Of a DNA stretch of 64,000 nucleotides, positions 1-64,000 are shown in pieces; position 1 is the first letter of the stretch, and the number at the start of each line of letters is the position of its first letter. The notes under the pieces were generated by a model, which saw only the letters and a list, made by a program, of their open reading frames with translations, searched no databases and was not told where the DNA came from. Location of the stretch: the NCBI RefSeq assembly GCF_009914755.1, contig NC_060935.1. One strand, written 5' to 3'. The position numbers and the translations under genes were made by a program. Source of the stretch: the human T2T-CHM13v2.0 reference genome, Homo sapiens.

Positions 1-224
1 CCAATGAGGGTCAGGTGAACTTTAAGTGGAGGTCAGAAAAAAAGCATGGGTGAAGGATGATTGAAAAAGAGAGTTTGTAAATCAAGGTAAAAAATATACC
101 CTGCTTCAATTTTTCCTCGAAGTTGCCAGTGGAGAGGTCAGATTGCTGGATGTCTTGACATCATGTATTTGTTTATGTCTCTCCCATGCTGCATTGTAAT
201 CATCTCTGTTATGGCGAATGCATT

Positions 225-370
225 GCAATGTGATTATTAGTTTATAGGTCAGTCCTTCCCATTGAAATAAGCTTCTAGAGGGCAAGTACTGTGTGTTTTA
301 TGTATTCATTCTCAGGACCTTACATCAGTACCAGACATTTTTCAGGTACTTAATAAATATTTGTTTTAGA
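225..370 (+). mobile_element. L2 LINE 3' end fragment
   Basis: 'aagcttctagagggcaagtactgtgtg...caggtacttaataaatatttgtt' resembles the L2 3' terminus. Confidence 0.6.
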
Positions 371-1595
371 ATACAAAACTTGATTAGTACTATTTTTAAA
401 AAGAATTTAGATAGCTTGAAAATGGCCTGTTGCTTTTACATACCGGGTCTTTATCCTTTAGCTTTACTTCTCTTCCAGGAATTACCCTACTAAACATATA
501 AACCTCATGAGCATCCTTGGCTTTCTGCAAACCCCTGTTCACACCAGTGCTACTGCTTATTGCAGTGCAATAGGGTTAAAGCCCAGCCCTCAGGCTTGTT
601 TTCTGGCTTCAGCAGGGAAGGATTTAATTAGCCATTTAACTTCCTCAGGTGTAGGGGACAGAGCTCCCTCTTCCGATAATGAGGTCTGCGTTGCCAGCCA
701 GCCACACTGGTTTCTCTCTTCAGGCTGCCTCTCTCCAGCACAGCTGGTGAGCTGGCTTCCTGACGACCACTTAGTCCGCACTGGTATGAAAATGGTTCCG
801 TCAAGAACTGTCCTGGCCGTGCTCTGGGCAGTATCTTCCCCCTCCCTAATAACTTCAAACTGGTTGTGACTCCAGAATCTATCTCCTGTCTCTGACTATT
901 CTGCTTTACTGAGTGACGAGAGAAGATCATCTCATCTTCTCTTTTTGCACAGGTCTCACCCTTTCTTCCCTCAAGGAGATTTTGCGTGCAAAGGGAGTTT
1001 TGGTTTCATTTTTGGTCTCTCTTTAAAAATTGGTATCTGTGTTCAGAAATAATGTTTCTTTTCCTGAAAATAATTTTAAATGGTTTCTATTAATAAAAAT
1101 GCAAGCAATACAGAAAAGTAAGGAGAAGAAAATGAAGAGAAACAGCCTGAGCCCCTATATCCAGGCAGAATCATTTCTAGTATTTGGCAAGCTACCTCCA
1201 TTTCCATATGCATGCAGATAAAAAAAAAAAGATAGATGGACCAAGAGATAGACAAATATACTTTTACAATAAATGAGATCTTTATATACATGCTTCTAAT
1301 TAAGTAAAAACAAGTATTATATTTATATGATCTTTTTTGTACCACACCATGCTGGCCATTTTTAAACCTTAAATATATTTTACAGATCAAGGTATACCAA
1401 TGGTTTTAAAATAACTTTTTTTTTTTTCAAATCCACTCTAGTGGACCTCACTCAGATAATATGTGTACTTCTCCCTGTTAAACTTCAACATTAATATAAT
1501 TAGACTAGAGAACATCAAAAAGAAGTTGCTCTAATAGAGCACTGTGAGTAAAAACTAAGAAGTACAAGTAGCAGTACTAATAGTAATATAGAAGC

Positions 1596-1757
1596 TGACT
1601 CTCAACCTGGAATGAACATGCAAATCATCTGTAAATCTTTCTAAAAATGCAGATACAGACTCAATAAGTCTGTGACCGGTCCTGATATTCTACAAGCTTA
1701 CATGGCCCTGCTTGTTGCTGTTGCTGACCTTGAAATACTCTTTAAGCAGCAAGGCTT
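1596..1757. mobile_element. MER5-family hAT-Charlie DNA transposon relic
   Basis: 'ctctcaacctgg...aaaaatgcagat...aatactctttaagcagcaagg' follows the MER5A/B layout. Confidence 0.55.
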
Positions 1758-1764
1758 AGAGTAT

Positions 1765-1952
1765 ACAATGTATCAGGCACTTTGCTAGGATCATTCCTCA
1801 GGGTTATATTCATGATCTCATTACCAAAGCCTATAACTACTGCATTTATAAGTGTGGAAACTGAGGCTCAAAGAACATAAAATATATACTAGAGGTCACT
1901 CTACTCTCTGCTTAAAAAGAGGTGTTTGAATTTAGACCTGTCTGGCTCCAAA
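1765..1952 (-). mobile_element. MIR SINE
   Basis: Core 'ggaaactgaggctcaaag...ggtcact' followed by 'tttgaatttagacctgtctggctccaaa'. Confidence 0.65.
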
Positions 1953-2474
1953 CAGAGGTTTTTTTTGTTTTGTTTTGTTTCCCTGTCATGTAAAACACAC
2001 TAATGCTTCTTTCTAGAAATCCCAGTGCTGAGAGTGATGAGGTTAAAATCTGTAGCATCATTAAATTATGCATAAACTAAAAATGTCAAAAGAGTCCACA
2101 AAACCAGGACAAAGGGTTACCTTAAAAAACAAAACAAAAAAATTGCACAAGTTAAACAGAAACATCAATAGAATTTTGCACGTAATATATGGATTAGGGA
2201 AACATTTTAAAAAGACTTTGCAAATTTATGAATATTACAGTAAAAGTTACAATTAGTAAAAGCTGGAATATATCTAACTTAAGTTTAGCATCAGAAAATT
2301 TTAAAGTCAATGTATAAGCCATGTACTTCATATATATTTGCCCTATAAATTATATTTTTATTTTTACTTCATAAAGTCTAGAATAACTGTTGCTTACTCA
2401 AATCATTTGCTTTATTTATGAACAACTTTTCAGTATGTTAAGTGAAGTCAATCCTAAAGATTAAGTTTGTTGTC

Positions 2475-2975
2475 ATTGTCTTAAACATAGATAAATTGGA
2501 CAAATTCCATGAAAAACACATTTATCAAAATTGGCACAGGAAGAAATAGGAAATACAAATACTCCAGCATCAAAAACCTTCCCATAAGAAAAGTTTAAGC
2601 TAAGGCATAAAGGTTTTAAGCTATTCACTGGTGAATACAATAAAAAAAAAGAAGGAAGTAATAATACAATCAAACAAACTTTTTCACAACACATTTAACA
2701 AATGATCCCAAAAGAAAATTAGCTGATAAAGTACTTAGTGTATATTTCCATTTATATGAAGTTGACCATTTATATGAAGTTGAACAATGGCAGAACTACT
2801 CAATGTTGATAGAAAAGTGACAGTTGATTATAAAGGGTTTGGAATGAATGGGAAGGGAGTTGAGGGAACTTTTCTTTGGTGATGAAATTGTTGAGTTGTC
2901 AAAAGTTTATGCTCGTTTTCCAGAACTCAAGAATGTGCACATTTCCCAACTGAATTTCCTTAAGACAAAAAGAAA
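2475..2975 (+). mobile_element. Ancient L1M/L1ME fragments
   Basis: A-rich ORF2-like 'ggacaaattccatgaaaaacaca' and L1ME 3'UTR-like 'ccatttatatgaagtt...gagggaacttt...ggtgatgaaa'. Confidence 0.5.
2748..2783. repeat. Perfect 18-bp tandem duplication (ccatttatatgaagttga x2)
   Basis: Read directly from the sequence. Confidence 0.95.
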
Positions 2976-3404
2976 AAAAAATAGATAAGGTAATTTGTTC
3001 TCAAACCAATTCATTTGCATAGTAAATTAATAAACTAGCATTAAGTTTGGAAAAAAAATGATGTCATTGGGGCTATTCAATTGAATAATATCAAAACAGG
3101 ATCTTAAAATGTTTTGAATGATAAAATTATGATTGATATAAATATCTGGCTTATAATATGATTAATTTGAAGGACATAATACATATTTGCATATAAAATC
3201 CCATTATGTTTAGTAGTTGCCTTATTTGTAATTACAACTGAGGTTGTACCTTAAATTGTTTCCTAGTTTTACCATATTTAGGAATTTGAGTTCTTCCTCA
3301 CCTAGAGGTTAGTTCTTCCAGGATGAATAATACAATTTTTCATGTTGCTGATTATTATATGCTTACTGAATCTTTTTTTAGCTTGCTTTTTGTTTTAATT
3401 TCTA

Positions 3405-3985
3405 TGCTTTTTAAAAAATTGAGATATAGCATATACTCAGAAAAGTGCGCAAATCTTAAGTGTACCATTCAATGAATGTTTACATATGATACACCTTTGT
3501 AACCATCTCCATGGTCAAGATATGAACACTTTCTGTATCTCAAATGATTCCTTTGCACTTTATTCCAGCCAATAGCACCTTCTTCCCACCTCTAAAAATG
3601 ATCACCATTTGACTTCTATCACTCTATATTAGTTTTGCCTGTTTTTGAACTTCATATAAATGAAATTGTGCAGCATATATTCTCTATTTCTGGCTTCTTT
3701 TGCTGAATGTTATATTTGAGATTCATCTTTGCAGTTGTTGTGACATATTCGCTCCTTCGTTTTAACTTCTCATTGCTATATAGTATTCCATAATATGGAT
3801 TTAGTACAATTTATTTATTCTACCATTGAGGGCATTTAGGTTGTTGATAGCTTTTGGTTATACACTAAGCATTCTTGTAAATTTTTTTTTGGTGGACTTA
3901 AGCACTAATTTGGTGGCTATATATCCCAAAGGGAGATGGTTGAGTCATAGACTAAGAATATACTTAGCTTTCGTAGAAATTGTCT
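3405..3985 (-). mobile_element. L1ME/L1MC 3' end
   Basis: 'attgagatatagcatatactcagaaaagtgcgcaaatcttaagtgtac' and 'gttttgcctgtttttgaacttcatataaatg' are typical antisense L1ME 3'UTR. Confidence 0.75.
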
Positions 3986-4065
3986 TTTTAGAGTTTGTCT
4001 CTTTGAATTAGGAGCCAGACATGTGCATGCGTTATATTTGACTGGTATGTCTCTTTATGGTTTGG

Positions 4066-5183
4066 TTTTTTTTTTTTTTTTTTTTTTTTACTTTAAGTTC
4101 TAGGATACCTGTGCTGAATGTGCAGGTTTGTTACATAGGTATACACGTGTCATGGTGGTTTGCTGCACCTATCAACCCATCATCTAGGTTTTAAGCCTCG
4201 CATGCATTAGGTATTTGTCCTAATGCTTTCCCTCCCCTTGTCCCCCCATCCCCTGACAGGCCATGGTATATGATGTTCCCCTTCCTGTGTCCATGTGTTC
4301 TCACTGTTCAGCTCCCACTGATGAGTGAAAACACGCGGTGTTTGGTTTTCTGTTCATGTGTTAGTTTGCTGAGGGTGATGGTTTCCAGCTTCTTCCATGT
4401 CTCTGTGAAGGAAATGAACTCATTTTTTATGGCTGCATAGTATTCCATGGTATATATGTGCCACATTTTCTTTATCCAGTCTATCTTCCAAGTCTTTGCT
4501 ATTGTAAATAGTGCTGCAGTAAACATATGTGTGCATGTGTCTTTATAGTAGAATTATTTATAATCCTTTGGGTATATACTCAGTAATGGGATTGCTGGGT
4601 CAAATGGTATTTCTGGTTCTAGATCCTTGAGGAATCACCACACTGTCTTCCACAATGGTTGAACTTATTTACACTCCCACCAACAGTGTAAAAGCGTTCC
4701 CAGTTTCTCCACAACCTCATCAACATCTGTTTGTTTCCAGATTTTTTAATGATTGCCATTCTAACTGGCATGAGATGTTATCTCATTGTGGTTTTGATTT
4801 GTATTTCTCTAATGACCAGTGATATCGAGCTTTTTTTCATATGTTTTTTGGCCACATAAGTGTATTCTTTTGAGAAGTGTCTGTTCATATACTTCACCCA
4901 CTTTTTGATGGAGTTGTTTTTTTTTCTTTTAAATTTGTTTAAGTTCCTTGTAGATTCTGGATATTAGACCTTTGTCAGATGGGTAGATTGCAAAAATTTT
5001 CTCCCATTCTGTAGGTTGCCTGTTCACTCTGATGATAGTTTCCTTTGCTGAGCAGAAGCTGTTTAGTTTAATTAGATCCAATTAGTCAATTTTGGCTTTT
5101 GTTGCAATAACCTAGAACTGTAGAAACCCTAGAAGAAAACCTTGGCAATACCATTTAGGACATAGGCATGGCCAAAGACTTCA
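4066..5183 (-). mobile_element. 5'-truncated L1PA8-11-like element with 5' inversion (5109-5183 reads sense on +)
   Basis: Poly-T at 4066-4089; L1PA 3'UTR; ORF2 C-terminus (minus ORF 4308-4526 MFTAALFTIAKTW...); orientation switches at 5108/5109. Confidence 0.93.
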
Positions 5184-5189
5184 AGAATA

Positions 5190-5327
5190 TTTTTATCTTT
5201 TTATTTTCTTAATTTATAGAGACTGGGTCTCTCTATGTTGCCCAGGCTGATCTCAAACTCCTTGGCTCAAGTAAACTTCAGCCTCCCAAATTGCTGGGAT
5301 TACAGACGTGAGCCACTGCGCCTGGCC
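5190..5327 (-). mobile_element. FLAM_C / free left Alu monomer
   Basis: 'gggtctctctatgttgcccaggctgatctcaaactcc...gtgagccactgcgcctggcc' monomer with T-rich tail. Confidence 0.85.
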
Positions 5328-6742
5328 TTTGAACCTTTTTAAATAAAACTTGATGTCACTTATAAATATCTGTTTACATCATGCATTTTTTATAAAGAGG
5401 CTGGTGTATATTTTAGAGTAATTTAAAAAGTGTGATTGCTAGTGCAATTCATTTCAACAAGCTTTTCTTGAGTATCTACTATATGCCCAGAAAGGCTCAG
5501 TAGATTCAAAAAGAAAAAGAAAAAGAAAAACATGCATCACGGCACAATGTTCTTAAATTACAACATGTACCAGCCAATAGACATAGTGCTATTAGAAACT
5601 AAAATAATTGGGATGATGTAAAACATGCCGCATTGAAAAATAGCGAGGATATTGTAATCTTTTACTGCATAATATGATGTATACATAAGAACAAAAAATC
5701 AGATACTCTGTATATATGTTCAAGAGAGACACTCATATAAAAACAGAAGAATGCCTAGAATTGGTTATAAATTCTGCACTTTCGTGAATTATTCACTGTT
5801 TTTACAAAACATCTAACAATACATCAATACTCTGCAAAGATTTAAGTTTCTCCAATAACATCATTGAAAATCACATTTTGTTTCTGCAACCAAATAAATA
5901 ATAAATTTATTTTATATTAGCACATAAATGTTCATGTCAATATGATTTATTTATTTTTCTGATGTATGGGCCTAAAAACACTATTTTAAATATCACTAAA
6001 CAGGAATTTTTAAAAGTATACATGCAAATACCAGAAAGAGGGATTGGCTCAAGATCCATACTGAACAATTGATTAAAATACAAATCGTGTAAATACTACT
6101 TTTATTTTAGATCTGTCTTAAGTAAAAGTAGATTTACATGTGACTGGTCATCATCTAAACTTTGAAATAAATGTAGATAAAACAAATCAAAAGAAATGTA
6201 AAATTAGAAACAACATTTCAACCTGAGGCTAGCTCAAAGCTATGAAAATATGAAAGAGAAATTGTAGTAATATTCTTTTTCTATTATCAAAGGAAACTTT
6301 CTTGTTTTCTCTCTCCTATAAATATTATTTATTTAGCAACTTTATTTCCTTCTTTTCATTTAATGTCGACTGACAACTCTTAAGGGAATTGTCATAAAAT
6401 ATCATATGATCAGAAAGTAAAACTCTGGTTTAGATATGAAAGTTTATGATGATAGTAGTATTGGTAGGTTATCAGTAACAACTTTGTTCACCAAGTTAAG
6501 ACTGATGTTGCATGCGGGAAGTGTTTGTTTTTAAGATATTTTTATATTTCCAAAAAAGCAGTGAAAAAGATACAATTATGACAGACGTTTGAACTAAAAT
6601 ACAAACTCTTGCTATGACTTTATATAATATCATTTAAAATTAAGTAACATGTCTTTTGGTGAAATATTGCTGCCATATGCTTGACTTCACCTTCTTGATT
6701 TGAAGCAACTTATTTATTCCAATACGAACTACTTTACTTTTG

Positions 6743-7051
6743 GGCCAGGCACAGTGGCTCACGCCTGTAATCTCAGCACTTTTGGAGGCCGAGGTGGGCG
6801 GATTACCTGAAGTCAGGAGTTTGAGACCAACCTGACCAGCATGGTGAAACCCTGTCTCCACTGAAAAAAAAGAAAATTAGCCTGTCATGGTGGTGTATGC
6901 CTGTAACCTCAGCTATTCAGGAGGCTGAGGCAGGAGAATCACTTGAACCTGGGAGCTAGAGGCTGCAGTGAACCGAGGTTGCACCCAGTGAACTGGGTGA
7001 CAGAGGGAGGCCCTTCTCAAAAACAAAACAAAACAAAAACAAACCAAAAAA
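6743..7051 (+). mobile_element. AluS (Sx/Sz-like)
   Basis: Full dimer with (AAAAC)n tail; 16-bp TSD aactactttacttttg (6727-6742) / aagtactttacttttg (7052-7067). Confidence 0.97.
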
Positions 7052-8291
7052 AAGTACTTTACTTTTGAGGAGAAGCTCCCCATTGTTGGTAAAAGTGCTG
7101 TCTTAACACTCCCAAATATATAGAAACATGAAAACCACAAATACACACACACACAAGCACACACACACAATTTAACCTAAAGAATCCTAAATGTGGTAAT
7201 AACTGATATGTGAAAATTTCAGGTAATGATCTCAGTGTATCCAGGTTTCCAGACTTTAATATTAAAAGATAAAAAGCACTGAAGCTTTTTAAAAAATAGA
7301 TTAAAAGTTACCTCAGTGTTTGTCATCCTATAGATATATTCACAAATACAAAAAATTGGACATTTATGTCTACTGTAGTATGACATGATTTGTTAAAAAA
7401 AAAGTTTCTGATATTTTCCACAAAAGATACAGCATCTAATTTTCTTTGGTATTTGGAAAATCAATCTTATTTGTATGAATTTCTTTACAGGACACAGGAG
7501 ATTAAAGGAAAGAGAAATCTGATGGAAACACATCAGGGAAAATAGTTCTGTATTTTCCAATGCTTGAAAATTACAGCTCATTGTGTATTTTCATTTCTTT
7601 TCCTTTTCATGATTGCTTATTTTGTTATTTTTCTGCTTCCAACCAAACCAATCATACTGTTTTTTACACATTACTGATTATAATTGAGTAATATGAAGGT
7701 TCTGGTAGCCCCCATGTGTAATTTGTTTTCTTCTCATACTAAGTAGACAGGATAAGTGGTGCTAGCAGTTGCATTTTATGACAGTAAGTGATGGTATTGA
7801 GTTTATGTGGTCTTCTGTGGCACACACATAGGCTTCAAATTCAGATATGTTGGAGAAGGCATTTGGGATATGTTGCACCCCTTAACACTGTTAGAAAATG
7901 TAAGGTTTAACAAATGATCAAAATTTAAAGTAAAAGTTAAGTGATATATTGTTCCAGGAGCAACAACATCAACAACAAAATTACAAGCACAATGCTACTG
8001 ACATTTATATAATAATAGTAATGATTAATTCTTTGCTAAAACATTGACCTGAGGATATTTAATAGCTCCACTGAAAACAAATAATTATTATGGCATTAGC
8101 CTCCACACATTAAGCACTACTCCATAGATTCTGGATACAGTTTGTATATTATTTATTACAGTGGTCCTTAGTGATACACATTTTAAATATCTCTGAGATT
8201 TCTTACGGAGATAGAAAATGACCAAATTCTTATCTGTAATTTTACTCATACAAAATCACAGGTGAACTGTAGAACTAAAAGCATCACTAAG

Positions 8292-8655
8292 TGGTATGGT
8301 TAGGCTTTGTGTCCCCATCCGAATCTCATCTTGAATTGTAATCCCCACAATCCCCACATTTCAAGGAAGAAAGCAGGTGGAAGTAATTGACCCAGGAGGG
8401 CAGTTTTTCCCAACCTGTTCTGTTAGTGAATCAGTTCTCAGGAGATCTGATGGTTTATAAGGGGCACTTCCCCGTTTGCTAGGAACATCTCCTTCCTGCT
8501 GCCTTGTGAAGAAGGTGCCTTGCCTCCCCTTTCCCTTCCCCTGTAAGTTTGCTGCAGCCTATCCGGCAGAACTGTGAGTCAATTGAACCTCTTTCCTTTA
8601 TAAATTACCCAATCTCAGGCAGTTCTTTATAGCAGTATGAAAATGGACAAATACA
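8292..8655 (+). mobile_element. THE1 (THE1D-like) solo LTR, ERVL-MaLR
   Basis: Starts 'tggtatggttaggctttgtgtcccc', ends 'aaatggacaaataca'; contains 'aacctctttcctttataaattacccaatctc'. Confidence 0.9.
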
Positions 8656-9011
8656 GCAAGATTACCCTTAAGCTTTCTTTTTCTCTTCAATAAGCCTTAA
8701 ATGTTAAGTGTATGTTGGAAGTTTTCATCCTATCTTTGCTAATATCACTGTTAAATTTCAATTCAATTATTAATTAATGGGGATTTAAAAATTATCTAAA
8801 AATGAACACAAAAATTGATATTAATGTCATTTCTATTTCCTTGTTCATATTAGTAATTTGATACCTAATTAGTGACTATTTGTATTCACGGATAATATTT
8901 TTTCTTGTGTGGGAAAGGAAATTAGTTTTCACTGATATTAAGCATACTACTTGCAGAAAGACATGTTGAATAGATATTTTAAATTGTTGATTAACAATAA
9001 TCTGTGTTGGT

Positions 9012-9790
9012 ATATTGGTAGAAATGTAAATGTGTACAGGTACTATGGAGAACAGGTTGGAGGTTCCTCAAAAAGCTAAAATAGAACTACCATATGATCC
9101 AGCAATCCCTCTGCTAGGTATGTACCCCAAAGAAAGGAAATCAGTATATCAAAGAGATATCTGGATGCCCATATTTATTGTAGCACTATTCACAATAGCC
9201 AAGATTTGGAATTAACCTAATTGTGCATCAACAGATGAATAAATAAATAAGATGTGGTAATGTGGTGTATATATACACACAATGAAGTACTATTCAGTCA
9301 CAAAAAGGTTAACATTCTGTCATTTGCAAGAACATGGATAGAACTGGAGGACAGTACGTTAAGTGAAATAATCCAGGCACAGAAAGACAAACTACATATG
9401 TTCTTACTCATTTGTGGGAGCTAAAAATTAAAGCAATTGAGCTTATGGAAATAGAGACTAGAAGGATGGCTACCAGAGGCTGGGAAGGGAGTGAAATGGG
9501 GAGGGGGAAGTGGGATTGGTTAGTGGATATAAAAATATAGTGAGAATGAATAAGATCTAGTATTTAATAGCACAACAGGGTGATTACAGTAAACAATAAT
9601 TTATTGTACATTTAAAAAATCACTAAAAGAGTATAAGTGGAATGTCCATAGCACAAAAAATGACAAATACTTGAGGTGATGGTTACCCCATCTACCTTCA
9701 TGTGATTATTACACATTGTATGCCTGTATTAAAATATTGAATATACCCTTTAAATATATATACCCATCTACCTATAAAAATTAACAAAAT
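9012..9790 (+). mobile_element. L1MA (MA2/MA3-like) 3' end
   Basis: ORF2 C-terminal remnant (ORF 9030-9215 ELPYDPAIPLLGMYPKE) plus L1MA 3'UTR. Confidence 0.9.
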
Positions 9791-10294
9791 ACAATAACTT
9801 GTATGTCTATAAACTTAAAGAGACTCCATTTAAAGAGATCTCTTGGCAAATTTCCATTTGGATAATTTTAATGGTACATAATTAGTTAGAGGAAAACAGA
9901 ACTTAGAAGAGGCAGATATGAAAGACAGGATTCTAAGATTCATCCTGACAACAGAAAATTAAATCTCTAATAAAGAGGAAATACTGTATTAAGACTTCCT
10001 GCAAGATTTTCCAACTCTATCTAGATAAACAACACAGCAAATCCATAAAGAAATGGAATTCCTGCCATATGCACTGCAGTTTTAGATGCTATGGTTAGAA
10101 AAAAAAAGTGGAGTAGCATGTAATGACCATGATATCTATCCTGAGCATCAGTAAGCGCTGTCAAATAAATTCAAGTGAATCTATGGGGCCAAAAGTACAG
10201 AAAGTTCAAAATCAGTAGGATCTTGCAAATTCTAGAATATGTTCACTGGAAACATAAGTGACCTCACAATTTAATTGGCTAACGAATATAGAAT

Positions 10295-10760
10295 ACAAAA
10301 TTTTATGATGTATCCAGTGCCTACCTTTCCAGCTAAATTTATGAGCCTTTTCCTCCTTGTAGTTTATCCTCGAGCCAAAACAAATTAACTTTAGGTCCTT
10401 GAAGGTGTCACACTGTTTCACACTTCTTTGCCTTTGTACATCCTATCCTTTCTGACTATAAAGCCCTTAATCACCCGTCAACCTGGTGAACTCCAACTCA
10501 TTGTTTAAGACAGAGCTCAGAGTCTCTGACTGCCTTCAGATAGATCAGATTATTGTCTCCTTTCTGCCACCATTGCTTCTTGCACATGCCTGCATGCCAG
10601 CTTTGTAGGAATAAAGAGATTGCCTTTATTTATATCTGTTTTCTCTTCTATCCTTGAACTATGTGTGGACAGGAACAGAGTACTGTTATGCTTTACATTC
10701 CACATGTGTAACACGAAGCCTAACACATTATAGATACCCAATAGGTGCAAAGTGAATAAT
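10295..10760 (+). mobile_element. L2 3' region
   Basis: 'gcctttgtacatcctatcc...ctggtgaactccaactcatt...gcctaacacattatagatacccaata'. Confidence 0.6.
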
Positions 10761-12879
10761 TTTATTATAAAACAAAACTTCAAAATTAAACATGATTTTA
10801 TGGTAAATTGTTTATTATTGATCATAAGGGCTGTGAAAATTCATAGGAAGAAGAGAAAAATAAAGGCAATTGCATTTAGCATAAGACTGTAAAGTGGAGT
10901 TCAAGTTATTTATTGAATATATTAATTTGAATAGGCTTGAAAGAGCATGTAGGGCATTCAAGGCAAAGGAACAAGGTGATAATGACAGGAATCTGAATAC
11001 GCCATTACATATTTCATCTGTTATGAGGTTCCTAGCAACGACTAATCACAAAGTGGTGTGGAGAGAGCATTTGAAAGCAGTGGTTTAGCTATGGCATCAA
11101 GTTCCCACGTTCGTTCCATTTTCTACCCTGAGTCTGGTCCTCAGGTTAACTCTTTTAAAGGTAGCAAGATTTTTTGCCACAGTCCACTGCGTCAGCTACA
11201 AACACCATCCTATCAGCAGAAGAGAAGGGGCAGATTCCCAAATTTGCTGTTTTTCTCAGTATGAGGAAAGATTTAACAGATTTACCTCAGCCAGCTCCCC
11301 TTAAGTGGCCAGAACAAAGTCACAACCATTTTTGGACTTGGGAATGGGATTAATATAACTAATATTTATCATTTGCTCCTACATCACACAGGGAGGCAGC
11401 ACAAATCTCTGAGGAAGAGAGGAAGGAATAGCTATTGAATAGGGAACCAGCAGTTTCTGACACATTTTAAGAAAAATAAAAAATAGATTTGTATAAGTGT
11501 TTTGAGGACGATTAAATGAACTAGATGGTCTAGAAAATAAGGCATTGAGCATTTTAGACAACGTGCATAACTTCTATACTTCTATTAAGGGAGAAGATTT
11601 TCCTTAGAGACAGTTGCATTTGTTCTTTTTAAGAGTTGCTGCAAATTGTTGCCCACCTACTGAGAAATCAGTTTTTTTTTTTTTTTTTTTCAGAAGAACA
11701 TATACCCTGTTGTCAGGAAGCTATGGAGTATATGGTAAAATGGAAATTTTTATTTTCCAAATGCATATGCAGCCCCCTGAAATATAAATATAAGTTCATG
11801 GAATAGTATTTAAATATTTGTAAACAAAACATCCCATTGTACATTGCTTTTTCAATTACTCCAACAATGTTCTTCCTCATTTCTCAATAAAATGGAAAGG
11901 CTGACTTTTCAAAGAAATAAATCCCTTTTTTGCAGCCTCTTCGATATGTTTAGTGCTTTTTATTGAGTGGAACTCTTCACAATTAACTGTGGAGCTGCAA
12001 CCTCATTAATTTAACAAAGAAATATCCTTACTTCCATAAACATAAAGCGTAGGCAGATGTGTAGAAAACATTTCTCAATTTTATTCACCCAAACACACAA
12101 GCTTTAATGATCCTTTCTACATTTTCCCAGGAAATTTGGTCTAGTTCCTTTTCTCTGTTTCAATTAATCTGTAACTTAGGAGAAAAAATAATAATCACAA
12201 ATGCATTTCTCAGAAGTTTCAATCTCATACCTAAACAATGATCTCAGGATGATATCATATCTACTTATTGATCCTTCTAACACCAACAAATTGAAATAAA
12301 CCACTGTAAGGTACAGCACTGATATTCTTAGTCTCTTTCCAGTTATTTTCAAATTATTACGTTTCTATAAATCAGGTTTCCTTAAACATTTATACTTACC
12401 TTCTGTCTTAAGAACAAGAGTAATAAACACACAACTTTTAAAATGCATAGCATGTAGTGTAAAAATAATCACATTGAATATTTTGTTAGATTAGCAGGCA
12501 GGTAGGGATCTTATCAATTATTAAGAAGGAATTTATTAATATAATGCTTGAGACTAGTAGATGTCCCCGTTTTAGAGCCATTACACCCTTTTAAAACCAG
12601 TATAATATCATTTTATTAAACTAAAATGAAATTCATAGATAATATAACATACAAAATTTTAAAAATCTATGTAATGAACTAACTACAACATAAAAGAGAA
12701 ACAAATGTTTGCAATTCTAAACTAACTTTCATTTCTGTATGTAGATGCTTAGCAAGTCTCTGTGATGTATTATGGTGGAGTAGTTAGATGTTTACTCCTA
12801 CATACAGAATCACCCCAGGTCCTGTGTTGCCAATGCCAGTGGTGCCTAATCATTGTAACCGCCAGTGTTCTCCAAAAGC

Positions 12880-13173
12880 TTTTTTTTTTTTTTTTGAGAC
12901 TGAGTCTTGCCCTGTCGTCAGGCTGCAGTGCAGTGGCGTGATGTCTGCTCACTACAACCTCCGCCTCCTGGGTTCAAGCTATTCTCCTGCCTCAGGCTGT
13001 GAGTAGCTGGGACTACAGGCGCATGCCACCATGCCCAGCTAATTTTTGTATTTTTAGTAGAGACGGGGTTTCACCATGTTGGCCAGGGTGGTCTCGATCT
13101 CTTGACCTCGTGATCCGCCCGCCTCGGCCCTCCAAAGTGCTGGAATTACAGGCGTGAGCCACCACGCCAGGCC
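12880..13173 (-). mobile_element. AluSc
   Basis: Full antisense dimer with diagnostic 'gatctcttgacctcgtgatc'; poly-T from 12880. Confidence 0.95.
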
Positions 13174-13723
13174 AAAAACAGATATTTAAAATGTGCTTTC
13201 TGGGAGAACCACTGCCTTGGATTGAGACGCTTTTCATTTTAGTGCAAGGAATTATGGAATCTGAGAATGAATAAATAGCAAGGAAGAAAACCTTTAACTT
13301 ATATTTCCCAATTCTTTGGCCTGTGAGTTTAGGTTTGCTGATCTCTTTTATCTAAGACACAATTCTAAGTGTTATTCCAAAAGTGAAGGAAGAAATATAT
13401 GTGAACTATACTTTACGAAAGACTGTGAAAATTATCTAAATTATTACATAAATATAGGGTAGATATATCTCCATTAAAATGTTTCAGAAGAGTTTCAAAT
13501 ACAATGATATATATACATTACACAACAAGGAAAAACATAGCTACATTATGACTTGGTATTTGTATGATTTCACGTAAGTAAAGTACATTTAAATAGCATT
13601 GAGGGAAATACGCCAGAATCTTCACAGTGGTTAATTCTAGATTTTAGGATTATGGTAATTATGTTTCTTTCTACATTCCCCCTTCTTATTGATGATTTCC
13701 AAAATATTACAATAAATGATTTA

Positions 13724-13748
13724 AACACACACACACACACACACACAC
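13724..13748. repeat. (AC)n microsatellite
   Basis: Read directly from the sequence. Confidence 0.95.
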
Positions 13749-15669
13749 GAAGAAGACATTAGATAAAGCCAGAGAATTGACAAGGGTTGTTGTTCATCAA
13801 TTATTTACTTTTTATTTTTTAAATCTTCCCTGCCACCTGTTTTTTCTTCTCCTGAATGCATTTACTGTGTTACTTCTGTGATTATTCTTCCTTCTCCCAT
13901 CAGTTAAATTTGGATATTCTTCAGTGTTCTTCCCTCAGTTTCCCTCTTCTTTCCTTTTTTAAATTCTTTCTCACTGGTATTATTCACACATGTGTCCTCT
14001 CTTCTAAGCTCCAAAACAACTGTAGTCTCAAGATGAAGTTACTGATTCCTAGGCACTAACTTGATTACGTCCTTTGGTATCAGGTGGCACTTCAGACGCA
14101 TTACACCTACCATTAAGCTCATCTTGTTTATACATTAGCATATTCCTTCTTATGATCACTCCAACTCTCAGGCTTAAAATGCCAGTGATCACTGCAAATC
14201 TTACTTCCTAATTAGTGTATAATATTGATTCTTTCTTCATGACAACCTTCTCTAATACTGGCTCTAGAAGTGTTCTTTTTTTAAAGAAAAAAAAAGTATA
14301 ACTTTTATGTGGGTATATCCAGAATTTGTATCAGAGGAACTCAAGGGTGGCAATTTTGTAGCAAGAGGGAAAGTTGTAATTTCAAAATATACAACATTTT
14401 TAGTGGAGAAAACATTAGTTGTTTATGTTAAAATTAGAGGAGGTGAATGAATTGTGGGGAAGTGAGTGTTTAAACTTCCACCCCATAAGTCACTCATCTT
14501 GATTCCCATTCCTGCAGTGAGCACCGCACCAGGCCCTTGAGGCCTCATCACTGTATTCTGCAAATGGCCCTCTCTCTAGGGTTGAGAGCCCTTAATGTAG
14601 ATTTCTGGCATCGCATCCCTAGAATATTTTATCTTTATTAAGAGTTTATCACATTACTTAACTGACATTATTCCTTGTTCAAAAAAATGTGTATAATTGC
14701 TCTATTTTACCAATAAAATGGAGATCTTCAGTTATTATTTGAGTGCTTGAAACCCTTACTGAAGTATTGCCTTTATCTTCTCCCCACCAACTACGTATCC
14801 ACACGTGCTACACTTGAGCATAAATAAACTACTGTTCCCCATATATGCTTGTGTCATTTCCTATCATACAATACTGTGCTCTCTTGTTCTATCTGTAGAA
14901 CAGTCTCCCCAACTCAAGAACAACCTCTATGGCAGTAATTCTTTGAATCTTCAAACAGTATAGCAGTTGGTTTGTAGTCTTTGTGACTTTTGTTTCTCTG
15001 TGCTCTGCACTTTGATTATTTAAGTTCATGTATTAGAAATCCTATTTGGCCCTAGGCAACTTAAGGGCAGGTATCTGGATGATTATTTTTAATGTTTCCC
15101 AGAGCATAAATCATTGCCTTGAACATACTAGAGGTTCACTAAAAATTCCTTGAGTAAATCCACAAATAAATACAGATGATGATATTTGTGTTGTCCAGTG
15201 TACTGTTAAATACTTTTAACTTTACATGTTATGTTTTCAGACTGTTGAGTTGTTTTTTAATTAAATTTATCCCTGTTTTCTTAACATTTTTTGTTACCTT
15301 CTACTTCTAGATTTCCCTTTTTCTCAACTGAATTTACCTTTTTCTTCAACTGTCTCAGACAATTTTTCTGATTTTCTAGTGAGCTGGTAATATTGTGCTA
15401 ATAATATGATATCAGTTTTAAAGTGTGGGAAAAAAAGTGCTCTAAGTTTTAGGAAGCATTGCATTGAAAAGCCTCATAACTTTATAAGATCTTTCTTTTT
15501 TGTTTTATTTCTCACTGATTTGCCAAAATATTTTCAAATTTTCTCTCAAACAATTAAGTATCCAAATTTTGATCACGGCAGAACTTCATGTTTTCTAAGA
15601 TATGGTTTATCTGATTAATATATTTTTCAGTAATTAATCAAATAGGATTATAATTGTGGCAAAGTTTAA

Positions 15670-16035
<366 letters not shown>

Positions 16036-16108
16036 TAGTAACCAAATTGTTTTATATATGGCTATTATTAAAGATTAAGATTAATATTACTTTGCAGCTT
16101 GAGATCCT

Positions 16109-16274
16109 GAGTTTTTCTAACATTTTTGAAATTTTGGAATTATCATAATAAAAAGAATTACTTCATACTTTTTGGTGCCTTGTAAGAGTTTTTCTAACAT
16201 TTTTGAAATTTTGGAATTATCATAATAAAAAGAATTACTTCATACTTTTTGGTGCCTTGTAAGAGTTTTTCTAA
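16109..16274. repeat. Perfect 77-bp tandem duplication plus a 12-bp third partial copy
   Basis: Units start at 16109 and 16186 and are identical by eye; gagtttttctaa recurs at 16263. Confidence 0.95.
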
Positions 16275-16429
16275 GAGTCTCCAAAGACACATTAGCTTAA
16301 TCAGTGAAGTAAAATATCAGTAGATTTAATGATAATTTTGTTATTTTGGAATACCATTTGGATAGTAAGAAAATTTTATAAGCTTATGTTTAATATTTAT
16401 TTTTAAATATTTGAATTATTTAATGTAAA

Positions 16430-16690
16430 CACAATAATGCTGAATAATAACATTTCAGTCAAGGATGGGCCTCATACATATAGGAAGGTGGTCCCATAAA
16501 ATTCTAGTGGAGTTGAAAAATTCCCCCCTCCTAGTGACATTTTAGCTATCATAACACTGTTGCACAATGTATTACCTTTTCTACGTTTATGCATATTTAG
16601 ATATATAAATACTTACCATTGTGTTCTAATCCCTGCAGTATTCAGAACAGTAACACACTGTAACAGATTTATAGCCTAGGAGCAATAGGC
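16430..16690 (+). mobile_element. Tigger3-family DNA transposon, truncated
   Basis: 'acatttcagtcaaggatggg...ggtggtcccataa...aaatacttaccattgtgt...tagcctaggagcaataggc'. Confidence 0.8.
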
Positions 16691-17352
16691 ACACCTCCTA
16701 CCACCATGCAGTTTAAAACCAGATAATCAGTATGTTGAGCCCATTGAGCACTTTAGTACTGCATCCTGCATTGGTATGATTATCTTATACTTTGCACATT
16801 TTTATTTTATAATAATTTGTATTCATTCATTCATCTACTTTCCAACCCACTTGTTCCAGGTCAGGATAGTGGGTCGCTGGAGCCTCTCCCAGCAGCTCCC
16901 AAATGCAAAGTGGAAGCCAGCCCTGAACAGGGTGCCATTCCATCTCACACACACCCACACTCAATAGACTGTGATCTTTTAGACAAGCCAATTGTATTAG
17001 GCCATTCTTGCGTTGCTGTCAAGGAATACCTGGAGCTGGGTAATTTATAAAGAGGTTTAATTGGCTTATGGTTCTGCAGGCTATACAGGAAGCATGGCGC
17101 CAGCATCCACCTCTGGTGAGGTCTCAGGAAGCTTTTACTCATTGCAGAAGGTGAAGTGGGGGGCCAGTGAGAGCAGGATCAAGAGAGTGAGGGGGACAGG
17201 TCCCAGACTTGTAAACAATCAGATCGTGCGTGAGCTAACTGAAAGAGAACTCACTTATCAGCATGATTCACTGGGCAGGGATTGATTTGTTTTCTCATCA
17301 ACATTATAATGAAATGGTATTGAATAAAATGATGTAACTCCAGGACCTGCTG
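16691..17352 (-). mobile_element. MER6-family TcMar-Tigger element, interrupted by an MST LTR
   Basis: 'cacctcctaccaccatgcagtt', 'ttcattcattcat...ttccaacccacttgttccag'; terminus 'caggacctgctg' followed by TA at 17353. Confidence 0.78.
16993..17266 (-). mobile_element. MSTA/MSTB LTR fragment (MaLR)
   Basis: 'tgtattaggccattcttgcgttgct...ggttctgcaggctatacaggaagcatggcgccagcatc'; other end missing. Confidence 0.88.
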
Positions 17353-17544
17353 TACTTTAACCAAGAATATAAACATGCATGAACTAGTGTAGTTATTGGT
17401 ATGGAATCAAAGGAATATATATGAGATCTGTTTTGATGGAAGCAACAATCAAGGTGGAGTCTAATATGAATTTGATGTTCTGATACTGGTCCAGCTAAAT
17501 AATGGGGTTACAGTAATTATATTAATAATTTCAAAGGCTCTATA

Positions 17545-17750
17545 AAATGTTTACCATATGCCAGATATAGCTTCCCACTCTTTTACATATATAAATGAAT
17601 ATAATCTTTATAACAGTATCGTGGTGGTAGCATTACTTTTGTCCCTATTTCATAGATGAAGAAAATGGAGGGTTGGAGAAGTTCAGTAAACTGACCATTA
17701 TCACCCAGTAAGTGGTAAAGCTTGATTTTGAGTCCACTGAATCTGGCTGT
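17545..17750 (-). mobile_element. MIR SINE
   Basis: Core 'ccctatttcatagatgaagaaaatggaggg...tcacccagtaagtggtaaagc'. Confidence 0.7.
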
Positions 17751-18557
17751 GGGTTTTTTGTTCTTTCCTTACTGTACTAGGGAAACAGAAGATCAGAGAG
17801 AAATTTAGTCCTGTGAAGAATTTTGAATTGAGGTTATGCCAAGCACATAGATTTAGAATACATTATCTCTAAATCTCACAGCAATTCTCACATTGATTAA
17901 CTCTTATGCTCTTAAAGAACAGAGAGGATACCTGAGTTATCTAAGCAGAAAATAAATGGGAGTCAGAGCTGCAATTCAACCTCAGGTAGCACATGGTTCA
18001 AAAGTCCCTGCTTTCCCTACTTTATCTGGTATAAATTTAAAGAGTCATAATTTTTATATGGTTCTTCCTTGGGCCATTTATTTACTCATAAAATAAAAAT
18101 ATTGGAAGTTGCTTATATACCAGATACAATGTGAGGTACTGAGATTTTTGTGATAAACAGTAATTGAGGACTCTTAGATGACAAACAAGCACAGAAACAA
18201 TTGCAATGTTGCAGGAGGAAGTGGAAGGGACATAATACTCATAGTTCTTTTACAGCATTTACCACCGTCATACATTTAATCCAGGTGGTTGTGCACAATC
18301 ATCTCCCTAGTACTTCTTGATATCCGTTAGGACCCAGAGTATACCTTTGTCTTTTCTAATAATAAATGTGGTACCCTGTACAAAGTAACTACTTCATAAA
18401 TATTAGCAGAAGTGAATTCAATTCATTGCAAACTTTGTATTTCAAAATGTATTACAGTTAGGTCTGTTACCCAAGGCTAAAGAATAACAAGACATTTTTT
18501 AGTTGAAATGAGAAAGTAAATAAATTTTATTTTCCCTAAGACACAGTCTTCTTCCTG

Positions 18558-18730
18558 CAGATTCAATTTCACGGGCATGCAACCTATGTGGCCACAGAGT
18601 CCCATGGTCAGAAGGGCCAAATGCTTAGCCTAATGCTATGCTGTCACTGTCTTGAAATTCTTAATAATTTTTGCACTATTATCCCTAAATTTTATCTTGC
18701 ACTAGGCTCCACAAAATATATGTGGCTAAT
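18558..18730 (+). mobile_element. MER91A-like hAT-Tip100 element
   Basis: 'cacgggcatgcaacctatgtgg...cagaagggcc...gtcttgaaattcttaataattttt'. Confidence 0.75.
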
Positions 18731-19994
18731 GTAAATAGCCTTTTTGGAGGAGAGGTGCTGAGAACAGATGTTAAGGGAATATTAAACCTTGGGTTCAGGT
18801 ACAACTATTTCACCTCTTCTAGCAACCTTCCACAAGAAAACCCTCACACACATATACTTCACATGGAGGTCAGTGTCTTTTTTCTATGTTCTCCTAGTGC
18901 ACTCATCACTCACTTTGCATGCACCAAAGGTTGATGTGTTCTTATCTGTGCCCTGATAGTGCTGATAATGGGGTCTTTTGGCAAGCAATCATTGCAATTA
19001 CAGAGACTGGTAAATATGCTTATATGATTTTGGAGGAATACTGGTAAGGTCGAAGTATATGACCTGTTAAGAATTTTTTCCTTCGGCCTTGAGATCAAGG
19101 CCGTGATCTTTAAGACCAAGTGAAATCTTGGCACATTCCTTACCTGCCAGATGACCAAAAAATTAAAAGTAAAAATAAGGTATAAATCTTGAGAGGGAAA
19201 TTCTGATTTTGTCAGGAGGATGCACCTTGTAGTAACGATTCACCAAAGGCTAATGAAACGTAGAAGGTGTGGGAAAAGCAACAGCAGCAGCAGCCACAGA
19301 AACATGAGAAAAGGTTGCCTCCCAATAAAGAGTGGCAAACGCATATGTTATGTAAGACCTGTACATTATAGCAACTCGGAGCAATCTAGGCACTGAGTAG
19401 CCAAATGCTGAAGACTAGTGGGAAAAAAGAAATCACTGCATGTCAAGGTAGAAGAGGATGAGAAATTAATAGGATGGAGACCTTGAATTTAACCACATAT
19501 CCTTGCAAGATGTTTACTGTCATTTTTAAATTTTTGCTTAAGTAAGGAAATCAATGTTTATCAATTCTCTACTCAATTTTGCTTTCAGAGCTTATTTATG
19601 TTATACACAAAAGAAATATATGATACAGTTATTAGTCTCTTCATTGGGCATCAGTGAAAATAAATCAACACAAAAACACAACTTCTGTAAAATATTTGGT
19701 TGAGAGAATAATTAGTTAATAACCGATTAAAAAAATTGAATTGGACATTAGCCTTAAACTGATAATATTAGTGTATAAATACCAGTTCACATAATATTAG
19801 TAAATTCATGAGAGAACATTGAAGTTATACTGTATTCAACATAGCAGGCCTTTTGTGTCTAATCTTAATTCCAATGACAGCAACATAAAACTAATTGTAA
19901 TTTCTATATCTAGTATACAAATATTTTATAAACAATTATATTTATAGCAGAAAGCATACCAGCTATTATGAGCCACTGTAAAATCTTGTAAATA

Positions 19995-20275
19995 GCATTT
20001 ATATAGTATTTATTATGTCTTGGCAAACACTTTATACAGATAATCATATATAACTATAAGCACTTTATATAGATCAACTATTTTATTCTCATTTAACGCT
20101 TTAATCCTATAAGATAAGCACAATCATTATACTCATTGTTTAGACAAGGACATGGACGAATAGTGTTTTCACGACTTGCCTAGTGTTTCTTAGCAAGTAA
20201 ATGACAGAGTCAAAATTCAGTCTCAGTCCCAGACACCAGGGATCCAGATTTTGTGCTTTTAGCCACTTTACTGTA
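19995..20275 (-). mobile_element. MIR SINE
   Basis: 'gacttgcctag...agcaagtaaatgacagagtc...gtgcttttagccactttactgt'. Confidence 0.65.
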
Positions 20276-21431
20276 TATCGTTGCTGAAGAAAGTCATTTC
20301 GCATTAAACAAGCATTAAATAAGCTACCAGTTAGCAACTTGTGTTACCATGTTATCATTAGAAATACATTGGTAATTTTAAAGTATCTAAGTGTATTTTT
20401 AATTAAAGTTTAGATAGCGAGTAAAACTCTAAACAATACGGGACAAATATCCATACCATAAATATTTCACATGTAACTTTACTTTTTATATTAAATGAGT
20501 GTTAACATTTAAAAATTGTCATCTGGGCTAGCCTTGTCATTTGGCATACTCTGTTTACTTGCAAGGTAGTCTTTATAGGTGCAGGTCTATGATAATTATT
20601 AAATATCAGTTTTTCAATGGTTTTCCTAGCCATTTATTCAGGGAACAGATAGACATTTACTATGGTGAATCTGGAACGTACCTAAGGTAATATACCACTT
20701 TTTAGAAAAATTCTGTTTCTCTTTTTGGAGTCTAATACCTTGGGGTATAATAAGTGCTTAATAAATACTTTTAACCATGATGATTGTTTTTAATAGATAA
20801 ATGTAAAAGTTCATAAGAACCCACTTCCTCAAATATTTTGTTCATTCATATGTCACTAATTCTGAATATTATGTAAAAAGAGACAACGGGGATATTCATT
20901 GACATCAAGAACCACTTATGTTTTTTAATGCGAATTTTTTTCTTTTAAATGGGATGTCTTATTACAAAGTAAGTAGATCAGCAGCCCCTTGAAGTTATTA
21001 TGGGCCTGTTGTGGCTTATAAAACAGAAAGGCAGTAAAAGGCACAGAAGCAGAAATTGGGGATGCAAAAGATTTACTAAATTTTACAGTTTTCTCAGCAT
21101 TAACTCTGTTCATAGCTGTAAGTGACATAATAACTTATTGATTATTAATCAATTTCAGCCAGTGAAATACATTGTGAAGTTTTAAAATTATTTGCTTATC
21201 AGATCATGTGATAAAGACAGCTAAATACAATAACAGAACAAAATCCACAAATCCCTTATACCTGTGCAAGTTGTTGTGAAATGTTTCTGTATTAAGGATC
21301 TTAGTTATAAGGGAAAAGAAAAAGTTATAGCCTGAAAAAAAAAGAAATGTGTCAAAGGACAAAGTACTTCATACTGTCAGGAAGGTAATTTCTGATGTAT
21401 TGTGCTCACCAGAAAAAAAAAAAAAAAAAAC

Positions 21432-21799
<368 letters not shown>

Positions 21800-22011
21800 T
21801 CAAACACAGTGATAAAGATGTGCCATTTGTGTATATCTGCCTTTCTAAACTGAAGAATTTATAGACTGAACAAACAATTCCTACCACTTGCGGTCCTGTT
21901 ACTATAACTTTGGTCATTTTCCCCTTTGCTCTAGGATTAGCAATTACATTGAAATTCCTACATGAAAAACTGGAACAACTGCACACCTTGAATCCAGGTA
22001 GACCTGGATTT

Positions 22012-22530
22012 GATTACTGGGGCTAATCAGGAAAACAGAACAAATGTGAAATAGTTTGGTGGTCTCTGGTGCTAGTTTTGCTTTGGAACCAAATGATAAA
22101 GTTGTTGAAAGGTCTGTAAGGCACAAGGAACCAAGACGAACCCAGAAATTCACAGAGTAGAAAGCTGTTACCTCCCTTAAGACTGGCAAGTCAGAGAGTT
22201 GAGGAGTGTTACAGAGCTCCAGAGTAGAGACCACCACTTGGGAGGAGCTGGAATCATAGTGAGGCTGCTTTGTGAGAGCTGAGCCCACCAAGGGAGAGGT
22301 TGTCTATCAGGAGCTGAAATCACAGAAGAGGCACTTCATCTGCGGGGATGCTGCTTAGAGCAGAGGAAGGGAACTTACTTTGGCTTCTTTTTGTCACCCT
22401 CCAGTTTCCTGCTAGGTGTCTCATTAGCTAAAGGCTGGTTGGCAACAGAACTTGAGCAACCTAGTTTTTATGTGTTGGCCATTTATGATATAGAATAGAG
22501 CAGAGGAATGACAAACAATGGATACGAGGA
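22012..22530 (-). mobile_element. Ancient LTR (LTR78/79-like, tentative)
   Basis: 'ggggctaatcaggaaaacagaac' and 'ccctccagtttcctgctaggtgtctcattagc' resemble old ERV LTRs. Confidence 0.4.
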
Positions 22531-22564
22531 GAAAAAGCCAAAGCAAAATGGAGAAAAACAAAAC

Positions 22565-22730
22565 TAACTCAATGATCTTGGTCAAATAGTTTACATACCT
22601 AAATCTCCATTTCATTTTCTTCAAGATTGGAGGAATGCTATCCAAATTACAGCATTTTTATTAAGATTAAATGAAATCAGATTAATAAAGTATGATATCC
22701 CTGGAATATATTAAGTGGTGTATTAATAAT
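22565..22730 (+). mobile_element. MIR SINE
   Basis: 'tgatcttggtcaaatagtt...ttaagattaaatgaaat'. Confidence 0.55.
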
Positions 22731-23229
22731 GATTTTTCTTCCCCAATTTTGCAAACAGGAGCCAATACATGAGAAAGAAAGAAAATGTGTTTTTTGTTGT
22801 TTAGTTTATTGTTTTACTAATAGTTCCTTAGTGCAGACCTATCATAATTGTATGACTTCTTCAGTATTTTAGGTGCAATTTTTAAAAGTAGTATCAATAT
22901 AACCTTTCTAACAATTTATCTTAGAAAAGTTAATCGGTAGTCCAATCCATCTCAGATTACAATCCATAGCTAATATAAGTATACCTCATTTATTGTATTT
23001 TGCTTTATTGTGCAAAGATATACAGAGTACTTGGGTATTCTGTGTATCTCCTAAATATCTGAGCTTATATATGACAACAGTAGTTACATCATTTTTATGG
23101 AACAAAGACTTACTTAGTTTATCACACTTAAGAGTACATGTTACATTATTTTTGCATTAAAAATTGTCAAAATGTTGATCAATTGCACTTATAAAAAACT
23201 ACCTAAAAACTGGCCAATTTGAAAGAATG

Positions 23230-23620
23230 TATGTAAAAGAAAGCTCAATGAATAAAAATGTACAATATTTGAAAAATTGGAATCAATTTTAATATCCATT
23301 AACTTAGAAACCAACTAAATATGATTTAAGTATAGAATACTATGAAGTCATTAAAATTATGATACTTATGTACATCTACAAATGGTAAAAGTTGTGTATG
23401 TTATATTACTGAATAAAGTAAGCATATTACAAAACATCATGGAGCCATTTTTGTTATAGATGTGTGTTTGTATTCAGGTGCAGAAAATATATACAAAAAT
23501 CTAATGATAATTGTAGCTATATCTGGGTGGTGTTATTATGGTTTATGTTTGTTGTACCCTTTCTGTGTTTCAGTACTTTCTGGTACTTTATAATAATTTT
23601 TTTGAGATTGTTACATTAAC
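23230..23620 (+). mobile_element. L1ME 3' fragment
   Basis: 'atagaatactatgaagtcattaaaa...tatctgggtggtgttattatgg'. Confidence 0.5.
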
Positions 23621-25657
23621 TGTTTAAGAAACTAAATGCCAAAAATGGCAACTTTTACTTTAAGAAATGGGTTCTCCAATTTTCATTGCTTATTTATTTT
23701 ATTATTTCTTGAATTTTAAGATAAATTATTTGTATAGAATTTCTATTCTAGGACATGTAGTACATAGCTGTTAGTTGAATGAGAGAGCACATATAGGAGG
23801 GACCCTAGAAATTTTATTAATTGACTTGTGACTTATAGATGACTAGAAACAACTTTCCTCTAATTTAAACTTACCAAGTTACACATACAGGAGTGAAAAG
23901 CAGGGTTAGTTCTCTTAAAGCATAGTTATTGTTTAATTTAGTTGTAATAGATATTAATTAAATACAGAAATTATTTTTAAACTTTAACAAGGGCATTTCT
24001 CTATGATCTCTGTTGCCAGACACTAGGAAGTAATCTCTGAAGGATAGGAAGCAAAGCATAAATCAAATAAGATAGTCTCTGTTGTACGCTGGACAACACA
24101 ACAGAAGATTGAAAATGTGTTGCTATTGTTTTTCTGTTTTTTTTTTTATTTCTTATTTTGTTTTTTGGTTGTTAATATATGGCTATTCAGTTAATATATG
24201 ACTAACTGTTGTTTTCTTTTGACATTAAATGTGACCCATGTTGGGAAGGCTAAAAACCAGCTAAATTTACAATGCAGAGGGTAAGAAAAGTTAACCAGAG
24301 TCCACAAAGTTGATGAATGTAGGAGCAGAAAGGCAATGTCAAATGAATGCTTTTGTGAAATTAGCAGTGACAAACTTAGGGACAGTTTGTAATAACCACC
24401 CCTGAGTTTATAGCCCTTTACATTTCGTCTGGCATAATATATCATTCTATTTTTATTTTAAATCACCAAATGAGGCGAGTTAGGGAAATGCAGGTCAGGG
24501 CAAGTACAGTTATCTTTATGAGGAACCCCAGGCTCAGAGAATTTAATAACTTGTCTAAATCTCTGACTTTCAAATTAGTGCCCTTTCCCCTGTGCCTCAT
24601 GGCCATACTCGATCACTTCAAATAAGTACTTAAAACTCTGTGAGGCATTTGGAAATAACATATTGATATATAACATATAAGATAATATAATATAGTAGAA
24701 ATATTTCTGAACATTAATGATTTCTACCCAATTAGATACTGTTAGTACACCTATTTATCTTTAAAGAATTGGCTTCAAATCCCTTATCACTACCACCATT
24801 AAGACTGGGTCTTTTGTCACTATCTATCAAATATCCTATGGGCATAAGTAATTTTTGTTCATTAATATCTATCATTCTCACAAAAGTAACCATAATAATT
24901 ATAAAATGCTGTTTTCAATATAATGCATTATTGATTAATCTCATTAATATGTCATTATTGTTAGTAGTACTACCCATGTATAATTTAAATTAATGTGTGT
25001 CTAAAACATTGATTCAGTCTGAGGGAACTTGGATTTCTGATTATAAGCAATTATGAAACCTTAACACCCAGAGTTAAGCCTGTTGAAATATATTTAGAAA
25101 TACTTAAACTCTGAAATAAATGTAATAGCCCCTTGTGGCATAAGAGAAGCAGTTTCTGACCATCTGACCATTTTTAGGTAGAAACAAAATCTCAGTGATT
25201 AAAGTGCTGCTCTATTGAGAAGGATGGAAACGTCTCGTAATATCTTAAAAGATAAGACAGCGCTAACATGTGGCATACAGAAGACAGCCATGTCAGGAAA
25301 AAAGAAAAATTTACACAAGAGGAAGAACAATAGTGACAGTGTTATTAATGGCCACGGAAGGAGTAGCTGTTTGTGTCAAATAGGCATACCCTGAATAGTA
25401 AGGAAGAAAGTCCGGGGTAGGTGGTAAATTACAAGTATTTTTTACCAACCCCGTCTCCTGTGGATACTAAAGAGCCCCCCAGTATTAGCACTTAAAGTTG
25501 TGTGTGATCAAGAGATACAGCAGTCATTAGTGTGAGAAAGGAGATTAATGGTAAGTAAAAGTATATTGTTCTTAATATAATTCATTTATTCATGGTAAGT
25601 AAAAGTACCTTTTCCACCTTTCATTCCATATAGGCCCCACAACCATGCATATTATTA

Positions 25658-25808
25658 TTATTATTAGGTTTCTATCTTTTTTTAAAATTATACTTTAACT
25701 TCTGGGATACATGTGCAGAACATGCAGGTTTGTTACATAGGTATACACGTGCCATGGTGGCTTGCTGTACCCATCAACTTGTCATCGACATTAGGTATTT
25801 CTTCTAAT
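25658..25808 (-). mobile_element. Very short 5'-truncated L1PA7/8 3' end
   Basis: L1PA 3' terminus; perfect 15-bp TSD ccatgcatattatta at 25643-25657 and 25809-25823. Confidence 0.93.
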
Positions 25809-28800
25809 CCATGCATATTATTAAACTAAATATACTGTATACTAATTTAAGAGGTCACACCTAAAAAATATTATCAGATATGATTGATGCAAAACAAATA
25901 AAAGCCTTACCTTTCTGATGTATGTATGATTTGGAAATGTTCTACCTAATGCATAGTTGTCATGTAGGATCATCCACTATTACCTCTACTCCTCCCCCAA
26001 GAAATGTATTTCAATTTTACTATTCTTGCCCCTGTAAATTAGAGATTATGTACTCTGTTATTGAAAATACAAAATGGTGAGAGTGATAGATGTATCCAAT
26101 AGGCTGTAATATAATGAGAGTACAAATCATTATAAATATATACTTATATGGAAGTTACTTCTTTTACCTGGGGCATGTATGAAATACTAGCATTTACGGT
26201 AGCTCTTGAGTGATGAGTGGAATGCCAGCTAAGAAAGAGTAAGGGCAGAAAATCACCACTAAGATAAACGTAGGAGAAGAGACATAAAAGTACATTAATA
26301 TCAGGCTTGTTGAGTAGAGTGAGGGAAACTAAGAGATGTAGGTGCCTGTGTATAGTGGTAGAAGCTTATATGCATATTTGGATTGTATAAGCATGGAAAG
26401 AGAGGGTGAATTAACAAATGAAATTGGGACTGTAGTTTGGATAAAGATTTAGCAGGCAAGCTGAGTATTTTGGACATTATTTTGTGAGCAGTCAGGAGCC
26501 ACGAACTTTATGTTCAGGGCAATGACAAGAACAAGATAACTTACATTGAGAGACATGATGTGATTTTTCAAAAAATTAAGTATTCATAGTCCTTCAATAT
26601 ATAAATTGGTTTTATTTCTTTTTCATCTATTCTGTTTAAGTGCATTGGTTTTAAATATGATATAATGTGATATTCATTCAATTTTATTCAAACAGCATCA
26701 ATATTTAAATTGTCTGTAATTTACATGAATGGTTCAACATAGATGTTTTAGTTGAATTAATATCTTGCAATAACTTCAGTGGAAATGCTTTTGTTCCTTT
26801 GAAAAATATCTACTAGTTAAGTAAATGTATCCAACTGTGAAAATAATGTGATAAAAATATCTTAATATACATTAAAGTTCATTGGTTTTGAAAAATAATT
26901 GGTTTTAGATACAAAGCTATTAAAATTAGTAAAAATGCCTAATTTAGGATAAAATTTGTTCATTTCTGTGCAATTACTTTTGGCTATGATAGAAAGTATT
27001 TGTGATGAAAACAATATTATGACTTTGGTGACAGTAAGTAGTACTTCTGTTTCAGGAAAAATAAAATAGATGAGATTCATAAATTTAATGGACCAGTAAT
27101 TTAAAATAAGCATCCAAGATGAGAAGAACAGTCGCCTAATTGTTTCCTTTTAACTAGAAACATGCAGAATATAATATTGCCACAGAGTTGTCTATGATTG
27201 CATAGATTTCAAAGTGTTTTCATAGGTTTTATTTTATTTGATCCCCAGGGTAATTCTTTAAGATAGGAAAAACAAGTGGTAAAATATGTTAATATTTTAA
27301 TGACTTTTCCAAGGTTTCAAGTCTGACAGTAGGACCCAGTTGTGTTTTTATTTTATTTTTTATATCTTCTTTACTGGGAGTAGGCTATTATTAGACTTTC
27401 TTTTGCACAAAAGCATTCCAATTTTTTTTCAGTCAAGGCATTCAAAAACTAGTCTACTAAATACGTATGAAGGGTGTATCTGATTTTTCTCGCTGTCATA
27501 CTGCTTGCATTTGGATGCATTAAGACTTAAGTTTATTATATGACAGGCTTTAGTTTCCTTGCTGATATACTTTGCAGATAATGATTTCAAGACTCTTGCA
27601 AAAGCATTGTAGTTCTCAATTTATAAATTTAATTAGGAGGAATGTCCTGTTATAAGAATTTAAAATCACAATCATATCTGTTGTGTATGTGTATACAGTG
27701 CTACACTTTATTAGCTATCACTATGTTCTGTGCATATTTGCAAGTAATGTGTCTGTGTTAAAAAACATTATTCAATCTACACTGAGTTCACTTTTCTTAT
27801 AATCCAAATAATTGGAGTTAGATAAATATCATAAAGAAAACCACTGGTGTATCCTTTTATCCAAATGTCACCTTGTGTCTTTTAATCCAATGTCCCTTGC
27901 ACATACAGTCCAACAATTTTTTTAGTGTTAGGGAGGCATACAAATATGTCAAAGTCATCAACCATTAGACAATATGAGTACAAACTGAGATGGGGTTGGA
28001 GATTATATACGTTCCACTGGAAAAGAGAAGAACAAGCAAAGCAAAAATATGATGTATTACCACTAATTCAAAACCTGAAAATTTTCTCTAGGGCAGAATA
28101 TATTTCACTTACCTATACATTATTACAATGATTTAATTTTGACCAAGACCATAAGGATTTTTTTCTGTGATATTTACATAATTTTGAAATCAAATCCATA
28201 ATAGCATACCATACATAATACAATTTTGTAACATCCGTGCATTTACAGAGATAATAAATTTCTTCATATTTTGAGTTATAAAAATTACTTTAACTATATT
28301 ACTATATTCTAGGTGAATTAATATTAGAATGCTTCACCAAAACCTTTATATCTATTTTTGAAAACTTAAGCCATTATTGATACAATTAATTTGAGAAAAT
28401 TTATTTTCAAGAACCATATTTGCTTTATTTTGGTAATAGAAAGCACCTTAGTTTTAAATGCTAATGTCTTTCCTACATAGGTAAAACAATTTATACTTTA
28501 AGTTAGGTGATGTCTTTCTCTTAGGATTGAAACCTGTATAAATTGAAGGTAAAAGGCCAGTTTACATAGTAAGAAAAGTGGTGAGATAAGGAAGTAAATA
28601 AGATTTTAAAAATCAATATAACATTAAACTAAAAACAATTAGGTGGGAATTATACTCCTTATATAATTTCTGAGCGAAAAAAAACTAAATTTTAAGCCTC
28701 AATAAATTTGCTGTATCTAGGTTCTGTTAGAAAATGTGGAATTCTATATATCTCATTTGCCCTGTAGTTAACTGAGAGGGGGAATAGAGGTTTCCTTCTC

Positions 28801-30237
28801 TAAATAAATAATTAAGCAGCATTTACCAAATCAGAGACAACACATTTCTCATTCATGGCTTCAATAATCTCAAAGAGTTGGACTTTTTGGTCATAAAAAG
28901 ATATTTGTTGACTTACTTACTGATGAATGTTTAGGTCTGTAAACTGGATTGAAACAGATGAATTTCCATCAGGCATATGGTATTATTCCTGAAGAAGCAG
29001 GTATTAACCTTGAGAAGCGACATAGTTGACAAAGTAGGCCATGCAAGACAGTGTAATCAGAGCAGTACAGGTTGGAAGTCTGCTTTTTATTTCCTCGAGG
29101 TACCCAGACTAATTTTCCACTTACATAGACCACAACACTAGTGGCTGAAAAAGCAGAAGACTTTATGATAAGGTCACCTACACCACAGGGGACAACTGCA
29201 TGAAAAGAGAAAAATCAGCTCTCTGCTACGAGGTTTTCATCGTCTGACTTTTGGCAAATAAAAACTGCTAGTAACTGCTGTTTGTCTCTGAGGGAAGAAA
29301 ACGATAGTCTTCGATTGTTTAATATAAAATATTAATTATCTGATTCCTGAATTCTTCTTAAAGACAATAATGAGTCACTTTCCTTTAATCTCTTATGTAC
29401 ATTTTTCTTTCAATTACTTTAGTCTATACTCGTATTCATAGCATGCTTAAGTTTCCCATAAATCTTAATAGAAAGTATTTTTCAGAGACTAAAAGGTTTC
29501 CACAAGAGATACTAATGGTTTCACACTAGTCACCAACTTGATTTTTTCTGCTTCTCAGCTGTCTTTAGTTTCACAGTCCAGAGACCATCTGTCTAGACAG
29601 GTGTTATCGCACTGGTATCTAAAAGTAGAAACTGAACATCATTATTTTTGAAATCTATTTAGAAACTGCAACTCTAGTGATAAAGCAGTACTGGTCTAAG
29701 TTGTGCACTGTTACAAATCACTTCCTTAGAACAGATGGACTACAAAATGGCTTATTTTGCATGGGCCAGCTGTGAACTTAAGTAGAGAATAGGAATTGTG
29801 GATGTCAATTACATTGCACAGAAATTTTCAGTCAAGAAATTTACCAGATAAATCAAAAGGAGTTTGTTATGAGTAGGCATTTATCTCATGGATTTATTTT
29901 TTAAATAATGTCCACTGTTAATACAGGGAAAGACAAATATGAATTAATCTTAAAGATATTAGTATAAAAGTAAATTCTGCTAAAAAATACTTCAAGGCAT
30001 ATAAATGTATGGGCCTTGACTATACTCCACAAATTTTAGCTTGAAAGGCACCATTCTCTTCATTCCAAATTTAAAATACCTGGGTATTGATATCTGAGTC
30101 TTTTCTACTGTGTAATATTGGAGAACTTACCGTTATGAACAAATTTATAGATAATGTTGCAAAAGAATAGTTAATTCCATTACATAGTCACACTGTGTCA
30201 CCCCAGGAACGTCTTTACAGCATAAAAATATAATGTG

Positions 30238-30238
<1 letters not shown>

Positions 30239-30271
<33 letters not shown>
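30239..30271. repeat. (AC)n microsatellite
   Basis: Read directly from the sequence. Confidence 0.97.
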
Positions 30272-30272
<1 letters not shown>

Positions 30273-30404
30273 CATAGGCACTTAGCACAGTGCTGCACAC
30301 ATATTATACAATCTGGTATTGTGTTCATTGCCCAGACTCCCACTTCCTAGTTAAGTTGCCTTGAGACCCTTACTTGAAATTGTGGTGTCCCAGTATTTGC
30401 TGTT

Positions 30405-30550
30405 TTTCTATGTAAAATAGGGATAATAAGCCTTTCCTAAATCATAAGGTTGCTGTGATGATAAATGACACAATACGTATAAATCACTTCGAAAAAACTG
30501 ACATTTAATAAGAAGGCAATAAACATTAGCTGTTATCATTGCTGCTATTA
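30405..30550 (+). mobile_element. MIR 3' half
   Basis: 'tatgtaaaatagggataataa...aggttgctgtgatgataaatga...caataaacattagctgttat'. Confidence 0.7.
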
Positions 30551-31639
30551 TTTCTGTATTCAAAGTGGGTTGGCATGTTATGTTACAAATCACCTGAACT
30601 CAAAGTACCTTTTCCTGAAAGAAAAATAGATATCAAATTTGGACAGATTTGGTTGAAATCATATTCTATTATTTCATAGTTAATGTTGGTGTCTTGGTAC
30701 ATTAAATCGTAATTTAAAACATACTTTTTATGGCAAAGTATGGATCTGAGTTAAAATCATTAAACATTTGGGAAAAAAATTTTATAAAGTAATGACCCAA
30801 AAAACAATCAACGCTTCTTTAGGACCTGCAAACAATATTTTTAAAGAGAGAGGAAACCACTTATCTTTCTAAATAAATATTTTTTCTACATGTGGTTTAA
30901 AATATTTTTTCTCTCTCTCTCTTTCTTTCTCTTTCTCTTTCTTTGCCAGCCCTGCTCCCAAGGAAAACAATAGATAAGAAATAATATAAAGCAAATTCCA
31001 GAGAGGTAGGGGGAACCTAAGGTAAAGAATCAAATCATGTAAGAACAATATTCTTCAACTTCTTGATCTAACATAAAACTTAAATAAATGTTAGCTTATT
31101 TTGACCTTGGTGTTTATGCATACTATAAATCCTAAATATATTGTTTTTTGGCTTTCATTTGTTTTTTACTCTATATTAAATATTGTAATTTTCAATTAGA
31201 AATGATATCATAGCATAATTGAATGTATTTTAGGATGACATTATTACTTGTAATTAGTAATCTATTAAGCTTTAACAAGGTCTTAGGGGCTGAAGCAAAT
31301 AAAGGAGAAAATAAAATCAACTTTTTGGGATCCAATATAATTTAGATGAGCAGGAAATATAAAATATGTTGAACAAAGGCTATTTCTCCATAATACGTTT
31401 TTAAACTACTATAAAAATATATTCAAATAAAATTTAAACCAAAGTGTACAATAAAATATTACCTACTTATAAATGTTGCACAAATAAAAATATAAATAGC
31501 ATACTAAAGAAAATTAAATAAAATGCACTTGGAGATATAGAAACATAGAACTATCTCTGATGAAAATTGAGTCATTCTAAAATGTGCTGAAATATATTTC
31601 TTACATGACTTTTGTAAAAGCAATAAGAATTAATATGAT

Positions 31640-33941
31640 TGTATTAGTCCATTTTCACACTGCTGATAAAGGCAGACCTGAGCCTGGGTAATTTATAAAG
31701 AAAAAGAGGTTTAATGGACTCACAGCTCCACATGGCTGGGGAGGACTCACAATGATAGTGGAAGGCGAAAGGCACATGTTACATGGTGGCAGGCAAGAGA
31801 GAGAAGGAGAACCAAGTGAAAGGAGTTTCCCCTTATAAAACTATCAGATCTTGTGAGACTTATTCACTACCATGAGAACAGTATTGGGGAAACCACCCCC
31901 ATGATTCAGTTATCTCTCACCAGTTTCCTGCCACAACACATGGAAATTATGGGAACCACAGTTCAAGATGAGATTTGGGTGGGAACACATGATAAACCAT
32001 ATCATTCTGTCCCTGGCCTCTCCCAAATCTCATGTCCTCATATTTCAAAACCAATCTTGCATTCCCAACAGTCCCCCAAAGTCGTAACTCATTTCAGCAT
32101 TAACTCAAAAGTCTACAGTCCAAAGTCTCATCTGAGGCAAGGCAAGTCCCTTCCACCTATGAGCCTGTAAAATCAAAAGCAAGTTAGTTACTTCCTAGAA
32201 ACAATGGGTACAGACATTGGGTAAATACAGCTGTCCCAAATGAGAGAAATTAACCAAAACAAAGGGGCTACAGGCCCTATGCCAGTTTAAAATCCAGTGG
32301 GGCAGTCAAATCTATGAACTACAAAATGATCTCCTCTGACTCCGTGTCTTATATCCAGGTCACACTCATGGAAGAGATGGGCTCCCATGACCTTGGGCAG
32401 CACCACTTCTGTGGCTTTGCAGGATAGAGCCTGCCTCCCAACCCCTTTCACAAATCGGCATTGTCTGTGACTTTTCCAGGCACATGGTGTGAGGTGTTGG
32501 TGGATCTACCTTTCTGGGTGCTGGAGGACGGTGGCCCTTTTCTCACAGCTCCATGAGGCAGTGCCCCAGTAGGGACTCTGTGTGGGGGCATCAATCCCAC
32601 ATTTGCCTTCTGCACTTCCCCAGCAGAGGTTCTCCATGAGGGCCTCACCCCTGCCTCTAACTTCTGCCAGGACATCCAGGCATTTCTATACATCCTCTGA
32701 AATCTAGGAGGTTCCCAAACCTCAATTCTTGATTTTGTGTGCCTACAGTCTCAATACCATGTGGAAGCTGCCAAGGCTTGGGGCTTGCACCCTCTGAAGA
32801 CACAATCTGAGCTGTATCTTGGCCCCTTTTTGCCATGGCTAGAGTGGCTGGGACACAAGGCACCAAGTACCTAGACTGCAGACAGCAGGGGGTTCTGGGC
32901 CTGGACCACAAAACCATATTTTTTTCTCATAGGCCTCTTGGTCAGTGATGGGAGGGGCTGCTGCAAAGGTCTCTGACATGCCCTGGAGACATTTTCCCCA
33001 TTGTCTTGGCAATTAACATTTGGCACCTCATTACTTATGCAAATTTCTGCAGCCAGCTTGAATTTCTCTTATAAAATGGGTTTTTCTTTTTTACCACATC
33101 ATCAGGCTACAAATTTTTCAAACTTGCTGTGTTTCCCTTTTAAAACTGAATGTTATTAACAGCACCTAAGTAACCTCCTGAATGCTTTGCTGCTTAGAAA
33201 TTTCTTCTGCCAGATACCCTAAATAATCTCCCTCAGGCTCAAAGTTCCACAGATCTCTAGGGCAGGGGCAAAATGCCACCAATCTCCTTGCTAAAACATA
33301 GCAAGAGTCACCGTTACTCCAGTTCCCAACAAGTTCCTCATTTCTGTTTGAGACGAACTCAGCCTGGATTTCATTGTCTATATCGTTATCAGCATTTTGG
33401 TCAAAGCCATTCAACAAGTCTCTGGGAAGTTACAAATTTTATCACATTTTTCTGTCTTCTGTGCCCTCCAAACTGTTCCAACCTCTGCCTGTTACCCAGT
33501 TCCAAAGTTGCTTCTACATTTTCAGGTATCTTTTGAGCAGCACCCCACTCTACTGGTACCAATTTACTGTATTAGTCCATTTTCACGGTGCTAATGATGA
33601 CAGACTGAAGACTGGGTAATTTATGAAGAAAAAGAGGTTTAATGGACTCACAATTCCACATAGATAGGGAGGCCTCACAGTCATGGCAGAAGGCAAAAGG
33701 CAAAAGGCATATCTCACATGCCAGCAGGCAAGAGAGAGGAGAACCAAGCGAAAGGGGTTTCTCCTTATAAAACCATCAGATCTCGTAAGGCTTATTCACT
33801 ACCATGAGACCAGTATGGGGAAAACCACCCCAGTGGTTTATCTCCCATTATCTCCCACAGGTTATCTCCCACAATACATGGGAATTATGGGAGCTGCAAT
33901 TCAAGATGAGATTTGGGTGGGGACACAGCCAAACCATATCA
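31640..33941 (-). mobile_element. Complete THE1C-like MaLR provirus: LTR 31640-32004, internal 32005-33567, LTR 33568-33941
   Basis: Two homologous LTRs (tgtattagtcc...ccatatca); THE1-int sequence; 5-bp TSD atgat/atgct; internal ORF remnant 33166-33417. Confidence 0.95.
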
Positions 33942-34278
33942 ATGCTGTGTTTCTGTGTCATTGCTTGAATAAAACTTTTTGATTATGTTTTCTTTGTATA
34001 ATGTATGTATACACTAGCACAGCACCAAGGTGGTAGTGGGCATTCAATAAATATCCATTCTCTTCTCACCCCTATGCCATGCTGTTGCCTTTCCTTTACA
34101 TCTTTTTCTTCAGGTCAAATATCTTTATTATTTTCATCCTTTAAAATGTTTCTTTGCATCATCATCTTATTTATTCTCCCATGTGGACCTTAACAATTTT
34201 TTATTTCAATTTAGAATGAGATTTATAGCATGGATTCATATAAATTGAAGGAAATTTTCACAAATATGAATATCCCAG

Positions 34279-34744
34279 TGTAGTGAGTTGAATTGTGCCC
34301 TTCAAAGGATTTGTCCAAATCTTAACCCTGGAACTTGTGATTGTGACCCTATTTGGAAAAAAGGGTCTTTGCATGTTTAAGTAAGTGAAATATCTTCATA
34401 TCAGATCTTTCTTGTTTAACCAGGTGAACCATAAATCTAATGATAGGTGTCCTTCAAAAAAAAAAAAAAGATGTAGATAGAGAAAGAGACACATAGGGGA
34501 CAAGGTCATGTAAAGATGGAGGCAGAGATCTGTAAAATGTATACCTAAGCCAAAAAATGCATGAAGCCACCAGAAGGTGGAAGAGTCAAGGAAAATTCTC
34601 CTCTATCATCTTCAAAACACTGTGGCTTGGCTGAATCCTTCATTTTGGTCTTCTGGCCCCTAGAGCTATGAGAAAATACAGTTCTTTTGCTTTAAACCTC
34701 CAATTTTGTGGAATTCTTTTATGGCAGACCTAGGAAGCTGATAT
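34279..34744 (+). mobile_element. MLT1B/C solo LTR
   Basis: 'tgtagtgagttgaattgtgccc...gtgaccctatttggaaaaagggtctttgca...ggcagacctaggaagctgatata'. Confidence 0.85.
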
Positions 34745-34944
34745 ATGTAGTTTGATCAGTAAATGCATAGAAACAAACATTCATAATGAACATCATAGCA
34801 AATGTTAAGAGAAGAAACATGGAGGTAGACGTGGGATTAAATGTATTTTAAACGTCATCTGACATAATGGTTGAAAGTAGTTGAATCAGATAAATTAATG
34901 AGTATTAAAGACTTTTGTAGTTCATGAAGAGCTCACTCACCCTG

Positions 34945-35082
34945 GATGTCTCAACTGTAGCACTGTTGACATGTTGGACTGGATAACTATTGGAGGCTGT
35001 CCTGTGCATTTTTGGATGTTTAGCAGTATTCCCGTCATCTACCAAGTAGAAGGCAGTAGCATCCTGAGTTATGACGACCAAA
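34945..35082 (+). mobile_element. MER20 DNA transposon, truncated
   Basis: 'ctcaactgtagcactgttgacat...ggctgtcctgtgcatttttggatgtttagcag'. Confidence 0.8.
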
Positions 35083-35094
35083 GCGGGTGTAGCA

Positions 35095-35430
35095 TTGGGG
35101 CAAGGAAAGATGTTGGTCAAAGAGTACAAAGTTCCAGTTAGATAGAAGGAATACATTTTAGAGATGTATTGCACAGTATGATGGCCGTAGTTAATAATTT
35201 ATTGTATATTTCAAAACTGATTTTACATGTTCTCACTACAAAAAAAATAAGTAGTTAAGTGATGGATGTGTTAATTCACCTGATTTAATCTACCTACAAT
35301 GTGTGTGTATATATATATATACACACACACACGTGTATATATATATATCAAAACATCAGATTGCCTTCCATAAAAATATACAATTGTTATTTGTCAATTA
35401 TAATTTGTAAAAATGCAAGAAAGAAAAAAA
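35095..35430 (+). mobile_element. L1MA (MA4-7-like) 3' end with internal TG/TA/CA microsatellite
   Basis: 'gatgttggtcaaagagtacaaagttccagttagatagaaggaata...tatttgtcaatta' plus A tail. Confidence 0.85.
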
Positions 35431-35444
35431 TATTTTTAGAAGAT

Positions 35445-35635
35445 CAGGACTGGGGTGAGGTGAATGAGGCATTTGCCATGGGCACAAATTTAAAGAAGGT
35501 ACCCAAAAGCTGATTGATCAGGAACAATATTTTAATGCAATATTTTTTAAAAATTAAAAATTATACTAAAATTAATGATTAACAAAATAGCAACTTTTAA
35601 AATAAAGACAAGATTAGTACCATTACTAAATGTTC
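35445..35635 (+). mobile_element. hAT-type DNA element (MER96B-like, name tentative)
   Basis: 'ggactggggtgaggtgaatgaggca...gggcacaaatttaaag...aatattttaatgcaatatttt'. Confidence 0.45.
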
Positions 35636-35769
35636 CCTGTTGGTGAGGAAGTGGTAAAATTGCCCTCTGTTAATCAATGCACCGATGTAATATAAGTGAT
35701 ATTGCTGCTGTGAAATCACTTGATCTGCTCTATTCTCATTAGTCTCCTCATCACTAAAAGAAGTTTAGC

Positions 35770-35965
35770 ATTCTTGTGATGAAGGCAACCAGATCTCAGT
35801 TTGAATTGTGACTCTGCACCTACTTGCTATGTATCCTTAGACGTGAGTGTAGTTGTCAGCAAATTAGATTAATAAGTACACTTATGTCGTGGGATTTGTG
35901 TAGATAACTGAGATAATTCTAGTAAGGTAGGTAACACAGTGCTTAAAAAGTAATCACGCTATAGT
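35770..35965 (+). mobile_element. MIR SINE (diverged)
   Basis: 'gtttgaattgtgactctgcacctacttgctatgtatcctt'. Confidence 0.5.
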
Positions 35966-38340
35966 AACCAAAAGCATAAAAAAATTACAGATGACATAAG
36001 GGAACTATCTTCTGTAGTAATCAAGGCTTTATTTAAAATTTTAAATCTACTTGTGCAAAGAATATGTTATGTCCTGGACATGATAAGTGAGCTAAACTGT
36101 ACTAACTACCATAAATGTTGTTAATATTACTGTGTTTTATGTTACCTTAATAAATATCACAGAATCTTGAATTCATAGCCAGTCCTACAGCATCATATTC
36201 CTACAACATACTTAGCATCTAGTCATGCAGCAACTCTTAAGAGATCTTTTAACAGAGCTTGTGAGTTCTTTTATTTTTTAACCCCACTTTCTAAATTTCA
36301 AACATGACAAAGACAAGAGCATCATTTTGCTGTCGTTTTCTGATAAAATGTCTGCAATATATGGGCAGTCAAGAGCCCACTTCCAGGATAATAGAAGTAG
36401 TAGGAAAACCTAAACCTTAGATTGAGTCTGGGGTAATGCGATTCAGAAGCTGCTTTGAACAAAATTAGAAAGAAAACAGAATTAATAAGGAAACCCTAGC
36501 ATCCCATGAGACAAGACAGTAATCTGAGGATACACTCAGAATTTCAAGTTAACTTGGAGTGTGCTAATATTTTCTAGGTTTGTCTATAGACCTGTAGAGA
36601 AAAATAAAATAATTTCTATTTAAGGACTTAGAACAATTTTCATTTTCAGTTAGAAATGACAATGTTATTCCCTTATAATCACACATGAAAAATCTAAGTT
36701 AAACAACGTAAGGGGAGTATCTGCAAACTTCATGGTCTAAGAAAATCTGTGTTAATTATTTTTTAAAAATAGTCTGAAAGAGGAAAACATTTGTCATCTG
36801 AGTGAGATTTGAAAGAGACATAGTTTAAAGTTTTAATAGAAAACACGAAGGATTTGCCCAAAGTCTAAGATTTTACTCATGATGTCACACTTAAAATTGA
36901 TCAAAAAGTAAATACCCATACAACAAATGGGAAATATGCAGAAAAATATTTTGTATAATAATAGGTATAGAGAAAATAAAGTGCAGATAACAAAATTTCA
37001 TTAGTGTAATATACTCAAACATATGCTTAAGTACTTATAGAGTAAGAGAACATGTTAATGGTTTGGCCATTGGGAACTGTGTGCAGTATTATAAAAATTA
37101 TGAATATGTGAACAAATTTTGTTACAGACTACATTAATTAATATATTACATATGTACAATTTTGGAGAATATTAAATGGAATGTAGTTCCTATAATTATT
37201 TTCTTAAGAGTGATATTCAGATACTACAGTAATACATTTGGTTGTCATTTATATCAAATATTAAATATTTGCTTTATGATATAGACCTATACACAGACAT
37301 ATATGTGTATATGTCACATTCTTATCTGGATGAATTAACATATCTTAAACAGTTAGATTAAGCCTGTAATTTTCTTATCTTTAAGTCATTTCACTGTAAT
37401 GTCTTATATTGTTGAAAGCAACTAATATCAGTATTACTAGAGAAATGGGTTATTTTGCACTTTTTCTTCATAACTTAAAGAACACAGTAGCACTGAGATT
37501 GTAACATGATCGTTCCTCTAAAGAGCACTCCACAGATGTCCGCTAAAAGGTATTATTAGGTGTATAAAATTGTTTAATAAGGAAAGAAAACCACAATATC
37601 ATATACATCTTTTGTAACATTAACAGTACAAGACTAATCCTACGAGACCAAAAGTCACTGAGATGAAATATAAACCAAAAATTCATAAAACTCAACTGAA
37701 GAACAAAAATGTCACCTTTGAAGGTACCTATCCAAAATGCTATCTGTTATCAAACAAGTGATAGCTGTAAATGTTCTCATTTTTATTACCCTGCCCTTCT
37801 TATAACTCATAAAACTATATAGATTTTTCATTATATGTGCTAGGAAAACTGGAAAATGATGCCCCTAGCATATTGAAGAATAATAGAAGAGAAATATGTT
37901 ACAACCTTGTTTAACAGAACTGACATTGGCACAGAAAAATAGTGGAACATACATACATACATACGTAAGTGGCCGTCTATGAAAGTATATCTATAACATG
38001 AACAAATTTATGCAAAATTAAGATTAAAATCATTTGTTGGTTTTTTTAAAATAGATTTTTAAAACATTTTACTTTTTCACTGAAAAATGTATGGAGTATC
38101 TCTATGTTCTTGGTACTGCCTTTTAAGATTTTACATTACATATTTTAGTTTAGTCTTTATGTAGTTAATAAATAATTATGCTTAGTTATTTCTCTATAGC
38201 TATTAGGCTCTAAGAAACTTAATTCTTGAGTCATCATAGGATATATTATATTAACTAACAAACATTAATATTTGCAATGAGCTTAAAGTTTACATTGCAG
38301 AAAAAAAAATCTGGGACAAAATGGATCTTAAACTAGTGTC

Positions 38341-38656
<316 letters not shown>

Positions 38657-39698
38657 CTAGTGTCATGATTTTTATTTGGAGAGGAAGGAATGTGGTTATA
38701 TTTAGCAGAACTGGACTATGAATCGTTTGATGTGTGTATTCCTTTTTAGTAAGCTTAATTGTCTTATAATTTAAAAATATAAGGTAATTCCTCAGTTGTG
38801 ATGGTTGATTGTAGATTACTTGGAAGGGAGGATAGCTGCAAAGGAGATTACAGTGGATTAGAATTTGTATATAACAAAGGCTTTTTGTAAAAGTTTGCCC
38901 TTCACCAAAAAGCAAACTACTTCTAAAGACACTTTAATGCTAAAGACAAATTTTGAAATTATAAGTTGATTTTGATCTAATTTAGATCCTAGAAAGCTGC
39001 CCCTAAGATAAAATATGATGCCTACACAACAATGTGCTGGCTCCTCTCCTTGGTTATTTTATTAGACACAGCCATAGGAACGTTGACAATAGGTGTGGAT
39101 TCAGGCATTTAGGAGAAAAGATAAGTCTTCTTAAGGTTAGGTCTTTATTTCTGTAACATAAGAGAGAGTTATTGGGGGCGTTACTGGAAGTGTAGTAAAT
39201 CCCATTTTTATATTTTTTTAACTATACACTCCACGACATGGTTTAGTTTTATAAACATCATAGAATTTCTAATTGTATAAGCATAATATCTAAAATGCCC
39301 AAATACAAAATTTTACATAGTATCCAAATACCAATATTCTATCTTTCATGGATTTATAAAAGTGGCTTGACTTAAGTAAAGCTTTCTGTTGAAGTCTTGA
39401 TTTCTCTCTTTAATTTTTTAACATTGACAACTTTTATATAGAAAAGGAAAAAATCAGAAATATAGATTTTGTGTTGAATTAATGGGAAATGGAAGTTGTG
39501 ATAAGAAAATTCACTAATTAAATATCTGTATTACTCTTTAGGCTTTCTCAGCACTTAAAAATGGTTATACATATGTTTTGATAGCAGCACAATGATCCCC
39601 AAGATTATATCAACTAAGTAAATACTTAATTAGTATTTAACTTGGAATATTTATTAAGCATATATATACAAAAAAGGCTCATATGTAAGTAAATGTAG

Positions 39699-39821
39699 AT
39701 ACACATATACACATAGTATATGTACATATGTATATGTATATACACATATACACATAGTGTATGTACATATCTATATGTATATACACATATACACATAGTA
39801 TATGTACATGTCTATATGTAT
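39699..39821. repeat. 3 x 41-bp purine/pyrimidine-alternating minisatellite
   Basis: Unit atacacatatacacatagtatatgtacatatgtatatgtat at 39699, 39740 and 39781 with few substitutions. Confidence 0.9.
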
Positions 39822-41559
39822 ATATACATATTTATCTTTTAGTATGTTTTCTCATATATGACTATCTGATGTTGTTACATGTGTATATATCTAGTCATAT
39901 ATATATTAATCCAATATAATATATTTTATACTCCTAGAGACAAAGAAATACATTTTTTCAATCAATAATGTAATTTTTGGTAGTTTGGTATATTCTAAAC
40001 AAAAATTGTTGATTTTTAAAAATTATATGTGTAGAACTCCTCGCAGTTTATACACTATGCCCATGTACATTTTTTCATATGGTGCTTACAGTATATTTGT
40101 TAGATAGATATTTTTATACTTTTTTTTGCACAAAAGGAAACTAGGAATGAAGATACGTAAGGGACTTTCCAAGGTCACACACCCACACAGATTCAAAAGT
40201 TGCAACTGCCTCTTTAAACCAGATAAGCCATTATACTCTTGTATCCCATTCCATCACTCTTGTTTTTTAAAATAAGCAAAGTGTGTCTGAAGAAAACCAA
40301 GTGATTACAGACAGTTGTAGATCACGTTAGAAGCAGAGGTAATAGAACCATCGGCATTTGAATTATCAGTTTACTTCCAAGCCGCTGCTGGATATTGCTT
40401 CCCTAGGCACAATGGCTTCCAGTAAAACATAGTCTGCATTGCTTATATGTAAAAGATATAAAAGTGACCATAAACAATTCCTTTTTCTTTTCAGTCATAG
40501 CAAAACCTCTATATTAATGTGAACATATAGATTAATGAAAAAAATGAACATTAGATTCAACTTATAAATGAACATTTCATTCTGTTTTTCCTAGAATCTT
40601 TACTAAGCTCATCTATCAAGTTTACTCTAAATAATGTTTATCATGATAAGTGCTGAATTTTTACTGGTGAACAAAATAATCAGACCCCTGTCATCTCAGA
40701 ATTCATAGACTAATGAAGAACATGAGAAGGTAAAGAAATATTCGAATAGATGAGAAAGCATATCTCTTGAGAAAGAAGGGAACCTCGCTCGGAGTGCACA
40801 GAGCTTGCCATGACTTCCTCAAAGAGTAGCATTTTAGTTGAAGACTAAAGAATGCATTATCCACACCAGATGAATGGGGTTGTCAAGGAGAAAGAAGGAA
40901 TACTCAAATATAAAGACAGAGAGAAAAGCATATGTGAAGGAAAGAAAGTGCATGATAATTCTGCAGAATTAAAAACTGTGCCAAGTGTTTGGATTATGGA
41001 CTGGGGAGTGGTGAAAAGAAGTAATCAGCAGTTGTGTCAGATTGCTGATTTAGTATGGAATATCTCGCTTTTTCAAAGCATATTATATGACGTATGAATG
41101 TCCTTTAAAAGCATGCTATATGAACATTAAGTAATGGTTTGCATTGTAAGTATTGTAAGCAATGTTGGCCTTGGGATGCTAATAGCTGTGAGGACACCAC
41201 ATACCACCAGCAAAGGTGGTACTTCTACTATTACTGAATCACACTATTTCAAACATCATCTGTAATTTAGGATTTGAGATTATTTTTCAGCAGCACATGT
41301 TCACACGGGAAAATATCCCCTTTGGTTTTTCATTCACTCGTCAGCAGATAATTACTCTAGAAGCTTTTATAAAAGATAAGTTGGTGTTTCTCATTACTGA
41401 AGAAGTTACATTATTGGGAAGAAGTTCTGATCACCATAAATGTTAATATCTCTATGTTCCACATCTTATTTTAAAAATGTTTAAAAGTATTTTAGAAATG
41501 GAAATTAGGAATAACAGAATGATATGATGTGAAACAGAGTACCCAGAAGAACTGTGATA

Positions 41560-41675
41560 GAAATAGATCCATCATTATAGCATGACCAATATATAAAACT
41601 TTGTTTTTATTTTTTCTTAAGCCACTGAGATTATAGTTTGTCATTGCAACATAATTTAGCCCATTCTGGCAAATG
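41560..41675 (+). mobile_element. Old MLT1 LTR 3' fragment
   Basis: 'ttaagccactgagattatagtttgtcattgcaacataatttagcccattctggcaaat'. Confidence 0.55.
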
Positions 41676-41770
41676 TGGATGTTTTCATTGTTTTATTCAT
41701 TAGGAAACAGTTCTCATTTGTTTAGATTTTTCATAGATAGTATGAATGAAATTTAAAATTGTGTCTACCC

Positions 41771-41940
41771 ATGACTAGATACATATTTTTAGGGCCCAAT
41801 TCAACATGAGAATTTAAGATGCTATTAAAATATTATCAATAATTTCAATATGGTGAAAGCAGAATATTAAAACAAGCGTGGGATCTAAGCAGGTGACTCT
41901 GTACAACTGCACATGTTGCACGCCCATCAGTTCCATCTTG
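41771..41940 (-). mobile_element. MER91-like element
   Basis: Reverse-complement similarity to the copy at 18558 ('tgcacatgttgcacgcccat', 'aataatttcaatatggtgaaagcaga'). Confidence 0.65.
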
Positions 41941-44019
41941 TGTCTATGAGATGTCAGCTCTTTGTCTATAAGTGGTGTGTGTTTGTGTGTGTGTGTAGGT
42001 GTGTGTGTTTGTGTATATCCTTGGGAGTAATAGGAGTGTAGGAGTTGGTTGGCCAAAAAACTTAGAAAAGGTACAAATTCTGTCCTGATTTTACTTCTTT
42101 TTTACAAGAAAAGAAGGACATTTGAAGGATGTTTCCCCACTTCTCCACAACCTAAGGTGATACATGTTGAACTTTCTTTGAGGTGCTAATGGAATTTAGG
42201 AATTAAGGAATACAGAAAATTACGGAGTCAGTGGGGTATACAAAAGTGACCTTATACTGAAAATTCAGTAATTCAGTCAAGATCTTCTTATTAGAAATCT
42301 ATTTTACAAATTGAATCTTGGGATATATTTAAACATCAGATTATAATTATATATATATTTAATAAAATGTTTGCACTGGAGTTTATAAAATTCACATGGA
42401 AATAAAATTTATACAGTTTGGGATAAAATAGGAAAAGTGTACTAGCCTGCTGATCTCTTAAATACTGCGAACCTATTTAATACATCTTTAAAAAATGTGT
42501 GAATTCTATATTTGTCCTAATTAATAAGACTTTTACTCCTGTTGCTGACAGCACTTGAATTAGCATGACCCTAGTCCTCTACTAGACAATCATGTTCAAA
42601 AAAGATTACCAGCAAAAATATTCACCTATGCAGTTCACTAAGCATATTATTTTGCATGCTACTTGTATTTTCTACATGAAAATTGCATAACTCAACTTCT
42701 CCCACAAATAAGTCATCAAAATTATTTTAATAAAATAGATTAGTACAGTACCTGATAATTACATTCAAGAAAGTATCAAATATTTTAATAAAAACTATAT
42801 TCATCAAAGCCTACAACAAATGTTGAACAAAGTAGAAAAGACATATGTTACACCGAAGATTTCAATACCACACTGAATTTTATTGTTTATTTGGGTCATT
42901 GCAGTTTATAAATTAACTTATTTCGATAAAAATGTAATAAACGTCTATTATACACACAGGGTCTCCAATAGAAACTTCATAAATTTTAATGGAAAAATAA
43001 ATAAGGGATTCTTAATCTCAAGAAGGTTATGTCATAATCTGAAATACGCTTTTTCCTAGGAAATCAGCTTATTTGCCATAAATAGAAAAGGCAGGACATT
43101 AATCTTATAAATGATTACTCTAATTGAAAGTATAAAAACAAAGATTTATTAAAACAAAAATAATTTTAATACGAGTTTTCTATTACAGAATGAATTAACA
43201 AGGCTAGATTGTGAATGCACACGTTTCTTTTGTTGGCACCATTATTGACTAAGGTATTTATAGAGATAATGCATTTGCCACTCGCCTGAAAGCCTTAAAA
43301 TCCATGAATGATATTAAGTTTTGAAGGAGATAGTTAACCAAATTACATTTAAGTGCCCTTCAGGGATCTAAACCTAGAGTTAATTTCAATATTGTAAAAG
43401 CAATATTGAAGCTACAGCACTGAATGCTGGCTTATTCTATTTTTACACTAAGTAAAAAATAAAAGTAACTTACTAATGTTTAGCAGATGGTAATCACTGA
43501 AATTTTGTCTAACATTGATTTACATGTCAGGTATGAGAAACATCTTCTGACTATGCATTCTTTTTACTATCCCCCTTTTTTTAAAAAAAATTATCTCCCT
43601 TTTTAATTTGAATAGGATTGTACTAAACGTTACAGTGAGGTGAGATTTACAAATGGCATTATTTCTTCTTTTGTAAATGCCAAAGTTCATGTCAAATCTA
43701 AACTTTGCCTCAATAGTCATACGAAAGGCAACCGTATTAATGGATAGTTTCCCATTCAGGCAAAAACATGAATTAACTAAAATATAATCTACGGTACTTT
43801 TAAAAATACATACACACAGGATATAGAAGCATCATGCCATCAAAATTGTATCTTTTTCAGAGTAACAGTTACACCTTCAATGTGCTCATACTGGTGATCT
43901 GTTACATTATATTCCCTCTTTGATGATGGATACAGGAGTTAACATCTCCACGCACTTATCACCCCTTAATTTATCTAAATTCTTCTCAAACCTATTTTCT
44001 ATATTATAACTTCCATTAT

Positions 44020-44468
44020 TTATATGAGTTGTCTTGAAAGCAGGACCTAAGTTAACATCTTGAGTGTGGGAAGTTTATTTTACAGGTAATGATGGAACGC
44101 AGTAGTGAGGAAAGGGGGAGAATAAGGCAGAAAAAAAGGAAAAGGAATAAAGTACTGTATGTGACTAACTTGGTTACTACTGTTGGCAACTAAGACTCAA
44201 TCCTGATAGGAACCTTCTGAGGAATTATATAAAATGCACCTCAGAATTGCCTATTTGAAATCTGTCAGCTGAAGCATTTCTCCATTAACTCCGGATACCT
44301 TGGTTGGAGGCTGTTATCAGGGATGTTTACTTACCTGTAATTCCAGTCATATTTATGTCCTTGAAATGAAATTTTGCCAGTGAAGTTGAGAATTTTCTAC
44401 CATAACTCTAGCTGAAACCATGAGTGAGTCAAAGGTATGTAGCATGGCACACAAATAGCCTCTGCTAC
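44020..44468 (-). mobile_element. LTR33-like ERVL solo LTR
   Basis: 'agtttattttacaggt...ttactactgttggcaactaagactcaatcc...ttggttggaggctg'; ends 'tctgctaca'. Confidence 0.7.
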
Positions 44469-45077
44469 ACCATTTCTTTGGGGGAAAGAAAAAACCCTTA
44501 AAATAAATTCCTAACTTATTACATAAAGAGATAAAGAGGTATTTCCCTGTGTTTCTCTAAAACTAAGTATCCTCTTGTAACACTCACCTAAGAATACTAA
44601 GTTTTAGTTTTTACTTTAATTATATCCTGAGACTCCTAATGAATCCCACAGCACTTGGTGCATCCCTCTCATAAGTTACGCTTATCTATTAGTATAATCA
44701 TTCATGTATTTTTAATGTTTATGTTAGATTTCATAGTCCTTGTCAGTAGTGATTTATTTTACTTATTGTTTATCTGTACAAGGGATGATACTAATTGACC
44801 TTTTGCACTATTACTGAATTGAATTACATAGAGTATCTTCATGATACCTCTATGAATTTTGATCAAATCCATTTCAGCCTTTGTCTTTCTAGCTCTGCAG
44901 TACTGATTTATTTTAATATTACTGTATGTGGAAGTGCTCTGCTAAAATTGGATTTACTGGCCTTTCAAAAGTCCCTTTATATCATTCGAGAGATGTAGTG
45001 TCATAATAGTGGAGAAACTCTCGTAGTAAGAAATTGTTAAATCATGAACCTGACAACCTTTTGGAAATGCTCAGAGG

Positions 45078-45240
45078 TCTTCTTCTTCTCCTTTTCCTTC
45101 CTTCTCTTTCTCCTTCTCCTCCTCCTCCCCCATCCCATCCCCCTTCTTCTTTCCTTCCTCCTTCTCCTTTTCTTCTTCTTCCTTCTTTTTTCTTTCCTTC
45201 CTTCCTTTTTACTCTTTCTTCCTTCTTTATTCCTCATTCT
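45078..45240. repeat. Polypyrimidine (CT/CTT/CCT-rich) low-complexity tract
   Basis: Read directly from the sequence; almost G-free on the + strand. Confidence 0.95.
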
Positions 45241-45528
45241 TAAAACCATGTTATAGAAGTATCATTTTTATTCCTAAAACATTTAATGAAAAAAATACTC
45301 GAATTAAAGGCATATCCATTAATTATCTTCTTTTTTAAAAAGTAAAATAGGCTTGCATATAGTAGTAATCAATACATAGCCATTCTTGCTTGATCGGTAA
45401 TTAGAACTCAAGTTTGTTCCTCGTAAACATTCATCTGTCAAGCATCTTCTGTGTGTATATATGTGCAAGACCCTATATGAGAGGTTGTCATAAGTAGCAA
45501 TACAGCTTAGTGAGTATCAAACAATCCG

Positions 45529-45893
45529 TGTTATAGACTAAACATTTGTATCTCCCTGAAACGTATATGTTAAGTCTTAATGCCTAGTGTGATGCTATTC
45601 GGAGGTGAGACCATTGGAAGGTGATTGGACCATAAACGCAAAACTCTTACGAAGGGGATTAGTGCCCTTATAGAAGAGGCTCAAGAGAGCTCCCTTCCCC
45701 CTTCTTCCATGTGAGGTTACACTGGAAAAGGGGTCTTTTTAACCAGAAAGCAGTCCTTCACCACATACAGAATCTGCTGACACCTTTAGATTGGACTTCT
45801 CAGCCTCCCAAACTGTGAGAAATAAATTTCTGTTGTCTATAAGCCACTCAGTTTGTGGTATTTTTGTTATAGCACCCTGAATGAAGTAAGAAA
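45529..45893 (+). mobile_element. MLT1A0-like solo LTR inserted in a MIR (MIR resumes ~45894-46090)
   Basis: 'gggattagtgcccttatagaagaggctcaagagagctccc...aaataaatttctgttgtctataagccactcag'. Confidence 0.88.
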
Positions 45894-46167
45894 GACCGGG
45901 GCTAGGTTCTGGCTTTTCCTGCAATTAGTCAACTACTTCATTTTTGACAAAATACTTTAATTGAATTTCCATTTCTTCATTTGTGAATGGGCACAAAAAT
46001 AACTATCTTGTACATCTTTTAGAAGGAAAAATTAAATGAAATGTAATAACATAATGCTTATAATATCTTACATATAGTATACATTTTTAAAATTTAGAGG
46101 TAAAATATAAATTAGAAATCAGTGTTGACATCAAGGGGCATGCCATTCTTAGAAAAGATAAAATACT

Positions 46168-46471
<304 letters not shown>

Positions 46472-47339
46472 AAAAGATAAAATACCAGCACATGAATAAC
46501 AGACCTGCAAGGTAAAGAGTGAGAAGCAAAGAAAGGAAGGAGACACAGCTAGCACTTTCAGAAAAAGAAGTGAGTAAATATAATTATTGAAAATTAAGGG
46601 AAGATTTTAGAATGAAATGTCATTTAAATAGGCTCATTTGTGAAAGAAGAGGTTTGGTGAAAAAATATGTTTCTGAAAATGATCTATTTTGAGAACAATC
46701 ACCCTATGCTGTATTGATTTTGCTAACTTTTTCAGACACATGATCAACTTTCCCTCCAGCAGCATTTGATAATTTTTACCCTAGAATGAGGTTGCATTCA
46801 TTTCTTCACAATATAGAGAAAATAATATTACAAATGCCTACACATTTTATTTCTATTTACCTTTCTTATATTGCTAGAGAAATTGAAATTTCTTATGTGT
46901 GAATTGATCACTTGCATTTCTTTTTAGTGAATTTATTTGTTGTGGCATTTTCCACAATAATATTTTATATCGATTTCCCCCAAAATTTATCTGCACACTT
47001 AACACTGTGAATAGTAGATTAACAGTGGGAGAAAATATCTGATGTTCTCTTTAAGTTCAATTCTATTATGTCCTAGTAGTAACTTTTCATTTTGGAGATA
47101 TCTGCACTTAAATTATTACTTAAATCGTCTTTTTTATGTGCTTCGTGGTATAGCTGACATTGTTTTATTTTAAGGCGTTTGGATGTTGATTTCCTATTCT
47201 CAGGTTGCACGTTACATAATAGGCATGCAATTGGCCAACAAAATAAATATTCTCTCTATATCATGGAGATCATAGTATAGTGGGAGAGATGGATGTTTTG
47301 AAAAACACAAAAATATAAAAAGATATTGAATGAGTTTAT

Positions 47340-47860
47340 AGAGTAGAGGGACATGATTCAATTTATGATTTAAGAGTATTATCTCATCAATGTATAAAAA
47401 TAATATCTGACTTGAGAAAGTGGGTAGATGGCAATGCCATTTATTGAAAAGGAAAAAAGTGGTTGGCGAGTTAGGAAACAGATGAATACATTTAGATAGA
47501 AGAATCAGAACTCTCATTTGGATCTGTTGAATTTTAATTGCTCATAGGGCATCCAAGTAAATAGAGTAAGCTGCTGGATACATAAATATGGAATGCAGTA
47601 CTGGTATTTGTTCTGGGATGTAATTTGAGAGTCAATAGCATAAAGATGTTCCTTACATTCATAGAAATGTGATATACTATATGGCAGTCAAGGTGAGGCT
47701 TAATGAAGGAAGAGGACCCAACAAAAGATAAATAGTAAAAGAGGTGAGAGGAAAACCAGTAAAGAATGGTATTCCAGAAGTATGGAGAAGATTTTCAAGA
47801 AGGAAGAATTGGTTCTAGGCAAATTATTTTTGAGAGTTTGAGTAAGGTTTGCTGTTGGAG
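47340..47860 (-). mobile_element. L2 fragment
   Basis: 'gggtagatggcaatgccatttattga...gggcatccaagt...atttgagagtcaatagcataaagatg'. Confidence 0.6.
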
Positions 47861-47904
47861 GAAAAAAATGGTGATGTTTGCTTCTCTCCCCACCAAATTC
47901 AAAT

Positions 47905-49070
47905 TTGAACTATTTATAAGGTATAGGCAAATGCATGAATCACAAATATGCAGTATGATGAATTTTCAAAAACTGAACTCACCCATATAATCAGCACACA
48001 GATTAAGAAACAGAGTATTGCCATCATCTGAGTGGCCTGCTTTGTACCTCTTTCTGGTGACTGTCCTACCCAAGGATGACCACAATCCTGATTCTAACAC
48101 GACCAGTTTGCCTTTCCTGTTTTTGAACTTTATATAATTTTAATTATATACTACGTATTTTTGAGTACACCTTCTTTTGTGCAATATTATAATGTGAAAT
48201 TTATCCATGGTGTTACATAAATAGAATTTGTTCATTATCATTGTTAAATACATTTTCACTCCCTGAATATTATTGACTGAATGTTTATTTCCCTCCAAAA
48301 TTCATAGGTAGAAGCCCTAACACCCAATGTATTGGTATTTGGAAGTGGGATCTTTGGGAGACAATTAGCTTTAGATGACATTCATGAGGGTAGGGCTCCC
48401 ATGATGGGAGTAGTGTCCTTCTAGAAAGTGTGAGAGAGGCCACAGCTTTCTCTTCTTCTGCCATGTGAGGGCACAGTGAGAAGACAGCCATCTTCTCCAG
48501 ACTTCTTCCTGGTGAGGAAGAGCACCCTCTTCAGGAATCAAATCTGATAGCATCATGGACCTCCCAGTCTCCAGAACTGTGGGAAATAAATGTTGTTTAA
48601 GCCATCCAGTCCATGCTATTTGTTATAGCAGCCCGAGCGGACTAATACAGTGAATATATCACAATTTTAGGTATGTTTTCTGAAGAGTAATTTCCAATGA
48701 GGTACTATTCTGCATACTGCTATTATGAATAACTTTGCATATTTATTTTAGGAAATATATATATACACAAACACTATTCTGTTAGTATATACATAGGAAT
48801 GGAATTGTGGGTCATAGAGTAGATATATGTTTAGCATTAGCAAATATTTAGAAACAATCTAAATCTATTTGTACCAATTTATATGCCCAAGTCAATATGT
48901 GAGAGTACCACACGTTCAAATACTAGCCAACCCTTGGCTAGTCTTTTCCATTTTGACATTATAGTGGGTGTGTATTGGTATATAATTTTAATTTTATTAT
49001 ACATTTTGATGATTACTAATAATGTTGAGATATCTTTTATCTACTTAGTATTTGGATATATATATGGGTT
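47905..49070 (-). mobile_element. L1ME/MC 3' end split by an MLT1A LTR
   Basis: Antisense L1ME 3'UTR at 47905-48267 continues at 48650-49070. Confidence 0.7.
48268..48649 (+). mobile_element. MLT1A-family solo LTR
   Basis: Ends 'gttatagcagcccgagcggactaataca'; TSD ctgaa/gtgaa. Confidence 0.88.
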
Positions 49071-49509
49071 GCTGTTTTGGTTTCAATGTTGCTGACTTTA
49101 ATACTGTTAATCAGTACACATTGGAGAGTGAATCAGAAATGTAGATGACTATTTCACATACTCAGTGGGTCTTTCTGGAGTTGTGCTTCCATTGGTTTAT
49201 TCATTGTATTCTAAGGATTCCCTTGAATTTGTGCATACAGTGTCAACATTCATCCGAGAAGTATGGAAAATATATAGAATATAATTTTATTGAAAAAAAT
49301 GTATTAAAACAATTAACGAAAACAAGAACCTGAGTTAAAACTCTTTAATTGAAGCTTTTGAAATAATATTTTCCTAAATATCATCTAATTACATCTAACA
49401 CATAGAAGTAAATTATATTTAAAAAGAAGTTTGAAGAGTTAAGCCCCAAAAATCATTCTTAAAAGTTTGAATCACTGGCATGTAACCTAAATTTCCAAAA
49501 TGTCAGAAA

Positions 49510-49618
49510 AATAGATACAGAATAATTTAGGTATAATTATGGTATACCTAAATAAGTATGAAATATCTAAATATATTTAGGTATACCATAATTATACCTT
49601 AATTATGCTGTATTTATT
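49510..49618. repeat. Inverted repeat with 45-bp arms (42/45 paired) and a 19-nt spacer
   Basis: 49510-49554 is the reverse complement of 49574-49618 with 3 mismatches. Confidence 0.92.
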
Positions 49619-49825
49619 ATAATTATGTTAGATAATATTTTAATTATGGTAGATAATATTTTGGATTGAGTGAATATGCAGGTTATCACTTTCTATATAT
49701 CAATGGAAATTTTTTAAATTACAACCTATGAAGGCCTCACAATGAAAATTTTCTAGATTAAATCCATTAGTTCAAGTTTTTCTAATTGTACTGTAAATGA
49801 AATATCTTCTCCATTATCAATCTCG

Positions 49826-50882
49826 CTTTATTTATTTTTAACACTTATTTTAGGTTCAGTGGTACATGTGCAGAGTGTTATATAGGTAAACCCAAGCCAT
49901 GGGGTTTTGTTGTACAGATTATTTTGTCATCCAGGTATTAAGCCTAATATCTATTAGTTATTTTTCCTGATTCTCTCCATCCTTCCACCCTCCACCTTCA
50001 AGTAGGCCACAGTGTCTGTTCTCTCTATGTCCATGTCTTCTCATCATTTGGCTCCCACTTATAAAATGAGAACATACGGTTTTTGGTTTTCTGTTGCTGT
50101 GTTAGTTTGCCAAGGATAATGGCCTCCAGCTCCATCTATGTTCCTTCAAAGGACATGATCTCATTCTTGTTTGTAGCTGCATAGTATTCCATGATGTATA
50201 TGTAGATTTTCTTTATTCAGTATACCATTTATGGGCATTCAGTTTGATTCCATGTCTTTGCTATTGTATCTAGTGCTGCAATGAACATACGCATACATGT
50301 GTCTTTATGATAGAACAATTTATATTCATTTCGGTATAAACGCAGTTATGGGATTGCTAGATCAAATAGTAGTTCTGTTTTTAGATCTTTGAGGAATCGC
50401 CACCCTGCTTTCCACAATGGGTGAACTAATTTACACTCCCACCAACAACATATTAGCATTATTTTTCTCCACAACCCCACCAGCACCTGCTATTTTTTGA
50501 CTTTCAATAATAGCCACAGTGAGATGGTATCTCATTGTGTTTTTGATTTGCATTTTTCTAATGATCAGTGATACTGAGTTTTTCTTTCGTATGTTTTGGT
50601 CACATGTATGTCTTCTTTTGAAAAGTATTCATGTATTTTGCCTATTTTTGGATGGGGTTGTTTGTTTTTATTCTTGTAGCTTTGTTTAAGTTCTGTGTAG
50701 ATGCTGGACATTAGACCTTTGTCAGATGCATAGTTTGAAAAAATTTTCTTCCATTCTTTAGGTTGTCTGTTTATTCTGTTGATAGTTCTTTTACTGTGCA
50801 GCAGCTCTTTAGTTTAATTAGATCCAATTTGTCAATTTTTGCTTTTGTTGCAATTGCTTTTGGTGTGTTTCTCATGAAATCT
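49826..50882 (-). mobile_element. 5'-truncated L1PA13-15-like element
   Basis: 3'UTR 'ggttcagtggtacatgtgcag...ccctccaccttcaagtaggcc'; antisense ORF2 ends at 'ctcatgaaatct'. Confidence 0.93.
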
Positions 50883-51112
50883 GGGTGTGACAGCTGTCAC
50901 CCCACAGATCACCAGTTGACCCCACTGATCACCGTTGATTCGGCTCATCTGGCTAGATGGGTGTCTCCTTCCTTCCTCACCACTCCATGTGTGTCCCTAC
51001 TGAACCTGCGTGTTTGGTTGAAGAGAACAGCCATCCTTGATAGAGGAGGACCAGTCTTCAATAAAGGATATACGAGTGGCTGTGCTTGCCTGCTACAACC
51101 TCCAAACATGCT
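50879..51112 (+). pseudogene. 7SK snRNA (RN7SK) retropseudogene, about nt 14-234, 3'-truncated, with an internal ~20-nt duplication
   Basis: Colinear with 7SK: 'ctgtcacccca', 'gttgattcggct', 'ccttccttcctcaccactccatgtg', 'gatagaggaggaccagtcttc', 'tatacgagt', 'cctgctacaacctccaaaca'. Confidence 0.95.
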
Positions 51113-51808
51113 ATTAGTCTTGTGAATAAAGGGATGAGCCATATAACTAGACGCTGAGAAAGACCAGAACAGTGCTGGTTTAGAAACGGAGGACCACTGC
51201 ATTCTTAGTTCATGTTTGGAAAGTGCTTTCAAAAAATTTCAAGTACTTGGATGATCTTTAGATGCCATTGCTTTGAAATAATCTTTATTTTATAGCACAA
51301 ATAAAATATAACACCCCCATTGAATATCTATGTCCCGTTATCTCTGATAGATTTCCATAGGTATAAACCTTTAATCTGAAGGTCACACAAGGCTTGGGAA
51401 AATACCATCATCAAGGGTCAGGTGAGTATATTGTATATTTTTAATTGCATAGTTCGAGTCACAGATGCAGATGTACAAAATTTGGTCAGATAATTTTCTG
51501 AAGATTTTCTAAATCTTGAATTTTCTCAAGATTGGACAGGACTTTGGGTTAATTAATAATTTATCAGAATAGCACATTGCACATAATTTACCCAGGCTTA
51601 TATATTCTCTAAAATATATAAAATTAATTCAAAATAAAATGTTTTAGTCAAATACAACTTTACTTTCCACCATAATTTTACAATGAAATGTTATTATATT
51701 TTAACTTAAGAGCTTGGGCTCAGCTTCAGTAGGCCTGTTATGGCATTGTTTAACTCCCCCACAGCCTTAAATACTACAGGAATAAGTAGGAATTTTCAAG
51801 GGTTTTAA

Positions 51809-52123
<315 letters not shown>

Positions 52124-52680
52124 GGTTTTAGCTATTCTTTCATTCCCTGTACAAAACAACACAAAGACACATCCTGCCACTGACATATTCTGGCCTGGGC
52201 CAAATGTAGGATTATTGGGTTGTCTGAACAGTCTCAGCCTCCCAGGGCAGTAAAGTTTTCTTAAAAAAGAGAGCTTGTAGAATGGGTTTGCCCACAACTC
52301 ACTGCAAAATCTCAGGCGATTTGGCAACTTTTTAAAGGTAAAATATGTTCTGATCCATTTTGTTACTTGCTCGGGGGCAGCAATGAAACACCAGAGGTGG
52401 TATCCTGTTATGACCCTTCTGCCTACAGTATTTTCAATATTAATATCTAATGGTGGGTATCTTATTTCATTTGAGACACCAAGGGTCAGATTCCTCTATT
52501 TACTTATGGACATATTAAGCAACAATAATGCAGGCAAGCATAATTTTAAAATAAAGAGTGATTTTATAAAAGTAATTTTGAATTTCTTTTTTTCTTTTTT
52601 TCCTAGATGACCATATTTTTTATTTTAAAAAATAGAAATAATACTTTTAAAATGGTGAACAATTCTTTTACATATATATA

Positions 52681-52839
52681 TATTTTTATTATACTTTAAG
52701 TTCTAGGGTATGTATGTACAACATGCAGGTTTGTTACACATGTATACATGTGCCATGTTGGTGTGCTGCACCCATTAACTAGTCATTTACAGTAGGTATA
52801 TCTCCTAATGCTATCCCTCCAACCTCCCCCCAACTCCAC
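52681..52839 (-). mobile_element. Short L1PA4/5-like 3' end
   Basis: 'ttattatactttaagttctagggta...gccatgttggtgtgctgcacccattaact...ctcctaatgctatccctcc'. Confidence 0.9.
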
Positions 52840-53236
52840 TTTTTATGTTCTTTTTTCTTCTTGCTATAGATCTAATTTATTTTCTGAGAAGGTCCATACA
52901 GAGATTTACTATCCCTTGCTTTAGGAACAGTTGTCATAGTTTATTAAACCCATTTATTTTCTACCAAAAGGAAGATATGTCTAATGGCATATAAAACCAT
53001 TCAATGAGTACTTCATAATATGAGTGAAAGGTGAGAATTCTTTGTATTAATAAACAATACATCTTAGGAAAGCTTAAAAATATTAAAATAGATGAAAATA
53101 AGTGATGTATAGAAACATATTTTAGGTCAATAACAATCTAAATACTATATTTATTTATTAATTATGTACCAGTATACCCAGTTTCAGAATGGTTGTAAAG
53201 TTAATTTTTTTATATAGCAGCAGCAGCAACATTATT

Positions 53237-56200
53237 ATTTTTTTAACTTTTAGGTTTAGGGGTACATGTACAGGATTGTTATATAAGTAAACTACCTGTC
53301 ACTGGGGTTTAGTATACAGATTATTTAGTCACGTAGGTAATAAGCATAGTACCTGATAGGTTTATTATTATTTTTTTGATCCTCTCACTCCTCACGCCCT
53401 CCACCTACAACTAGGCTGCAATGTCTTTTGTTCCCCTCTTTGTGTTCTCATTGTTTAGCTCCCACCTATAAATGAGAACATACAGTATATGGTTTTCTGT
53501 TCCTGTGTTGGTTTTCTCAGGATAATGGTCTCCAGCTTCATCCATGTTGCTGCAAAGGACATGGTCTCTTTCTTTCTAATGGCTGTGTAGTATTACATGG
53601 TGTATATGCATCATATTTTTTAATGCAGTCTACCGTTCATGGGCATTCAGGTTGATTTTTTGTCTTTGCTGTCTTGAATAGTGCTGTAATAAACATACAT
53701 GTGCATGTGTCTTCATGACAGAACAAGTTATATTCTTTTGGGTATATACCCCAAAATGGGATTACTGGGTTGAATAAAAGTTCTGTTTTAAGTTCTTTGA
53801 GAAATTGCCACACTGCTTTCTACAATGGCTGAAATAACTTACTTTCCCACCACCAGTGTATAATAAGTGTTCCTTTTTCTCTGCAACCTCATTAGCATGT
53901 TTTTTTTTTCACTTTTTAATAACGGTCATTCTGACTGGTATGATATAATATGTCATTGTGGTTTTGATTTGCATTTCTCTGATGACTAGTGATGTTGAAC
54001 ATTTTTCATATGCTTGATGGCCACATGTATGTCTTCTTTTGAAAGATGTCTGTTCATGTCATTTGCCCACTTATTAATGGGTTTGTTTGTTTTTTGCTTG
54101 TACATTTATTTATTATAGATTCTGAATATTAGACCTTTGTCAGATGCATAGTTTGCAAATATTTTCTGCCATTCTGTAGGTTTTCTGTTTGTTGATAGTT
54201 TCTTTTGCTGTGCAGAAGCTCTTTAGTTTAATTAGGTAATAATTGCCAATTTTTCTTTTTGTTGCAGTTGCTTTTGACATCTTCATCATGAAATTTTTGC
54301 CAAGTTCTATGCCCAGAATGTTTTTTCCTAGGTTATCTTCCAGGGTTTTTTTTTTTTTTTATAGTTTTAGGTTTTACATTTAAGTCTTTAATTTCTCTTG
54401 AGTTGATTTTTGTATATGACGTAAGGAAGGGGTCCAATTTCAATCTTCTGCCTATGGCTAGCCAGTTATCCTAGCACAGTTTATTGAATAGGGAGTTCTT
54501 TCTCTATTACTAGTTTTTGTCAGCTTTTTCAAAGTTCAGGTGGTTGTAGGTGTGTAGCATTATTTCTGGACTCTGTTCTGATCCATTGGTTTATGTGTCT
54601 ACTTTTCTACCAGTACCATGCTGTTTTGATTACCATAGCCTTGTAGTATAGTTTGTGATTCCTCTACCTTGGTCCTTTTTTCTTAGATTTGTGTTGCCTA
54701 TTTGGACTCTTTTTTGGATCCATATGAATTGTATTTATTGTCCTAATTCTGTGAAGAATGTCACTGGTAGTTTAATAGGAAGAGCATTACATTTATAAAT
54801 GGCTTTATGCAATATGGCCATTTTGATGATATTGATTCTTCCTGTCTATGAGCATGGAATGTTTTTCCACTATTTGTGTCATCTTTGATTTCTCTGAGCA
54901 GTGTTTTAAAATTCTCATTGTGGAGAGCTTTCCTTTTCCTGGTTAGCTATATTCCTAGGCATTTTATTCTTTTTGTGGCAATTGTGAATGGGATTATTTT
55001 CCAGATTTGGCTCTAAACTTAGATGTTCTTGGTTTATAGGAGTGGAACTGACTTTTGCACGTCGATTTTGTATCCCAAAACTTTGCTAAAGTTGTTGGTA
55101 ATTTCAGGGAGCTTTTCTGCAGAGACTATGGGGTTTCTGTGTGTAGAATCATAACATCTACAAACAGGGATGTATATAGCACTAAACGCCCACATTAAAA
55201 AGTTAGAAAGGTCTCCAATTAACAATTTAACATCACATCTAGAGGTAATAGAGAAATAAGGGCAAACCAACTCTAAAGCTAGCAGAAGACAAGAAATAAC
55301 CAAAATCAGAGCTAAACTGAAGGAAATTGAGATGAGAAGAGCTATACAAATAATCAACAAATCTAGGAGTTTGTTAATTGAAAACATTAATAAGATAGAG
55401 TGCTAGCTAGAGTAATAAGGGAAAAAAAAGAGGCATGTTCCAAATAAACACAATCAGAAATGACAAAGGGGATATTACCACCGACCCCAAATAAATACAA
55501 AAATTTCTCAGAGACTACTATAAACAAGTTTTTGAACACAAACTAGAAAAGCTAGAAAAAAATGAATAAATTCCTGGACACATACAACCTCCTAAACTGA
55601 ACCAGAAAGCAATCGAATGTCTTAACCAACCAGTAATGAGTTCCAAAATTGAATCAATAAAACAGCCTACTCACCAAAGAAAGCCAGCACTAGAGGAATT
55701 CACAGCTTAATTCTACCTAGAGATGTATAAAAAAAAGCTGGTACCAATCCTACTGAAACTATTACAAAAAATTGAGGAGGAAGGACTCCTCCATAACTCA
55801 TTCTGTGTGGCCAACATTATCCTGATACCAAAACCTGGCAGAGATGCAACATAAAAGAAAATTTAAGACCAGTATTCTTGATGAATTAAAAATCATCAAC
55901 AAGGTACTATAAAACCGAATCCAGCAGCACATTAGAAAGCTAATGCATCATGATCAAGTAGACTTCATTCCTGGGACATAAGGTTGGTTCAACATTTGCC
56001 AATCAATAAATGTCATTCATCACATCAACAGAACTAAAAAAAAAACCAGATTATTTCAGTAGGTGCAAGAATGGCTTTTGATAAAATTTTACATCCCTGC
56101 ATGTTAAAAACCCTCAATATACTAGGCAATAAAGAAACTTACTTCTAAATAATAAGAGCCATCTATGACAAACCCACAACCAGGATCATACTGAATGGGT

Positions 56201-56355
56201 AAAAGCTGGAAGCATTTCCCTGAAAACTGGAAGAGGACAAGGATGCTCTCTCTCTCACCACTCCTATTCAACATAGTGTTGTAAGTCCTGGCTAGAGAAA
56301 TTAGGCAAGAGAAAGAAATTACAGGCATCCAGCTAGGAAGAAAGAAAGCCAAACT
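53237..56355 (-). mobile_element. L1PA16-like element with 5' inversion (53237-55171 antisense, 55172-56355 sense)
   Basis: L1PA16-type 3'UTR; orientation flips at 'caaacagggat|gtatatagcactaaa'; TSD acattatt at 53229 and 56356. Confidence 0.93.
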
Positions 56356-57659
56356 ACATTATTTTAAATCCTATCAATTTCAATTTTGAAATTTTTGCTA
56401 CAAAAATGTTATCACTAGACCGTCATTAAAATAAAAAATTTACCACTTGCATAAAAAATACATTATTTTCACTTTTAATAGTCTTCTATGTTTAATATAT
56501 TCTCTTAAATGGAATTTTTGACTTTTAACATCACAAACTCAAATGATCCAAGGTACAATGAAAATGGTAATACCATTATATCATTAAGTAATCTACAAAA
56601 TGAGAAATAAAAATGAGGCTCTAATTCGTACAATTCCACTTACATGTTCAGAAATTGTATTCTGCTTCAAATTTTGCCCTTCTTATACAGGTTAGAAGAT
56701 GATAAAGGATTCTAAATTCTTATTATTTATTGGCTATGATCTGCACTGATAATAGTAATTTAACCAGGGCTGCGATTTTGGGGAGCAATGTTCTATAGGG
56801 ATATTAAATCTGTTTTTAATTATTGGCTTTTTATTAGGCAATTTTATTAACAGATTCAGTAAAAAATGTCCACCGCAGCTCAATAACCGAATGATCTTCT
56901 AATTAATCTATTAGTGCCTTTTAAGTATTCTTACTGTTCAGGCGTATGTCATGTTGAACAGTAAAATAGAACTTGAAATGTTAATATTAGCAGGACTAGT
57001 TCTATCCCCAAATCTCTGCTGCCTTCAAACTTCTGTTGAAGGAGCTCTATTGAAATTAGCAAGCTCCTCTGTGTCATACTTTCAGTATTTTATTAGGAGT
57101 GTGACTAAAGTTGAGAGGCAAGAGATACTGCAGAAAATTTGTGAAGCTCTCTGTTCAGCCTTCTCCTGAATAGGTAGAGGAACTGGTATGTACAAGGTGT
57201 AATGTGTGGTGTTTCTCTCTCTTTGGTCCAAGCAGTGACTGCTGAATGTCCAACCAGGTAAGAGCGTAATGATAAAAATGAAGTTGGGGTTGGGGAAAAA
57301 GTCCTGGGTCTATTTTAGGGTGGCAAGTTGCTACTACATATCAAGGCAAACTGTAGCACCCAGGATGCATAAGCAATGAAAACTACAAGTGTTCATCTCT
57401 CAGCCAGTTGTATGAAAATTCTACATTCCTGTCGGTTATTATCACTTTAACCTTTCAAAATTCAAATTTTTCTCTCTAATAGATATGTAGATTTATAGGC
57501 TCTGCTTCTATTCCTCTTTGCTGTATTATCTTCCACTGGATGTCAGTTAAACTTTCACAATTTTAGAGTTATATGATCTGTCTCCTTTCTATACATCACT
57601 TTACAAAATGTCAGAGCCCAGGAGGAATTTGAGTCTGAGACTCCTGGTAGGAAGTGGCA

Positions 57660-58560
57660 CTCTCAGGGAGCCATGCCATTTTCTTTATGGCTACCATTAC
57701 TATCTATGTATTGATGACTTTTTCTTTCCTTTTCTTTACTCCCAATTCCAACTTACCTCTACAGCTTCAGAACTCAATAGTTCATGGTCTGTTTCATATT
57801 TTTATATGAAGCACCCCCATATACTTCAAATTCACATGCCCCAAACAGAACCCATTATAGCCTACTTGCTCTTATATTTATTACTTCGCTCATGCTTCTT
57901 CCTCACTTACATCTTTACCATTGAAAAAGTAAATTTAAAAATGTATTGCATGATTTTCTTCTTTTTTCTTTTTGTGTCTGTCTTCAATGTCATAAATGTT
58001 CATCTACAATGTAGATTCAGCCACAAACCTGGATGTCATCTGTTACTCCATACTATATATTTTCAACTACAACTATCAGTCTAATATTATCTTCTCATCC
58101 GGACTGCTTGAGACATGTAGTATGCTTCTAGTCTTGCCCTTTTGTTAGCCAGAGTGAGCCCACTGATCTAACAACAGAAACCCCTTCTCTTGCTCCCCAC
58201 TGCCACTAGGGTCAGTGCTAACTCCATTGCATAAGACAGTCCTCTTCAAGATCTCACTTCACCAGTTCTCTGCAGTTTCTCTCTGGTCGGTGTTCTAGCG
58301 CACTGCAATCCTGATAAGCTGTATCCACATCAGATTCCTATTCCTTCGGCTCTTTGCACTTGCAACCTTCTCAACTTGAATCACTGCCCCACCCTTCACT
58401 CACCTCTGCACTATATTAATTGTCCTTCAAGATATCCATTATATGCCATTCCCCTTACAAAGCATTCCTTGACCTTTAGGGCTGTGTGAGGTATTTTGTC
58501 CAGTGGTATCCTCCATTAACGTCTTTATCACATATGACAACTATGTGACATGGAGTAAGA
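57660..58560 (+). mobile_element. Highly diverged L2 fragments
   Basis: 'ccattactatctatgtattgatgact', 'cttcaaattcacatgccccaaacagaac', 'ctctttgcacttgc'. Confidence 0.45.
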
Positions 58561-59681
58561 TTCAATAATTTCATTCTTATTTATCTAGCTTGCTTTTTTA
58601 GGGCTAACTTTCTTCAGGGCTCTCTACTGGGCTTAGAAGGTGTTAATAGTTTTTATTTATAAGATTGAATTAATGATGAGCAATATAATAAATAAATATG
58701 TTGTAATATAAATGGTTGATAATCACTTTACAGATGATCAACCTCATTCCAATAACATTAAAAGAAATATAAACAGGAGAACTGTCCACTGTCATGGAAA
58801 AGGGACTGAAGCCAGAGAGCCAAACATCCTCACTCAGAGGGTCCCACGCCCACAGAACCCCACAAGCTGAGACCCACTGGGTTGAAATCCCTGGTGGCCA
58901 GCACAGCAGCCTGGAGTCTGCCTAAGACTACCGAGTTCATGGTGGGAGGGGTGACCGCCACTACTGTGGCTCTAGTAGGCAGTTCTCTCCAGCTAGTGCT
59001 ACGGAGACTGGGATGTTTGGACTGGGTGGTACTCCCCACAGCGTAGCACAGCAGCTGTGGCAGATCACGGCCAGACTGCTTCTTTAGGTGGGACCCAGAT
59101 TCATCCCTTCTCACTGGGCAGGGCCTCACACATGAATTCCAGCAATTCCAGCCAGGCCTTTACAGACAGAATTGTCCTCTGCCAGGGACAGAGCACATGG
59201 CAGGAGGAGCGGCCAAGGTGTCAAGTTCAGTGGGCTTAATCTTTCCCGTCTGCTGGCCGATCTAGAGGAGGGGGACTCCCCCAGCACAGCACAACGGCTC
59301 TGCTAAAAGATATACAAACTACTTCCTTAAGTGGGTCCCTCATCCTGTGCCTCCTGACTGGGTGAGACCTCCCAACAGGGGTCACCAGACACCTCATACA
59401 GGAGAGTTATGGCTGGCATCAGGTCGGTGCCCCTCTGGGATGAAGCTTCCAGAGGTAGGAGCAGGCAGCAATCTTTGATGTTCTACAGCCTCCACTGGTG
59501 ATATCCAGGTGAACAGGATCTGGAGTAGACCCCCAGCACACTGCAGCAGACCTGCAGAGGAGGACCGTGACTGTTAGAAGAAAAACAAACAGAAAGCAAC
59601 AACAGCAGCAGCATCAACAAAAACCCCATACAAACCCTATCCGAAGATTGACAGCCTCCAAGATTAAAGATAGATAAATCC

Positions 59682-60731
59682 ATGAAAATAAGGAAAAACC
59701 AAGCAAAAATGCTGAAAATTTCAAAAGCCAGAAATGCCTCTTCTTCTCCAAACACTTCTCCAGCAAGGCCACAGAACGGGGATGAAGTTGAGATGGGTGA
59801 ACTGACAGAAGTAGGCTTCGGAAAGTGGATAATAATAAACTTCGCTGAACTAAAGGATTATGTTCTAACCCAATGCAAAGAAACTAAGAACCATGATAAA
59901 AGATTACAGGAATCTGTTAACTAGAATAACCAGTTTAGAGAGGAACATAAATGACCTGATGGAGCTGAAGAACATAGCACGAGAACTCTGTGATGCAAAC
60001 ACAGGTATCAATAGCTGAATTGACCAGGCAGAAGAGAGACTATCACAGCTTGAAGGCCATCTTGCTGAAATAAGGCAGGAAGAAAAGATTATAGAAAAAA
60101 TAAAGAAAAGGAATAATAATAGAAAACAAACCTCTGAGAACTATGGGACTATGTAAAAAGACCAAACCTACAACTCACTGAAGTACCTGAAAGAGACAGG
60201 GAGAATGGAAGCAAGTTGGAAAAGACACTTCAGGATACTATCCAGGAGAATTTATTTAACCTAGCAAGACAGGCCAACATTAAAATTCAGAAAATCCAGA
60301 GAAACCCAGTAAGATATTCCACGAGAAGATCTACTGCAAGACACATAACCTTCACATTCTCCAAGGTCAAAATACAGGAAAAAATGTTAAGGGCAATCAG
60401 AGAGAAAGGCCAGGTAACCTAAAAAGGGAAACCCATCAGACTAACAGTGGACTTCTGAGTGGAAAGCCTACAAGTCAGAAGAGATTGGGAGCCAATATTC
60501 AATATCCTTGAAGAAAATAGCTCCCAATCCAGAATTTCATATCCAGCCAAACTAAGCTTCGTAAGTGAAGGACAAATAAAATCCTTTTCAGGCAAGCAAA
60601 TGCTGAGGGACTTCATCACCACCAGGCCTGCCATGCAAGAGCTTCTGAAGAAAGCACTAAGCATGAAAAGGAGAAAGTGTTACCAGCCACTACAGAAACA
60701 CACTGAAGTACACAGACCAACAACACTATGA
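59682..60731 (+). pseudogene. Disrupted L1 ORF1p (coiled-coil/RRM/CTD)
   Basis: Fragments 'ELTEVGFGKWIIINFAELK', 'LQDTIQENLFNLARQANI', 'RISYPAKLSFVSEG'; stops and frameshifts between them. Confidence 0.92.
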
Positions 60732-60773
60732 AGCAATTACATTAACAAGTCTGAAAATTAACCAGCCAACATT

Positions 60774-64000
<3,227 letters not shown>

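What the first reader, a model, noticed from the sequence alone, without database searches (positions are those of the whole stretch)
49815..51122. Head-to-head L1/7SK chimera: candidate twin priming on two different RNAs
Seen: an antisense 5'-truncated L1PA13-15 (3' tail at ~49826) ends at 'catgaaATCT', and a sense 7SK copy starts at 'ATCTgggtgtgac' (7SK nt ~14). There are no spacer bases and ATCT (50879-50882) is shared by both. The 7SK copy stops at nt ~234 with no poly(A). A degenerate direct repeat brackets the whole unit: tatcaatctcg (49815-49825) and tattagtcttg (51112-51122), 8/11 identical with transitions only. Established: canonical U6/L1 chimeras are co-oriented, while L1 twin priming gives two opposite cDNAs joined by microhomology. 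Inference: a single insertion in which one nick primed the L1 poly(A) and the other primed internally on a 7SK RNA. That would be a fossil of 7SK being present at an L1 integration site. From memory, opposite-orientation chimeras have been noted for U6; I cannot verify whether this has been described for 7SK.
Basis: partly seen in the sequence, partly recalled or inferred. Interest (0 to 1): 0.8.

Follow-up and report, generated by a model that had tools for sequence, protein, structure and literature searches.

The report
Inverted 7SK/L1 chimeric retrocopy fossil
An old L1 fragment and a piece of 7SK RNA sit head to head in a CNTN5 intron, most likely from one retrotransposition event, and this kind of L1/small-RNA chimera is already in print, so the locus is an unlisted example, not a new phenomenon.

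Summary
An antisense, 5'-truncated L1 3' end (49826-50882) abuts a sense 7SK copy (nt 14 to 234-239; 50879-51112/51117). There is no spacer, and both parents carry the 4 nt ATCT at the junction. The 7SK part has no poly(A), and nothing beyond 51113 is 7SK, so RefSeq's RN7SKP53 span is over-extended.

Single-event twin priming is the best explanation (about 0.8):
- Neither element continues beyond the other.
- Divergence is similar: L1 11.3%, 7SK non-CpG 12.6%.
- The 7SK 3' end lies at the loop site where stand-alone tailless 7SK retrocopies end.
- The left repeat copy matches that 7SK site 5/6.

The 8/11 flanking repeat is weak alone (P about 0.1 with positional slack). The L1 endonuclease motif is absent. 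Orthologues could not be examined.

The idea is not new. Doucet 2015 proposed twin priming for inverted snRNA/L1 chimeras. Law and Burns 2026 list three antisense 7SK/L1 chimeras spanning 7SK 10-15 to 235-238, and this locus is not among them. I re-read two of them in this genome: 7SK starts at nt 16 and nt 13, and both end at nt 239.

Verdict: a new member of a known kind.

The parts
49815..49825 (+). Left copy of the candidate 11-bp target-site duplication (TATCAATCTCG). It ends where the L1 tail begins.
   Evidence: 8/11 identical to 51112-51122, with 3 transition differences. P=0.106 with positional slack, 0.005 at the exact positions. Its first six bases match 7SK nt 234-239 (TCTCAA) at 5/6 (read).
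49826..49839 (-). Decayed L1 poly(A) tail, T-rich on the plus strand (CTTTATTTATTTTT).
   Evidence: One search gives the sequence. In one search, alignments of L1 relatives run to query positions 1048-1057, that is window 49835-49826.
49840..50882 (-). 5'-truncated L1 3' end (ORF2 3' part plus 3' UTR), antisense to the plus strand.
   Evidence: 40 genomic L1 copies at 78-82% identity; homology stops at 50880-50882 in 8 of 9 relatives (50878 in one); 117/1034 (11.3%) differences from the column majority of its 9 closest relatives.
50879..50882 (.). ATCT microhomology, shared by the L1 5' end and 7SK nt 14-17.
   Evidence: L1 relatives read AAAGATTTCATGA (5 of 9) and 7SK antisense reads CCAGATCGCC. 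P(4 nt or more by chance) = 0.016.
50879..51112 (+). 7SK retrocopy, nt 14 to 234, no poly(A). It carries a 17-nt internal tandem duplication at 50916-50932 and a 4-nt deletion.
   Evidence: BLAST nt 34-234, 81% identity, E=3e-47; alignment from nt 14. Overall 17.1% diverged; 23/183 (12.6%) at non-CpG sites and 14/34 at CpG sites.
51112..51122 (+). Right copy of the candidate target-site duplication (TATTAGTCTTG). Its first 6 nt overlap the register of 7SK nt 234-239, which is the presumed priming overlap.
   Evidence: nothing from 51113 onward is 7SK.

Best explanation
This is one L1-mediated insertion that copied two RNAs, that is, twin priming on heterologous templates.

Proposed steps:
1. 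The plus-strand nick after ...TATCAATCTCG primed reverse transcription on the poly(A) of an L1 RNA. This gave the antisense L1 cDNA (49826-50882).
2. The staggered nick on the other strand, 11 bp away, exposed a 3' end (...TTGATA-3'). This end paired with UCUCAA (nt 234-239) in the apical loop of the third 7SK hairpin, or at the 3' end of a 7SK RNA already cut there. It primed a 7SK cDNA back towards the RNA 5' end.
3. The two cDNA ends annealed through AGAT/ATCT (7SK nt 14-17). Flaps were trimmed and the gaps filled.

The product is an 11-bp duplication flanking an inverted 7SK (nt 14-239) joined to a 5'-truncated L1.

Shown: the anatomy, the microhomology, the equal divergence, the canonical 7SK end, and the recurrence elsewhere. 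Inferred: the single event, the order of steps, and the pairing at the priming site. The element has no evident present function. It is a fossil whose roughly 11-13% divergence suggests an age of some tens of millions of years (calibration recalled, not computed).
For: - Head-to-head abutment with no spacer and a 4-nt overlap that belongs to both parents. Chance of 4 nt or more is 0.016.
- The L1 does not resume beyond the 7SK. No 7SK nt 1-13 or other 7SK remnant lies beyond the L1 within about 3 kb on either side. Simple nesting is therefore excluded.
- Similar age: L1 11.3% (117/1034) against 7SK non-CpG 12.6% (23/183, 95% CI 8.1-18.3%). Fisher P=0.62.
- The 7SK 3' end is the canonical tailless end. 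27 of the 40 best genomic 7SK hits end at nt 237-247, 24 of them at 237-241. In the 17 such loci whose flanks I read, none has an A-tail, and by eye about 15 show a direct repeat of 9 nt or more starting at or overlapping the last 7SK bases. Rfam's consensus structure puts nt 233-245 in a 13-nt hairpin loop.
- The left repeat copy lies 1.3 kb from the 7SK but matches 7SK nt 234-239 at 5/6 in the right register. Both repeat copies carry A at position 2 where 7SK has C, as expected if that stretch comes from the primer DNA.
- Recurrence in print: Law and Burns Table S3 lists antisense 7SK/L1 chimeras with 7SK 15-238, 10-235 and 12-238, next to an L1PA7, an L1MA3 and an L1PA7. I re-read two of them in this genome. 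They span nt 16-239 and nt 13-239, and the second shows a GATC overlap at its junction.
- A start at nt 10-17 is not a feature of stand-alone copies. 0 of 99 pseudogene copies examined start there; 8 of the 99 start beyond nt 8, at about nt 20, 23, 36, 60, 119, 142, 146 and 213.
- 7SK RNA and its partners co-purify with L1 RNPs (Goodier 2013, passages).
Against: - The flanking repeat is only 8/11, and an equally good repeat arises in 10.6% of random position pairs given the same slack.
- A rival 7/9 repeat (TCTCATGAA at 50870-78 and TCTTGTGAA at 51118-26) would flank the 7SK alone. It is about as likely by chance (12.5%).
- The first-strand nick site implied by the repeat...TCTCG/TGAA on the nicked strand (TTCA/CGAG in L1 sense), does not resemble the L1 endonuclease consensus TTTT/AA (read; consensus recalled).
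- The right copy of the repeat, which abuts the 7SK part, matches 7SK nt 234-244 at only 4/11.
- No orthologous or paralogous empty site could be examined. Both flanks are unique in this genome.
- The L1 divergence was measured against only 9 relatives that were chosen by similarity to this copy.
- My census saw 100 of the 213 copies that carry the nt 211-234 motif.
Confidence: 0.8

Rival explanations
1. Two independent insertions. A tailless 7SK retrocopy, 5'-truncated at nt 14, landed exactly at the 5' edge of an L1 that was already there. Its own 9-bp duplication (TCTYRTGAA) would then flank only the 7SK.
For: - A 7/9 repeat sits at the right places for this reading: 50870-50878 and 51118-51126.
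- Tailless 7SK retrocopies are common (27 of the 40 best hits).
- 5'-truncated stand-alone copies do exist (8 of 99).
- Similar divergence does not exclude two events that were close in time.
Against: - The 7/9 repeat arises by chance in 12.5% of trials.
- The L1 would have to end precisely at the insertion point, and the next 4 nt of 7SK would have to equal the next 4 nt of L1 by coincidence (about 1/256, or P=0.016 for 4 nt or more).
- No stand-alone copy of the 99 examined starts at nt 10-17, while all three sequence-checked head-to-head chimeras do.
- No separate duplication for the L1 alone was found beside 51127.
Confidence: 0.1
2. The junction was made later by deletion. A longer L1 and a nearby full-length tailless 7SK copy, inserted separately, were brought together by a microhomology-mediated deletion. 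The deletion removed the L1 5' part, the spacer DNA and 7SK nt 1-13.
For: - The 4-nt ATCT overlap is also what a microhomology-mediated deletion would leave.
- The flanking 8/11 repeat is not significant alone.
Against: - The same 7SK break region (nt 13-17) recurs at two other sequence-checked loci with different L1 partners and different L1 break points, and at nt 10 in a third according to the published table. Independent deletions would not converge there.
- The left repeat copy matches the 7SK priming site at 5/6, which this reading leaves unexplained.
- The two parts show equal divergence.
Confidence: 0.06
3. A template switch or RNA ligation produced the chimera, as for U6/L1. The reverse transcriptase jumped from the L1 RNA to 7SK RNA, or a ligated 7SK-L1 RNA was copied.
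For: Chimeras of L1 with small RNAs are commonly made this way (Doucet 2015 passages; Law and Burns section 17 passages; Moldovan 2019 seen only as a search listing and abstract start).
Against: Both routes give co-oriented parts. Here the 7SK is inverted relative to the L1. Its 3' end, not its 5' end, faces the flank.
Confidence: 0.01

Closest known systems
Antisense 7SK/LINE-1 chimeric insertions of Law and Burns 2026 (Cell Genomics, PMC13174262, Table S3 sheet '7SK': hg38 chr2:7141303, chr2:22861554, chr12:57978038)
   Same: - An inverted 7SK fragment spanning nt 10-16 to 235-239 lies directly (0-3 nt) against the 5' end of a 5'-truncated L1.
- There is no poly(A) on the 7SK.
- The candidate duplications are short.
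- The authors propose twin priming for antisense chimeras in general.
- My re-reading of two of these loci gives nt 16-239 and nt 13-239.
   Different: - This chr11 locus is not in their four-row 7SK sheet. No coordinate beginning 99117-99122 occurs in the 4 supplementary files held. My hg38 position estimate rests on a recalled offset.
- Its partner is an older L1 (about 11% diverged).
- Their calls rest on multi-species alignments, which I could not run.
- The passages and section 11 that I read do not discuss the 7SK break points.
Inverted snRNA/L1 chimeras (U5, U1, U2, one U6) explained by twin priming, Doucet et al. 2015 (MBE, PMC4476161)
   Same: - A 3'-truncated small RNA lies in the opposite orientation upstream of a 5'-truncated L1.
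- The truncation falls in a single-stranded loop.
- There is complementarity between the small-RNA segment and the insertion site.
- A duplication flanks the whole unit (passages).
   Different: - The RNA here is 7SK.
- Their cleavage sites fit the L1 endonuclease consensus when read in L1 orientation. Here the implied site does not.
[quoted passage not shown] Seen only as cited and paraphrased; the paper itself was not read.
   Same: Two opposite cDNAs are primed from the two ends of a staggered break and joined at a short microhomology.
   Different: The second template here is a different RNA, not an internal site on the same L1 RNA.
Tailless (3'-truncated, poly(A)-less) ncRNA retropseudogenes, including 7SK (Kojima 2010, PMC2912911, passages)
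   Same: The 7SK 3' end is the same (nt ~234-241), with no A-tail and with the flank or duplication beginning at the RNA end.
   Different: Stand-alone copies almost always reach 7SK nt 1 and carry their own duplication. This copy starts at nt 14 and is fused to an L1.
U6/L1 sense chimeras (template switching or RtcB ligation)
   Same: A small Pol III RNA is fused to the 5' end of a truncated L1 within one insertion.
   Different: U6 is full-length and co-oriented with the L1 (Law and Burns figure legend). Here the RNA is inverted and truncated at both ends.

Membership tests
Inverted small-RNA/L1 chimeric retrocopy (twin-priming type) | 5'-truncated L1 that ends in a poly(A) tail | tested here: met
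   1057 nt of L1 3' end with a decayed 14-nt tail at 49826-39.
Inverted small-RNA/L1 chimeric retrocopy (twin-priming type) | Small-RNA segment directly at the L1 5' end, in the opposite orientation | tested here: met
   7SK is on the plus strand and L1 on the minus strand, with 0-nt spacer and a 4-nt overlap.
Inverted small-RNA/L1 chimeric retrocopy (twin-priming type) | Small RNA is 3'-truncated in a single-stranded region and lacks poly(A) | tested here: met
   The copy ends at nt 234-239. Rfam consensus structure places nt 233-245 in a 13-nt hairpin loop. There is no 7SK homology beyond that point and no A-run.
Inverted small-RNA/L1 chimeric retrocopy (twin-priming type) | Target-site duplication flanking the whole unit | tested here: inconclusive
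   The repeat is 8/11 with transitions only. P=0.106 with slack and 0.005 at the exact positions. A rival 7/9 repeat around the 7SK alone has P=0.125.
Inverted small-RNA/L1 chimeric retrocopy (twin-priming type) | L1 endonuclease consensus at the first-strand nick, read in L1 orientation | tested here: not met
   The implied site is TTCA/CGAG (or TTCA/CAAG), against the recalled consensus TT/AAAA (read). In Law and Burns Table S3, 2 of the 3 antisense 7SK chimeras are also marked 'No' for this motif.
Inverted small-RNA/L1 chimeric retrocopy (twin-priming type) | Complementarity between the insertion site and the small RNA at the priming point | tested here: met
   The first six bases of the left repeat copy, TATCAA, match 7SK nt 234-239 TCTCAA at 5/6. 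By my arithmetic the chance at the exact register is about 0.005.
Inverted small-RNA/L1 chimeric retrocopy (twin-priming type) | Microhomology at the internal junction of the two cDNAs | tested here: met
   ATCT is shared by both parents. P(4 nt or more) = 0.016.
Inverted small-RNA/L1 chimeric retrocopy (twin-priming type) | Both parts arrive on the same branch (orthologous presence or absence) | not testable with these tools
   Only this one genome is on hand, and both flanks are unique within it. As a proxy, the divergences are equal: 11.3% against 12.6%, Fisher P=0.62.
Sense small-RNA/L1 chimera (template switch or RNA ligation, U6/L1 type) | Small RNA co-oriented with the L1 | tested here: not met
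   The orientations are opposite.
Stand-alone tailless 7SK retropseudogene | 7SK from nt 1 to about 240, with its own duplication directly at both ends | tested here: not met
   The copy starts at nt 14 and is fused to L1. 91 of the 99 pseudogene copies examined start at nt 1-8, some read by eye through decayed CpGs. The 7SK-only repeat is 7/9, P=0.125.

The most novel reading that the evidence does not exclude
The break points are not random. In all three inverted 7SK/L1 chimeras that I read base by base (this locus and two published ones), the 7SK part ends at nt 234-239. That lies in the apical loop where tailless 7SK retrocopies also end. In all three the 7SK part joins the L1 within nt 13-17, at an unpaired internal loop near the base of the first hairpin. 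Stand-alone copies run to nt 1.

This would mean that L1 reverse transcriptase meets a defined 7SK species. It could be a loop-cleaved RNA ending near nt 239, with its first dozen nucleotides shielded, for example by the 5' cap-binding proteins of the 7SK particle. The chimeras would then be footprints of a 7SK RNP at L1 integration sites. The passages of Law and Burns that I read do not discuss this.
Probability: 0.3. Interest if true: 0.55.

Novelty: new member of a known kind. Interest (0 to 1): 0.33.

Why it matters
In itself this is one more fossil in an intron with no sign of function. Its value is as a clean example that a published, alignment-based catalogue does not list.

- It shows that the class of inverted 7SK/L1 chimeras is larger than the three loci in print.
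- Together with those loci it points to fixed break points in 7SK: the nt ~239 loop and nt 13-17.
- Those break points could be tested directly with engineered L1 assays or with ORF2p in vitro. Such tests would show which form of 7SK RNA the L1 machinery meets at the integration site.
- It also corrects a gene-table entry. RN7SKP53 is drawn 12 nt too far on its 5' side, into the L1, and about 65-70 nt too far on its 3' side.

Tried and rejected
- 7SK extending to nt 331, as RefSeq and the global cmscan alignment draw it: rejected. cmscan of the flank alone found no 7SK hit at E<=10. Local and anchored alignments of 51113-51212 to nt 235-331 scored no better than shuffles: 887/1000, 953/1000 and 931/1000 at or above the observed score in three local schemes, and 241/500 in the anchored one.
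- L1 inserted into a 7SK copy, or 7SK inserted into an L1: rejected. There is no 7SK remnant in 47000-49830 or 51113-54000 (best E=0.23). No L1 continuation lies beyond the 7SK. The single hit, at about window 51823-52113, coincides with the SRP-like stretch and is probably an Alu shared with a relative's flank.
- Other flanking repeats: a 10/15 match (49788 against 51117) lies 24 nt from the tail and was dropped. No 9/11, 10/13 or 11/15 match exists.
- Paralogous empty site: none. Both flanks hit only themselves.
- Whole-genome census: only partly possible. DNA searches score only 40 candidates, and pattern searches list 100 of 213 and 100 of 128 matches.
- The third published locus (hg38 chr2:22861554) was not found in C2:22878001-22888000, so its 10-235 span is quoted from the table only.
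- The 5' flanks of truncated stand-alone copies were compared only with the last ~2.5 kb of L1 from 9 loci. An L1 5' half next to one of them would have been missed.
- The subfamily name L1PA13-15 was not testable.
Full report
**What is there.**
On the plus strand the region reads, from left to right:
- unique flank;
- TATCAATCTCG (49815-25);
- a T-rich stretch (49826-39);
- antisense L1 (to 50882);
- sense 7SK (from 50879);
- TATTAGTCTTG (51112-22);
- unique flank.

**The L1 part.**
The L1 part, read on the minus strand, matches 40 other L1 3' ends in this genome over nearly its full 1057 nt at 78-82% identity. I extended the query 78 nt into the 7SK part and compared it with 9 of those relatives. 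The alignments stopped at window 50882 in five relatives, at 50880 in three and at 50878 in one.

**The 7SK part.**
- The real 7SK gene was recovered from the same assembly (L001:1501-1831). Against it the copy aligns from nt 14 to nt 234.
- It carries a 17-nt internal duplication (50916-50932) and a 4-nt deletion.
- Beyond 51112 there is no 7SK. cmscan of 51105-51400 alone finds none at E<=10. Alignment of 51113-51212 to nt 235-331 scores below most shuffles: 887 of 1000 reach the observed score, and the anchored extension is reached by 241 of 500.
- The RefSeq span for RN7SKP53 (50867-51181) nearly matches the forced global alignment of the Rfam model (50861-51181). It is over-extended at both ends.

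**The junction.**
Five of the 9 L1 relatives read ...GGCAAAGATTTCATGA... at this point, and the other four differ by one or two bases. 7SK antisense reads ...GCCAGATCGCC... The window reads ...CACCCAGATTTCATGA.... For a random blunt join, an overlap of 4 nt or more is expected in 1.6% of cases.

**Nesting is excluded.**
No 7SK remnant lies in 47000-49830 or in 51113-54000 (best E=0.23). The L1 sequence that precedes the break point in 9 relatives is not found on the far side of the 7SK. The only hit falls on the SRP-like stretch at about 51823-52113 and is probably an Alu.

**Ages.**
- The L1 part differs from the column majority of its 9 closest relatives at 117 of 1034 sites (11.3%).
- The 7SK part differs from the gene at 23 of 183 non-CpG sites (12.6%) and at 14 of 34 CpG sites.
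- The two rates do not differ (Fisher P=0.62).
- This fits one event but does not prove it. The L1 reference is small and was chosen by similarity to this copy.

**The 7SK 3' end is not arbitrary.**
- Of the 40 best genomic matches to the 7SK gene, 27 end at nt 237-247, 24 of them at 237-241. All 40 start at nt 1-4.
- I read the flanks of the 17 such loci that were fetched. None has an A-tail. By eye, about 15 show a direct repeat of 9 nt or more that begins at, or overlaps, the last 7SK bases.
- These are the tailless retropseudogenes that Kojima 2010 reported for 7SK (passages).
- In Rfam's consensus structure, nt 233-245 form a 13-nt hairpin loop.
- The chimera's 7SK therefore stops at the site that L1-mediated copying of 7SK normally starts from.

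**The flanking repeat.**
- The two 11-mers are 8/11 identical and all three differences are transitions. One of them is a CpG-to-TpG change.
- Among 20,000 random pairs of genomic positions, 8/11 or better turns up in 10.6% with plus or minus 3 nt of slack on the left and -3 to +8 nt on the right. At the exact positions it turns up in 0.5%.
- A rival 7/9 repeat (50870-78 against 51118-26) would flank the 7SK alone, and it has a similar chance level of 12.5%. The repeats alone therefore do not decide the question.
- One more detail favours the outer repeat. The first six bases of its left copy (TATCAA), 1.3 kb from the 7SK, match 7SK nt 234-239 (TCTCAA) at 5/6 in exactly the register needed for the minus-strand 3' end to pair with the loop.
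- Both repeat copies carry A at position 2 where 7SK has C. This is expected if that stretch comes from the primer DNA.
- Against the model, the implied first-strand nick (TCTCG/TGAA) is unlike the L1 endonuclease consensus (recalled).

**What is in print.**
- Doucet et al. 2015 described 3'-truncated U5, U1, U2 and one U6 copies inverted upstream of 5'-truncated L1s. They noted truncations in a single-stranded loop and complementarity to the insertion site, and they proposed twin priming on the small RNA (passages).
- Law and Burns 2026 name 7SK among five RNA types newly found in L1 chimeras, and they attribute antisense-biased chimeras to twin priming (passages and section 11).
- Their Table S3 has four 7SK rows. 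Three are antisense, with 7SK 15-238, 10-235 and 12-238, abutting an L1PA7, an L1MA3 and an L1PA7 within 0-3 nt.
- The present locus is not among those rows. No coordinate beginning 99117-99122 occurs in the 4 supplementary files held. My hg38 position estimate rests on a recalled offset.
- Goodier 2013 found 7SK RNA, MEPCE, HEXIM1 and CCNT1 with L1 ORF1p particles, and HEXIM1 as the top two-hybrid partner of the ORF2p endonuclease domain (passages).
- Searches for 7SK with 'twin priming' or 'chimeric', and for 'chimeric retrogenes', gave no other 7SK/L1 chimera paper.

**Re-reading two published loci.**
A motif search located two of the published loci in this assembly, and I fetched them.
- The chr2 locus carries antisense 7SK nt 16-239 joined as ...GCAGCCAG|TTGGGAAAACTGG..., with at most 1 nt of overlap with L1.
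- The chr12 locus carries antisense 7SK nt 13-239 joined as ...CCAGATC|AAGTCAGC... L1 relatives read ...ATGATC|AAGT... there, which gives a 4-nt GATC overlap.
- Both end at nt 239 with no tail.
- The third locus was not found in the 10 kb that I fetched.

**Census of stand-alone copies.**
I examined 99 pseudogene copies. These are the 100 listed matches, out of 213, to a nt 211-234 motif, less the gene itself.
- 91 start at nt 1-8. Several of these were read by eye through decayed CpGs.
- 8 start later, at about nt 20, 23, 36, 60, 119, 142, 146 and 213.
- None starts at nt 10-17.
- The copy starting at about nt 23 (C3:107528583-107529023) is itself abutted by antisense L1 and is not in the published table. 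Its structure is complex and I did not resolve it.

**Conclusion.**
The best reading, at about 0.8, is a single L1-mediated insertion made by twin priming on an L1 RNA and a 7SK RNA. The rivals are an independent 7SK insertion at the L1 edge (about 0.1), a later deletion (about 0.06) and a template switch (excluded by the orientation).

The kind is already described, so this is a new member of it. What may be new is the regularity of the break points. The 3' end lies at the nt ~239 loop and the crossover at nt 13-17 in all three loci read base by base, which points to a defined 7SK substrate. This rests on three loci, plus one table row at nt 10. It needs a full census and bench tests.

Noticed in passing
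window 50867-51181 (gene table) against 50879-51112/51117: The RefSeq span of RN7SKP53 nearly matches the forced global Rfam alignment (50861-51181). It includes 12 nt of L1 on the 5' side and about 65-70 nt of unrelated flank on the 3' side.
   Followed up: yes
window 50916-50932: A 17-nt insertion lies inside the 7SK copy. It repeats the neighbouring ...CCCCAC.GATCACC.GTTGA... unit, so it is a tandem duplication of about 7SK nt 35-54. There is also a 4-nt deletion near nt 69-72. Whether these arose at or after insertion is unknown.
   Followed up: partly
G000:C3:107528583-107529023, minus strand (L101, L144): This is another 7SK copy (nt ~23-233, no tail) whose 5' end abuts antisense L1 sequence. 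An 86-nt piece from about 210-300 nt before the L1 3' end is preceded by a second antisense L1 piece from about 2.1 kb before the 3' end. It is not in the published 7SK sheet. The structure is complex and unresolved.
   Followed up: partly
G000 loci L010-L045: Most 7SK pseudogenes among the best 40 hits are tailless copies spanning nt 1 to 238-241. Their direct repeats begin inside the last few 7SK bases, often AAG or AAA. Full-length copies (to nt 322-331) instead mostly carry A-rich tails.
   Followed up: yes
window 49510-49618: The left flank contains an imperfect palindrome. The stretch matches its own reverse complement at 85% over 109 nt. This probably explains the weak mir-7131-like hit at 49528-49598 (E=0.053, far below the gathering score).
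   Followed up: no
window 51842-52122: Two minus-strand matches to the SRP RNA model fall below the gathering score, with overlapping weak miRNA-family hits. This is the pattern of an Alu element. It coincides with the masked stretch 51806-52125.
   Followed up: no
G000:C2:47364438-47364950 (L064): This is a stand-alone 7SK copy starting at nt 20 and ending at nt 245. Its 5' flank gave no hit to my partial L1 reference. 5'-truncated 7SK copies without an L1 partner therefore do exist.
   Followed up: partly
G000:C12:57946590-57947110 and 57949270-57949510 (L151, L152): At the published chr12 chimera, the 5' flank reads by eye like antisense Alu and the 3' flank like sense Alu (Alu sequence recalled). 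The published 7-bp duplication AAAAATT lies in A/T-rich Alu-derived sequence, with 5 nt between it and the 7SK end.
   Followed up: no
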